This document shows positions 1 to 64,000 of a stretch of 64,000 nt of DNA, in pieces; position 1 is the stretch's first letter; the number at the start of each line of letters is the position of its first letter. Under the pieces are notes generated by a model. The model made no database searches. It was given only the letters and a program-made list of their open reading frames with translations, and was not told the DNA's origin. Made by a program: the position numbers and the translations under genes. The stretch comes from Octopus vulgaris (taxonomy: Eukaryota). The stretch is taken from NCBI GenBank assembly GCA_951406725.2, contig OX597818.1, positions 58,466,001-58,530,000 on the forward strand, given 5' to 3'.

Positions 1-255
1 TCGACTTAATCCGTTTGTCTGTCCTTGTTTGTCCCCTCTATGTTTAGCCCCTTGTGGGTAGTAAAGAAATAGTTATATCGTCTGCCGTTATGTTCTGAAT
101 TCAAACTCCGGCAAGGTCAGCTTTTCTTTCATCCTTTCAGGGTCGATTAAATAAGTACCAGTTACGCACTGGGGTCAATGTAATCGAATTAATCCGTGTG
201 TCTGTCCTTGTTTGTCCCCTCTGTGTTCAGCCCCTGGTGGGCAATAAAGAAATAA
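1..255 (+). mobile_element. SINE family C (Meta-domain-like), tandem partial units
   Basis: GTTCAAACTCC B-box-like motif, then ttttcatcctttcagggtcgattaaataagtaccagtt and a tail ending cccttgtgggtagtaaagaaat; same unit at 2479, 53440, 56075, 57535. Confidence 0.8.
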
Positions 256-289
256 GTAAATCCACCTCTGATCACAAATGATATAAATA

Positions 290-510
290 TTGATTTCCAA
301 TTTTGGCTCAAGAGCACCATTTTGCATGGACGGGAGTAAATCGATTACATCGACCCCCCAATGCTCAGCTGGTATTTATTTTATCGACACCGAAATTATG
401 AAAGGAAAAGTAGGCCTCGGCGGAATTTGAACTCAGAGCGTACAGACAGGCGAAATATTACGAAGCATTTCGGCTGACATGGTAACGATTCTGCCAACAC
501 GTCGCCTTAA
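290..510 (-). mobile_element. SINE family C, diverged copy
   Basis: Reverse complement of family C (ctcggcggaatttgaactcag; head cgtcgcctt at ~505). Confidence 0.75.
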
Positions 511-575
511 TTGTTATAAATATTAAAAGTGCAGATACGTATCCTGGTTTCGAATATGAAATACTATATTGGGAA

Positions 576-675
576 TGTACTTAAAACAACGTTTCGACTG
601 ATATACCCTCTAGCTTTCATCACGTGTCTTGCAGAACTTTCGAACATGGGGTCTCTTTCCTAATGTATTTTTCGA

Positions 676-720
<45 letters not shown>

Positions 721-813
721 CATTGTCATGCGTCCATGGACATATGGCGTAAAGGTTAAGAGCACGTGGCTACTAACCCCAAGATTCTGAGTTCGATACC
801 AGGCAGTGGCCTC

Positions 814-862
<49 letters not shown>

Positions 863-1250
863 TTGAAAAATACCTTAGAAATGAGAACACAGTTTCGAAA
901 TTTCCCCCAAACACCTGATGAAGCCTGGAGATAATATCAGTCGAAAAGTTGTGCTAACAACAAACAAGATGAGAAGAAATAACCGTCAAATATAAATAAT
1001 GTGTGTCCCGGATGAACCAACTTCACGGCAGGAGGTGCAGATGAGGGCAGCTGCATCGAACTCTCCCATGCACCAAATGGCTGTTGCTAAAAAGCATTCG
1101 TGAAGTAAAATCATGGAGCAACACCAAATGGCAGTGCCCCAGCATGGCCACAGCTCGTGAGCTGAAACTAGATAAAATAAAATAAAATAAAATAAAATAA
1201 ATAAAATAAATGTAAATAATATACATAATTCCTCATCTCTTAAATATAGA
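576..1250. mobile_element. Family D fold-back element: inverted HHR unit / (TTA)n / tRNA-like head / (TAA)n / HHR unit
   Basis: Minus HHR unit 585-680; A box TGGCGTAAAGG (745) and B box GTTCGATACC (791-800); plus HHR unit CTGATGA at 915; direct repeat actatattgggaa at 563-575 and 1251-1263 (13/13). Confidence 0.85.
1001..1210 (+). mobile_element. SINE/LINE 3' fragment nested in the family D element
   Basis: Ends ccagcatggccacagctcgtgagctgaaacta + (TAAAA)n, similar to the family B tail; interrupts the D tail. Confidence 0.6.
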
Positions 1251-1680
1251 ACTATATTGGGAAGGCTTTGAATGCATGGGGGTCGTAAAATAACTAAACT
1301 AAAGCCAGACACAGATAGAAAATACTAGAATATTCCTGTTGTTATGACAGTGATGAATAATCTTCGTGAATAAGTAACGAGTATATATAACGAGTATATA
1401 TTCTATTCTTGTCTGGATATTATATTATTAACCCTCCGTGAACACTTCATAAATAAAGACATTCTAACGTAACATATTTCTCTCTTTCTCCAAATATATC
1501 TAAGAAGAAAAAACTTCGGTAATAATACGCTAGAAATCAGAGTAGATGTGATAATGTAAATACGAAAACAATAGTTTGAATGGTGGTGAAGGTGCTTGGC
1601 TCAGTTGTTAGACTGTCGTGCACAAAATCATGAAGAAGTGAGTTCAAATTAGGGACCGAGTAGTGTGTTGTGTCCTCGAA

Positions 1681-1943
1681 GCATTTCGCGCGGCGTGCTC
1701 GCGTTTTTGCCAGCTCGCGGTCTAATAGTTGTATAAATTATTGTTTTGTACTCTAGACACAAGGCCTGAACATATTGGGGAGGAGGATAATCGATTAGAT
1801 CGACTCCAGTAAGCAACTGTACTTAATTTATCAACTCCAAATGGAGTCGACCTCGGCGGAATTTGAACCCAGAACGTAGCGGCAGACAAAATACTGTTAA
1901 GCATTTCGCCCTGGGTGCTAACGTCTCTGCCAGCTCGCTGCCT
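1681..1943 (-). mobile_element. SINE family C (alternative tail)
   Basis: gtcgacctcggcggaatttgaacccag...ctgccagctcgctgcct. Confidence 0.75.
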
Positions 1944-2287
1944 AATAGTAGTCTATTTTATTGCCCAATATAATAAAATTCATGACATGGAATTCTGACG
2001 AAGTATCGTAATTTGATGTAATAAAAGCACCATTCTTCTTGTTTATCGCATTAATGCATTCTACTTGCACTTTCAGGCATATTTTTCTTTCAACAAGCAG
2101 GTTACTCGCTATATGATAGTCTGTACTGGTAGATGACCGAAATAGGGTAAACTCCAGGATGAACATCGCAATAAATTTACGCTCTTTCTCCCTCTCTCTT
2201 TCTCTCTCTCTCTCTCATTCTATTTATATATATATTTATATCCTTGATTTCTTTTCATTAGCAACACAGTAAACATAAGCACTTCAC

Positions 2288-3097
2288 AGTTATATAGAAG
2301 AGGAATTTAATTCAAATAACCTTAGGATTAAAGACACAATTAGATCGCAAATTAGAAAGTTATGCTTGGACCCTATTAGCTTTTGACTATACGTCATATT
2401 CTTAAAGATATAACTTTGAACTTCTGTAGATTTATCCGACTTTACATCGGTAATATCAGTAAATCTACCTCCGATTGTAAGGCGGTGAGCTGGTAGAATC
2501 GTTAGCACGCCGGACGAAATGCTTAGCAGTATTTCATCTACCGGTACGTTCTGAGTTCAAATTCCGCTTAGCTCAACTTTGCCATTCATCCTTTCGGGGT
2601 CGATAAATTAAGCACCATTCATGCACTGCGGTCGACGTAATCGACTTAATCCATTTGCCTGTGCTTGTTTGTCCTCTCTGTGTTTAGCTCCTTGTGGGTA
2701 GTAAAGAAATAGTTATATCGTCTGCCGCTAGGTTCTGAGTTCAAATTCCGCCGAGGTCGACTTTGCCTTTCATACTTTCGTTTGAATTCAGAACATAACG
2801 GCAGACGAAATGCCTATTTTTTTACTACCCACAAGGGGCTAAACATATAGGGGACAAACAAGGACAGACAAACGGATTAAGTCGATTACATAGACTCAAG
2901 TGCGTAACTGGTACTTAATTTATCGACCCCGAAAGTTATATAGAAGAGGAATTTAATTCAAATAACCTTAGGATTAAAGACACAATTAGATCGCAAATGA
3001 GAAAGTTATGCTTTGACGCTATTAGCTTTTGACTATACGTCATATTCTTAAAGATATAAGTTTGAACTTCTGTAGATTTATCCGACTTTACATCGGT
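2288..3097. repeat. 164-bp direct duplication flanking a rearranged SINE C cluster
   Basis: 2288-2451 and 2934-3097 match with about 4 mismatches; SINE C plus 2479-2780, then an inverted unit 2781-2933. Confidence 0.9.
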
Positions 3098-3609
3098 TTA
3101 AATATTTACCTAGAAATAAAAACTAAAGTTCAATATTGTAATAGAAAATCGAATAAAACACATGGGAGACGACGTACAAATCATAAAAAAAAAAAACGAC
3201 ATTAGCTGATAGCGTTCCGAGGTTAGCCACATGCCTTAGAACCAGTACGTTCAGATACACCTGTATTTGCTGACAGCTAAGATGGGCAAGATATAAATGA
3301 ACGACGAATATGTAACGTGCTTTAATTGAAATGGTGCAATGACGTCATGCCATATGCAAGGCAGAGAGAATGTTAACCGAAACATTATAATGACTAATGG
3401 AATGTACACACACACAGCCCACGCTTACACACACAATATACACGTCCATCCACCCAGCCACTCCTTCATGCACACAATCATATATGTATACATACAAACA
3501 CATATACACATCTATTCGCCCTCACATACATATATATACACACACAGGCATACAGAGCCATCCATCCACATATACTTTAAATTTAGATATACACACATAC
3601 ACAAAAATC

Positions 3610-3641
<32 letters not shown>

Positions 3642-3659
3642 TGCACACACAAAAATATA

Positions 3660-3690
<31 letters not shown>

Positions 3691-3719
3691 TGCACACACA
3701 AAAATATAATATATATATA

Positions 3720-3759
<40 letters not shown>

Positions 3760-4839
3760 CATATAAATATAATATCTTTATAGATATAGATAAGTGTATA
3801 TGTACGTGTGTGTGTGGGGGGGACTTAGAGGATGAGTGCATTTGTGTTTAATCCTACACTCATTCATACTTGAGTTCCACTATACTTTACAAGTATATAC
3901 AATGGATATACAATGTATAAATTGAGATACGTTGCAATATTTTCTGATCAGGTTTTATATATTTATATACGTATATATATGTGTGTGTGTGTCTGTGTGT
4001 GTCTGAATGTCTCTATTTGGGTGCGTATCTGTATGTATGTGTGAATGTACGCTTCTTATATTCATTACGACTCATCTTTCTCCGTAATATACACAAATTG
4101 CGTTACAATCAATATCGACTTGTGATTTTCTGATATGCAACTAAATTATATTTAGTACGTCCATAGAATCCTGAAGCTTGTACTAATTCGATTTAGTTAA
4201 GGGATACAGCACATGCTTCATTTAATCGAATAACACCTAATGTAGGAAATCTTATAAAATTTGCTATATTTTTCACCATTAGTGTTAGGAATAATATGTT
4301 TATATTCTGTTGTCTGCCTATTTCCTCAATGTGTTATATATAGGCATGTGCATTATGAAAAATGTATTACACACACACATATACGTAAGGTACGCACGCG
4401 TAAAAGGCACATATAAATTTGTATATATACTGAAGTGTGATGGCGTGTGATTGAGTAACTTTGAGACTTCGTGACTATGAGAACACTGGTGCGCTATGAC
4501 GGATTTCATGGCGTGGTCTCTAATACACATATATCCGCGTTTCTTATTAAATACAGGTCGTTGCCATTATGCAGAAGTGTCGTGAGTCCAAAACGTTCCA
4601 TTTTCAGAAAACAAAAAAATAGTTCCATCATTCCATAGCAAAAATCATTGCTCTACACTTTGACAATTTTTGATGTCCTGGCATCTGAAGAAGTTGGAGG
4701 TACCACAGGTTGACCAGAAGAACCGTCAATTGCAAGCAAAAAAAATATTGAAAAAATGCATTTGGTCAAATTTGGACATATGACAGTTTAACATAATAGC
4801 AACGACATATATGCGCATACACACGGTTACACGCCCATA

Positions 4840-4886
<47 letters not shown>

Positions 4887-4947
4887 GAGTACCTTATTTA
4901 CTGTGGTTAACCCCGAATCAACCCGGGACCTACATATATATATATAT

Positions 4948-4987
<40 letters not shown>

Positions 4988-5029
4988 GTGTGTGTGTATC
5001 TAATGTTGTATATGTAGGCATTTGTGAGA

Positions 5030-5440
5030 CCATGAAAATTGATGTTATGTTTTTGGAAGCCAAGCTATATAAACTCAATTCTCATATCATCTATGATAAT
5101 TTACGTGACCTCAGCATATTTGGAAAATTGGAGAGCGACTACAGGAACTGGGGTTCACGCTGCGGTGGCCAATACATTCACTTGAAAGAAACTCGAACAG
5201 TAATAGCAGCTTCTAAGTGCACAGTCTTAGGGCCACTGGTATTCATTAGAGCGCTCCCAGACACGAATTCAGAGGCTCTGAGAATCACCTTGTAAGCTAT
5301 TAAGTTTATAAAAAAGTTTCTCGGAGACAGAACCCTGGAGAACGTGAGCGCATGTAACGGGAGTTGTGCGGGGAAATGAAAGCGGGATGAAGGCAATAAC
5401 ATTCCGTTTAATGCTGGAGAATTCTAAGTAACATGCATAA
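5030..5440 (+). pseudogene. Degenerate CR1/L2-like LINE reverse transcriptase fragment
   Basis: LRDLSIFGKL and CTVLGPLVFI (cf. PQGTVLGPLLF) in ORF 4990-5295; NNIPFNAGEF-like segment downstream; stops present. Confidence 0.6.
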
Positions 5441-5454
5441 AATATCTAATCAGA

Positions 5455-5521
<67 letters not shown>

Positions 5522-5558
5522 TATTATTATTATTATTATCATTTTAAAAATTTTATTT

Positions 5559-5750
5559 TCAGGTCACTGCCTGGAACTGAACTCGGTATCTTGGGGTTAC
5601 TAGTCCATGCTCTTAACCACTACGACATATACCCAGATTCGAAATTTTCCCAAGACACCTCATGAAGGCTGGAGGGCATATCAGCCGAAACGCTGTGTTA
5701 ACAACAAAAAAAAAAAAAAGGAGGACAAATATCCGTTAAATGTAAATAAA
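5559..5750. mobile_element. Family D variant: inverted tRNA-like head fused to plus-strand HHR unit
   Basis: Minus head 5559-5630 joined at catataccc|agattcgaaatt to the HHR unit (core mutated, CTCATGA); same junction type as at ~20185. Confidence 0.75.
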
Positions 5751-6992
5751 GACAAGAAAGTTCGCAAAAATGTTATTCGAGATCTCATTACAAAAACGGA
5801 GACGGAAAAATAATTTACTCCAGACATATTAAAATCCACAAAACTATAAGAAAACGGAACTTGTTCAAAGCTACATGAAAACCAAAATGAAAATTTAGAA
5901 AGAAGCAATCGACTCCTCACAACGCCCCACGAGAAATGAATAACTTTACTTTATTATAACAATTCAGATGGAAAAACATTCAAAACTTTTTAACCTCGAT
6001 TAATACCTAGAAATTATAGAAAAACGTCGGTTTCGAAGTTGTTTACAATTGAATTTCCGCTGCTGAATTACCTACTCGAAGTATTAGCGTCTTTAGCGAC
6101 TGTGTTTCAGAGACTGGTATTTGCTTAACTTCTTTTTCGGTGAGAATCTTTATATCAAATTATAAGAAAAATTTCCTGTTTTCCATTACAGATTCTAGCC
6201 GTCCTTTCTCTTTCCGCAGAGATTCTATCTTACAGTTTCATTCGAAAGTACATAGACAATTTCATGTTGTGCTAATTGAGACATAAACTAGATTTCATAC
6301 ACTGAAGTTAAAAGACTAACATAACAGTTGATTGAGAAGCAATCTTCTTAAACATTCGGTTTTATCTACATCTCATAAAGTACATAAACCATTAACACTA
6401 AAGATGCAAAATAAGCCAAACTTGCAGCGAAATAAAATAGCTGTAAATAATAACATGTTAACCTGAAATGGGACAGCTCGATACTAAAATATCAATTTGA
6501 CCAGGTCTATTCACAAAACCTGCAACGGATATTAAGTAAAATATCAGATCTAAGAATTTAAGAGCTACAGAACTATAATGGTAAATATATTCAATGGAAT
6601 ATAAGACGGCAGTAGTGCATGCATAAATTAGGGCAAATGCTAAATATTTTTAGAACAATCTGCTACACTGGACAGTTTGTAGAATAACCTGATGGAAGAA
6701 GGTAGGTGTTCTCGATATTGGTAATTAGAAAGAAGAAAATTCCAATTAGAGACTTGGTTTTTGGTGCGTAAGGGAAAGGAGGATTTGATTTGGCGCTCTG
6801 ATAACTCCGTATATTTACCTCTTTTGTTCTTATTTTTTTGATAATTTTATTTGTGTTTTGTTCTCATAATCAGATGTTTTTTTGCGATTCTTTTAATATT
6901 GATTAATTTTATTACCATTCCTAAATGTACAAATCTTTGTAAGTCTAATGAGATATGTTAGAAGCTGTGGAAAGGCAATTATACTGCTGCTG

Positions 6993-7083
<91 letters not shown>

Positions 7084-7169
7084 CAATGATGATAATAATA
7101 ATAATAATGACAATGATAATAATAATAATAATAATAATAGTAATAATAGTAATAATAATAATAATAATA

Positions 7170-7351
7170 GTAACATCGAAAAATGCCTTAGGAATGGGAA
7201 CCCAGGTGGGAAATGTCCCCAAGATACCTGATGAAGGCTACAGGGTATATCAGCCGAAATTGTTAACAACAAACAAGATGAGGACAAATATCTGTCAAAT
7301 GTAAATAATTTAAATAACGTACACAATTTCTCATCGCTTAAATAAAGAACT
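7170..7351 (+). mobile_element. Family D HHR unit after (TAA)n
   Basis: catcgaaaaatgccttagg...CTGATGAaggct...cagccGAAA...cttaaataaagaact. Confidence 0.8.
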
Positions 7352-7730
7352 GGATTTATTTGTCTTATCCATGATACTTTTCTTGATTTTCGAGGTCGAG
7401 GGAATGTATTAGTAAGCTATACCTTGAATGCCTGTTTGCTAAACACAGCACAATACTTAACCTGCCATGGTCAGCATAATTTTGCTAAAAGCAGAAGAGA
7501 ACTTATGGCGGTCAAATAAGGACTTTAGATGACCTTCCGCGCTCTCTCCTTCAAAGAAATTACATTCCAGAGATTTTATCTGGGTCAATTTAAAGTAACA
7601 CATTCCCGTAATGATTTCCTATGAGTACGTACAGGAACCAAGGCTCTACAAACTCTTAAAATGTAGTCAGAGTTCAATGCTCAGCGTAATTCCATTTCCT
7701 AACAAAATGGTACACATTGTTAGATATTTT

Positions 7731-8475
7731 GGATTTTACCTTTTGACCGGAAGATTTAGAAAATAATTTTTTGTAATTAAACACTTTCAAACGTCGTATA
7801 CTGGTAGAATGTGTCATATAAAACATCTTTTAATCATAGCGTTTTTGTGAAAACTTTATATTTACGAAGTTATTTCGTGTTAAATTTGTCGTATTTCGGT
7901 AATTTCAACCAATCAATGATGTGTTGATTCAGCTGAATAAAATTACTGCCGTTGTTTGTCAACATCAACTATTGGCGGTGTATAGCTTTAAGGGGTTAGG
8001 GTTTTAGGATTTTAGGGTTAGAGTTACGGAAAAAAGGAAAAATGGGGAGTAAGTGGGGGCAAAAAATTCTTTCCGAAAATAGTAGCTAAAAACAGGAAAA
8101 GAACTAAAAGCAGTAGAAATGCACGAACGATTGTGGTGACACCATGAAGTAAACATGCTTTAGATACACTCGTTCATAGAAACATAACTGAGATGGAATA
8201 GGTCATAAATAACTGACAAACGAAATATGCACCGCCAGAAATTGTTGACAAACATGAGAAGTAATATTATTCAGCTGAATACACGTCATTGATTGGTTGA
8301 AATTACCGAAATACGACAACTTTAACACGAAATAACTTCGTAAATATAAAGTTTTCTCGAAAACGCTAAGATTAAAAGGTGTTTTATATGACACATTCTG
8401 CCAGTATACGAAGTTTGAAAGTGTTTAGTTACAAAAAATTATTTTTTAAATCTGTCCATTAAATGGTGAAGAACC
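7731..8475. mobile_element. MITE with long terminal inverted repeats, Merlin-like
   Basis: Arms ~7731-7980 and ~8228-8475 are reverse complements; GG...CC termini; 8-bp TSD gatatttt (7723-7730)/gatgtttt (8476-8483); partial second copy ~58888-58990. Confidence 0.8.
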
Positions 8476-10146
8476 GATGTTTTATTAATGCATGTAGCTG
8501 AGTAATTCACTGAACAATTTATGTATCATTTCCTCGATAATAACCAGTAGCACTGTACTATATTACCTGTACTTTTATGTATATGCATCGAAGATTAATT
8601 ACCTTATGTCTCGAGTAGAATTTAATAAATAATCGAAACACACATTTACATTTTCCTTTTGCGACCTTCCTAACTCTACTACATTGCTCGATTTTACTAT
8701 AGAAAGACTTACGCTATTGGTTTCAAATTTTGGCACAAGACATCCAACTTCGGCGGATGTAGGTAAATCGATTATATCGACACCAGTGCTTAGCTGGCGA
8801 TTTTTTTTATCGACTCGAACGATGAAGGTAAAGTAGACCTCGAAAGAATTTGAAGTCAAAAAGTAAAGACGGAAGAAATGCCTCAAAGCATTTGTCCCAG
8901 CGCAATAACTAATTTGCCAGCTCACCGTCTACAATAAACGTTACATATTATTCTACATTATAAAATTTTCGGTTTATAGTTAGGTTATATGCATTGAAAC
9001 TAACTTCGACGTTATTACTTAAGAAAATATATCACTAAAATACACTAAAATCACATTTCCTATTTTCATACTTATATTTAGGATTCACTTATTCTTATAA
9101 CCACAATAGCAATCATTGCCTTTGGCGCTCTGATCGACGCTAAATAAATTGCTATGGGCTAGAATCATATGTAGTTTTGCAAGCTCTGCAACTTATTTAA
9201 AAAAACAGCAGTAATATTGATGTTTTAATACTGAAGGCGATTATTAAATATTCAACGACGTTTCATTACCAGCATATGACATATTCGTAAATATTTCACA
9301 ATGTTAATATTCTGGTAATTTAGATGCTATATTTTCTCAAATATGTTCCATAAAATTGATGTTGAATCATGTTGGGTTATTGAATTGATATCGACATTAT
9401 GATAAACACCAAATTTAGAATATTTAATGTCAGTCATAGCATTGAAAGATAATGAAATTACAACGGGAATAAAATTTGCTTTTTCCAAATCAAAAAGTTA
9501 AAATCGCTTCGTAATAGCTTAACAATGCCGACATCAATATTAGATTACTTAGAAAAAGACAGCAAGGTAGCAGATTTGTAAGCACACTGAGCATAATACT
9601 TAGCAGTATTTCGTCCCCTTTAAGAGCTGAATTGGTCTTTCATTTCGTCCGTCTTTACGCTCCAGTTCGACTTTTGTCCTTCCGAGGTCGATAAAATAAT
9701 TATTAATCGACTTCAATCCTCCTTCTAATTCAAACATGCCTTTCAGCCTTTCTGTGTAAAAAAACCCCAGCAAAGTAACAGTCAAGTATTGGCGTCGATA
9801 AAATCGATTTACCGCCTCCACCATAACGTGTCGGCGTTCTGCCAAAATTTGGAAAAACCGATAAAGTTATTAATGTCTTTGCCATGATAAATATTGACAT
9901 GTCACCATTGCAGATAATTAAGTGATTTTATAGAAATTCCTCTGTATTATTAGCATACATGTGGCTGAGCGCTCCACAGACAAATGTACCCTTAACGTAG
10001 TTCTAAGAGCGAGTTAGCTGACACAGAATATGACGAGGCTAGTCCTTTGAAATTCAGTTATTACTCATTTCTCTCAACACGGTAGACTGGACCATTGTGA
10101 AATAAAAAGTTTTACTGAACGAGATAACATGGTGCAAGCTGCTGCA

Positions 10147-10209
<63 letters not shown>

Positions 10210-10328
10210 TGTACATTTAAACAGATATGAGGTGGCCATGAACTCTGTATTATATATAGTCTATTGACTAAATTTTTACACGCTAGGCTACTGTAATGGA
10301 AATTTCTAATATTTCAAATTACCCTTTG

Positions 10329-10424
<96 letters not shown>

Positions 10425-10426
<2 letters not shown>

Positions 10427-10612
10427 AATTCAAAGATCAAAGAAATAAAAAAAAACAACGTGAGGCCATGCACCAACAATGTATTAATTTCACGCTCAGT
10501 GGAGGGAGTTGTTAACGTTTCGAGCATAGGACTTCGTCGGAAAGAAGAAAGTGTAAAGAGAAAGAGGGAAAAGTGTGGGAAAATACCCAACAATCCACGT
10601 GTGGTTAGATTA
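10425..10612 (-). mobile_element. Diverged family F-like HHR element beside (TA)n
   Basis: Minus strand ctttCCGACGAagtcctatgctcGAAACGTTaac; layout similar to 38598 and 50920. Confidence 0.6.
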
Positions 10613-11284
10613 CATATATATGTGTATATGGAGAGGGAGAGCGAGAACGAGAGGGAGGGAGAGAATGTGTGTTAAAAAGGGAGGGAGAGCGACAGAGAAT
10701 GTGTGAGTGTGTATTTGAGAGAGAGAGAGAGAGAGAGAGAGAAATACCAACACATCCATGAAATTTGATTAAGCTATATATTGCCCTATCTAATCAATAC
10801 TTTTTTGTATGAGCACATACGTTACTCACACACACAGTCTAAACACACAGAAACAGACACACACATACACACACAGAAACACACACACACACATTTATAT
10901 ATGATGGACAGAGACACTCATACAGACGTAAAACTGTTACTGTGGTACAACTGAACAGGCAGAACTGAAAGCAATGGATGCAATTTATAACGTAGAAGTA
11001 ACTATTGACACGTGAAGTTCATTTATATTCAGTTATGCATTATGCAGAGGATTGCTGTATAAAATGGACACAATCGAAAATAATAGACGGAAAGGGGGGT
11101 GAGCAAACAGGAACAGGATAATAGAATAAAAACATGGCCATTGAAACGAGGAGAGGCAGCCATGTTGAGAACTTTTGAGAGCCGCAATTGATTTAAATAT
11201 AAAAAATAAAATATACAATGATAAACAAGTTTTTCTTTTTAAACTGAGAAAAAATAAAGAATTATTAATCGTTTCGTCTTTAAG

Positions 11285-11810
11285 CACAAGGCCTTTTTGG
11301 AACTTTTTAGGGGAAGGGTGCTAGTCGATAACAACGACCCCAGTGCGTAACTGGTATTTAATTTATCGATAAATTAAGTACAAGTTACGCACTGGGGTCG
11401 ATGTAATCGACTTAATACCTATGTCTGTTCTTGTTTGTCCCTTCTATGTTTAGCCCCTCGTGGGTAATAAAGAAATGGGTATTTAATTTATCGACTCCGA
11501 AAACATGAAAGGCAAAGTAGACGTCGGCGGAATTTGAACTCAGAACGTAGCGGCAGCCGAAATACATCTAAGCATATCGCCTCTCGTGCTAACGATTCTG
11601 GCAGCTCGTCATATTAAATATATCAATAATTATTACTTCGAATTTTGGCTCAAACCCCCAAAATATGCTTTCTACTATAGGCACAAGGCCTGAAATTTTG
11701 GGGAAAGGGGCATTTCGATTACATCGACCTCAGTGCTCAACTGGTATTTAATTCATTGACCCCGAAAGGATAAACGGCAATGTTGACCTCGGAGAAATAT
11801 GAACTCAAAA
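11285..11810 (-). mobile_element. SINE family C cluster with internal inversion
   Basis: Palindromic junction ttaatttatcgataaattaa at ~11358-11377; several C units. Confidence 0.7.
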
Positions 11811-12295
11811 CATAATATTATTAATAATATCGACATAGAAACGTCTGCATATTTCACTAAGAAGATCGTTTTGCAACTATGTGGATTTAGATAAAGTCCC
11901 CGCACATGACATCTTGCGCGTTTGGCTTTGAATATAACCACAGGATTATCAATGCATTATAGACTCAAACTGTGTGGAAGCCGGTTTGTATATAAGTGTC
12001 TGTGTATATGTGTATCAGGCAGGTACCATCAGTAATTACTCAGGCTAGGCAGTTGGTGAATTTTATGTGGTAAAACACAAAACAAAATGAGCGAAACACA
12101 GACGCGCGCTTGAGTTGCGCTTCGGGTTTACTTCTGCCTTTAAAACAAGCAAAGAAAAATGTGTTGTAGGGGTTTATGCCATATGTGCACTACAGCAGTT
12201 CTATTCGTAGCTTAATACTGAGATTGAAAAGCAGGGACAAATTATGCCTACATAATCTACCAGAATATATATATGTATATATATATATATATATA

Positions 12296-12698
12296 TTTCA
12301 ACAATTGAGGGTAAAATTAATTAATTATTAATCAATTTCACCAAGTGTTCAGTATGCAAGTGTTCGCTTGCTTATTTGAATTCGTTGGCACTGTTAGTTA
12401 CGAGCAGATCTTCGAAAGGGTATGTTCTTACTTTCAGTGTTTTCAAATCCAAACCAAGGAGTTTCTGAGCTGATGATAGAAGTGTCGTATTGACTAATCT
12501 TGAAACGTACGTTCTCAAATAACCTTTGCATTTGATTTTTTGATGTCCTTACCCCCAAACTTTTGTGAGTTGAGTCAAGCAAACACTATATGAGAGAGAT
12601 TTTCTTTAAGTATTAGAAATAGCTTTAAAAAAGTTTTTTAGCTGCTATTTCTAATGAGTTCAGTATGCGGCAAAGTAATTTATTTTACTAAGCCCTTT

Positions 12699-12705
<7 letters not shown>
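12296..12705 (+). mobile_element. (TA)n-flanked non-coding PLE-like element with HHR
   Basis: (TA)n on both sides; HHR at 12466-12517; hairpin attagaaatagc/gctatttctaat near 12612-12655. Confidence 0.65.
12466..12517 (+). ncRNA. Minimal type-I hammerhead ribozyme motif
   Basis: Stem I tgag/ctca; CTGATGA 12470-12476; stem II AGA/TCT + GTC/GAC; GAAA 12502-12505; palindrome CGTACG; TT cleavage site. Confidence 0.75.
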
Positions 12706-12731
<26 letters not shown>

Positions 12732-12737
<6 letters not shown>

Positions 12738-13043
12738 CAAAAATAAGCAACAAGAATGAATCCGGTAATTTAGTACAATTGTTTCATACTACAACATTTT
12801 ATTATTGGAAAACCTATATAAAATTAGTTGAAGATTACTCGGCATCTTAAATCTGCTGTAATATTTACAGCTTTTAATAAAATGTTGTAGTATGAAACAA
12901 TTGTACTAAATTACCGGATTCATTCTTGTTGCTTATTTTTTATTATAATCACCCTGCTTATTTTTATGGGTAGCACCATAAAAAATTCTGGTGCATCTAA
13001 ATTAAGTACCATATTCATTTGAATCTAAATTGTTGCTGAACCT
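12732..13043 (+). mobile_element. (TA)n-flanked element with ~70-bp inverted repeat and degenerate HHR
   Basis: 12732-12803 is the near-perfect reverse complement of 12875-12946; HHR ttag-TTGAAGA(12828)-long stem II-GAAA(12894)-CAATTG-TA-ctaa. Confidence 0.7.
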
Positions 13044-13780
13044 ATATATATATATTGCATTTTATGCATAGTAATCAGAGTAATCTTAATAAATTTTATC
13101 GAATCAGGTACATATTTTATCTAAGTTAGGCACTGCCTACCTTGCCTACCTAGACGGCACATGTGTATGTGTGTGTCTTTGTGTTTGTCGGCACCCAGTA
13201 CTTGTTAACCAGCGTTGAATTGCTAATGTTCCTGTAACGTAGTTCGGCAAAAGAGGTTGATAGCATAAGTATCAGACGTAAAAATAAGTGCAATACTCTA
13301 TTTATTTGAGTAAATAATTCTAGGTGCAGACAAAGCTTAGCCATTGTCCAAATGACTGCAACAAATATAAAAGATAAAATTTGTTATTGTCTGCGACAGT
13401 CAAATTCTATAGAAAACTAGTAAAACCAAGATTTCCAGAAAAAAGACTTGTGACCGACATTAATTGGTGCGGTTTGTTACAAAAATCAAAAGAAATATCT
13501 TGCAGTTGTTGAAAAGCAGACACGCTGGGAAAATGTTTTTAATGATTAATATGTATTGGCTGGGTGTCAAATTCGGGTACTCGCGTGACAGCAAAACATT
13601 TTACCACAAAACCATTAATGTACACACCTTTGAATATTCTCAGTTATTAAAAGATTTATGAAATAAATTTAACATGGTAAAATTACTATTAAAAAGGAAT
13701 CAAAAGATATGGAAGTGATGTTCGGAAAGATATTTGTAAAATGGTTTTATATGAAATAGAATATGTTGCGTGGGCATGAT

Positions 13781-13925
13781 ACATTATTTACAATTGACGG
13801 ACATTTGTCCTCATCTTGTTTGTTGTTAACACAACGTTTCAGTAGATATACCCTCCAGCCTTCATCAGGTGTCGTGGGGAAATTTTGAATCTAGGTTCTC
13901 CTTCCTTAGGTATTTTTCGTTGTTG

Positions 13926-14003
<78 letters not shown>

Positions 14004-14144
14004 ACTGCGCCATATGCCCGTAGGCATATGTCGTAGTCGTTAAGAACGCAGGCTATTAAGCCCAAGACTCCGAGTTCGATTGCAGGCATTGACCTGAATA
14101 ACAATAATAATAATAACAACAACAACAACAACAACAACAAAAAC

Positions 14145-14198
<54 letters not shown>

Positions 14199-14383
14199 AA
14201 CATCGAAAAAGAATTCATAGGAATGAGAACCGAGGTTCTAAATTTCCCAAGACACCTGATGGAGGCTGGAGGGTATATCAGCCGAAACGTTGTGTTAACA
14301 CACAAGACGAGGACAAATATCCGTCAATTGTAAATCATGTAAATAATGTACATAATTACTTATCTCTTAAATATAGAACTGTA
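13781..14383. mobile_element. Family D fold-back element (clearest copy)
   Basis: Minus HHR unit 13781-13925; palindromic centre catatgcc-cgta-ggcatatg 14011-14030; tRNA-like head to ~14098; (TAA/CAA)n; plus HHR unit 14200-14383; TSD tgggcatgat 13771-13780 / tgggcataat 14384-14393. Confidence 0.9.
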
Positions 14384-14494
14384 TGGGCATAATAGGTTTT
14401 TACTGTAAAACACCTTTGGCCTTTTGTTGCAATTTTGTATTTGGTTTTCAAATTAACATCTCACTCTCTCTCTCTCTCTCTTCCTCTCTCCCTC

Positions 14495-15052
14495 ACACAA
14501 GATCTGAAGACAAAATATCGGGACCGTTGCTATGAAGACGGTGCTAAAGAAAAGCCGCTACGCACAATTTAACTTTGAGCCTTGTTGTGTATGCAAACTA
14601 AACTATAACGTTCTCGCACTTTTTTCCGTCGTTTATAGCAGTGCTTGGAATTAAAAGCTGTAAAACGTGATCGTCTCAAAAAGAGACGGTTGGTGTTCAG
14701 CAGCGAACGGTCTCCTTTATCGGGTTGAGATAGACGAAAACGATTTGAAAAGGGTAATAATAGGTGAAGAATCGCAGTTTTATAGTTAAAATTCCAATTC
14801 CAAGACAGAAATGAAATCCAATTTGTAAAGAACTAGGTTTCATGATCTCGAGTAAATCCAGAAGCGACGAGACGGCTGCTCACTGTCCTCGAAATGCTGT
14901 TACAGGAATTCTTCTATCAATAGAAACGGCGTTGGGTTAGGCGTGGGACTTCAGCGGGGACTAATTCGAAAGGGATTATATACGGAATTGGTATGTGTTT
15001 TAGTATTGTTTTCATAGCACAAGTCCCGTTACCTTTTGATCAGATATCGTAT
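14495..15052 (+). mobile_element. Degenerate, internally deleted mariner element
   Basis: DLKRVIIGEESQFY at ~14742-14783 (cf. FLKRIITGDETWVY); TIR-like ends agatctgaagacaaaatatcggga and tcccgttaccttttgatcagatatcgta. Confidence 0.55.
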
Positions 15053-16034
15053 TATGATTTCACTTAAGCATACTAACAGTTGTTAGAACTGAATATAGTT
15101 ATGGCTGAAAGGAGAACGTTATATCAATTAATGAATAACAAATTAATTAGGCACGTTAGGGAATCCTCTTCTTTCTCTTACATCTGTTTCCGCTATAGGC
15201 TATTGTGCGGTCAGAGGTGGATGCATATTCAACAACATACTGCTTGTTCGAAGCCATTAAAATACAGAACTTAGGTAAATCTTGTTCTCTTGTCATTCAA
15301 TCATTCAACTATGGAACTAGTTGAATAATATCCTTCAGACCGCAATTTACTCGTCGCAGCATCTTTCAGAGTTTGTTGCTAATTCAGTTCTTAATCAAAC
15401 TGAAATTTGTTAACATTCTTGAATAGGACTTGTCACTAGCCACAATTTCTCATAAAAAATTGAGATTCGATCCAGTTGCATCAAAATTTGTAATAACACC
15501 ACCAATTACATTTAGATGGAAAAGAAACACATTTAAAAATTTTAAAAAGTAATATGTATATATTTTTAGCTTCAATGATAGAAGAAAGTATAAATAATTT
15601 CATAGTCTTGTTCCCATGCCAAAAAGAATTCTAGCAAAAATGTGAGGTAAAATATCCTGAAAAATAACATAACACAAAAATTTGGATTTATGAATAATTA
15701 ACTTATTTATTTTAAAAAAAATCTACATTTTAATTAAACTTAAATGATAGAACTGAATTCGAGGGGTTTCTTCGTATCAGTCTCATGCAATGTAGTTTTA
15801 AAATAAGTGTTTGTTTCTCAAATTTGTGCGTGATAATGTAGTTCTATACTTTGTTATGAATATAGTTCTATAAGAGGACTTTTAATATGTGTCACTGGCG
15901 TTATTGAGGTAAGGAAAATTATCAACGATAGCGCTGATTGACACACTTGTCACATTGCCGATTAGCATAATAGAATAGCCTGGAAAAAACATGCATTACA
16001 TGGGAAAATGTTAGCAAGGGAAATGGTATCCTAA

Positions 16035-16800
16035 AGATAATAAAAAGAAAATTTGAGGACAAGTTATTACACTTGGAAAAGTTCAGGACACGTTATTATA
16101 TCTGGTAAAGTGAAGAACAGGAAAATTTTTATTTAAATATTGCAGCTAAGGTTAAAATTTGGATATAAAAAATTATTTGACTATAATTTAAGAAGTTACA
16201 TTATAATTTTAAAAAGGTACCATCAATTTGTTCAAATATTGACACACTAGAATACTTTAAAAAGGAGGGTCAGAAGTTCTAATATAGCTAAAGATTTATG
16301 CAAAGTAGAATAGTAATTATGGTAGGAAAATTCCTTATGGACAAGATAGGTGTTGTGTCAAAACTAAAAATATGAAGACGTGGCATTACCTCAAGCAAAT
16401 TTTACTATGAATTTGTTGTTATAGGTAGATTTTACTGTAATACATATGTGATTTTTGTATTATTCTCTTTATTTTACTAATTAATTATATACTACTATTA
16501 TTTTATAACCTATTTTCACATTTCTGATTAATAATTGATAGTTAAAAAGATGACGTTTTAAATGTGCAATTACATTTTTAGTTATTTTTCATTTTAATAG
16601 AAGTAACAAATGATGACAAACTAAAATAATAACTTGTAATATAATGTTTAGTTTTAATAAAATCTAATAATAATATTTTATCATTATCTGCAATAATTTA
16701 AGTAACAATTTTCTCATTCAGTACTTTACCAGATATAATAAATTCTCCTGAACTTTTCCATTTGTAATAACTCGTCCTGTAATTTTCCAGGTTTATAATC
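16035..16800. mobile_element. MITE-like element with ~90-bp imperfect inverted repeats
   Basis: aggacaagttattac...ggaaaagttcagga...ttattatatctggtaaagt (~16057-16111) versus reverse complement at ~16722-16779. Confidence 0.65.
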
Positions 16801-16903
16801 TTAAGAATATTATTTCTCATGGTCGCATTTTTCCATGTAATTATATATATCCACATTTATGGACATGCATTCATAGCTACATCTTTCTTTCTTACCCTCT
16901 CTC

Positions 16904-16961
<58 letters not shown>

Positions 16962-16976
16962 GTGTGTATAAACGAT

Positions 16977-17009
<33 letters not shown>

Positions 17010-17970
17010 AATATGTGTGTATAAACGATATATATATATATATATATAAATATGTGTGTATAAACGATATATATATATATATATACAAATATATATATAT
17101 ATGCATACATATTAATAGAGCGATGAGCAGACACACACACACTCTCTCTCTCTTTAAAACACACACACACACATATACACTTTGTCCTCACACGCTTCAA
17201 CCAGTAGAATATCGAGGGCATGTTGGCCAAATGGATAGAAGGCAGCACTACCAATCGGCTGATTTTCGTTTTGATCTGAGGAGACTGGAAAAATTCGAAA
17301 CGATGCGCTTTCCTCGCTGTGATATCGCACTGTCTGGCGAAGATATCGAATCAACCTTCTTGCGCGCTAGAATTTGACACCCTAAATACACGTTGATATG
17401 GGTGTATTGATGCCTTAATAATGATGAAATTTATATACAAGGTCAACATAACCGAAGCACAGTGTCATTTTGCCAATGTCAAAATTTATTTGGCAATGTC
17501 AAAATTAATTTCCCGGGAAGAAAATTATTTATGGTTATAGCTTTGTTTAATATTTTCTTAACACGTCAAAGAAATATTCTTTCGAGTAAATCACAATACT
17601 AAGTTATGTGTAACACGAAATGTTCGTATTCTATTTCCAACAGAATTCATTTTTTTAGGGAACGTTCATACGATTTCATATATTTATTTTAATTAATCAC
17701 GAATAATATGATGAAAACGTGACGCATTTCTAAAAGACCACTTAATAAATTTAGTTAAGTGCTTTTCCAATCGTCTTCTGTGTCATAGGATTGAATATAT
17801 CACCTCCTCGGCCTCCGTTTTCCTTCGCGTAGATAAATAGGAAATAGAATAAAAATCTGAGGGAGAACAGCGAATTTGAATTAACAGAATCTTTGCATAG
17901 AAACTCAAAAAAATCAATTGAAAAGGCGTGAACTGGAAGTGAAGTAATACATTTACACATGGATGGATGG

Positions 17971-18210
17971 AAGCACTCCGTCGGTAACGACGATGAGGGT
18001 TCCGGTTGATCCGAATCAACGGAACAGCCTGCTCGTGAAATTAACGTGTAAGTGGCTGAGCACTCCACAGACACGTGCACCCTTAACGTAGTTCTCGAGG
18101 AGATTCAGCGTGACACAGAGAGTGACAAAGCTGGCCCCTTTGAAATACAGGTACAACAGAAACAGGAAGTAAGAGTGAGAGAAAGTTGTGGTGAAAGAGT
18201 ACAGCAGGGA

Positions 18211-18213
<3 letters not shown>
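17971..18213 (-). mobile_element. SINE family A, 5'-truncated
   Basis: Near-identical to the body of 21249-21638. Confidence 0.85.
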
Positions 18214-18307
<94 letters not shown>

Positions 18308-18356
18308 TTGTGTGTTTGTGTGTGTGTACGTGTATGTGCTTGTATATACATGAGTG

Positions 18357-18630
18357 AAGGCGCATGACTTAGTGGTTAGAGCGTCGAGCTTACGATCGTG
18401 AGGTTGGGAGTTCGAATCGCGGACCGGGCTGCACGTTGTGTTCTTGAGCAAGACACTTTATTTGACGTTGATCCAGTTCACTTTGCTGTAGAAATGAGTT
18501 GCGACGTCACAGGTTCCAAGCTGTATCGGCGACAGCTGCTCTTTCATAAACAAATTTGCCCGGACTTGTGTCTGGAACGATAGCTTTCTAGGTGCAATTC
18601 CATGCCCAGTTATGACCGAAGGGGTTCTCA

Positions 18631-18632
<2 letters not shown>
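18357..18632 (+). mobile_element. tRNA-derived SINE family E
   Basis: A box TGACTTAGTGG, B box GTTCGAATC, then ttgtgttcttgagcaagacacttta; related partial head at ~1588-1680. Confidence 0.7.
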
Positions 18633-18710
<78 letters not shown>

Positions 18711-18720
18711 TTATATATAT

Positions 18721-18935
18721 GCAGCACGGATGCAGCACGGATTTTTGTCAGTGAACAGGTCGCGGTCTTATAGCGACGAAAATATTTTGACAAATTAAAC
18801 TTAAAAGTTGAAGTGAATCGAACGGCTTTTGCGTGTTTCTTAAATGGCTTACAAACACCTTCCACGCTGCAATTGTTTACGTTCCAGCACACGAACTAAG
18901 ATCAAATCACTTGCTATGCAAGTACATCTCCGTAA
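18721..18935 (+). mobile_element. (TA)n-flanked non-coding element carrying variant HHR
   Basis: (TA)n both sides; HHR fold at 18744-18794. Confidence 0.65.
18744..18794 (+). ncRNA. Type-I hammerhead motif with G3-C8 core (GUGAACA)
   Basis: Stem I tttgtca/tgacaaa (7 bp); GTGAACA 18751-18757; extra G; stem II GTCGC/GCGAC; GAAA 18778-18781; palindrome ATAT; TT cleavage site. Confidence 0.75.
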
Positions 18936-19564
18936 TATATATATATGTATTTATACATATGTGGTTATGGTATATTCTGTTAAGAACGTAGTAGAGTACA
19001 GTATAAATCTCGTCCACCTTCAGATTTCATTATTCAGTAGTAGTATTATACGTACCTCCAGGTTTGCCTTTGGTCATCTATCGTGTGTGATTAGATGACT
19101 GAATACATTTGGAGTCAATAAGAAGTACGATTTCACGTTTATTTATTAGTGGGGGGAACAGAGTCCTTCCGTGCATATGGTTGTTCTAGACTATGTAGAC
19201 TGACTATATGGCTTGCCTCGGCATAGTGCCAGATGCGTGGGTATAGAGGTTAGATATATGGAGCCATTTTCGTAATCTACAGCATGCTGATAGAAAGCCT
19301 TGTTAAGTTTCGTTTTAAGTAGCTATTCGATTGTTACCATAACCTTTAGCTTATAAATGTTTTACTATGAAAAGTTCAGTAAGGTATTTGTATGTACACT
19401 CCTGACTCTTTTTTCTGTTTCAATGTTTTTCTAACTTCGCAGCTGACATGTAAGTTTGTAGCATATATCACTCAGATGTTATTGTGTAATTGAGCAGATC
19501 TACTGAAAGTGCTTGCTAGTTCCCTATACAGTTTCGCTTCTGCAAATAAAAGAATATGAACCTT

Positions 19565-19822
19565 CTTATTTACATTTGACGTATATTTTCCCCCGCCTTT
19601 TCGGTTGATATACCCTCCAGCACTCATCGGGTGTCTTGGAGAATTTTCGAACCTGGATTCTCAATCATAAGATATTTTTCGATGATGTTATTATTATTGA
19701 TATTATTATTATTATTATCATTGTCATTTACTTTTAATCTGCATGTTTGATGCAATCACCTGCCGGGGCACACCCAGCGCCCTAGGGCAAGTGAAGGTTA
19801 AGAGTTGTTGAAATATAGCTGA

Positions 19823-19887
<65 letters not shown>

Positions 19888-20010
19888 TTATATATATATT
19901 TTTTCCGTCTTTCTTCAAATTTTCTTCCGTTTCTCGCCGAGTGTTTTCCGTACACCTAGGACAGAGGAACTTATTGTATGCTTTCCCAGATTACACACGC
20001 AATTTCACAG

Positions 20011-20056
<46 letters not shown>

Positions 20057-20358
20057 CATTATTATTATTATTATTAATATTACTATTATTGCTGTTGTTG
20101 TTGTTGTTGTTAAGGTCACTGTTTGGAATCGAACTCGGTATCTTGGGGGTCAGTAGCCAGCGCTCTTAACCACTACGCCATATGCACAGGTTCGAAATTT
20201 CCCCAAGACTCCTGATAGGGGACGGAGGGTATATTAGCCGACACGTTGTGTTAACGACAGACAAAATGAGGAAAAATAACTGTCAAATAAAAATAATGTA
20301 AATAATGTAAATAATGTAAATAATGTACATACTTCCTCATCTCTTAAATATAGAACTG
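19565..20358. mobile_element. Family D fold-back element with nested inserts in its (TTA)n tracts
   Basis: Minus HHR unit 19565-19690; minus tRNA-like head 20112-20185; plus HHR unit 20187-20358; TSD tatgaacctt 19555-19564 / tatgaaactt 20359-20368. Confidence 0.8.
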
Positions 20359-21248
20359 TATGAAACTTATAGTTATCATACCGTATTTTTACATTGGTTA
20401 CAGTAATAACACACACACACGCAGGTACACAAGCACATGCGCAAGCACTCACATTCAGGTGCGCACATTCGCAGCATTTTTCTCCCATAAACACTGATGT
20501 CTGACAGGTCAATAGGTGACAAGGGGTCTAGCTCCTTTTGTATTTGTGTTTGTATGCATCAGCTTACTTATTTATTACTATGTTTCTATGGGTCTCTATG
20601 CGGTGATTAAGATTTTGATATTTTTTTTTTTCTGCGGTGAAAAAGTATCTATTGCTAATATTAACCAGTCACACTAATACAGACAGAAAAAAAAAACAAA
20701 AAATAAAACTTGTTAATAGCCTCTTTCTTTTTTGTTATGTATATAATTTTTCTGCTTTCAGTTACCACGCATCTTTTCCTTTGGGTATACATTATTGAAA
20801 AGATGTGCTCACATTCATACATTAATTATCATCGTTCATATTACCAAGAATGTTTCCTGTGTATGAAGAATAAATATTTCTGTATATATATATATATAAT
20901 AAATCTATTTAGTATTTGCCTACGAATATAATCCGTTCAGTCAGAACACTTTTTTTTATATTTTCTCAGTTGCAGTTTTTCCTATTGTGAGGCTGAAGGT
21001 CAAAATTATTGGCAAAAATCTAAATAACATATTTCTCTTTGCTTTTTATTTATTTCATAGTAGTCTATTATTCAGTTGAAGAAGGAAGATGTGGAGTTCT
21101 TCTAGTGGCAAACGTCGTTGTAGCAATATATATCGCCTGACATACAATAATATGTAATGAGTCTCCCGAACGAACACACACACGCAGAAAATTATACAGT
21201 ACGTTGTGAATCTCTATTTTATCGTCTATATTGAGTACATATTCCATG

Positions 21249-21638
21249 GGAAGGAAGCACTCCGTCGGTTACGACGATGAGGGTTCCGGTTGATCCGAAT
21301 CAACGGAACAGCCTGCTCGTGAAATTAACCTGCAAGTGGCTGAGCACTCCACAGACACGTGCACCCTTAACGTAGTTCTCGGGGATATTCAGCGTGACAC
21401 AGAGAGTGACAAGGCCGGCCCTTTGAAATACAGGTACAACAGAAACAGGAAGTAAGAGTGAGAGATAGTTGTGGTGAAAGAGTACAGCAGGGATCACCAC
21501 CATCCCCTGCCGGAGCCTCGTGGAGCTTTAGGTGTTTTCGCTCAATAAACACTCACAACGCCCGGTCTGGGAATCGAAACCGCGATCCTATGACCGCGAG
21601 TCCACTGCCCTAACCACTGGGCCATTGCGCCTCCACAC
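21249..21638 (-). mobile_element. Full-length tRNA(Arg-like)-derived SINE family A
   Basis: Minus head TGGCCCAGTGGTTAGG...gacTCGcgg...GGTTTCGATTCC; 12-bp TSD acatattccatg at 21237-21248 and 21639-21650. Confidence 0.9.
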
Positions 21639-22648
21639 ACATATTCCATGAAACCATTCACGTAACGTGTAATAAGAACCAGGATCGTATAATAATTAAC
21701 TACGGAATATTTACGGTTTATATGCTAATGTATTTGTGTTGTATTAGAAATAAATGATAAGGTAATGCAAGAATACGGAAATTAGTATTCAAATTGTAAT
21801 GTATAATGAACTTTATGAGAATACCAAATTAATCGCTATAGATCTATATATGTGTATGAGTAAGACAATGGGTGTGTGTACGTGTGTGTGCAGAAGATAT
21901 ATTTGATATCCGTTGTGCTTTGAATCAAATCTCCATTTCCTCGCTGTCCAGCTGAGTAAATTTAATATAATTGATTTCCCTGCCTGTAATAACAAGTTAG
22001 TGGATTGCTCAAGGATATGTTCTGCTATTTGCCCTCAATAAAATGCGTCAGAATGAGTTCATATGGTAGTGCCCCAAATTGTCATTAAGTGTTATAATTG
22101 ATTCAAACTTATACAATGTTAAAATATTATATGTCATGTAACACAAATTCGTCACATGAATAATCTTTGGTTTCCGAAGATACTAGAAGACCAGTAATTA
22201 AATCAAATTTTCAAATCAGGAAGCGAATTGAATGAACATTCATGTTCACTGCAAATGATGAGAACACAGAGTTCATCTTTCTCATTTATTCTGCCACAAA
22301 CCATAAATTTTTGCCTTGAAAACTTTGCCTCCAAGGAAGTAGGTAACACAATAAATTCTTGCTCTTAATATATTATCTTTCACAGAATACAGGAATTAGA
22401 CAATCATTATCTATTCATTTTTTTTTATCAGCTGCCTTCTCTCTGTCACTTCATGCAATTACCTCTATATACTACATTCGCTTTAATCGCTGCTTCAGCG
22501 GATGTGATTCTTCTAGTTAAAAGTTACGTATCGCTCATGTCGAATACCATTTCTTTCATCGATGTCAAAAGAATTCTATTTCCGAAATATAGCGTTCAGA
22601 ATGCTAACTCTCAAATTTTCTAATTTTATTCTATTTTACATCTTCTAA

Positions 22649-23039
22649 TCTATATATATATAAAGCTGAAGTTGTCTGTGTATGGCAGGTTTGGTAGCCT
22701 TCAACTAGCACTATCTCCTCCGAGACCCTGCGACGCAAGTTTACCAAAATTGAGAGTATGATAGAAGAAGGCTTGCTCTTCATTTCTTCGAAGAGAAAAT
22801 TCAAATCGATCATGTTAACACCATAAAATATTTACATCAAAAAGGTGCTTTTTTCCTATGAAAATCCGTATTTTTTACGATTTTTTGACTGCTGTGTCGC
22901 CATTTTTCAGTGTATTTCAACCAGAAAAATGTTCACTTAAAGAGAATAGCAAGATACATAATGCACAATTTTTACTTTTCAAAAATTCTAATTCTAAAGG
23001 GTCGAAACAAACCCGAGCAACACCGAGCGATACTGCTAG
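22649..23039 (+). mobile_element. Non-autonomous Helitron
   Basis: A|TC start, subterminal GC-rich hairpin-like cccgagcaacaccgag, CTAG|T end, no TSD. Confidence 0.8.
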
Positions 23040-23565
23040 TATCGTTTCAATAATGACGTTGATGTTTTTCAGCGAGCATATATTTGTATTACCGCGTAAA
23101 ATTTGAAGAAGACGCTGACTGGTTAATACAAAAACGCAACACATAGCACACGAGTAAGAATAAGAGTTCCAGATCCGTAAGAAAAGTCGACTTATTTTAG
23201 TATTTCAATATGGTTTTCATGGGAATACATGGCAGCTTTTTCTTTCTTATCGTATTCTGCACACACTCAAACACACTAACGCACACACACACACACGCAC
23301 CCAAATGCATATATTCATAAGTACATATATGTGTGTGTGCGTGTATGTGTGCATGCGCGTGTGTGTAAGTATGTATGTGTGCGTGTGTGGTTCAGTTGTA
23401 CGTGTGGGTGAAACTTCATTGACATTTCAAGATCTCTAAGCTATTTTCCGGAAACTCCCATACACATACATGTATAAAATGATGCACACATACATATATC
23501 AATTTGTACGGATATTCATAAGCATATCTCGGACAGCGGCTGTATTTATTAAATGTTGTATATCC

Positions 23566-23644
<79 letters not shown>

Positions 23645-23702
23645 GCTCTCTCTGCCTGTCTATCTATGTATTGTTTTAAGGAAAATTTATAAGGTTTTTT
23701 TT

Positions 23703-24182
23703 TTCAAATTTAAAAATGCACGCAAAGTATTTTCAGATGATCAAAATGAAACGTCAAGTGGACAAAACTGAAAATATTCGACGCCATTTGCTATTTGCAT
23801 TTAATCGAACTATGAAGGCCACCGACGCTGTTCGTGTTCTTTCTACTGTGTATGGAGAAGGAGAAATGTCTCAACGTACCGTCTGCCGTTGGTTTCCGCG
23901 CTTCAAAGTGGGAATTTTGACCTGAAGGCTGGATCACACGCCAGTCGACTAACTGAGTTCGATGAAGAGTGATTGAATCAAATTCTTCATGAAAATCCAC
24001 GACAAACGACCAGAGAATTGGCGGAGCAGATGGTTTGTGATAAAAAAGAAAATGTGGTGAACTACTTTCACTGAATGGAGAAAATTCATCGAATTCAACT
24101 GGTAGAGCAAACATTTCTTTTTCAAATAATGTAAAACATTTTGCCAATGAGTTCTATTTCTGTGTGCATTTTTAAATTTGAA
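23703..24182 (+). mobile_element. Mariner remnant (transposase N-terminal HTH pseudogene)
   Basis: IRRHLLFAFNR...ATDAVRVLSTVYGEGEMSQRTVCRWFPRFK, then HENPRQTTRELAE in a shifted frame; inverted repeats ttcaaatttaaaaatgcac / gtgcatttttaaatttgaa. Confidence 0.85.
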
Positions 24183-24217
24183 CAAAACGCTTACGTATGA
24201 ATCCTCGAACCCCAAAC

Positions 24218-24367
<150 letters not shown>

Positions 24368-24440
24368 ATGACTGTCTATCTATCTATCTATATTTCTCTA
24401 TTTCTCTATCTATCTATCTTTCTCTATCTATCTATATTTC

Positions 24441-24483
<43 letters not shown>

Positions 24484-24503
24484 CTATTTATCTATTTCTA
24501 AAA

Positions 24504-24541
<38 letters not shown>

Positions 24542-25058
24542 ATATCTATGTGCATTTTTGTGTGTTTGTATATGTGCTCCTTTGTCTATCTTTTTCAATC
24601 CATTCAAGTTTAGAGTGCATACGTATTCTCGTACGATAAAAAAAATATATTCAAGAAAAGAATTAATGTATGTCTTTTTCATCCTCGTTTGAGGTCTTTC
24701 TATATAAAACTTGCATCATCTGTGCCAGCAAAAACCCTGCCAAGACACTATAAATCAGTTAATTAAAGCCAAGACAATCATTAAGGCTAAGAATAGTGCA
24801 GAAATATATTCGTCCACAAAACAACTTTGATAGCGATGTAATGACCTTGTCTCAATGTATTTGGTTTCTGCAATTCTAGTGAAGTAGTATTTTTTTAATA
24901 TTTTACAACAGAATCAATGAGGACAATGGTTATAACAGTTAGCAGAAAAATATCGAGGGTTATAATAACAATAGTAATAATTATATCGATGATGATAACG
25001 ATGACGGTGATAACGACGGCGATGACAATGATGATGATGATGATGGTCATAATAATTA

Positions 25059-25120
<62 letters not shown>

Positions 25121-25123
25121 GTA

Positions 25124-25505
25124 ATGATAAAATGCTTTCTAAATGATATATCAATACCAGCAGATGGCAAAGTTTCTCTAAAAGAAATGGAGAAACTTTT
25201 AAAATGCAAAGACCTGGAAATAGAGGTAACTCGAATGTGGAATCTAAAAACAGAAGCAATTCCTATCATAGTAGGTGCATTAGGCATGATAAAAAAATAT
25301 TCAGACAAATACATAACAAAAACACCAGGACTTACAATTATATATAACATACAGAAAATTGCACTACTAGGCACTGCACACATCCTACGCAGAACACTTT
25401 CAATACAGTAACCATCAGGGCATCACAGCAAACCACAGCACATATCCAAGGCACACAGAGCTGCGCTCGGTAGTGAAGTGAAAGTACGCTATAAAAATAT
25501 AACTA

Positions 25506-25510
<5 letters not shown>
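25124..25510 (+). mobile_element. 5'-truncated R4/Dong-type non-LTR retrotransposon (restriction-like endonuclease C-terminus + 3' UTR) in (TAA)n
   Basis: DISIPADGKVSLKEMEKLLKCKDLEIEVTRMW...IPIIVGALG...IQKIALLGTAHILRRTL, stop at 25409-25411; (TAA)n on both sides. Confidence 0.85.
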
Positions 25511-26159
<649 letters not shown>

Positions 26160-26681
26160 TTTAATAATGATAAAAATAATTTTAATAATTTTAATAATAA
26201 TATGAATAGAATCAACCAATGTAAAGAAGCATACGAATATTTGTAACACGAGTAACGCAAATAAGGGCGATATTTTGCTCCTTTTTTATGGTACACAATC
26301 ACAACTAAGAAACTCATACGTTTTTGAAAATGCACAGGCCAAGATTAACGCTTTCAGGACCTATCAATGTACATTGAGGGCGGTGTTATTATCGGTTCCG
26401 TCAATTAATATTTTCTGGAGAGAAAACGCTGTCACTTCAGAAAAAAATGCAGAATGTTGTTATAAATGTAAATATTCGTTAAAACTACCACACCAATGTA
26501 CACATATATGCGTTCATTTCTTTCTTGCGAGGTTTCTCAACAGGTAAAATGTGACACCTCTACAACATTATACAAGCTCGTTCTCTTTCTTAGGTAATTC
26601 GAAAATATTATTAGAACCATATTCAATCATATGGAAGGAAACCGTCGCCAGGCATATCTCACGGAACAGGCCGATTCATCG

Positions 26682-26809
<128 letters not shown>

Positions 26810-26822
26810 TATATATATATAA

Positions 26823-26874
<52 letters not shown>

Positions 26875-27333
26875 GTACATACATATACATATACATATAT
26901 ACATGCGTACACAAACAGGCAAAGACACATGGAGACACGGGCACAAACACGCACACGACGGCACATAATATTTATCTCTGCTTCCGCCAAACTATTATGG
27001 CTCTCGTGGAATACATGAAGCGAATATACTCTCAGAGACTGAAACAGAGAATCGAAGACCAAATTTTTTGCTAGGTAAAATTAGTTATGGCAGCCTACAC
27101 ATCTTTATTTTCTTAAATTCTTTTGATTTTGTAAAAAATAAAAAATAAAAAAAACAGGAAAAACGAATCGTTTTTCAATCGCATTCTCTTATTATTTTTT
27201 CTATCATCAAAATAACCCCTCTGTGCCCATCTATTCATCCATCCATCCATACACATATGCATGCATACAGACATACAGAGAGATAGATAGATATGCATAT
27301 AAATATATATATGCATCCACACATACATATTCG

Positions 27334-27371
<38 letters not shown>

Positions 27372-27447
27372 AATATATATATATATGTATATATACATAC
27401 ATATATACATATGTATATATATATATATATATAATTTTACACACACA

Positions 27448-27527
<80 letters not shown>

Positions 27528-28344
27528 ATATATATGCATATATATGTGTGTATGTTTGTATCATGCAGAAGTTTTCCTGATTTTCCCTTTTCTCATTAAG
27601 TTTTGTAATATTTGAAATATTATTTCAGGAAAACGATTTTAGAACTTCGATACTCCTCATCACATGCTATCTTCCATGTGCGTATCTTGGGAACGGAAAA
27701 TGGTTTTCCTCACATTTTTTTATTTTAAAATTGCATGGAATGAAATATATGAAACTTCAATGCAACGATAGTTGTTTCATTCTCCGTAAGGCGAATATGT
27801 GTGCAACTCAAGCATTTTGTAATTTATTTAGATACATCATTTCCATAGAATCTCTAAGGTCTCCTAAGGGCATAATTTGTCTTCAAGAAAATTTTCTATC
27901 GATATTTACACAACTTACTCAGTCGGTAATTACCTTATTTATGTATATGTATTTATGTATATAAACATACATGTACATGTACGCGGGTGTGTGTGTGTGT
28001 GATTGTGTGTGCGTCTGCACCTTGTTTAATGGCTTGGTCGTTTCTATCCCTATCACGAGATTGTGGTTGCGATTCAGAATCAAAGCCTCAGGCTCGAGTT
28101 TATATCACTTTTCTGTGACTGGACATTGATAAACTTGCCTAAAATCCGAATGGTCCCATTTACCGACACAGTTGAACCATGCAACTCTTACATCCTTGGC
28201 GCTGGTTTTCTGTCTTCCTTTAACTCAGTCGTTTCCAAACTGAGCTGCTTTGACCCCTTTGGGTGGGGGTGGAAATGTCCAAGAAAGTTGGGGGCAATAT
28301 TGAGGTTGAAATTCATGTAAAATCAATAAAATAATGGATTCATT

Positions 28345-28720
28345 ATTCTTTTACTCTTTTACTTGTTTCAGTCATTTGAATGACACCATGCTGGAGCACC
28401 GCCTTTTAGTCGAACAAATCGACCTCGGGGATTTATTCTTTGGAAGCCTAGTACTTATTCTATCGGTCTCTTTTGAGGAACTGCTAAGTTACGGGGACGT
28501 AAATACATCAGCATCGGTCGTCAAGCGATGTTTTTTCTTGGGGGGGGGGGGCAAACACAGACACACAAACATACACACACACACAGATATATATAGATAT
28601 ACGTATATACGGCAGGCTCCTTTCAGTTTCCACTCACAAGGTTTTGGTCGGCCCCAGGCTATAGTAGAAGACACCTGCCAAGGTGCCACGCAGTGGAACT
28701 GAACCCAGAACCATGTGATT
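28345..28720 (-). mobile_element. SINE family B (CORE-like)
   Basis: Matches 30207-30625 in reverse. Confidence 0.8.
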
Positions 28721-29043
28721 GAAACCACTGACTTAGATGATTCATGACTCTACCTTTTACACAGCTTCCTTTTTTGGACTCTGACAGAGTTTTATCGATG
28801 TTTGCATTTACTATATTCGTTTTATGTTTTGTCTCTGACAGACAATTCAGGCAAAGAACGTCAGCAAAAAGAGGCGAAATACCCAGCGGATTTCATTGGT
28901 CTTTATGTTCGCAGTTCAAACTCCACCGACGTCGATGTTGTCTCTCATCCTTTCGTACTCCATAAAATAAATACCAGTTCAGCACTACCTCCCTCTTCAC
29001 AAATTGTAAGCCGTGTGCCAAAATTTGCAACCGTTATGAATGC

Positions 29044-29606
29044 AGTTCTATATCTAAGAGATATTCTTTACTCTTTTACTCTTTTACTTGTTTCAGTCAT
29101 TTGAGTGTGGCCATGCTGAAGCACCGCCTAAAGTCGAGCAAATCTATCGCAGGACTTATTCTTTGGAAGCCTAGTACTTATTCTGTCGGTCTCGTTTGCC
29201 GAACAGCTAAGTTATGGGGACGTAAACACACCAGCATCGATTCTCAAGAGATGTTAGGGGATAAATACAGACACACAAACATATATACACGCTCACACAC
29301 ACACACACACACATATACGATGGGCTTCTTTCCGTTTCCGTATACCAAATCCATTCACAAGGCTTTGGTCGGCCCGAGGCTATAACAGAGGACACTTGCC
29401 CAAGGTCCCACGCAGTGGGACTGAACCCGGAACCATATGGCTGGTAAGCAAGCTACTTACCACACAGCAACTCCTGAGGAATTATGTACATTATTTACAT
29501 TATTTACATTTGACGGATATTTGTCCTGATCTTGTGTGTTCTTAGCACAACGTTTCGGCAGATATATCCTTCAGCCTTCATCAGGTGTCTTTGGAAAATT
29601 TCCATG
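29044..29606 (-). mobile_element. 5'-truncated family D copy with near-intact HHR, interrupted by SINE B (29066-29478)
   Basis: Minus gacac-CTGATGA-a-ggctg...ctgcc-GAAACGTT-gtgc at 29545-29589; TSD atgaatgc 29036-29043 / 29607-29614. Confidence 0.8.
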
Positions 29607-29655
29607 ATGAATGCTTCTTCAATATACAAATACTCCGGGAAACAGATATACAGAA

Positions 29656-29686
<31 letters not shown>

Positions 29687-30206
29687 TTATATTAATATAA
29701 GTGTGTGCGCATGCGTATGTGTATATGTGCGTGCGTGCTTGTGTGCTAGTGTATGTATGAGTGCGCGTTTATATGTTATTGTATGCATTTATATATGCAT
29801 CGGACGAGGGCATATCTTTTACAAAAACTTTGGAAATGAAGATGCCCTCACTTAATTTTCTTCATTACATTCTGATGTTTTCATATTGTGCTATACTTCG
29901 CTATCCTCAACCTCAGGTGATTTATATAACAATTTGTAGCTGTTGATAACAACAACTCTGAAAAAAGCCCAATTGCTAGGCAATAGCTGAACTTATTTCA
30001 AACAACAAATATAGCTTAGAAATTAAGCGTAATCTGGAACATTTCATATTTCTAGAGCCGATGTTTTCCTTCGCGCTTGTCTGTACGACATTTACCCATC
30101 GTTTCTCTCCGTAGTCTAACAATAAGGGGCATTACGAAAAAGGTCCTTAACAAAATTAGAGAGAGAAACATAAGTTCACCAAAATATGATTTCTATACAC
30201 TATATA

Positions 30207-30625
30207 AAGGCGCAGGAGTGGCTTTGTGGTAAGTAGCTTGCTTACCAACCACATGGTTCCGGGTTCAGTCCCACTACGTGGAACCTTGGGCAAGTGTCTT
30301 CTACTATAGCCTCGGGCCGACCAAAGCCTTGTGAGTGGATTTGGTAGACGGAAACGGAAAGAAGCCTGTCGTATATATGTATATATATATATATATATAT
30401 ATGTGTGTTTGTGTGTCTCTGTTTGTTCCCCTAGCATTGCTTGACAACCGATGCTGGTGTGTTTACGTCCCCGTTACTTAGCGGTTCGGCAAAAGAACCG
30501 ATAGAATAAGTACTGGGCTTACAAAAGAATAAGTCCCGGGGTCGAGTTGCTCGATTAAAGGCGGTGCTGCAGCATGGCCGCAGTCAAATGACTGAAATAA
30601 GTAAAAGACTAAAATACTAAAAGAC
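30207..30625 (+). mobile_element. Full-length SINE family B
   Basis: tRNA-like head (TGGCTTTGTGG; GGTTCAGTCCC), CORE-like ccttgggcaagtgtc, internal (TA)n(TG)n, tail cagcatggccgcagtcaaatgactgaaa + short tandem repeats. Confidence 0.85.
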
Positions 30626-30639
30626 TATTCTAGAATTTC

Positions 30640-31370
30640 ACTACAAGTTTAGCTCTGCGTATATAGACGACAAATAATAACTACTGACTTACACAAAGAA
30701 AGTGCTGGTGAAATGGAATACACCATGGAATAAATAAGAATGAATCGTTAACCAATATAATATTCAGTGGTGAAGTCACATCAATTATTCTACTAATGTT
30801 TTGTTCTTATTACAAAATGTGACATCAAAACAGCTTCTGCATCGCCACAGTTTAAATAGTTTATATTCCATATTTTTCTCGACAAATGCTCACAAATTTT
30901 ATCTGAAAACACAACATCACCAAATTTGCTTTTGCAATAAAGCATCATTACATTTTTCAGATATTAAATTGCACGCAAAAATTAAGTTTAACCTTCACGA
31001 TGTGAATACTGCTTACATTGGACACACTGGCAAACATCTTTGGGCTGTTTGCATACATGAAACTACGATGCCATGAGAGAAGTGTATGTAGCACAAACAA
31101 GGCTTCACATCTGCATGTTGTACCATTACAAAACTCTAGGTAACTTTTACCAGGTATTGCACAGAATTCCACAAAAATACCTATCTATTACGATAGTTTT
31201 TTTTCAGCTTCCTAGAAATCTGCTAGAGAACTACACTTGTGCTCACTCATTTGCGAGTATTTCGACAGCTAATTCACACAGACTATTGCAGCTATGAACA
31301 TGAACCGAGGGAATACGACTTACACACAAGTACTCCAACTAGGAACACACTGCGACGATAGATTGGAAGT
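30640..31370 (+). pseudogene. Highly decayed Penelope-like GIY-YIG fragment
   Basis: AYIGHTGKHLWAVCIHE in ORF 30801-31076 resembles YIGxTxRxLxxRxxEH; boundaries uncertain. Confidence 0.45.
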
Positions 31371-31458
31371 TCTGTTTTTGTTGGCGGGAAAGTGTTTCTC
31401 ATTTATGGGGTTCTTTTGCCGAATATAATCTTCTATGAAAATTAAAATGGTATGGTCA

Positions 31459-31855
31459 TCTTTATATATAAAAGTGAGGTTGTGTGCTGTCTATGTCCTA
31501 CGATTTAGATTCTTAACTACTCCCACATTTTGCGGTGCAATTTAACCAAAACCGGGTATCTTATAGTCATGATTCATATCGAGCCCTTCTGGGTATTAGC
31601 GCGCGTCTACGATGAGTCTACGATTGAAAAAAAAAATTACCATAATTTTTTCCATTCTAATGCATTTTTTCGGTACTATATAAGGGAAGTAACTCTCTAA
31701 AATGTCTACGATGAGTCAACGATTAAAAAAAAATTACCATAATTTTTTTCCATTTTTAATATTATTTTTTTGCTATTTTTTAGCTATAACTCTCTAAAAA
31801 TGCTTATATAGTTATTTCCCTTACAAACCCGAGCAACGCCGGGCGATACTGCTAG
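31459..31855 (+). mobile_element. Non-autonomous Helitron
   Basis: A|TC start; hairpin cccgagcaacgccggg; CTAG|T end; 3' end shared with the 22649 element; internal ~50-bp direct repeat. Confidence 0.8.
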
Positions 31856-32439
31856 TGCAATATAAAATTTGCTGTTTTGTATGCATACGGAATGCTTATC
31901 TTCACGCAATTGCGAACATTCTATGAAATGCTTTAAGCTACATGTATCTATTTTACAGAAGATATTTCATCCTTACAAATTACAATATATTGCGATATAT
32001 TAGAACAAGAAACAAGTATGATATATTCTATGCATCCAGAGAAGAAGTGCATTGAGGTTAAAAGGCAAATGAGTGCTGTTTCTATGTAGTCTCAATTCTC
32101 TGTTCCTAGGCGGAAGAATTCAATAAGATATCCACAAGTATCGTAATCTAGCGTTATTCAAACGACGAAAATACACCCAGTAAACCCTATGTTATCTACG
32201 CATCATTTGTGTGAAAACTCACATACACATACACACACACGCACACACACAGAGGAACACACATACACACACGCACACGCACACGCACACGTACAAACAC
32301 ATACAAAGACACACACATACACATAGTGTTTTCAAAATATATTGAAATTCCCAAATTCATATTGTATGCATCATAGTCTCTTCCCTCACTCTGATCTCCG
32401 TCGCTGTTATTCCGTTTGCGTGTGTGTGGGTATGAATGC

Positions 32440-32495
<56 letters not shown>

Positions 32496-32499
<4 letters not shown>

Positions 32500-34304
32500 T
32501 TGAAGACCAACTGAAGGATACAACCTTCTATTGTGAAATACCCGCAAATATAGACCACCACATCATGAAAAAGATCAACAACCTGATTTCAACACACCAC
32601 AACTCACTTACGGATAATGAAAAAGACTACATCACCAATTTTGAACCAAAACCCAGCAACTTCTACGGCTTACCAAAAATACACAAATCAAAAAACATTC
32701 AACAGGCAGTAAAAGAACAAGAAAGTGAGTACATAAAATTATTACATCCAAAAGACCTAAAACTTAGACCTATTATAGCTGGTCCAGCATGCCCTACACA
32801 CCGTCTAAGCAATTTTATTGACATTGTTTTGAAACCACTATGTACTTACATACCAAGTTTCATCAGGGATGACATCGACTTCCTGTCCCATCTTCCCAAA
32901 ACAACAGAAACAAATTCAGTTTTGCTAAGTTTTGATGTGGTAAGCCTCTACACCAATATTCCACACGATTTAGGAATAAAGGCGATTAAATACTGGTTAG
33001 AAAAACATAGAGAAGTGATTCCCAGCAGATTCACAGTGCCATTTATATTAGACACAGTCAAACTTATTCTAGAAAATAACACATTCTTCTTCAATGGAAA
33101 GAATTACATCCAAATTAGAGGCACGGCGATGGGAACGAGGTTTGCTCCCGTTTACGCCAACTCTGTAATGGGATACTTAGAAGAACAACTCTACCAAGAG
33201 GTGGAGGTAAACTATGGCACTGGATTTAGAAAGTATATTGAAAAGGCATGGAAGAGATACCTAGACGACTGTTTCATAATCTGGACAGAATCTCTAAATA
33301 CTCTGGAAGAGTTCAATATCCTCCTGAACAACCTACACCCATCTCTCAAATTTACAAAGGAGATGAGTAGTACCAAATTACCATTCCTGGATATAATGGT
33401 AATTAAAAAAGACACCACCATCACCACAGATATATACTATAAACACACAGACACACATCAATACCTAAATTTTAAGTCGTGCCATCCACCACATACAAAA
33501 CGTAACATCCCATACTGCCTAGCCAGAAGAATTTGTACTATTGTAGAAGATGCAAATATCAGGAACAAACGCCTAATAGAACTAAGAGAATTTTTGCTCA
33601 AACAAAAATACCCATCTCTACTTATAGAAAATGGCATACAGCGGGCTATAAAAATACCTATACAACAACTTAGGACAACCCAAGGAAGAGGAAAACAAGA
33701 ACAAGTCATACCATTCATAGTGACACACAACCCATGTCACCAGAATATCTTCAACATTGCCAAAGCAAACCTACCAATCATTGCCCAAAGTAATGAATTA
33801 AAAGACATAATCAAGGATCGAGCTATGGTGCTTAGTAAAAGACAGCCTAAAAACTTGAAAACATTACTAACAAAGGCAAAATTTGACCTCAGCAACAAAG
33901 ACCAAACATTCACGGTATCTAAATGCAATGATAGCCGATGTGGCACATGCCAATTCATACATACCGGTCAATATATAAACACAAAAACCGGGAAAATATT
34001 CACAAACGCGAATATGAACTGCAAAAGCAGAAATTTAATTTACTGCATCAAATGCCCAAATTGTGAAGAAATATATGTAGGTCAGACGGGAAACGCACTA
34101 TTAGAACGCTCACGTGTACACCGGCAACAGATTAGAGACCCAGAGGTCCGTCAGATACCTTTGAGTAACCACCTAGCAACATGTGGTCGGAAAATATATA
34201 TAATATTTCCATTCTACAAATTACACAGCCCAAGTGAAATCGAGAGGAAAATCAGAGAAAAGAATTTTATTGATAAATTCGAACCCAAGCTAAATAAGCA
34301 ATAA
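32496..34304 (+). CDS. Penelope-like element polyprotein (reverse transcriptase + GIY-YIG endonuclease), 5'-truncated
   Basis: About 600 uninterrupted codons: FYGLPKIHK, LRPIIA, FDVVSLYTNIP, GTAMG, RYLDDCF, Cys linker CNDSRCGTC, NLIYCIKCPNCEEIYVGQT, RSRVH. The track's ATG at 32436 lies upstream of the (TA)n and is not a credible start. Confidence 0.95.
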
Positions 34305-34963
34305 TAATAATACTTAGAGGTATTACTTCCACTGCTACGACCATGACCACTAACAACAACAACAATACTAAAGGTGATCAAGACGAAGATAGCAGGAAAA
34401 TTATCTTATTTAGGGTTAAAAGTTCTATTGCCACCACCATCACCACTAGCAACAATAATTAAGGTGCTGACAATGATGATGATGACAATTGAAATATAAA
34501 AATATAAAAATCTCTGACAAAGGATATTTACAACATTTCTAAAAATAACCCAACAATTGCTGCTTGGGCCAGGGTCAAGATACAGGACTCTTGACCTGTC
34601 CAACAAAGCGTGATGCCTAAACCAATCAGCTCAACCAACCAATCAGCTTAAGTAATTGAGTGATACTACACACTGATTGGTCAGAATACAGTTTGCAAAA
34701 CCTAGCACTCTGGAGCCTACCCAGCTGTATTTATAGCACAGAATCACTCATCTTGCTACAGTCAAAAATTGTGAAGCATGACTGTCAACACTACTACATG
34801 AACCCGAAGATTGCAGAATTCAATGCATGAAAGTACTAGTTCAATCAGAATGAATATTTAACATTCTACTATTTCATTTTATTTTACTCAATTATAATAT
34901 ATTATCATTATAAGATTGTAAATAAAACGTGAAAATCAGACAAGGTTGGAATTCTTTTTATTA
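32497..34963 (+). mobile_element. Penelope-like retroelement (Neptune-like by Cys linker) inserted in (TA)n
   Basis: ORF starts right after (TA)n; ~660-bp 3' region with HHR ends at the next (TA)n. Confidence 0.9.
34799..34843 (+). ncRNA. PLE pseudo-LTR hammerhead motif (U4C in this copy)
   Basis: Stem I tgaac/gttca; CCGAAGA 34804-34810; T.T then stem II TGCA/TGCA; GAAA 34829-34832; palindrome GTAC; TA cleavage site. Confidence 0.8.
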
Positions 34964-35029
34964 ATATATATATATATATATATATGTGTGTATATATATA
35001 TGTATGTATATATATATACACACATACAC

Positions 35030-35121
<92 letters not shown>

Positions 35122-35604
35122 GGATACATAGATAGATATATTGATATTTAGATGTATAGACGAGCAGATTGACAGATAGATAAATATGTAGATAGAGAGA
35201 TAGAGAGATAGATACATGCATACATACATACATACATACATACATACATACATACATACATACATACATACATACATACATACAGACATGCATACATACA
35301 TACGAGATATGCAAAGCGAGATACAGGCATACAGACTTTACCAGATAGCATTAATTATAAATTCCTGATTTGTCAATATGTAAAATTGTTTCCGCCTCAA
35401 AAGGTTGGTCTACATTCACAAAATAAACATGACCAGAACTCGGTATGAGTGTTGGAAATACACTCAAACCTCAACAATTCTATAGATGTGAATGGCTTAA
35501 TTGAGGAGAGAGGACATATGGGTAACTGTATCAACAGTCGCCGTCCGCAATATATAAACACACTCATCTGTGTGCGTATATATATATATATATATATATA
35601 TAAT

Positions 35605-35795
35605 AATAATAAATATTAGGGAATGAATCCAAATTTACAGGGAAAAATCAGATTTAGGATTGAATCCAATTTTTTGGTAAAATATAATCTAATATTAATT
35701 AGAGACAAAACCACTATTATGCAAATCAAACAAAGAAAGACTTAATCCAATACATAAAATGCTTTGTTTGATTTGCATAATAGTTTTGTCTCTAA

Positions 35796-35804
<9 letters not shown>
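35605..35804. repeat. (TA)n-flanked insert with ~45-bp inverted repeat
   Basis: 35690-35735 versus 35762-35804 reverse complement (3-nt indel). Confidence 0.8.
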
Positions 35805-35852
<48 letters not shown>

Positions 35853-35903
35853 CACAAATAAATATGTATGCATACCTATGGATATATATGCATATATGCA
35901 TAT

Positions 35904-36800
35904 ACTAGCTGACGTACCCGGTTCTGTTCTCATAATTGTTTCGCTAATCCAGAAACAACAATACAACCCGTGTAGCCCTTGAAACGGTTTTTGTGCATTT
36001 ATTTTGAATATCGAAGTGTCTTACACAGGATCTTGTTTTTAGGAATTCCTAATAAGTTATCAATATGCAAATTATGAAGTCAGTTATGTAATAACATGAA
36101 TTAATTATCTAATAGAAAGAATTAAATTAAAGTAACCCCGAAAAGGGCTTTAATACATTCCGAGAGAATATAGAACTTAGGAGGAAACACCAATAAGGCA
36201 TGTATGCTAAAACCGTGAAGCATGTTACGTAATAGCAGGCTAATTAGATATGAGATAATAACAATTCAAAGTATATAACTCTGAAAAGGGCTTTTGTGTG
36301 TTCTCAGAGATTATTACCCTTAGCGGCGTTAGTGTTGGTAAATTCATGCATAAGTCACTAAGCGAAATAAGTGGAGCTATTGTTTAGGAAAATAATATTT
36401 ACTTGTTTATGCGTTGTAATTGATGAATTGCGATAATAACTGAAATAGTTCATATACTAAGGATGGAGCATACTCGATTTGATTTAAACGAAATAAATTT
36501 CAAACATGAATGAGTTATTTCCCTTGGCTATATATAAGGAACAGTTTCAGGAGCGAATGGGCTATTTCCCTTGGATGTTTAAAAACAATATATTACTTAA
36601 TATGTAGTAGATAAAGAGTCCATTCTAGGGATCCTATTATCGAATTTTTCAAGAATCACAGTATGTCATCAATTTTCCAGATATAAATTCTTCTAACATG
36701 TCAAGTTTCATCAAAATCGATAAACCGATGTAAGAGGAGATAGATAACAACGCCACAAACAAGCAAACAAGCACATCCACATATTTCTACATATGCAGTG
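35904..36800 (-). mobile_element. Probable non-autonomous Helitron
   Basis: Minus 3' end accgggtacgtcagCTAG|T at ~35904; gttatttcccttg motifs shared with the 31459 element; 5' end uncertain. Confidence 0.5.
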
Positions 36801-36859
36801 GATATGTATGTGTGTAGGTATACTTGTATCTACTTCTCTCTGTCTCTCTCTCTCTCTCT

Positions 36860-36967
<108 letters not shown>

Positions 36968-36968
36968 C

Positions 36969-37024
<56 letters not shown>

Positions 37025-37940
37025 GTGCGTGTGTGTGCGTGTATAAGATAAATGAAAGGCGGAAGATGAAATATACGACAATTTGTATTATTAACACGGT
37101 AATGGTTTCGATGCATCAAACATCGGTCCCCCACCAGTGGAACTTTTAGCATCTTGCCCACGTGCATCCGGCGCTACATTTGCGTCTCATTCAAATATCT
37201 GTTCCACAAGGTATCTTCTCATTTCGTAGAGAGAAAAGCAGCAAATGGAAGAAACTATATTTACATAGAAGATCAAAAATAAAACCACAGATGCCAAAAA
37301 GAAAGGAACGCGCAACACAGCGAGAAAAAGTATTGAAAATAACCGTTAACAGATATGGATGCACAAACGCCCTGGTGCAAGTTGCATGGTTCATACAAGC
37401 ATACGCCAAAAAGTCAGCATAGGCATACATATGGGTTGGTGCACTCCCGATCACAAAGCGATTTTAATAGCTATAAGAATGGCGAAATTAAAATTAATTC
37501 ATCCATACCTTAATGTAAATTATCTTAACATCTACTCAAATTAATTCGCACTACATTGCGTGAAAGCGCATTTATATGTAAGTAAGTATTAGAAATTTTA
37601 TTAATAATCTCCTCATTTGGTCTACAGAATAAATAGGGATTCCTCCGAACAGAATCGGCATCTCCCGGAAATGATATTGTATGGCTTTGCGAGCCTTAAT
37701 ATGGACCAGGTTATGTTGTACTTATTTTTATCTTCCTTCTGTCGCCATACGAAATCGGTCGAAGATGTTGAATGTCTCTTATTGATTGTCTTAAAGCTGG
37801 CTACATGTTTACGATAACGACTCTAAAATGAATCAGCCGTTTGCCCAATGTAAAAATGCAGCCCTCCCCGTGTGTGCACAGTATATTTATATGCAACATC
37901 TGTACTCTTCCAGAGGTTCATTAATGGGCATTTTGATTTT
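37025..37940 (-). pseudogene. Decayed second Penelope-like element (GIY-YIG C-terminus + 3' region)
   Basis: Minus translation YIGQTADSF*SRYRKHVASFK...YNITWSILRLAKPYNIISGRCRFCSEESLFIL; 3' end abuts (TA)n. Confidence 0.7.
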
Positions 37941-38279
37941 TCTCTGCATCAACATTTATCATATTCATTTGTATATATGAGAGTTCGGACTTCATTTTCC
38001 GACATTGTTACATTGTTAGATATTTCATAAGCATTTCTACTATTACAATTTGTCCGTAATTGGTGCATTTCACTGCGTTTTACATCTCTTTTTTTTTGTA
38101 TTTAGATGCGTTTGTTCGCTAGATTCAATAGGTGAATTATTGAACTGTTGTTGCATTGTCAAAAACCGCCAAAATCTTTTTCAGCGATCTTGGTTGAAAC
38201 ATATATGTATGTATGTCTTTTCAATTTTTTTTATTATTATAAATCTTCCATTGACCATGGAGCCAGTTTCCAACAAATC

Positions 38280-38504
38280 TGCAAGGATGTAGTTGACGCA
38301 TACAAAATCTTGCATATTTTTACTGTTCCACTCACAGATTGCGCATGTAATGTTCTAATCAGCCGGTCGAATTCTCTTCCTGAATATCTTAGCTTATCCA
38401 GATTCTTTAAACATTTACTGACTAAAAATCTTATGCTCCAATTATTATTGATATGAATAGGAATTCATAACCTGGATATAGAAGCTGGAGGTTTCAAAAC
38501 AGAT
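38280..38504 (-). pseudogene. Decayed restriction-like endonuclease C-terminus of an R2/R4/NeSL-group retrotransposon
   Basis: Minus NLQLLYPGYEFLFISIIIGA* ... LIRTLHAQSVSGTVKICK. Confidence 0.6.
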
Positions 38505-38597
38505 ATGTATGTATGTATGTATGTATGTATGTTTGTGTGTATGTATGTTTGTGTGTATGTATGTAGGTATGTATTTATGTATGTATGCATGTATGTA

Positions 38598-38806
38598 TGT
38601 GACCGCGTGTGTATCGTTGGCGATTGTTTCATCCGTCTTCCCTTCCTTGGATCTTTCCTTTGTCTATGTTTCTGATGAAGAGCCCCATTCGAAACGTTAA
38701 ATCGTCCGTCTTTCTTTCCTTCCTGTGCGCCCAATAACACTATACTTGTTTCACGTCCTCGCGTTGTTGTGTTTTCTCTTTGAGTTTTCATGTTTCGATT
38801 AACTAA
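38598..38806 (+). mobile_element. Family F ~200-bp HHR element in (TATG)n
   Basis: gttt-CTGATGA(38672)-a-gagccccattc-GAAACGTT-aaat; copies at 39478 and 50920. Confidence 0.8.
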
Positions 38807-38835
38807 CTATGTATATATGTATGTATGTGTGTATG

Positions 38836-39404
38836 TCAGGTCACTTTTGAGGGCTACTGGTAACATGTAACTCAGTACAACCTGTTGCATGGTCGGGTCG
38901 TCAGTGACTAAACCGGCAACCCCACCAAGCTTGCTTGGTGATGAGGTTGTTTATTGGACACTCTGCGGGATGAAAAACAAAACCTGTCAAGGGGCGGAGG
39001 AACTCTTGAGAGTCAACGGCCATCCAATAAATGTGTAGTTTTTTTTCTTAAGGCTTAAGGCTGTATCATGCGCGGGGACATAGAAATAATCGGACTGAAT
39101 ACCCGATCACGCGGTTAAAACATTGGGAGTGAAGGACTCCTAGCCTTTGTTAGGGCATCCTTCTAGAAGGTATTTCAGGTAACTGGGATAACTCCGATAT
39201 AAAACCTGCGGTTCAATGGTTACCAATGATGTTGACTTGTTCTTCTTTTCGGATTATGGCTGATGTTGCTTAGTGAGTGGGATTGACTCAGTGCACAACC
39301 TTTCCTCACTTAAAAAAAAATCTTCTTGCACAGGCATTGCACGGTAACAACATTGATTAAGCTCCGTGCAATGGCCATACTCAATAACGAGGGGACAGCC
39401 ACCA
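38836..39404 (+). mobile_element. Unclassified ~570-bp insert in (TATG)n, possibly RTE-like non-autonomous
   Basis: Sharp GC rise, flanked by (TATG)n, 3' hairpin cattgcacgg...ccgtgcaatg; no ORF. Confidence 0.4.
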
Positions 39405-39477
39405 TGTATGTATGTATGTATGTATGTATGTATGTATGTATGTATGCATGTATGTATGTATGTATGTATGTATGTAT

Positions 39478-39690
39478 GTGACCGCTTGTGTATCGTTGGC
39501 AATTTTTTCTTCATCCGTCTTCCCTTCCTTGGATCTTTCCTTTGTCTATGTTTCTGACGAAGATCTCCGCTTGGAACGCTAAATCCTCCTTCTTTCTTTC
39601 CTTCCTGTGCGCCTAATAGCACTATACTTTTTCCACGTCCTCGCGTTGTTGTGCTTTCTCTTTGAGTTTTCATGTTTGAATTAACTAACT
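39478..39690 (+). mobile_element. Family F HHR element (decayed core)
   Basis: tttCTGACGAagatctccgcttGGAACGCTaaat. Confidence 0.8.
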
Positions 39691-40337
39691 ATGTATGTAT
39701 GTATGTATGTATGCATGTATGTATGTATGTATATATGTATGTATGTGTGTGTGTGTATGTATGTATGTATGTATGCATGTATGTATGTATGTATGTATGT
39801 ATATATGTATGTATTGTAGAATCTAACATAACCATTCTTGGTATTGGACTCACCTTATTCAATTTTACGTGGTGTGTCGGAAATATGAATTAGATATGAC
39901 ATAGCATTCAGTTCCATGAGTTGCGTAGGTATGTTTACAGACGAGGGAGTTTGCTAAAAAAAAAATCGAATGGTTATTATGGCGGACGTTCTTCTTCAAT
40001 TATTTTCCGTTGGGGTAAGCCATAGTTTCGATGAATTTCGGATTGAAACAGATAAAAAAATGAAATAAATACATGGATGTACTCTGAATAAGAGATACAT
40101 TTATCTATAGAAGATAATTAGCTACGAATATGGAATGTGTCTGTTGAGCTTCAGCAAAAAGCACGGTTTTATTTCAGTGCCGAGTGATGTAACGTGGTGA
40201 CGAATATTCGCATATATGCATATGGGCACTGTTAATATCTGCGTGTGTTTGTTTTTGTGTATTTGTGTGTGTGTGTGTGTGTGTGTACTACCGTCCCCAC
40301 ATACACATACACACATTTATACATACACATGTATATA

Positions 40338-40381
<44 letters not shown>

Positions 40382-40885
40382 TATATATATATACATATAT
40401 ATAAGTAAAAATATATATAATATATATATATATAAGTATGTATGTATATGTATATATGAATGTATGTATGTATGTATATATATATATATTCCGTGAGATA
40501 GAAGGTATTTGCGAGTATGGAAAAAGGAAAAAATTCGGAGAAGACAGAATCAGAGAGACGAGATCGAGTAGTATAAAAGATATAAAGAAAATGAATTTGT
40601 AAAAGATAAGAGAAGGCTGAGAATAAACTAAATAAAATATAAAACAAAACGCTACAACGAAATGGTGAAAAAGCTCCAAGGTTAGAATGAAGTAATGAGG
40701 TCGAAAAAGAACCTAGGATTTCATAAGTAAATACAAAAAAAAGTACAAAAAAAAGAAACAAACAGAGAATATTAGATAAGTATGTTTAAAAGAGAAGAGA
40801 ATAAAATATATTTTGTTTGGATATCCGAGAACAAAGAAAATAACATAACGAAGCATAAGTAAGTTAAACATTAGGATAAAACCAG

Positions 40886-41084
40886 TATATGTGTATATAT
40901 ATGTGTGTATACATATTTCTATGTATGTATGTATGTATGTATGTATGTATGTATGTATGTATGTATGTATGTATGTATGCATGCATGTACGTATGTACAT
41001 ACGCGTATATGTATGTTTGTATGTTTGCACGTATGCATGTGCTCATGCTTGCATTTATGCATGCGTATATCTATATCTACAGCT

Positions 41085-41128
<44 letters not shown>

Positions 41129-41171
41129 GTGTATATATATATGTATATATATATGTATATATATATATATG

Positions 41172-41210
<39 letters not shown>

Positions 41211-41236
41211 GTATGCATATATATATATGTATATGC

Positions 41237-41301
<65 letters not shown>

Positions 41302-41333
41302 CATATATATATATATGTGTGTGTGTATTTATA

Positions 41334-41370
<37 letters not shown>
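40886..41370. repeat. Compound (TATG)n/(TA)n microsatellite (one of dozens in the window)
   Basis: Direct reading; other large tracts at 6985-7172, 24220-24540, 26033-26200, 26680-26900, 36862-37022, 49340-49575, 50175-50445. Confidence 0.95.
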
Positions 41371-41371
<1 letters not shown>

Positions 41372-42218
41372 CGAGGGTGTGAAAAAGGAAATATCGAGAA
41401 AAAGAGCAAGATAACATAATTGGAAGGCCTGATGTGTTGATAGTGTGGCAGAGTTTAGAGAAGGAATACGTCGTTAGAGGATAAATAAGAAGAAAAATAC
41501 AGATATTGAATTAAGTTAGATCTAGGAGAGAAAGAACCAGAGAACGGAGAGAGAGAGAGGGAGAGAGAGAGGGAGAGAGAGAGGGAGAGTATGTACACAT
41601 GACGTTATTTATAAAATCAAATAGAAGTAAATACAGAGAAAACAAGAGAACCACTCTTAAAAAAGAGCAGATAATACAAGAAATACAACGTAGAAAAACA
41701 TCGGTATATAAAGAAGCGAACCGGCTTAAGTTCAGCAGGAAAAATATAAAAAGAAAAATGTATGAATAGCAGGAATGGGGGAAAAAAAAGAACTAATGAA
41801 GTATAGGAATAGTAAAAAAGATAATAAAAAAAAAAACAGAGATAAGATGCAAAAAATGGATAAATCAATGTACACTCATCTGCACTTGTATGGATTCACT
41901 GCCAGACGTACCATGCGAAATTAATGATGAAATACATGTGGTAAGCAGCATTTACTGTCAATACTGACAAAAGCAAACTAGTGTTCTTACGCAAATACGC
42001 TGTGACAGATTTAGACTGATTTTCAAGGAAGATTTTAACTAAAAATAGTTGTACAATTAACGGCAATTTAAAACATTTTTCCTTGCATTATTTATATCTT
42101 CTTATATGGTATCCTATAATGTTTTTTAGTGTGACTGATAAAAAGCGTAATGTTAGTAGACACGCATAAATACACGCATACAGCGATACGCATACAAAAT
42201 ATATTTAAAAAAAACGTA

Positions 42219-42666
42219 TAGGCGCAGGAGTGGCTGTGTGGATAGGTGCAGGAGTGGCTGTGTGGTAAGTAGCTTGCTAACCAACCACATCGTTCCGGGT
42301 TCAGTCCCACTGCATGGCATCTTGGGCAAGTGTCTTCTGCTATAGCCTCGGGCCGACCAAATACCTTGTGAGTGGATTTGGTAGACGGAAACTGAAAGAA
42401 GCCTGTCGTATATATGTATATATATATATGTGTGTGTGTGGGGGGGGGTTGTGTGTCTGTGTTTGTCCCCCTAGCATTGCTTGACAACCGATGCTGGTGT
42501 GTTTACGTCCTCTTCACTTAACGGTTCGGCAAAAAGAGACCGATAGAATAAGTTCTGGGCTTACAAAGAATAAGTCCCGGGGTCGATTTGATCGACTAAA
42601 GGCGGTGCTCCAGCATGGCCGAAGTCAAATGACTGAAACAAGTAAAAGAGTAAAAGAGTAAAGAGT
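42219..42666 (+). mobile_element. SINE family B with duplicated 5' end
   Basis: aggcgcaggagtggctgtgtgg repeated twice (one mismatch); tail (TAAAAGAG)n. Confidence 0.85.
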
Positions 42667-42829
42667 ATATTAATATTTTATTACAAACTGGAAAAACAAA
42701 TAAAGCTCTGAAGGAGTGTAATATTAACACTTACGTTATCTGGCAATGCCAGTGTAAAAAAACAACATGCACACACACACACGCCTCGAAATGTATGTAT
42801 GTATATATATATACATATTTATATATATG

Positions 42830-43340
<511 letters not shown>

Positions 43341-43720
43341 AGAAAAAACAAAGATGTCTTTGTGTGCGTATGTATTTATACATACATATATGGAAACATA
43401 TATACGTATATGTAAGTTTTTTTATACGCACACACATATATCATAGGAGACTTGAATAACGTTTAAAACTTACGACATTGCTTCGGTAGAACTTTAGTTA
43501 ATACAGTCATAAAAAATGACGTAATGATAATAATTTTGTCTGTGTTCAGGTCGATTATATAAAAGTTTACCTAATTATGGTGGATTTTATATAATGTTCC
43601 ACTCTTTTATGACAGCAAAAATTAAATTCAACTGTCGTAAATTTTAAAGGCGATTCTTTCTTATAGATTTACTAGCAGAGATAACCGGCATTGCTCGGGA
43701 TTAAAATAGAATCGTTTGTA

Positions 43721-43957
43721 TATATGAGGTCATCCCATAACGATCTGTCCGTTTTTCACTTTTTTTAAATTTTAGAATGTCTAATGGAATTACACATTAT
43801 TCTTATGCGTTTGTGTGTATTTAAACTGATTAAATATTATTTTGCAGAATAATAGAATTAAAATGTCTTCGATTAAAACCTTTTCTATCATGGAAGTATC
43901 GAAAGAGCATTTGAGGCTCATAATGTTTTATGAGTACAAAAATGGATGCTCTGCAGC
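43721..43957 (+). pseudogene. Mariner 5' end truncated by SINE B
   Basis: ATG at ~43890: MEVSKEHLRLIMFYEYKNGCSAA (mariner N-terminal HTH-like). Confidence 0.65.
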
Positions 43958-44034
43958 CGAACCGCTAAGTGACGGGGACGTAAACACACCAGCATCGGTT
44001 GTCAAGCAATTCTAGGGGGACAAACACAGACACA

Positions 44035-44100
<66 letters not shown>

Positions 44101-44200
44101 CATATATACGACAGGCTTCTTTCAGTTTCCGTCTACCAAATCCACTCACAAGGCATTGGTCGGTTAGCAAGCTACTTACCACACAGCCACTCCTGCGCCT
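43957..44200 (-). mobile_element. SINE family B, partial
   Basis: gccgaaccgctaag...cacagccactcctgcgcct. Confidence 0.8.
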
Positions 44201-45775
44201 ATGGTTATCATTGTTTTTTTTTTTCGAAGGTGGATTTGCACACTTATTCATTACAGAATTCGGTTGCTGCCGTTTTCCAAAATGTTTCATGCGATATTTA
44301 TGCGGAAGATTGAGTTGTGATCCAAAGAATTGACGAATGACACTTGGCAGGTATCTGTAACAAGTAATACCTGTTTAAGGTGAATTCTTTTTGGAAAAGT
44401 CTGCAGATGGGCATTTTCTGGATTGCAAGATTAAATACTTCCTTGTTGACTCTAACAAGACATAAAGGGGGATGGCCGAAACTGTTGTGATTCTTATATG
44501 CCTGTCTGAGATATAAAATGATCCCCAGCAGAATATGATGCATTTAATCATTATTGTACCGATTCCTGCAGTTCCTGAACTGATCAGATACGCTTATTAT
44601 TTCTGCAACACCAGTTCCAATACACTACGGAATGGTCTAGCTCAAGTTGATAGTATTTACAAAACAGTGAAATAAAAAATATTTGCAATTTTGCAGATGT
44701 AGGTTAAGCTAGAAAATATACGGCTACAGCTTTTGATCATCGCCAATTACATTGGATAAAAGATCAATTTCATCGCACACAATGCGTATTCAATGAAAAC
44801 GGAGAAACCTAATCTTGATTGGTAAAGAAGGATAACAATTCAGTAAACGTGTTTTCACAAACATGTATCAATAAGTCTTATTGATTAACGTAATCTTTTG
44901 ATATTGAATATTCTTGTTTACTACATACATTCAAATTCATCTGATGTTGTTAAGCAAACGTATCACAGTTACGAACATAATACCACAGTAATTACATAAC
45001 GTAAATAGAATCTAAAGCCACACTTAATTTTGTGGGTTCAATGTCGTGAAAACCCCATTTTCCTATATCTCAAAATATCTGACTGATGGGAAAATACACA
45101 ACATGGTTTTCTGAAACGAAGCAACTGTATTCTTCGATTCGTAATAGCGTGTGTGTAGATTATTTAAAGGAAATGTAAATAGATGTTCGTCTAAGGTGAA
45201 AGATATGATAATAATAAAAATTAGATATGAGAGGAGAAGAAAATCAGAACAAAGTAAATCTTTGGCCAGGACCATGTAATCTATTGTGGCCTATTGTTAA
45301 TCTTTGATAACAAGTATACGAGATATAGAATGAATGGATCTCTAGAAATCCAATTTTAGTGTTGAATGGCGTGAATCCTTTTGGCTTAGGGTTGCACAAA
45401 AGAGTCGATTCATCGATGTATAAAATGTTAGATAAGAAAGAAGGGCAGCATTAGAAATTGTTTGAGCACAAGGTAAAAAAATCAAATGACTGAAAAAAAA
45501 AAGGAATAAAAAATAATCTAATAATCTTCCGGATTATGGCAGGACGAACACATTGACGACAGTGACCGAAATGCATAAATAATGAATAAAAAGAACTGTT
45601 GAAAGGATCTGCCACACAAACATAAATGTATACACACACATATATACACCATGCATATAGCCATGCACACGTACATACACTTACACACATAAGCGCACAC
45701 GCATGTATGTATGTATGTATGTATGTATGTATGTATGTATGTATGTATATATGTATGTATATATGTATCTTTCTT

Positions 45776-45832
<57 letters not shown>

Positions 45833-46403
45833 ATTTCAAAAGGATGTGTTATAATACTATTCCACATACACAAAAACAGCCATGCCAACAATCCAACATA
45901 TCTCCATCATCAGCTGCCCACGGATATCATTATGGTTTTGATACCTGGGCAGTACCATTCAGTCCAGCGGTGTCTACAGCACTAATACATATATATACAT
46001 ATGTGTGTGTGTTATTTTGTTCTTCCGCTTGTTTCACTTGTATATTCTTCCAGTGTCTCGACATGTTGCAAACGTCAGTTATTCCACTGGAAGTAGGATC
46101 GCGGTGCCTTAAAACATTCATTTCATGTTATAATGGGGGAAATATTTCCTAATTTCCTAAGTTATCATTTAAAACGTGACGGTGGATGTAGGCTCATGAA
46201 ATTATTCATATTCTGAATTAAATTTCAGATATCATGAAAAGAAAGTTGCCGCTAATTTCTCGCGATAGTAGCTGTTTCTGTAAGAGTTGTTCTAGTGATC
46301 AATACGATCGATAAATGTATTGTCAAAGTCAGCCACAGGGTTCATTTTTCACATTGACACACACATTTCACATTGACACACACACACGCACATACACACA
46401 CAC

Positions 46404-46453
<50 letters not shown>

Positions 46454-46455
<2 letters not shown>

Positions 46456-46562
46456 CAAATAGAAAAATGGAGGAGAACAAAGGATGGTTCCTCAACTTTT
46501 AGTCATTGTCTAAAAGTTGATGAACCATCCTTTGGTCTCCTCCATTTTCTTACTTGCAATAT
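46454..46562. repeat. ~48-bp-arm hairpin beside (TA)n
   Basis: aaaatggaggagaacaaaggatggttcctcaacttttag / ctaaaagttgatgaaccatcctttggtctcctccatttt. Confidence 0.85.
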
Positions 46563-46579
46563 AAATTAATGGTAAAATA

Positions 46580-46980
46580 TCTCTTTTACTCTTTTACTTG
46601 TTTCAGTCATTTGACTGCGGCCATGCTGCAGCACCGCCTTTAGTCGAGCAAATCGACCCCGGGACTTATTCTTTGTAAGCCCAGTACTTATTCTATCGGT
46701 CTCTTTTGCCGAACCGCTAAGTGACGGGGACGTAAACACACCAGCATCGGTTGTCAAGCAATGCTAGGGGGACAAACACAGGCACACAAACATATACACA
46801 CGCATACATAAATACGACAGGCTTCTTTCAGTTTCCGTCTACCAAATCCACTCACAAGGCATTGGTCGGCCCGGGGCTATAGCAGAAGACACTTGCCCAA
46901 GATGCCACGCAGTGGGACTGAACCCGGAACCATGTGGTTGGTAATCAAGCTACTTACCACACAGCCACTCCTGCGCCTAT
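46580..46980 (-). mobile_element. Full-length SINE family B
   Basis: Reverse complement of the family B consensus. Confidence 0.85.
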
Positions 46981-47280
46981 CTCTTTAACCTCCCCCATTT
47001 ATTACACTAGGTAATGTAATTGCAATCCAATAAAAAACACTTGTGTATTATTAATTGGGTATTCTACCAGCAGTATATTGGATAGATATTATCCCCTAGT
47101 GGGTTGGATTCACAACCCCTAACTATACATACATATGCACACACAGAGGCATTTTGTGTGTTTCTAATGTACGTGCATGACGTTAAATGCGAGGATTCTT
47201 TTTGTACACCTATGTAAGTGTTTGAATTTGTGAATACGTGTGAGTATGAGTCTATATGTATTTTTTCACCGTGTATTTTA

Positions 47281-47655
47281 TTTTCTGAGGGATCACTCCG
47301 TTGGTTGCGACGATGAGGGTCCCAGCTGATACGATCACCGGAACAGCTTGCTCGTGATATTAACGTGCAAGTGGCTGAGCAATCCACAGACACGTGTACC
47401 CTTAACCTAGTTCTCGGGGAGATTCAGCGTGACACACATAATGTGACAAGGCTGGCCCCTTTGAAATATATGTACAGGAGAAACAGGAAGAAAGAGCGAG
47501 AGAAAGTTGTGGAGAAAGAGTACAGCAGGGTTCACCACCACCCCCTGCCAGAGCCTCGTGGTGCTTTAGGTATTTTCGCTCAATAAACACTCACAATGCC
47601 CGGTATGGGAATCGAAACCGCGATCCTCCGACCGCGAGTCCGCTGCCCTAACCAC
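47281..47655 (-). mobile_element. SINE family A
   Basis: Family A body; direct repeat ccgtgtatttta at 47269-47280 and 47656-47667. Confidence 0.85.
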
Positions 47656-48199
47656 CCGTGTATTTTATATGAGTGTATTTCATATGAGTGTGACCATGCA
47701 GGTTTTGGGAGAAACCGAATCTTAGAAAAACGGAAGTTAAAATGCTGATATAAATTATAGTAAAAATGAATTCATGATGTTTGTAGAAAGTCCGTACAAA
47801 ATACAAAAAATTTGAATGCGATGTATACTAGAAGGCCATTAGTAAATAGAATCCTGGAGACGACATCTAATGCAGGAGCATACAATTTATGGAGGATTAT
47901 TTAATTGTACTCCTCCACGCCGAGAAACCAGCCTCCTGGTATTTTCCAAGGTCTTCAAAAATGACCACATACTTTTCACTCTCTAACAACCAGATCGCCC
48001 TAAGCGTAATCTCCGTAAATTTGTTAAAGATCCATGAATTAAATGGATGTAGGAACAAAATTTTTTTGTCGTATTTGATAACATAAAAGTTACGCCGACA
48101 TATTAACCGCATTTCAATTCATCAGCGCATATTCAGAAGAGGAAGACTGTAGGGCATCGAATTTTATGGAACCCCAACTTCGCATATGTGTGAGGAAGG

Positions 48200-48370
48200 T
48201 ATTTACGAAGAACAGTGCAAAATAATGTATCTGTAATTCATCTCTTAATAGCTGACGAAAGTACAAATCTAGGAGCAATTTTCAGTGACTCTGAAAGGTT
48301 AGTGGAGATAATTTCAAGAAATAAGATTAAATTTGTCAAGTTGATTCACTTGAACGATATTTCGCTTGGG
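48200..48370 (+). pseudogene. Decayed hAT-like transposase fragment
   Basis: LLIADESTNL then EQFSVTL in a shifted frame (cf. hAT DEstD...EQlsi). Confidence 0.45.
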
Positions 48371-49109
48371 AATTAAACTTACTTGAAAAATTAATTACTA
48401 ATTTCTCTTGATTATTTCCACATTTCCTGTAAAGTAGCGAACAGTTGCTGCCATACGATTACGTTCATTTATCAAACATGGCGAAATTTTAATCAAACGA
48501 GAAATGTTTGCAATACATTTACGACGACCGCGTTAATTATACGAAGCTCATTGTATTTTAAAACATTTGAAGAAGTATGAAAGCGATCGATTTGAAAGTT
48601 AGGTCACGTGTACAATACACTGATATCACTAGAAAAACATGATAGTAATTAGTCGTTTGACGTCTGATGTTGACCTCAACTAAACGTGAATAAGAGCGAG
48701 AATGAAAAGTGTCTTGAATCACTTTGTAAGCATTATTTTCGTGACTGACTAATGATAAAGTGCAGATATTTTTAGAATATCTCAGGTCACATGTAAGGGC
48801 AGATATTCCTAATATTTCATTTCATGAACAGCATTATCCCATCGCTATAATTTTATTTTTCTATTTCTTTTTTCTTTTGTTTTTGCTAGATCGAAATTGC
48901 ATTCAGATTTCCGCATCCGTTGGTGGTTATATTTAGATGCGAATGAAATTTCAATATACATCGAGTTACCTTTGCCGATATACCCTGTTTGGTATATGAT
49001 TATTCAATTTGCAGAGGAAAGTGAGTTAGGGATCTGAGGCGTTTATCTGAAGCCAATATATTTGAATATATGCATGTATATAAGTATATATATATATATA
49101 GAGAGAGAG

Positions 49110-49159
<50 letters not shown>

Positions 49160-49339
49160 GTATATATATATATATGAAACTATTAACGACCGTATTTCTT
49201 TTGAAACCGAGTAATTATTTTATCCATCTCATAGTCCCGAGCAGCTACAGGTAGGGCACGTAAACAAACCGACATCGGTTGTCAAGCATAGGCACACACG
49301 CACATCTCTATTTATATTAATGTATATACACACGTGTTT

Positions 49340-49381
<42 letters not shown>

Positions 49382-49427
49382 CAGATAGATGGATAGACAG
49401 ATAGATGGATAGACAGATAGATAGATG

Positions 49428-49533
<106 letters not shown>

Positions 49534-50185
49534 CAGATAGTTAGATGAATAGATTGATAGATAGATAGATAGATAAACAGATATACACACATACATATAT
49601 ATACATACACGCACAAATATATATATATATATATATTCATAAATATACACACGCTTGTATACGCATACATACAGACAGAGGCACATACACACACACAGAT
49701 GAAAAGAATTGATATCATTGAGATTACGATAATTTCTTTTGGCTTTTCCAGTTATTTGTACACTGGAATGTCCCTACGGCGATGCCATTTCCTCGCTCAG
49801 AGTAAAATGAATAAGAAAAAGAGACATCTTCACAATCTGTAACAAAAGTTGGATAGAAAACCGCTTGTCAGATGTTCAGGAGCATAGAAACTGCAGCTCT
49901 CAAGTTTTAGCATCAGAAGAGTAACAGGTTTTATTAGACAACAGATAAGCAAAAATGGATATCACATAACAGAAAGATGAAGAAAAAAAAATATTGATGA
50001 ATGTAAAGAATGGTCGGATAGTCATGGCATTATTACCATCATGATTGTCATTTTTTTTTGGTTTTGTTCTTGTTGTCGTTGTTGTTATATTTGGTCAAGG
50101 AAATACGTATTAATGCCCATGAGGGAGAGAATATACGTTAAAAGTATGTAATATGATGGACTTTAATATATGTCTCTATGTGAAT

Positions 50186-50218
<33 letters not shown>

Positions 50219-50559
50219 CACCATCACCACTACTACTCCTACTACCACCACCACCACCACATCACTACTACTACTACTACTACTACTACCATCAACACCA
50301 CCACTACTTCTAATACTACTACTAGTATTACTATGCTACTACTAATACTACCACCACCACTAATACTACTCCTACTACCACCACCACCACTACCACTACC
50401 GAAACCACCACCACCACCACCACCACTACTACTACTACTACTCCCAGCATTTACTCATTTTTATCTTTAATTTTATATCATTCCTTTTATTCTTCACCGC
50501 ATTATGAAACGCACCAAAGCGGGCCTTCACTATCTATATTCGACATTGCACATGTTTCT

Positions 50560-50632
50560 CTTGTATAGCGTTTTCAGTTCTCTTTTTGGCAGGAAAGATC
50601 CAGAGAAGGGAAGACAGTACACACGCGGTCAC

Positions 50633-50668
<36 letters not shown>

Positions 50669-50872
50669 CTTTATTGCCCACAAGGGGCTAAACATAGAGG
50701 GGACAAACGGATTAAGTCGATTACATCGACACCAGTGCGAAACTGGTACTTTATTTATCGACCCCGAAAGGATGAAAGGCAAAGTCGACCTCGGCGGAAT
50801 TTGAACTCAGAAATAACGACAGACAAAATACCGCTAAGCATTTCGCCCTGCGCGCTAACGAGTCTGCCAACG

Positions 50873-50918
<46 letters not shown>

Positions 50919-51118
50919 ATATGTTAACCGCGTGTGCATCGTTGGCAATTTCTTCCCTCCGTCTTCACTACCTTGGCTCTTTCCTTTTCCTATGTTTCTG
51001 ACGAAGAGCTCCGCTGGAAACGTTAAATCCCCTTTCTTTTCTTTCCTGACCGTGTAATGACACTACACTTGTTCCACGTCCACGCGTTGTTGTTTTCTCT
51101 TTGTGTTTTCATGTTTGG

Positions 51119-51120
<2 letters not shown>
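50560..51120. mobile_element. Family F head-to-head pair separated by (TA)n and a SINE C (50665-50877)
   Basis: Plus copy 50920-51120 with CTGACGA(50998)-a-gagctccgctg-GAAACGTT; inverted 5' part aggaaagatcc...acacgcggtcaca at ~50590-50633. Confidence 0.7.
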
Positions 51121-51167
<47 letters not shown>

Positions 51168-51196
51168 TAGATAGATAGATAGATAGATAGATATAG

Positions 51197-51233
<37 letters not shown>

Positions 51234-53380
51234 TACCGTGTACTGCAGGTAAACTGAGACAAGTTTGAAATGGGTATATTTCTAATTGTATAGATGTTGT
51301 TTGAGTCTAAATTTGAATATATCCTGATTCAGCAATCGCTTGTCCTATTTTTTTTTTTATTCCTGATTGAACAAATTATAAAAATTAATAAAGAAATACA
51401 GAGTATAATTGTAATTACCGAATTATTATACGCCGGTAAAAGTGTTGGGGAGATTGTTAGAGACACAAAGTATGCCAAATCTACGTTTTTAAAGAGGTGT
51501 AGCCAATTTGAAGAAACGTTCGGAGGTTCAGAGAAAGTCTAAAATCTTCGCAGTGACCGCAAACGAACACTGCTTCTTAGCAGGATTTAAAAGATCGACT
51601 GAGTCGAACCCTTCAAAATCGATAAGGGATGTTGGTGGCAAGATTGAGGAATCAGTAAAATGACCCTTTCTAGGGATGTGAAAGAAGACCTCCATATGAA
51701 ATCGTACGTAAAGTGACACCGTAACATACTAACTATTGGCTCCAACGCCATTTCAGATGAAAGAAATTTCCAACTCATTAGTCATTATGAAACATCGTGA
51801 TGGAGATACCCGTATCTTTGTGGATGAAAAGTAGTTCGTGGGAGAACGAAGTTGTAACCCGTCAAAACTCACGAATTATAGTGTACAGCCCTTCCCAAGT
51901 TCCTTTAACAATACATAGCTAGAATCCGGCTTCTTTGGAGATGTTGCAAGTTATGGTAAATTGATGCCTCCGCATCATAGAAGTTTTCTTGTCTAGGATT
52001 ATGAATCATAAGGATGCAAGTCGAGTGATGTTTATACAGGACTCCACGCCTCCCCGTCATTTTTTCCCCGCGAGAGTTCCGGTCCCCAGTTATGAACTCA
52101 TTTGTATAAAGCCAATCGGAGCTAAACTAACAAACTAATTTATGAGTGCATGACATGTGATGGGCGATGAGATAATGTCCTTTAGGCAAGGAATGACCAT
52201 GCTTCTGTTCTCTGTTAATAATGCTTGATGTTCTTGTTTCAACCATGGCTGCTTCTGCGTAGTTATTTGTGTTGTTGTTTACTTTGTAAAACAGTAAGGG
52301 GAGAAGGTTACTAGAATATAACACTCTAGCCACATTTCCACATCTACATCTTTACCGTATAGGACCCTTACAAAATCCGATAATAGGTATAGATGCAAAT
52401 CTATCTAATTACTTGTCTCCTAAAATCAGTCATAACATAACGATCGGTCGATTTACAACACCGTCGTCCGTCTTGTGTTTGTTTGGTAGAGTGTTTGTTA
52501 ACATAACAACAAGGTCAAGGTGAGCTCTGATTGGCTGTATGCAAATGTTCCTAACTGGGGTCGGGAATTCTCGTGAAAAAAAAAAACTTTCGCCTCCCAA
52601 CCGTCGAAAAGAGAGCAAAAATATTTGAAGAAAGAATTGCCCATGTTGGTCCCTAAACATATCTGGCTATTTAGCTGGCAAGATTTCAATTTTTGCGACT
52701 TTTGTCTGCGGGGCGCAGCTGAAGTAATAACCAACACAACTTCTCAAGTATATGTTTCACTGACGGCATCGATAAGGCAAACATTTAGTAAAATGGAGAA
52801 AAAGAGAAGAAATAGTTAAGGCATGGCATCATTTCGTAAACGGATTGAACAGGCGGCCACGTTGAACTGAAGTAAGTGCTAAACACTCAACAATAAATTG
52901 GCATGAACATAAAACTAGCAGTATTTGATTTTTTTTAGTTATACTGGAAGAAGCACTCCGTCGGTTACGACGACGAGGGATCCGGTTGATCCGATCAACG
53001 GAACAGCCTGCTCGTGAAATTAACGTGTAAGTGGCTGAGCACTCCACAGACACGTGTACCCTTAACGTAGTTCTCGGGGATATTCAGCTTGACACAGAGA
53101 GTGACAAGGCCGGCCCTTTGAAATACAGGTACAACAGAAACAGGAAGTAAGAGCGAGAGAAAGTTGTGGTGAAAGAGTACAGCATGGATCACCACCCCTG
53201 CCGGAGCCTCGTGGAGCTTTTAGGTGTCTTCGCTCAATAAACACTCACAACGCCCGGTCTGGGAATCGAAACCACGATCCTACGACCGCGAGTCCACTGC
53301 CCTAACCACTGGACCATTGCGCTTCCACTAATCATAATAAGAATGGTTAAACGGTAATGTTTACCTGTTACACGCTGTAT
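51234..53380 (+). mobile_element. Decayed Tc1/mariner-superfamily element with nested insertions
   Basis: ITELLYAGKSVGEIVRDTKYAKST (HTH-like) and IWLFSWQDFNFCDF (cf. WPPxSPDLNPxD); weak caggtaaac/gtttacctg terminal similarity. Confidence 0.5.
52949..53328 (-). mobile_element. Full-length SINE family A
   Basis: Near-identical to 21249-21638. Confidence 0.9.
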
Positions 53381-53439
53381 GCTACTCATATCACTAGTCA
53401 TGGCTGCTTAGTACCTTAACTTATATAAATATACGTGTA

Positions 53440-53672
53440 TAAGGCGGCGAGCTGGTAGAAACGTTAGCGCGCCGGGCGAAATGCTTAGCGTTATTTCGTC
53501 TGTCGTTACGTTCTGAGTTCAAATTCCGCCGTGGTTGACTTTGCCTTTAATCCTTTCGAGGTAGATAAATTAAGTACCAGTTTCGCACTGGGTCAATGTA
53601 ATCGACTTAATCCGTTTGTCTGTACTTGTTTGTCCCTTCTGTGTTTAGCACCTTGTGGGTAGTAAAGAAATA
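53440..53672 (+). mobile_element. Monomeric full-length SINE family C
   Basis: aaggcggcgagctggtagaaacgttagc...GTTCAAATTCC...gtgggtagtaaagaaat. Confidence 0.85.
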
Positions 53673-54537
53673 TATATAAATATATGTGTATATATACACA
53701 CAAACACACACACACACACACATAAAAACAGATACACACACAGACACACACACACTATTCATTCAGGTATCGAACAGGAAGAATCGTTCGAGTAATGCAG
53801 AGATTTAAATGCAGAATTTGTTCTATATTCCTGACAGGAGTTTGCCGAGATAAATTTCGCCTTAATTTTAAAGAAAGTTAAAGAAATTAAGAGACTAGTT
53901 ATGGAATAGATTATGCTGCCTTAGGTTTGTTGTTACATTCGATCACGTAATGAATCACCTTAAGACTGCATGTGCCTGAGGAATACGCAGTCGCTAAAAT
54001 GGTAATTTTACGAATTGTAATTCACTTAATGGTTTCTTAATTAATTTCCAAATTTTTCATGTTGCTTTCGGGCATTTTCTAATTTGAATCTCAGAATTTT
54101 CGCAAGTAAATCCCCATATTACAAGCAATGATGTTTGCACTGTTTATCATCTCTAGAATACAACTTAAGGACATGTATATATACAAGATTAATTTCTCTC
54201 AAAATCTCTTCGTCTCCTAGAAATGGTGCTACGTACATATCTGTATTATTTCACAGTATTTATTGTTGAAATATTTCTTTTATTCGAATTCAAACGATTC
54301 TTTTGCTTCAGGAGTTTTAAAGGATTTGGTTAATATATGTATATATGAGTGTATGTGTTTGTGCGTGTGTATGTGTGTGTGTTTGTATGTGTATCTGTGT
54401 GCGTGTATGTATGGCTGTCTGCGAGCATCTATATAACTGTGTATAGACACAAAAAGGTCGACGTAACCTTTCATCCATTCAGGTTCGATAAATTAAATAC
54501 CAGCTGCTTACTAGCATTTATCATTTCGGAGTCCAGT

Positions 54538-54577
<40 letters not shown>

Positions 54578-54889
54578 GTTAGTAGTAGCGTGGTTGTAAA
54601 CGATTACGCCTCCACCTTAAAAACCGGTTACTCTGTGTCTAAAGTTGAATCCAGTATCATAAAGGTGAGGCGCAGGCAGAAGGGTTACTCGCGCCCGACA
54701 ATGTCTAACGGCATTTTACCCGTTTTCTATGGCCTGAGATCAAATTTGCCCAAGTTCACCTTGACATTCATCCATTCGGAGTCTATAAAGTAATTACTAG
54801 TTGAATACTGAGATTGATGTAATCGACTTACCTCGAAAATTACTACCGTTGACCCCAAAATTTGAAACAATTATTATTATTATTATTAT

Positions 54890-55445
54890 GATTGAGTGTG
54901 AGAGCAGTGCATGCCACCAAAGTGACACTGGGGTAAAATATACGAACCCCAGTATACCCATCATGGCTACCCTTTTGATACGGGTACTCTAGGCACATGC
55001 ATCACAACCATTATGTGCACGACACGGTGATTTCATATCAAGATAGACAGCACATGGGCTTACAAGTGGGGCCCAGTTAGAATTTTCTTCTGGTCGAATA
55101 GCCCATCCCGCTCAAAAGGTCCCTGGATAAGGATTGTTTAAGGATGTTGAACGAAACACCCATATTTCCAGAGGTGAATTATCCAAACTTCAAAGAATCC
55201 CTTGCAGCACACGGCTATGATGTTCCCCCACTACTTCTGCTCATGGTCAGAGATGCACATATCGTCAGCCACTAAGGGACATGCTTGACTGGTTAAGGTC
55301 AAACAACTGAGAAGCAAATCTGTGGTATTGAGCAGAATATTTGCTGTAGCCCATATTTTATACCAAGACAAAACTATGTACATGATAACACTTCCAATCA
55401 GTTAAGATCAGAACCCACGAGAGCCTGTTACTGCATCAGGGCATT
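54890..55445 (-). mobile_element. Family G repeat in (TAA)n, longer copy
   Basis: Reverse complement of 25570-26035 plus ~90 bp of extra 5' sequence; (TTA)n on both sides. Confidence 0.8.
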
Positions 55446-55704
55446 TATTATTATCATTATTATTAGTACTATTATTAATTTTATTATTATTATGTTATTA
55501 TTATGTTAATATGCTGGAAATAGACGTCCTCGGATATTTTTTAAAATATGCTGGCCACTGGTATAAATTAAAATTATTTAATAATACAAATTGCTAGCCT
55601 CATTATTTGATTACACACATACACACACACTCACACACAAATATATATATAAATGTATATATATACATATATGTGTGTCTGTATATTTATATACACACAC
55701 ATAC

Positions 55705-55755
<51 letters not shown>

Positions 55756-56074
55756 GTTAAATAATTTAAAGCATATATCACAACCTATTACGATTGTTAA
55801 AGCTACCTCTTGAAATTAAAGAGAATTTTTCCCAGGTACATGGCATAATATCCTCAAAAGTCATCATTAAAATTTATGTTGTATTTTACATTTAGATATT
55901 GTGGCATGATTTTGTTTGACACTATCAAAAGAAACATTATGTGGACTGAAGAATCATATACAAAATCCTGTTAAGCTAAATATGTATCAGACTGGGGTTT
56001 CGTATTGATATCGGGTGGGGGTTATAAGGAAAACATGATTCGACATTATTTGACAAGTAATATATATGCATTAT

Positions 56075-56715
56075 AGGCGGCGAGCTGGTAGAAACGCTAG
56101 CTCTATTTCGTCTGTCTTTACATTCTGAGTTCATAATTCCGCCGATGTCCACTTTGCTGCCTTTCATCCTTTTGGGGTCGATAAAGTAAGTACCAATTGC
56201 GTAATAGAGTCGATCTAATCGACTGGACCTCTCCCCCAAAATTTCAGGCGTTGTGCCTAGAGTAAATGAGATTATTTTAAAGCAGTTTGCTGCCAGAAAC
56301 GTTACCACGCAGGGTGAAATACTTAGCGGTATTTCTTCTGCCGTTACGTTCTGAGTTCAAATTCAGCCGAGGTCGATTTGCCTTTCATCCTTTCGAGGTC
56401 GATAAATTAAGTACCAGTTACGCACTAGGGTCGATATAATCGACTTAATCCGTTTGTCTGTCCTTCTTTGTCCACTCTATGTTTAGCCCCTTGTGGGTAA
56501 TAAAGAAACAGGTGTTTCGTTTGTCTACGTTTTGAGTTCAGATTTTGCCGAGACCGACTTTGCCGAGACCGACTTTGCCGAGACCGACTTTGCCGAGACC
56601 GACTTTGCCTTTCATCCTTTCGGGGTAGATAAATGAATGACCAGATGCGTACTAGGGTTGATCTAACCAACTGCTCCCTCCCCACAAAAGTTCGGGCGTT
56701 TTGCCCAGAGTAGAA
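56075..56715 (+). mobile_element. SINE C tandem array with internal 15-bp x4 repeat
   Basis: Three C units; (tttgccgagaccgac)x4 at 56544-56609. Confidence 0.8.
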
Positions 56716-56793
56716 AATAATATATGTGTATTAAGTTAGTCAACTTGGTATTCGGCATTCAAATTATTGCAGTCACACACACACATACACACA

Positions 56794-56842
<49 letters not shown>

Positions 56843-57534
56843 ACAATACACACACAAGCATACAAACAAACAAGCATACAAACACACAAACTAGATAAAT
56901 TTAAAAGTCAATTGTTTAAAGATATATAAAGACATATAAAAGAGACATTTAACTCCACAGATTAAAATGTTTAACTTAGGGGAATTCGATCAATATTTTA
57001 TAAGAGAAATAAATATATTGAATATTATTTCTCAAATAAAAAATATATACACTAAATAGGGTTATATATTTTTTTTTCGGGCGATTTTCCTTAATCACTC
57101 TTAGACACATCACATTTTATATTAATCCAATTTCTTCTAGGTTTCCGCTGAATTATTCTTGTTTCGTAAATTACTCGTCGCTAATTAATTACAAATACAC
57201 TGTTTGTGATCCTACGCGACGCAGGCTAAACAGTATGTAAATACGCTAATTACAATAATGACATTAACAATTATTTCTTGTTAAATTAATAGCAATCATT
57301 AATTTATTTTCGAAATTACAACGAAATTTGTTATCGATTCTGCTCCGAAAGCAAATGCAAGAAAAAAATATCTAAGAACAACAATAACTCCAATGTCGAT
57401 ACGCCGCAAGATGAAGAATTATCCAGCTTATCACTAAGTGGAATAATAAATATAATTCCCACTTGTTAAATAATTAGTATTTCAAAACTGGAGGCAGGCC
57501 GGACATTTATTGTGGATTGATTTGTACCAAATAT

Positions 57535-58305
57535 TCTTTTCTACCCTAGGCACAAGTCCTGAAATTTTGGGGGAAGGGGCCAGTCGACTAGATCAACCCC
57601 AGTACGCAACTGGTATTTTATTTATTGACCACGAAAGGATGAAAGACATAGTTGACCTCGCCGGAATTTGAACTACGGGTGTAAAGACGTGCAAAATACC
57701 TATTTCTTTACTACCCACAAGGGGCTAGACACAGAGAGGTCAAACAAGGACAGACAAATGGATTAAGTCGATTATATCGACCCCAGTGCGTAACTGGTAC
57801 TTATTTAATCGACCCCAAAAGGATGAAAGGTAAAGTCGACCTCGGCGGAATTTGAACTCAGAATGTAACGCCAGTCTAAATACCTATTTCTATTTCTTTA
57901 CTACCCAGAAGGGGCTAAACACAGAGGAGACAAACAAGGACAGACAAACGGAGTAAGTCGATTATATCAACGGTAATGTACAACTGGTACTTATTTAATT
58001 GACCCCAAAAGGATGAAAGGCAAAGTCGACCTCGGCAGAATTTGAACTCAGAATGTAACGGCAGACGAAATACCTATTTTTTACTACCCACAAGGGGCTA
58101 AACACAGAGAGGACACACAAGGACAAACAAACGGATTAAGTCGATTATATCGACCCCAGTGCGTAACTGGTACTTATTTAATCGACCTCGAAAGGATGAA
58201 AGGCAAAATCGACCTCGGCGGAATTTGAACTCAGAACGTAACGGCAGACGAAATACGGCTTCGCGTTTCGCCCGGCGTGCTAGCGTTTCTGCCAACTCGC
58301 CATCT
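57535..58305 (-). mobile_element. SINE C head-to-tail tetramer
   Basis: gacctcgNcNgaatttgaact at ~57654, 57838, 58028, 58211 (~185-bp period); single head at ~58300. Confidence 0.85.
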
Positions 58306-58376
58306 TATTTGTACCAAATATCACCAAAAAATTTATGAATAGCACATGAAATCTTTTGAAAATGCAATATATATTA

Positions 58377-58796
58377 TCTCTCTCTATATAAACGGCAGTT
58401 TGTCTGTCTGTGTGTCTGTCAGGTTGTACCCTCACCCTGACCACGGCTTTCAACCGATTCTAATGAAACTTGACACACACATAGCCCAATGTCATAATTT
58501 AAAACTAACGCAGCGAAAATTTTGAAAAGTTCTACCAATTCTAAAATAATCGATAAATTCGACATGGGGTCGAGAATCTAAGCTTTTTATATGCAACACA
58601 TTTTCTTTCTAGGGGACACAACTCGACAGCTAGGGACAGCTAGGAACATTGTATACACAGAAGTATTCGAGTGAAGAGAAGACATTGCAACCTACACATG
58701 CGCCTTCGTTCCCTAGAGGGAAAGGACTAGATTGGGATTAGTCGTTGCCTACTAGGGGCTCTTACATACCCGGGAAACGCCGGGCTATGCTGTTAG
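58377..58796 (+). mobile_element. Non-autonomous Helitron
   Basis: A|TC start; hairpin cccgggaaacgccggg; TTAG|T end. Confidence 0.7.
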
Positions 58797-59364
58797 TATA
58801 TTATAAAGCAAATCTTCTTTGCTTTCCCTTCGGCGTGCTATCGTTACGGAGGTTTGATTGTATCAAATTCTTTATAAAATGATTGAACCTTTACCTTTTG
58901 ACCGACAGATGTACAAAATAATTAGTTGTAACTAAACACTTTCAAACTTCGTATACTTGTAGAATGTCTCGCATAGAATGTGTCACGTAAGAGCAATGAT
59001 AAATGTAGGATGGGAGGTTAGAATCAATAATTTATTAATTATTTACTCGGTTACAAATAGACATGATTATAATGAGACTTTAATGTGCCTTGTTTTTGAC
59101 GAAATTACTTGATCTCACATAGTTTTATAAAAATGTAGATTAATGTAGGTGGGCTGATTAACATTTTCTTAAACGGAGAATTATCTTGTAGATATACTAT
59201 GCATTAGACGACAGCTTACAAAATCAGAGATGTGCGGTTAGACGCGTTGCATCTTCCATTATATAGAACTATATATTCGTAAACTATGACTCCTCTTACC
59301 TATGTAATTGTTCACGTATTCCTGTTGATATGATTAGATTATGTCTGCGTATGTACTTATCAGT

Positions 59365-59428
<64 letters not shown>

Positions 59429-59466
59429 GCATATATATATATATATACATATATATATGCATATAT

Positions 59467-59580
59467 TGGCCTGCTCGCTTAGCCAGCGTGGTGGCGTCAT
59501 TTGAAGGCTAAAACAATGCGAAGCGCATTGTGACCAGCGATGTGTAGCAACCTCTGATGGCCTGATCGGTCACGGTGATA
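59467..59580 (+). mobile_element. Isolated tail of SINE variant A2 in (TA)n
   Basis: Reverse complement of 62351-62468. Confidence 0.75.
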
Positions 59581-61125
59581 TGCATATATATGTACACATG
59601 TACATACATATATATGCATATGCATACTAATATATATATATAATATACATAATATATATATATGTATTTATTTATATGTGCATATATGTTGACGTATATG
59701 TACATACATCTATACTTAGATATATACATGTAAATGTGGACAAAGGACGTCACGAAACGTGTACAACAAAAAATACGAAGTACGAGTACATGGAATATGA
59801 ACTATTTTTTTCGAGCAATGAAAGACACGAATGTAAAACAAGACAAAGAACTACCCTTCATCAGTTGTTGGCTGATGAAGGGTCGTGTTTCGAGCATATA
59901 CTAAAATAATGAAAAGATATTTTAATTGAAATTTATTTTTCTTTTCACTAAATCAACCTCCACATTTGTAATTATCACATACATATGACCCTATAACGCC
60001 GGTGATCTGGAACAACAGATCAATAATACATCGCTAAAAATACCTCATGTAAATTCCTAATAATCTGCTCTTGCAGACAACGACAAATACGGAATCAAAC
60101 GAAATATTAAAGCTTTTGTATCATTAACGTTAATGTTGTCAATTATTGTTTTGTGAATTTTGAACCAAAATTATCAGCAATAAACACACTGTATTCTGAA
60201 AAAGAATTTCGTTGTTGTACCGTATCACTTTTTCTTAAATTATCCAATGTAACCATAGAAATAGATGACATTGCTTTGTTCCTCCCGACACATAAAAATG
60301 CTCCGTCTTTTTAAAATTTCACTCTTTTGTTTAAAAAATATTATCATAGTTTAAACAGACTGTCTCTAATTAATATTGACATGAAAGTATAGGCTATTGT
60401 AACAAAGAATATGACAGTGATTTATTAAATTAAGTTTACAAATGTCCAAATGATGTGACCTTCAGATGTCTTTAAAAAAACAAACAAACGAAGATGTTTG
60501 GTAAATTCAAAGCATGTCTTAATGCTAATCTCTATTAAGAATTGACATTTGAGACATTCAAGAATTATCAGCTTGAAAGAATATTCTTCGACGTTGTGCG
60601 CTTAGCATCAGATTGTTATTTGTACAAGGACAAACATGCTCATACAGACTTATAATCACGTTAATAATAATAAGAAAATACCCGCATGCATACACATATA
60701 TGTACACACAAACACACACACAAACATTCACACAAATATGTAGAATTACAGTATGTTCGACGATGGCTGAAGCATCTTAGTCACCCATAACAATATTCCT
60801 GTTTAAGAATAATAAATTATTATTGTCTTTGATATTTCGTTTTTGGATTTGGTTTGCAAGATTATTTGTATGAGTTCGTGTGTTGAAGCATATTCTGTTG
60901 TGTCTGGAGAGAGACATTTTTTTGCCTTATAATGTAACACACTCACCGGTAAAATTTCCACTTTTTTCTTATTTTTATTTTCCTAAACTTTTCGTTCCGT
61001 CTTGCAACCTTTTCAATATTGAAAACTATTGAAAGAGTTGCAAGGCACAACCAAAATGACTCTCCCCAGACAAAACAGAATTTTCTTTGATAGCATAACA
61101 TAAAATGTTAATTAAAGCACACACG

Positions 61126-61160
<35 letters not shown>

Positions 61161-61622
61161 TTATATACAAGGCAGGATGTGTGCGTATGTGTGTACGTGA
61201 ATGTAATTTATGTACGCCCACAAATTAGCACGCATGCCGCTTCAAATTTAGGAAGACATTCATCATGATTCTAGCTGTATTTTCGTCAACTTATAATTAC
61301 CAGAGGCACCAGCGAATAGCATTAACAAAATATTTCAACCAAAACTTTTAACAATTTTCAAGTCGGAGAAATGACCATTGTTTGCAAACATGAGTTGAGT
61401 CCCCTTCTAGCGACGGGTAAGTTTTTGTTAATAACTTTTGTAGTTGATTTTTTTTCCATCGAGTTCAAAGTCTTTTATTGATATACGAGCAACACACACA
61501 CGAACATATATGCGTACAAAAAACATGTATGCAATAGGTGTACGTACGTACGTGTGTGTATGTGTGTGTGTTTTGCTCATATTCATACATACAGGCAGAC
61601 AGACACGCACACACACTCACAC

Positions 61623-61686
<64 letters not shown>

Positions 61687-61814
61687 GGATAAACCAATTT
61701 CAACGGATTTCGCCCCAAATTTATGTCGATGATACTAAGTTTGGTTTGAAATATAGAGCTTGATTACCTTAAACATCCTAACTTAATCCCAGGCAAAGCC
61801 TGGTTATACTGCTA

Positions 61815-61878
<64 letters not shown>

Positions 61879-61919
61879 ATATATCTATATATATATATAT
61901 ATGTAGTTCCCGGGTAATC

Positions 61920-62290
61920 GTGGCACTCCATCGGTTGCGAAGACGACGGGATTTCCAGTTGGTCCAGTGAACGGAACAGGCTGCTCGTAAAATCAACGTG
62001 CATGTAGCTGAGCACTACGCAGACACGTGTACCATTAACGTAGTTCTCGGGGAGATTCAGCGTGACACAGTGTCTGACAAGTTTGGCCCTTTGAGATACA
62101 CGTACAACAGAAACAGGAAGAAAGATTGAGAGAACGTTGTGGTGAAAGACTGCAGCAGGATTCGTCACCCTGTCGGAACCTTGTTGAGCTTTAGGCGTTT
62201 TCGCTCAATAAACACTTACAACGCCCGATCTGAGAATCGAAACCGCCATCCTATATCTGCGAGTCCGCCACCCTAAACACTGGGCAGTAG
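61920..62290 (-). mobile_element. Diverged SINE family A
   Basis: Family A body and head. Confidence 0.8.
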
Positions 62291-62291
62291 C

Positions 62292-62762
<471 letters not shown>

Positions 62763-64000
62763 GATTGTGCGTGTTTGTCTTCGTGTGTGTGTGTGTATGT
62801 GTGTTTGCGTAGTGCTTCTGTGAGTTTTGTTTACATTCATTTTAGAGATTCCATGCCTGTCGCTGACATGATTTTTGAGTCAAAATATTTTCCAGCGTAT
62901 TTTTTAAAAATATGCTGCTTGATCTAGCTATGAACACACCTAATTGTATGTGTTTCTTCGTTGAAATTATCTCGTTCACATATATAAAAATGTAATGTGT
63001 CTTAATAACATATTTTATGTAGGTTTCAAATTTTGGTACTAGGCCAGCAATTTTGGAGGGAAAGTGTAAATCGATTACATGGGTCCCGGTGAAGTGCTGG
63101 TACTTCTACTTTTGACACTGAAGAGATTTGTGGCAAGTCTTTCTCGGCGAAAATCGAACTCAGAACGTTCAGGTTTGTGCGTGAGTGTGGAGACACATGC
63201 ACAAACCTTAACAAATCTGAAATATATCTACACAGATTCAGCTATGAAATGAATTCCTATGTAATTCGTACGTAATTGTGATTGTATAAAAAATATATTC
63301 AGGTAGGGATGCACTTATGTTCACACGTTAGAAATGCCAGATGATTGTCAAAGGTAACGTCAATGTATCACGTGTTCGTTGGAGGAAGGAAATATTTAAC
63401 TTTTTACAAATTTCCAAAGAAAGCATTTTGAAATTTTCCAGAGAATGTTAATGGCTCATTTGTATTATTTTGTGTGTGTTAGCGGAATCTTTAGAGAGTT
63501 GAATGCGCATTTTGTATGATGTGTGGTCACGAACTGACATTAACATTATCCATTGAATTTTCGAGAGCTGATATTTGGGGCTAGAAATGGCTTCTTAGCC
63601 GTACTGAAGGCAATCTATCTAGGGAGATAACCTTACAATAAATCACTCGGTCCGTAGCTTAGAAATACTGGGTTGACGTCCAGCGGGAACAGCTTTGTTT
63701 CATGGAGGAGGAATTATCTTCTTTAGTACTTGGTTGTACAATGCTTTCCAATGTGTGTAGTAGTGGCGCGCGCACACATTATTAGCCATTTGACTATGAA
63801 AGTCTCGACCACGGGCGAACAATGATGATGATGTTTGTCTCTACAAGACTTGGAAGCATCTGTGCCACTCCATCGCTTTTTTTCTAGCAACACTCCGACT
63901 TAAATTTCAATGAAAGCAAGTATAAATCTACATAGATGTGGTTATAAAAATGCGTTTCTTTAAAATTTTATCTCTTCCCTTTCTCCACGGAACACCTCAT

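Follow-up and report, generated by a model that had tools for sequence, protein, structure and literature searches.

Insertions of Penelope elements have a recognisable shape. In the portions at hand of PMC3846280 and PMC8557442, an inverted pLTR, a one-sided tail, a target-site duplication (TSD) of 8-10 bp and junction palindromes are described for Penelope. The tail is explained by two internal reverse transcription (RT) start sites, according to the portion of PMC11167929 at hand, where it is also stated that in Anolis the RNA must extend well past the RT start site (first 172 nt of the ORF). Penelope-like elements (PLEs) also carry minimal type I hammerheads. As characterised in the accessible part of PMC4209133, these have an unpaired base between positions 9 and 10.1, G10.1-C11.1, a helix I of 4-5 bp and a palindromic 15.2-16.2 with no loop 3; in metazoans they occur mostly as dispersed single copies, ascribed to truncated PLEs.

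Two further systems come close from the side of RNA polymerase III (Pol III). The schistosome SINE Sm-alpha carries a type I hammerhead, as an excerpt of PMC8490949 states. TRIMp3 elements bear a Pol III promoter in their terminal repeat, and their autonomous partners are argued, in the available text of PMC10886601, to require RNA polymerase II (Pol II).

Structure of the focal insertion and its relatives in the window

The insertion studied here lies at 13771-14393 of the window, the whole 64-kb stretch of Octopus vulgaris DNA that was analysed. Its plus arm opens with a tRNA-Arg(ACG)-derived head (14022-14098), with a worn A box at 14029-14039 and a B box at 14072-14082; in the master element this head is likely an internal Pol III promoter. 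A (TAA/CAA)n spacer follows at 14099-14200, a segment that secondary insertions target in other copies. The spacer leads into positions 1-186 of the hammerhead module (14201-14384, plus strand), which is the 5' coding end of a Penelope ORF; the first ATG is at 14223 and the frame is shifted in this copy. A minimal type I hammerhead spans 14251-14296 (+), with its core at 14256-14262 (A9 changed) and 14284-14291 and a predicted cut after 14291. The last stretch, 14345-14384 (+), is the Penelope 'tail', a 3' extension present on the plus arm only.

The inverted arm, on the minus strand, is shorter. It consists of module positions 1-143 (13780-13922), that is the short 3' end without the tail, a (TAA)n spacer that reads (TTA)n on the plus strand (13923-14001), and the first ~19 nt of the tRNA-like head (14002-14020), the remainder of the head being missing there. 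Its hammerhead core is intact (13868-13862 and 13840-13833) and its helix II is damaged. Both arms meet in a palindromic junction at 14011-14030, exactly as written in the initial annotation. This junction is centred on a near-palindrome passed on by the master element, in which it spans the boundary between the ORF end and the head. Plus-strand TSDs at 13771-13780 and 14384-14393, 9/10 identical, enclose the whole. The layout first proposed from the letters alone, a head, spacer and module with a head-to-head inverted arm, holds base by base.

Six family loci lie within the window, and three of them are clear fold-backs. The second fold-back, at 563-1263, has a minus arm (module 1-97), a head at 741-815 and a plus arm with an insertion at about 1003-1198. 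The third, at 19555-20368, has a secondary insertion inside (TAA)n and its head on the minus strand (20110-20185). At 5453-5749, a minus-strand head (5558-5633) is joined to a plus module arm (5631-5749), and a second module arm was not seen. A full module at 7174-7355 (+) stands downstream of a long TAA-type run, with no head seen. The last locus, 29036-29614 (-), is a single 5'-truncated arm split by another repeat and flanked by an 8-bp repeat; neither head nor second arm is present. Four flanking direct repeats had been listed beforehand, 13/13 at 563/1251, 9/10 at 13771/14384, 9/10 at 19555/20359 and 8/8 at 29036/29607, and all are as given, the 13/13 repeat overlapping the element's own last bases. 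The accompanying claim that each of the four encloses a fold-back stands for three, since 29036/29607 bounds one interrupted minus arm. A different short family forms a long head-to-head inverted repeat at 2638-2888, matched in Rfam only as a hairpin.

Loci outside the window come from best-hit searches, apart from an unselected sample of forty fixed-position 10-kb pieces (399,900 bases) of the 2.8 Gb, AT-rich genome. This sample holds four family loci, which corresponds to ~28,000 insertions genome-wide (95% interval 7,600-72,000). The window is therefore locally rich in the family.

An autonomous Penelope/Poseidon-type element with the same end-repeat

The parent element was found by tblastn beside one head-query locus. 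At L088, an ORF with RT motifs and an endonuclease-type region ends just upstream of the head, on the same strand; it matches RVT_1 at E=1e-6, and Pfam GIY-YIG gave no match to this worn fragment. Among 29 loci retrieved with the ORF as query, the query locus itself not counted, 25 reach the ORF end and four are 3'-truncated; beyond the ORF end we find the head in 22/25 and the module in 23/25. With the ORF start as query, the module precedes the ORF in 22/29 loci and runs straight into the ORF N-terminus. The element order is head, (TAA)n, hammerhead module (which is the ORF start), RT/endonuclease ORF, then again head, (TAA)n and module. The pLTR thus flanks the ORF and overlaps its start, and the reading frame is continuous.

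The module frame aligns unbroken, ribozyme-coding stretch included, with residues 18-61 of an intact 847-aa homolog (P0004), and an Anolis homolog of 836 aa can be aligned to the ORF start (E=1e-22). The per-codon majority of the ORF covers 811 codon positions without a stop. The ORF copies are 91-96% identical to their own majority, and no intact one was identified among those examined. We retrieved 419 longer homologs with RT and PLE-type domains, with a best identity of 64%. In a quick tree that contains no named reference elements, the ORF groups on the side of the Anolis homolog, apart from three Zn-finger-bearing PLEs of the genome (SH-aLRT 100); we infer the Poseidon label for this Anolis homolog.

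Judging from this arrangement, head, (TAA)n and module are the pLTR and tail of an autonomous Penelope/Poseidon-type element. The initial annotation had proposed that the tail be compared with the pLTR of an autonomous PLE; it does match, and the head and (TAA)n belong to that pLTR too. Solo arms (143), ORF-3'-linked arms (39) and ORF-5'-linked arms (22) share every common variant, and the length variation consists of an in-frame 9-nt unit found in the solo and both ORF-linked classes. The shared variants give no sign of a separate SINE lineage. As head, spacer and coding module all lie in the PLE pLTR and no separate lineage is seen, the short copies would be end-repeat copies and not a SINE that captured a tail. 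The original designation of an independent non-autonomous ribozyme SINE is thereby made improbable: every part of the unit belongs to the pLTR of an autonomous PLE, and no private variants were seen.

Other partners were considered and rejected. The Zn-finger PLE families, retrieved in a genome search with Pfam GIY-YIG, have repeats that do not match the module, and a 16-nt match to the ORF end of a Zn-finger PLE was treated as chance. A LINE with a restriction-like endonuclease, whose ends we take to be of the Dong/R4 type, has its 3' ends upstream of the module in L005, L007, L021, L027 and L030. Heads lie further upstream in some of these LINE-bearing loci, which is consistent with later insertion into (TAA)n. 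The 3' ends of this LINE and of another short repeat recur in the (TAA)n spacer, in the five loci just named and in L003, L024, L205, L213 and L224; the spacer apparently acts as a landing site for other repeats.

Further PLEs were noticed on the way. At 32500-34300 (+), with its 3' end near 34970, the window contains a 5'-truncated PLE ORF of another family (RT, Zn-finger-like linker, GIY-YIG); its protein is 99.7% identical to that of L067, and the copy is young and inserted in (TA)n. The min-HHR descriptor finds no hammerhead in Zn-finger-linker PLE families such as this one. Another young PLE family, on G000:C16, C17, C6, C3 and others (L061-L065), has many intact 781-aa ORFs and pLTRs of 300-500 bp that are 99-100% identical within a copy.

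The hammerhead ribozyme

The hammerhead sequence written in the initial annotation is, to the letter, the majority of 47 full module arms. This majority contains the core CUGAnGA...GAAA..UH with helices I and II and a palindromic helix III: one unpaired A, a helix II of 5 bp, a loopless palindromic ACGU and a helix I of 5 bp. As also remarked there, no window copy has a perfect hammerhead; genome-wide, 56/96 arms spanning the ribozyme keep the core intact. Conservation of the core (0.936) is no better than that of neighbouring bases (0.933), so inserted copies decay neutrally, and covariation within the family is consequently uninformative. Of the common variants, just one falls within the ribozyme core, at the free position N7, as expected if the source elements kept the fold.

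The min-HHR descriptor gives three matches in the 400 kb of unselected genome and 0 in each of ten shuffles. The same motif follows the ORF in 20/80 related metagenome loci. Aligning 15 motifs, from this family (two rows), a second hammerhead family and 12 related elements, we find 84.6% of cells paired versus 60% when shuffled, with 47 double changes, helix II having been preselected by the descriptor and helix I (70.7%) not. Rfam reports neither hammerhead nor head in the window among the matches listed (150 of 297), which are only microsatellite-driven miRNA matches; on eight loci, all 46 matches are again microsatellite-driven miRNA, with no head and no hammerhead.

The predicted cut, after module position 90, coincides with neither insertion end; by its predicted position, the hammerhead does not set the insertion ends. 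We infer that the hammerhead is inherited from the PLE and that folding of helix III needs a partner copy.

The second minimal-hammerhead family just mentioned occurs at 38600-38810 (+) of the window and in L147-L166. It is about 230 bp long and has no tRNA head; it has a fairly fixed 5' start and ends in (TA)n. A first look gave 1,941 candidates, and its parent was not found.

The tRNA-derived head and the start of copies

The head aligns from +1 with the genome's own tRNA-Arg(ACG) genes, the only isotype compared, and keeps A and B boxes. Its local score of 70, against a mean of 29 and a maximum of 48 in 2000 shuffles, bears out the tRNA-derived head with both boxes that had been read from the letters. 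Identity to tRNA-Arg is 18/22 in the boxes, not clearly above the 33/51 of the remainder. ARAGORN found no tRNA in the window and did not report the head; at low threshold on related loci it returned noise. The module lies downstream of 27/29 best head matches, on the same strand, and head and module therefore form one unit. A tRNA-Arg-like segment is absent from all 44 related elements with a 3' flank (best score 40), in which the screen for other tRNA types consisted of a strict box pattern only. Elsewhere in the genome, at G000:C2:211887733-211907122, some two dozen tRNA-Arg(ACG)-type motifs form an array, many of them spaced 206 bp apart.

Copies tend to begin at the head start. Outside the ORF-query loci there are 65 head-bearing arms, 56 of which extend to the head start: 46 of these have their end between -9 and +5 relative to tRNA +1, one ends at -12, and nine continue at least 20 nt into the ORF end. 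Loci selected by module only behave similarly, with 12/16 ending in a 15-nt zone at tRNA +1 and 5/21 lost across the 72-nt head. Two ORF-bearing copies, L210 and L226, likewise begin at the head start. Neither inverted head nor ORF sequence stands upstream of 33/57 head-start arms. A further 15/57 sit in head-to-head junctions, which the 12-nt near-palindrome at the ORF-end/head boundary could explain without a start site. At L166:1010-1090, a junction holds four tandem repeats of the head's first ~20 nt, which suggests repeated template jumps at the RNA 5' end.

The sense strand is also free of T-runs. There is no TTTT in the head, the module or the 2,370 nt majority of the ORF region, where 4.1 are expected from base shuffles, 2.3 from dinucleotide shuffles and 2.7 from synonymous-codon shuffles (P=0.012, 0.076 and 0.032, respectively); the signal is modest, and GGGG is likewise absent from the same majority. 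Two other PLE ORFs of the genome have eight TTTT each. Related ORFs have 549 against 492 expected, with 1/74 at zero; the T-run-free related ORF L234 has no tRNA head. The pLTRs of relatives that were inspected are T-rich. Taken together, the pile-up of starts, the absence of the head from 44 relatives and the lack of TTTT point to a Pol III promoter at the head, possibly reading the whole coding element.

The insertion footprint

We compared 39 fold-backs, 18 from module-query loci, 16 from head-query loci, two unselected and three from the window. The two arms of a copy differ in where they stop, one near module position 181-189 and the other, mostly, at 139-159. The long end, an extension of 30-45 nt, is on exactly one arm in 38/39 and on both in none; module-query loci were selected for one long arm, and in the others the extension is one-sided in 20/21, the exception, L089, being a mis-pairing by the script. 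Flanking direct repeats are mostly 10-14 bp. A TSD score of at least 7 is reached in 31/39 fold-backs, compared with 5.5% of mismatched flank pairs: a single TSD encloses both arms, and head and tail were inserted as one unit, as had been suggested. A TSD search around non-inverted copies mostly found none. Microhomology of at least 2 nt is present at 10/19 abutting junctions versus 16% expected, the 20 non-abutting junctions being excluded. The one-sided tail, the head-to-head arms and the TSD are a Penelope footprint, which agrees with the earlier preference for Penelope over LINE enzymes.

The L089 copy (312-1662) has an unusual architecture: a head, six head-to-tail modules and a short inverted arm lie inside one 13-bp flanking repeat, and the first and last units share private changes.

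Discussion

We consider it probable that these repeats are short pLTR insertions of an autonomous Penelope/Poseidon-type element. The RT and GIY-YIG-type endonuclease of that element likely made the copies; as template they would have used RNAs that Pol III likely transcribes from the tRNA-derived head onwards. The endonuclease would nick both strands about 10-14 nt apart, by analogy with Anolis Poseidon in vitro as reported in the accessible part of PMC11167929. Reverse transcription would prime inside the RNA at two sites in the initial ~165 nt of the ORF (module ~139-159 and ~181-189), and from each nick one cDNA would extend towards the RNA 5' end. The two cDNA ends would then join via 2-4 nt of microhomology or via the 12-nt near-palindrome at the head start. 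Priming in the 5' pLTR would yield short copies; priming in the downstream pLTR of a tandem would yield ORF-bearing ones.

A bolder and rather doubtful reading extends this scheme to the whole element. An autonomous Penelope would have replaced its Pol II promoter with an internal promoter captured from a tRNA-Arg and lost the T-run terminators over its full ~2.8 kb; Pol III would make both template and message, and internal priming would give rise to tens of thousands of SINE-like copies. The SINE would then have been born as the retrotransposon's own end-repeat, not as a parasite. Uncapped Pol III RNA is a poor message.

An alternative that seems unlikely to us gives the tRNA-derived piece no role: it would descend from an old SINE or tRNA pseudogene that was trapped at the end of the ORF and is carried along passively, Pol II would read through, and the pile-up would be caused by RT stalling at the structured head or by annealing of the two cDNAs at the near-palindrome. 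The near-palindrome does lie exactly at the pile-up, and 15/57 arms use a head-to-head junction; the second hammerhead family, without a tRNA head, also has its fairly fixed 5' start; box conservation is not clearly above background, and the copies reaching into the ORF (9/56) need RNA from upstream of the head. Yet the palindrome is not used by 33/57 of the head-start arms, the ends cluster around tRNA +1 to +5 and a few preceding bases, and the sense strand is T-run-free whereas the inspected pLTRs of relatives are T-rich. According to the SINE proposal, the short unit would be non-autonomous yet independent, with source copies of its own that Pol III transcribes and the PLE enzymes move in trans. 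Against it, the autonomous element also carries the head and spacer, solo-specific variants are absent and length variants are in frame; if the Anolis RNA requirement holds (PMC11167929, portion at hand), solo copies would lack the binding site and be dead on arrival. We regard the proposal as quite improbable. In its favour, short copies greatly outnumber those with ORF sequence: the 400 kb of unselected DNA contain four family loci and no ORF piece, and the window has no ORF piece either. Transcription would be possible from any solo copy whose boxes are intact, six modules stand in tandem in L089, and PLEs can mobilise sequences in trans, as stated in the available text of PMC3846280.

There is very little chance that the family is a non-LTR retrozyme, in which self-cleavage of tandem hammerhead units yields circles that reverse transcription returns to the genome. 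Tandem modules occur in only a couple of the loci examined, and among head-query loci in L089 alone; insertion ends do not match the cut site, and most copies are head-to-head, not head-to-tail. What speaks for it is L089 itself, whose six head-to-tail modules lie within one TSD and where dimeric cleavage could work, together with the proposal, in the part of bioRxiv 10.64898/2026.07.22.740005 at hand, that animal retrozymes are PLE derivatives.

If the head of the Penelope/Poseidon-type element is a working promoter, it links Pol III SINEs and PLEs, classes thought separate, and offers a way for a SINE to arise without capturing a tail. Should Pol III read the ORF as well, this would contradict the common view that Pol II is required by autonomous retrotransposons, as found in the consulted sections of PMC10886601 and PMC5786205. 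Independently of this, the short copies, which number in the thousands and have one defined 5' end and two defined 3' ends, document Penelope integration on a large natural scale. The strict rule of one long and one short arm, together with microhomology at the junctions, makes the two-primer integration model directly testable. Some of what is counted as 'SINE' in such genomes may consist of PLE end-repeats. Three tRNA-derived retroposons of octopus were reportedly described by Ohshima and Okada in 1994, and the present family may overlap these SINEs.

Measured against the SINEBase definition, in the section of PMC3531059 available, the unit has the head with boxes derived from a Pol III RNA; it is not a distinct non-autonomous lineage reverse-transcribed by a LINE. 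Our literature search found no tRNA-headed PLE pLTR, no Penelope-mobilised SINE and no autonomous Penelope with a tRNA/Pol III promoter. The first two are absent from the portions at hand of PMC3531059, PMC5786205, PMC8967140, PMC9115989, PMC8490949, PMC10886601, PMC13282606 and bioRxiv 10.64898/2026.07.22.740005. Repbase, Dfam and the octopus repeat library of PMC13282606 may hold the family.

Comparison with known systems

Poseidon of Anolis carolinensis (PMC11167929) and Pen2a_Av of Adineta vaga (PMC3846280), in the available parts of their descriptions, likewise have a pLTR that overlaps the ORF start and a hammerhead whose cut site lies inside the coding start. They share with the octopus element the head-to-head inverted pLTR, a 30-40 nt tail on one arm and an 8-10 bp TSD enclosing all, as well as palindromes at the inverted junction, partial tandems and solo pLTRs. 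The promoter of the Pen2a_Av pLTR is, according to the same text, TATA/Inr-like and of Pol II type, whereas the octopus pLTR opens with a tRNA-Arg-derived segment with A and B boxes. The ribozyme itself is indistinguishable from the minimal metazoan PLE hammerheads of Cervera and de la Pena (2014), as characterised in the accessible part of PMC4209133; that part mentions no tRNA head in these systems, unlike the octopus element.

The schistosome tRNA SINEs Sm-alpha and Sj-alpha also have a head with A and B boxes and form short, dispersed, high-copy units. Compared with tRNA SINEs, however, the octopus unit has no LINE-type 3' tail, shows the Penelope footprint and is part of an autonomous element. 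The nearest concept to a tRNA-headed PLE pLTR is TRIMp3, whose members Cassandra, Helenus and Ajax also have a small-RNA-derived Pol III promoter in the terminal repeat (Kojima 2024, PMC10886601, in the portion at hand); they are non-autonomous LTR elements, whereas the octopus tRNA segment resides in the terminal repeat of a protein-coding PLE. The footprint and the ribozyme of the octopus family are thus already known, and it is the tRNA-derived start of its pLTR that is unusual.
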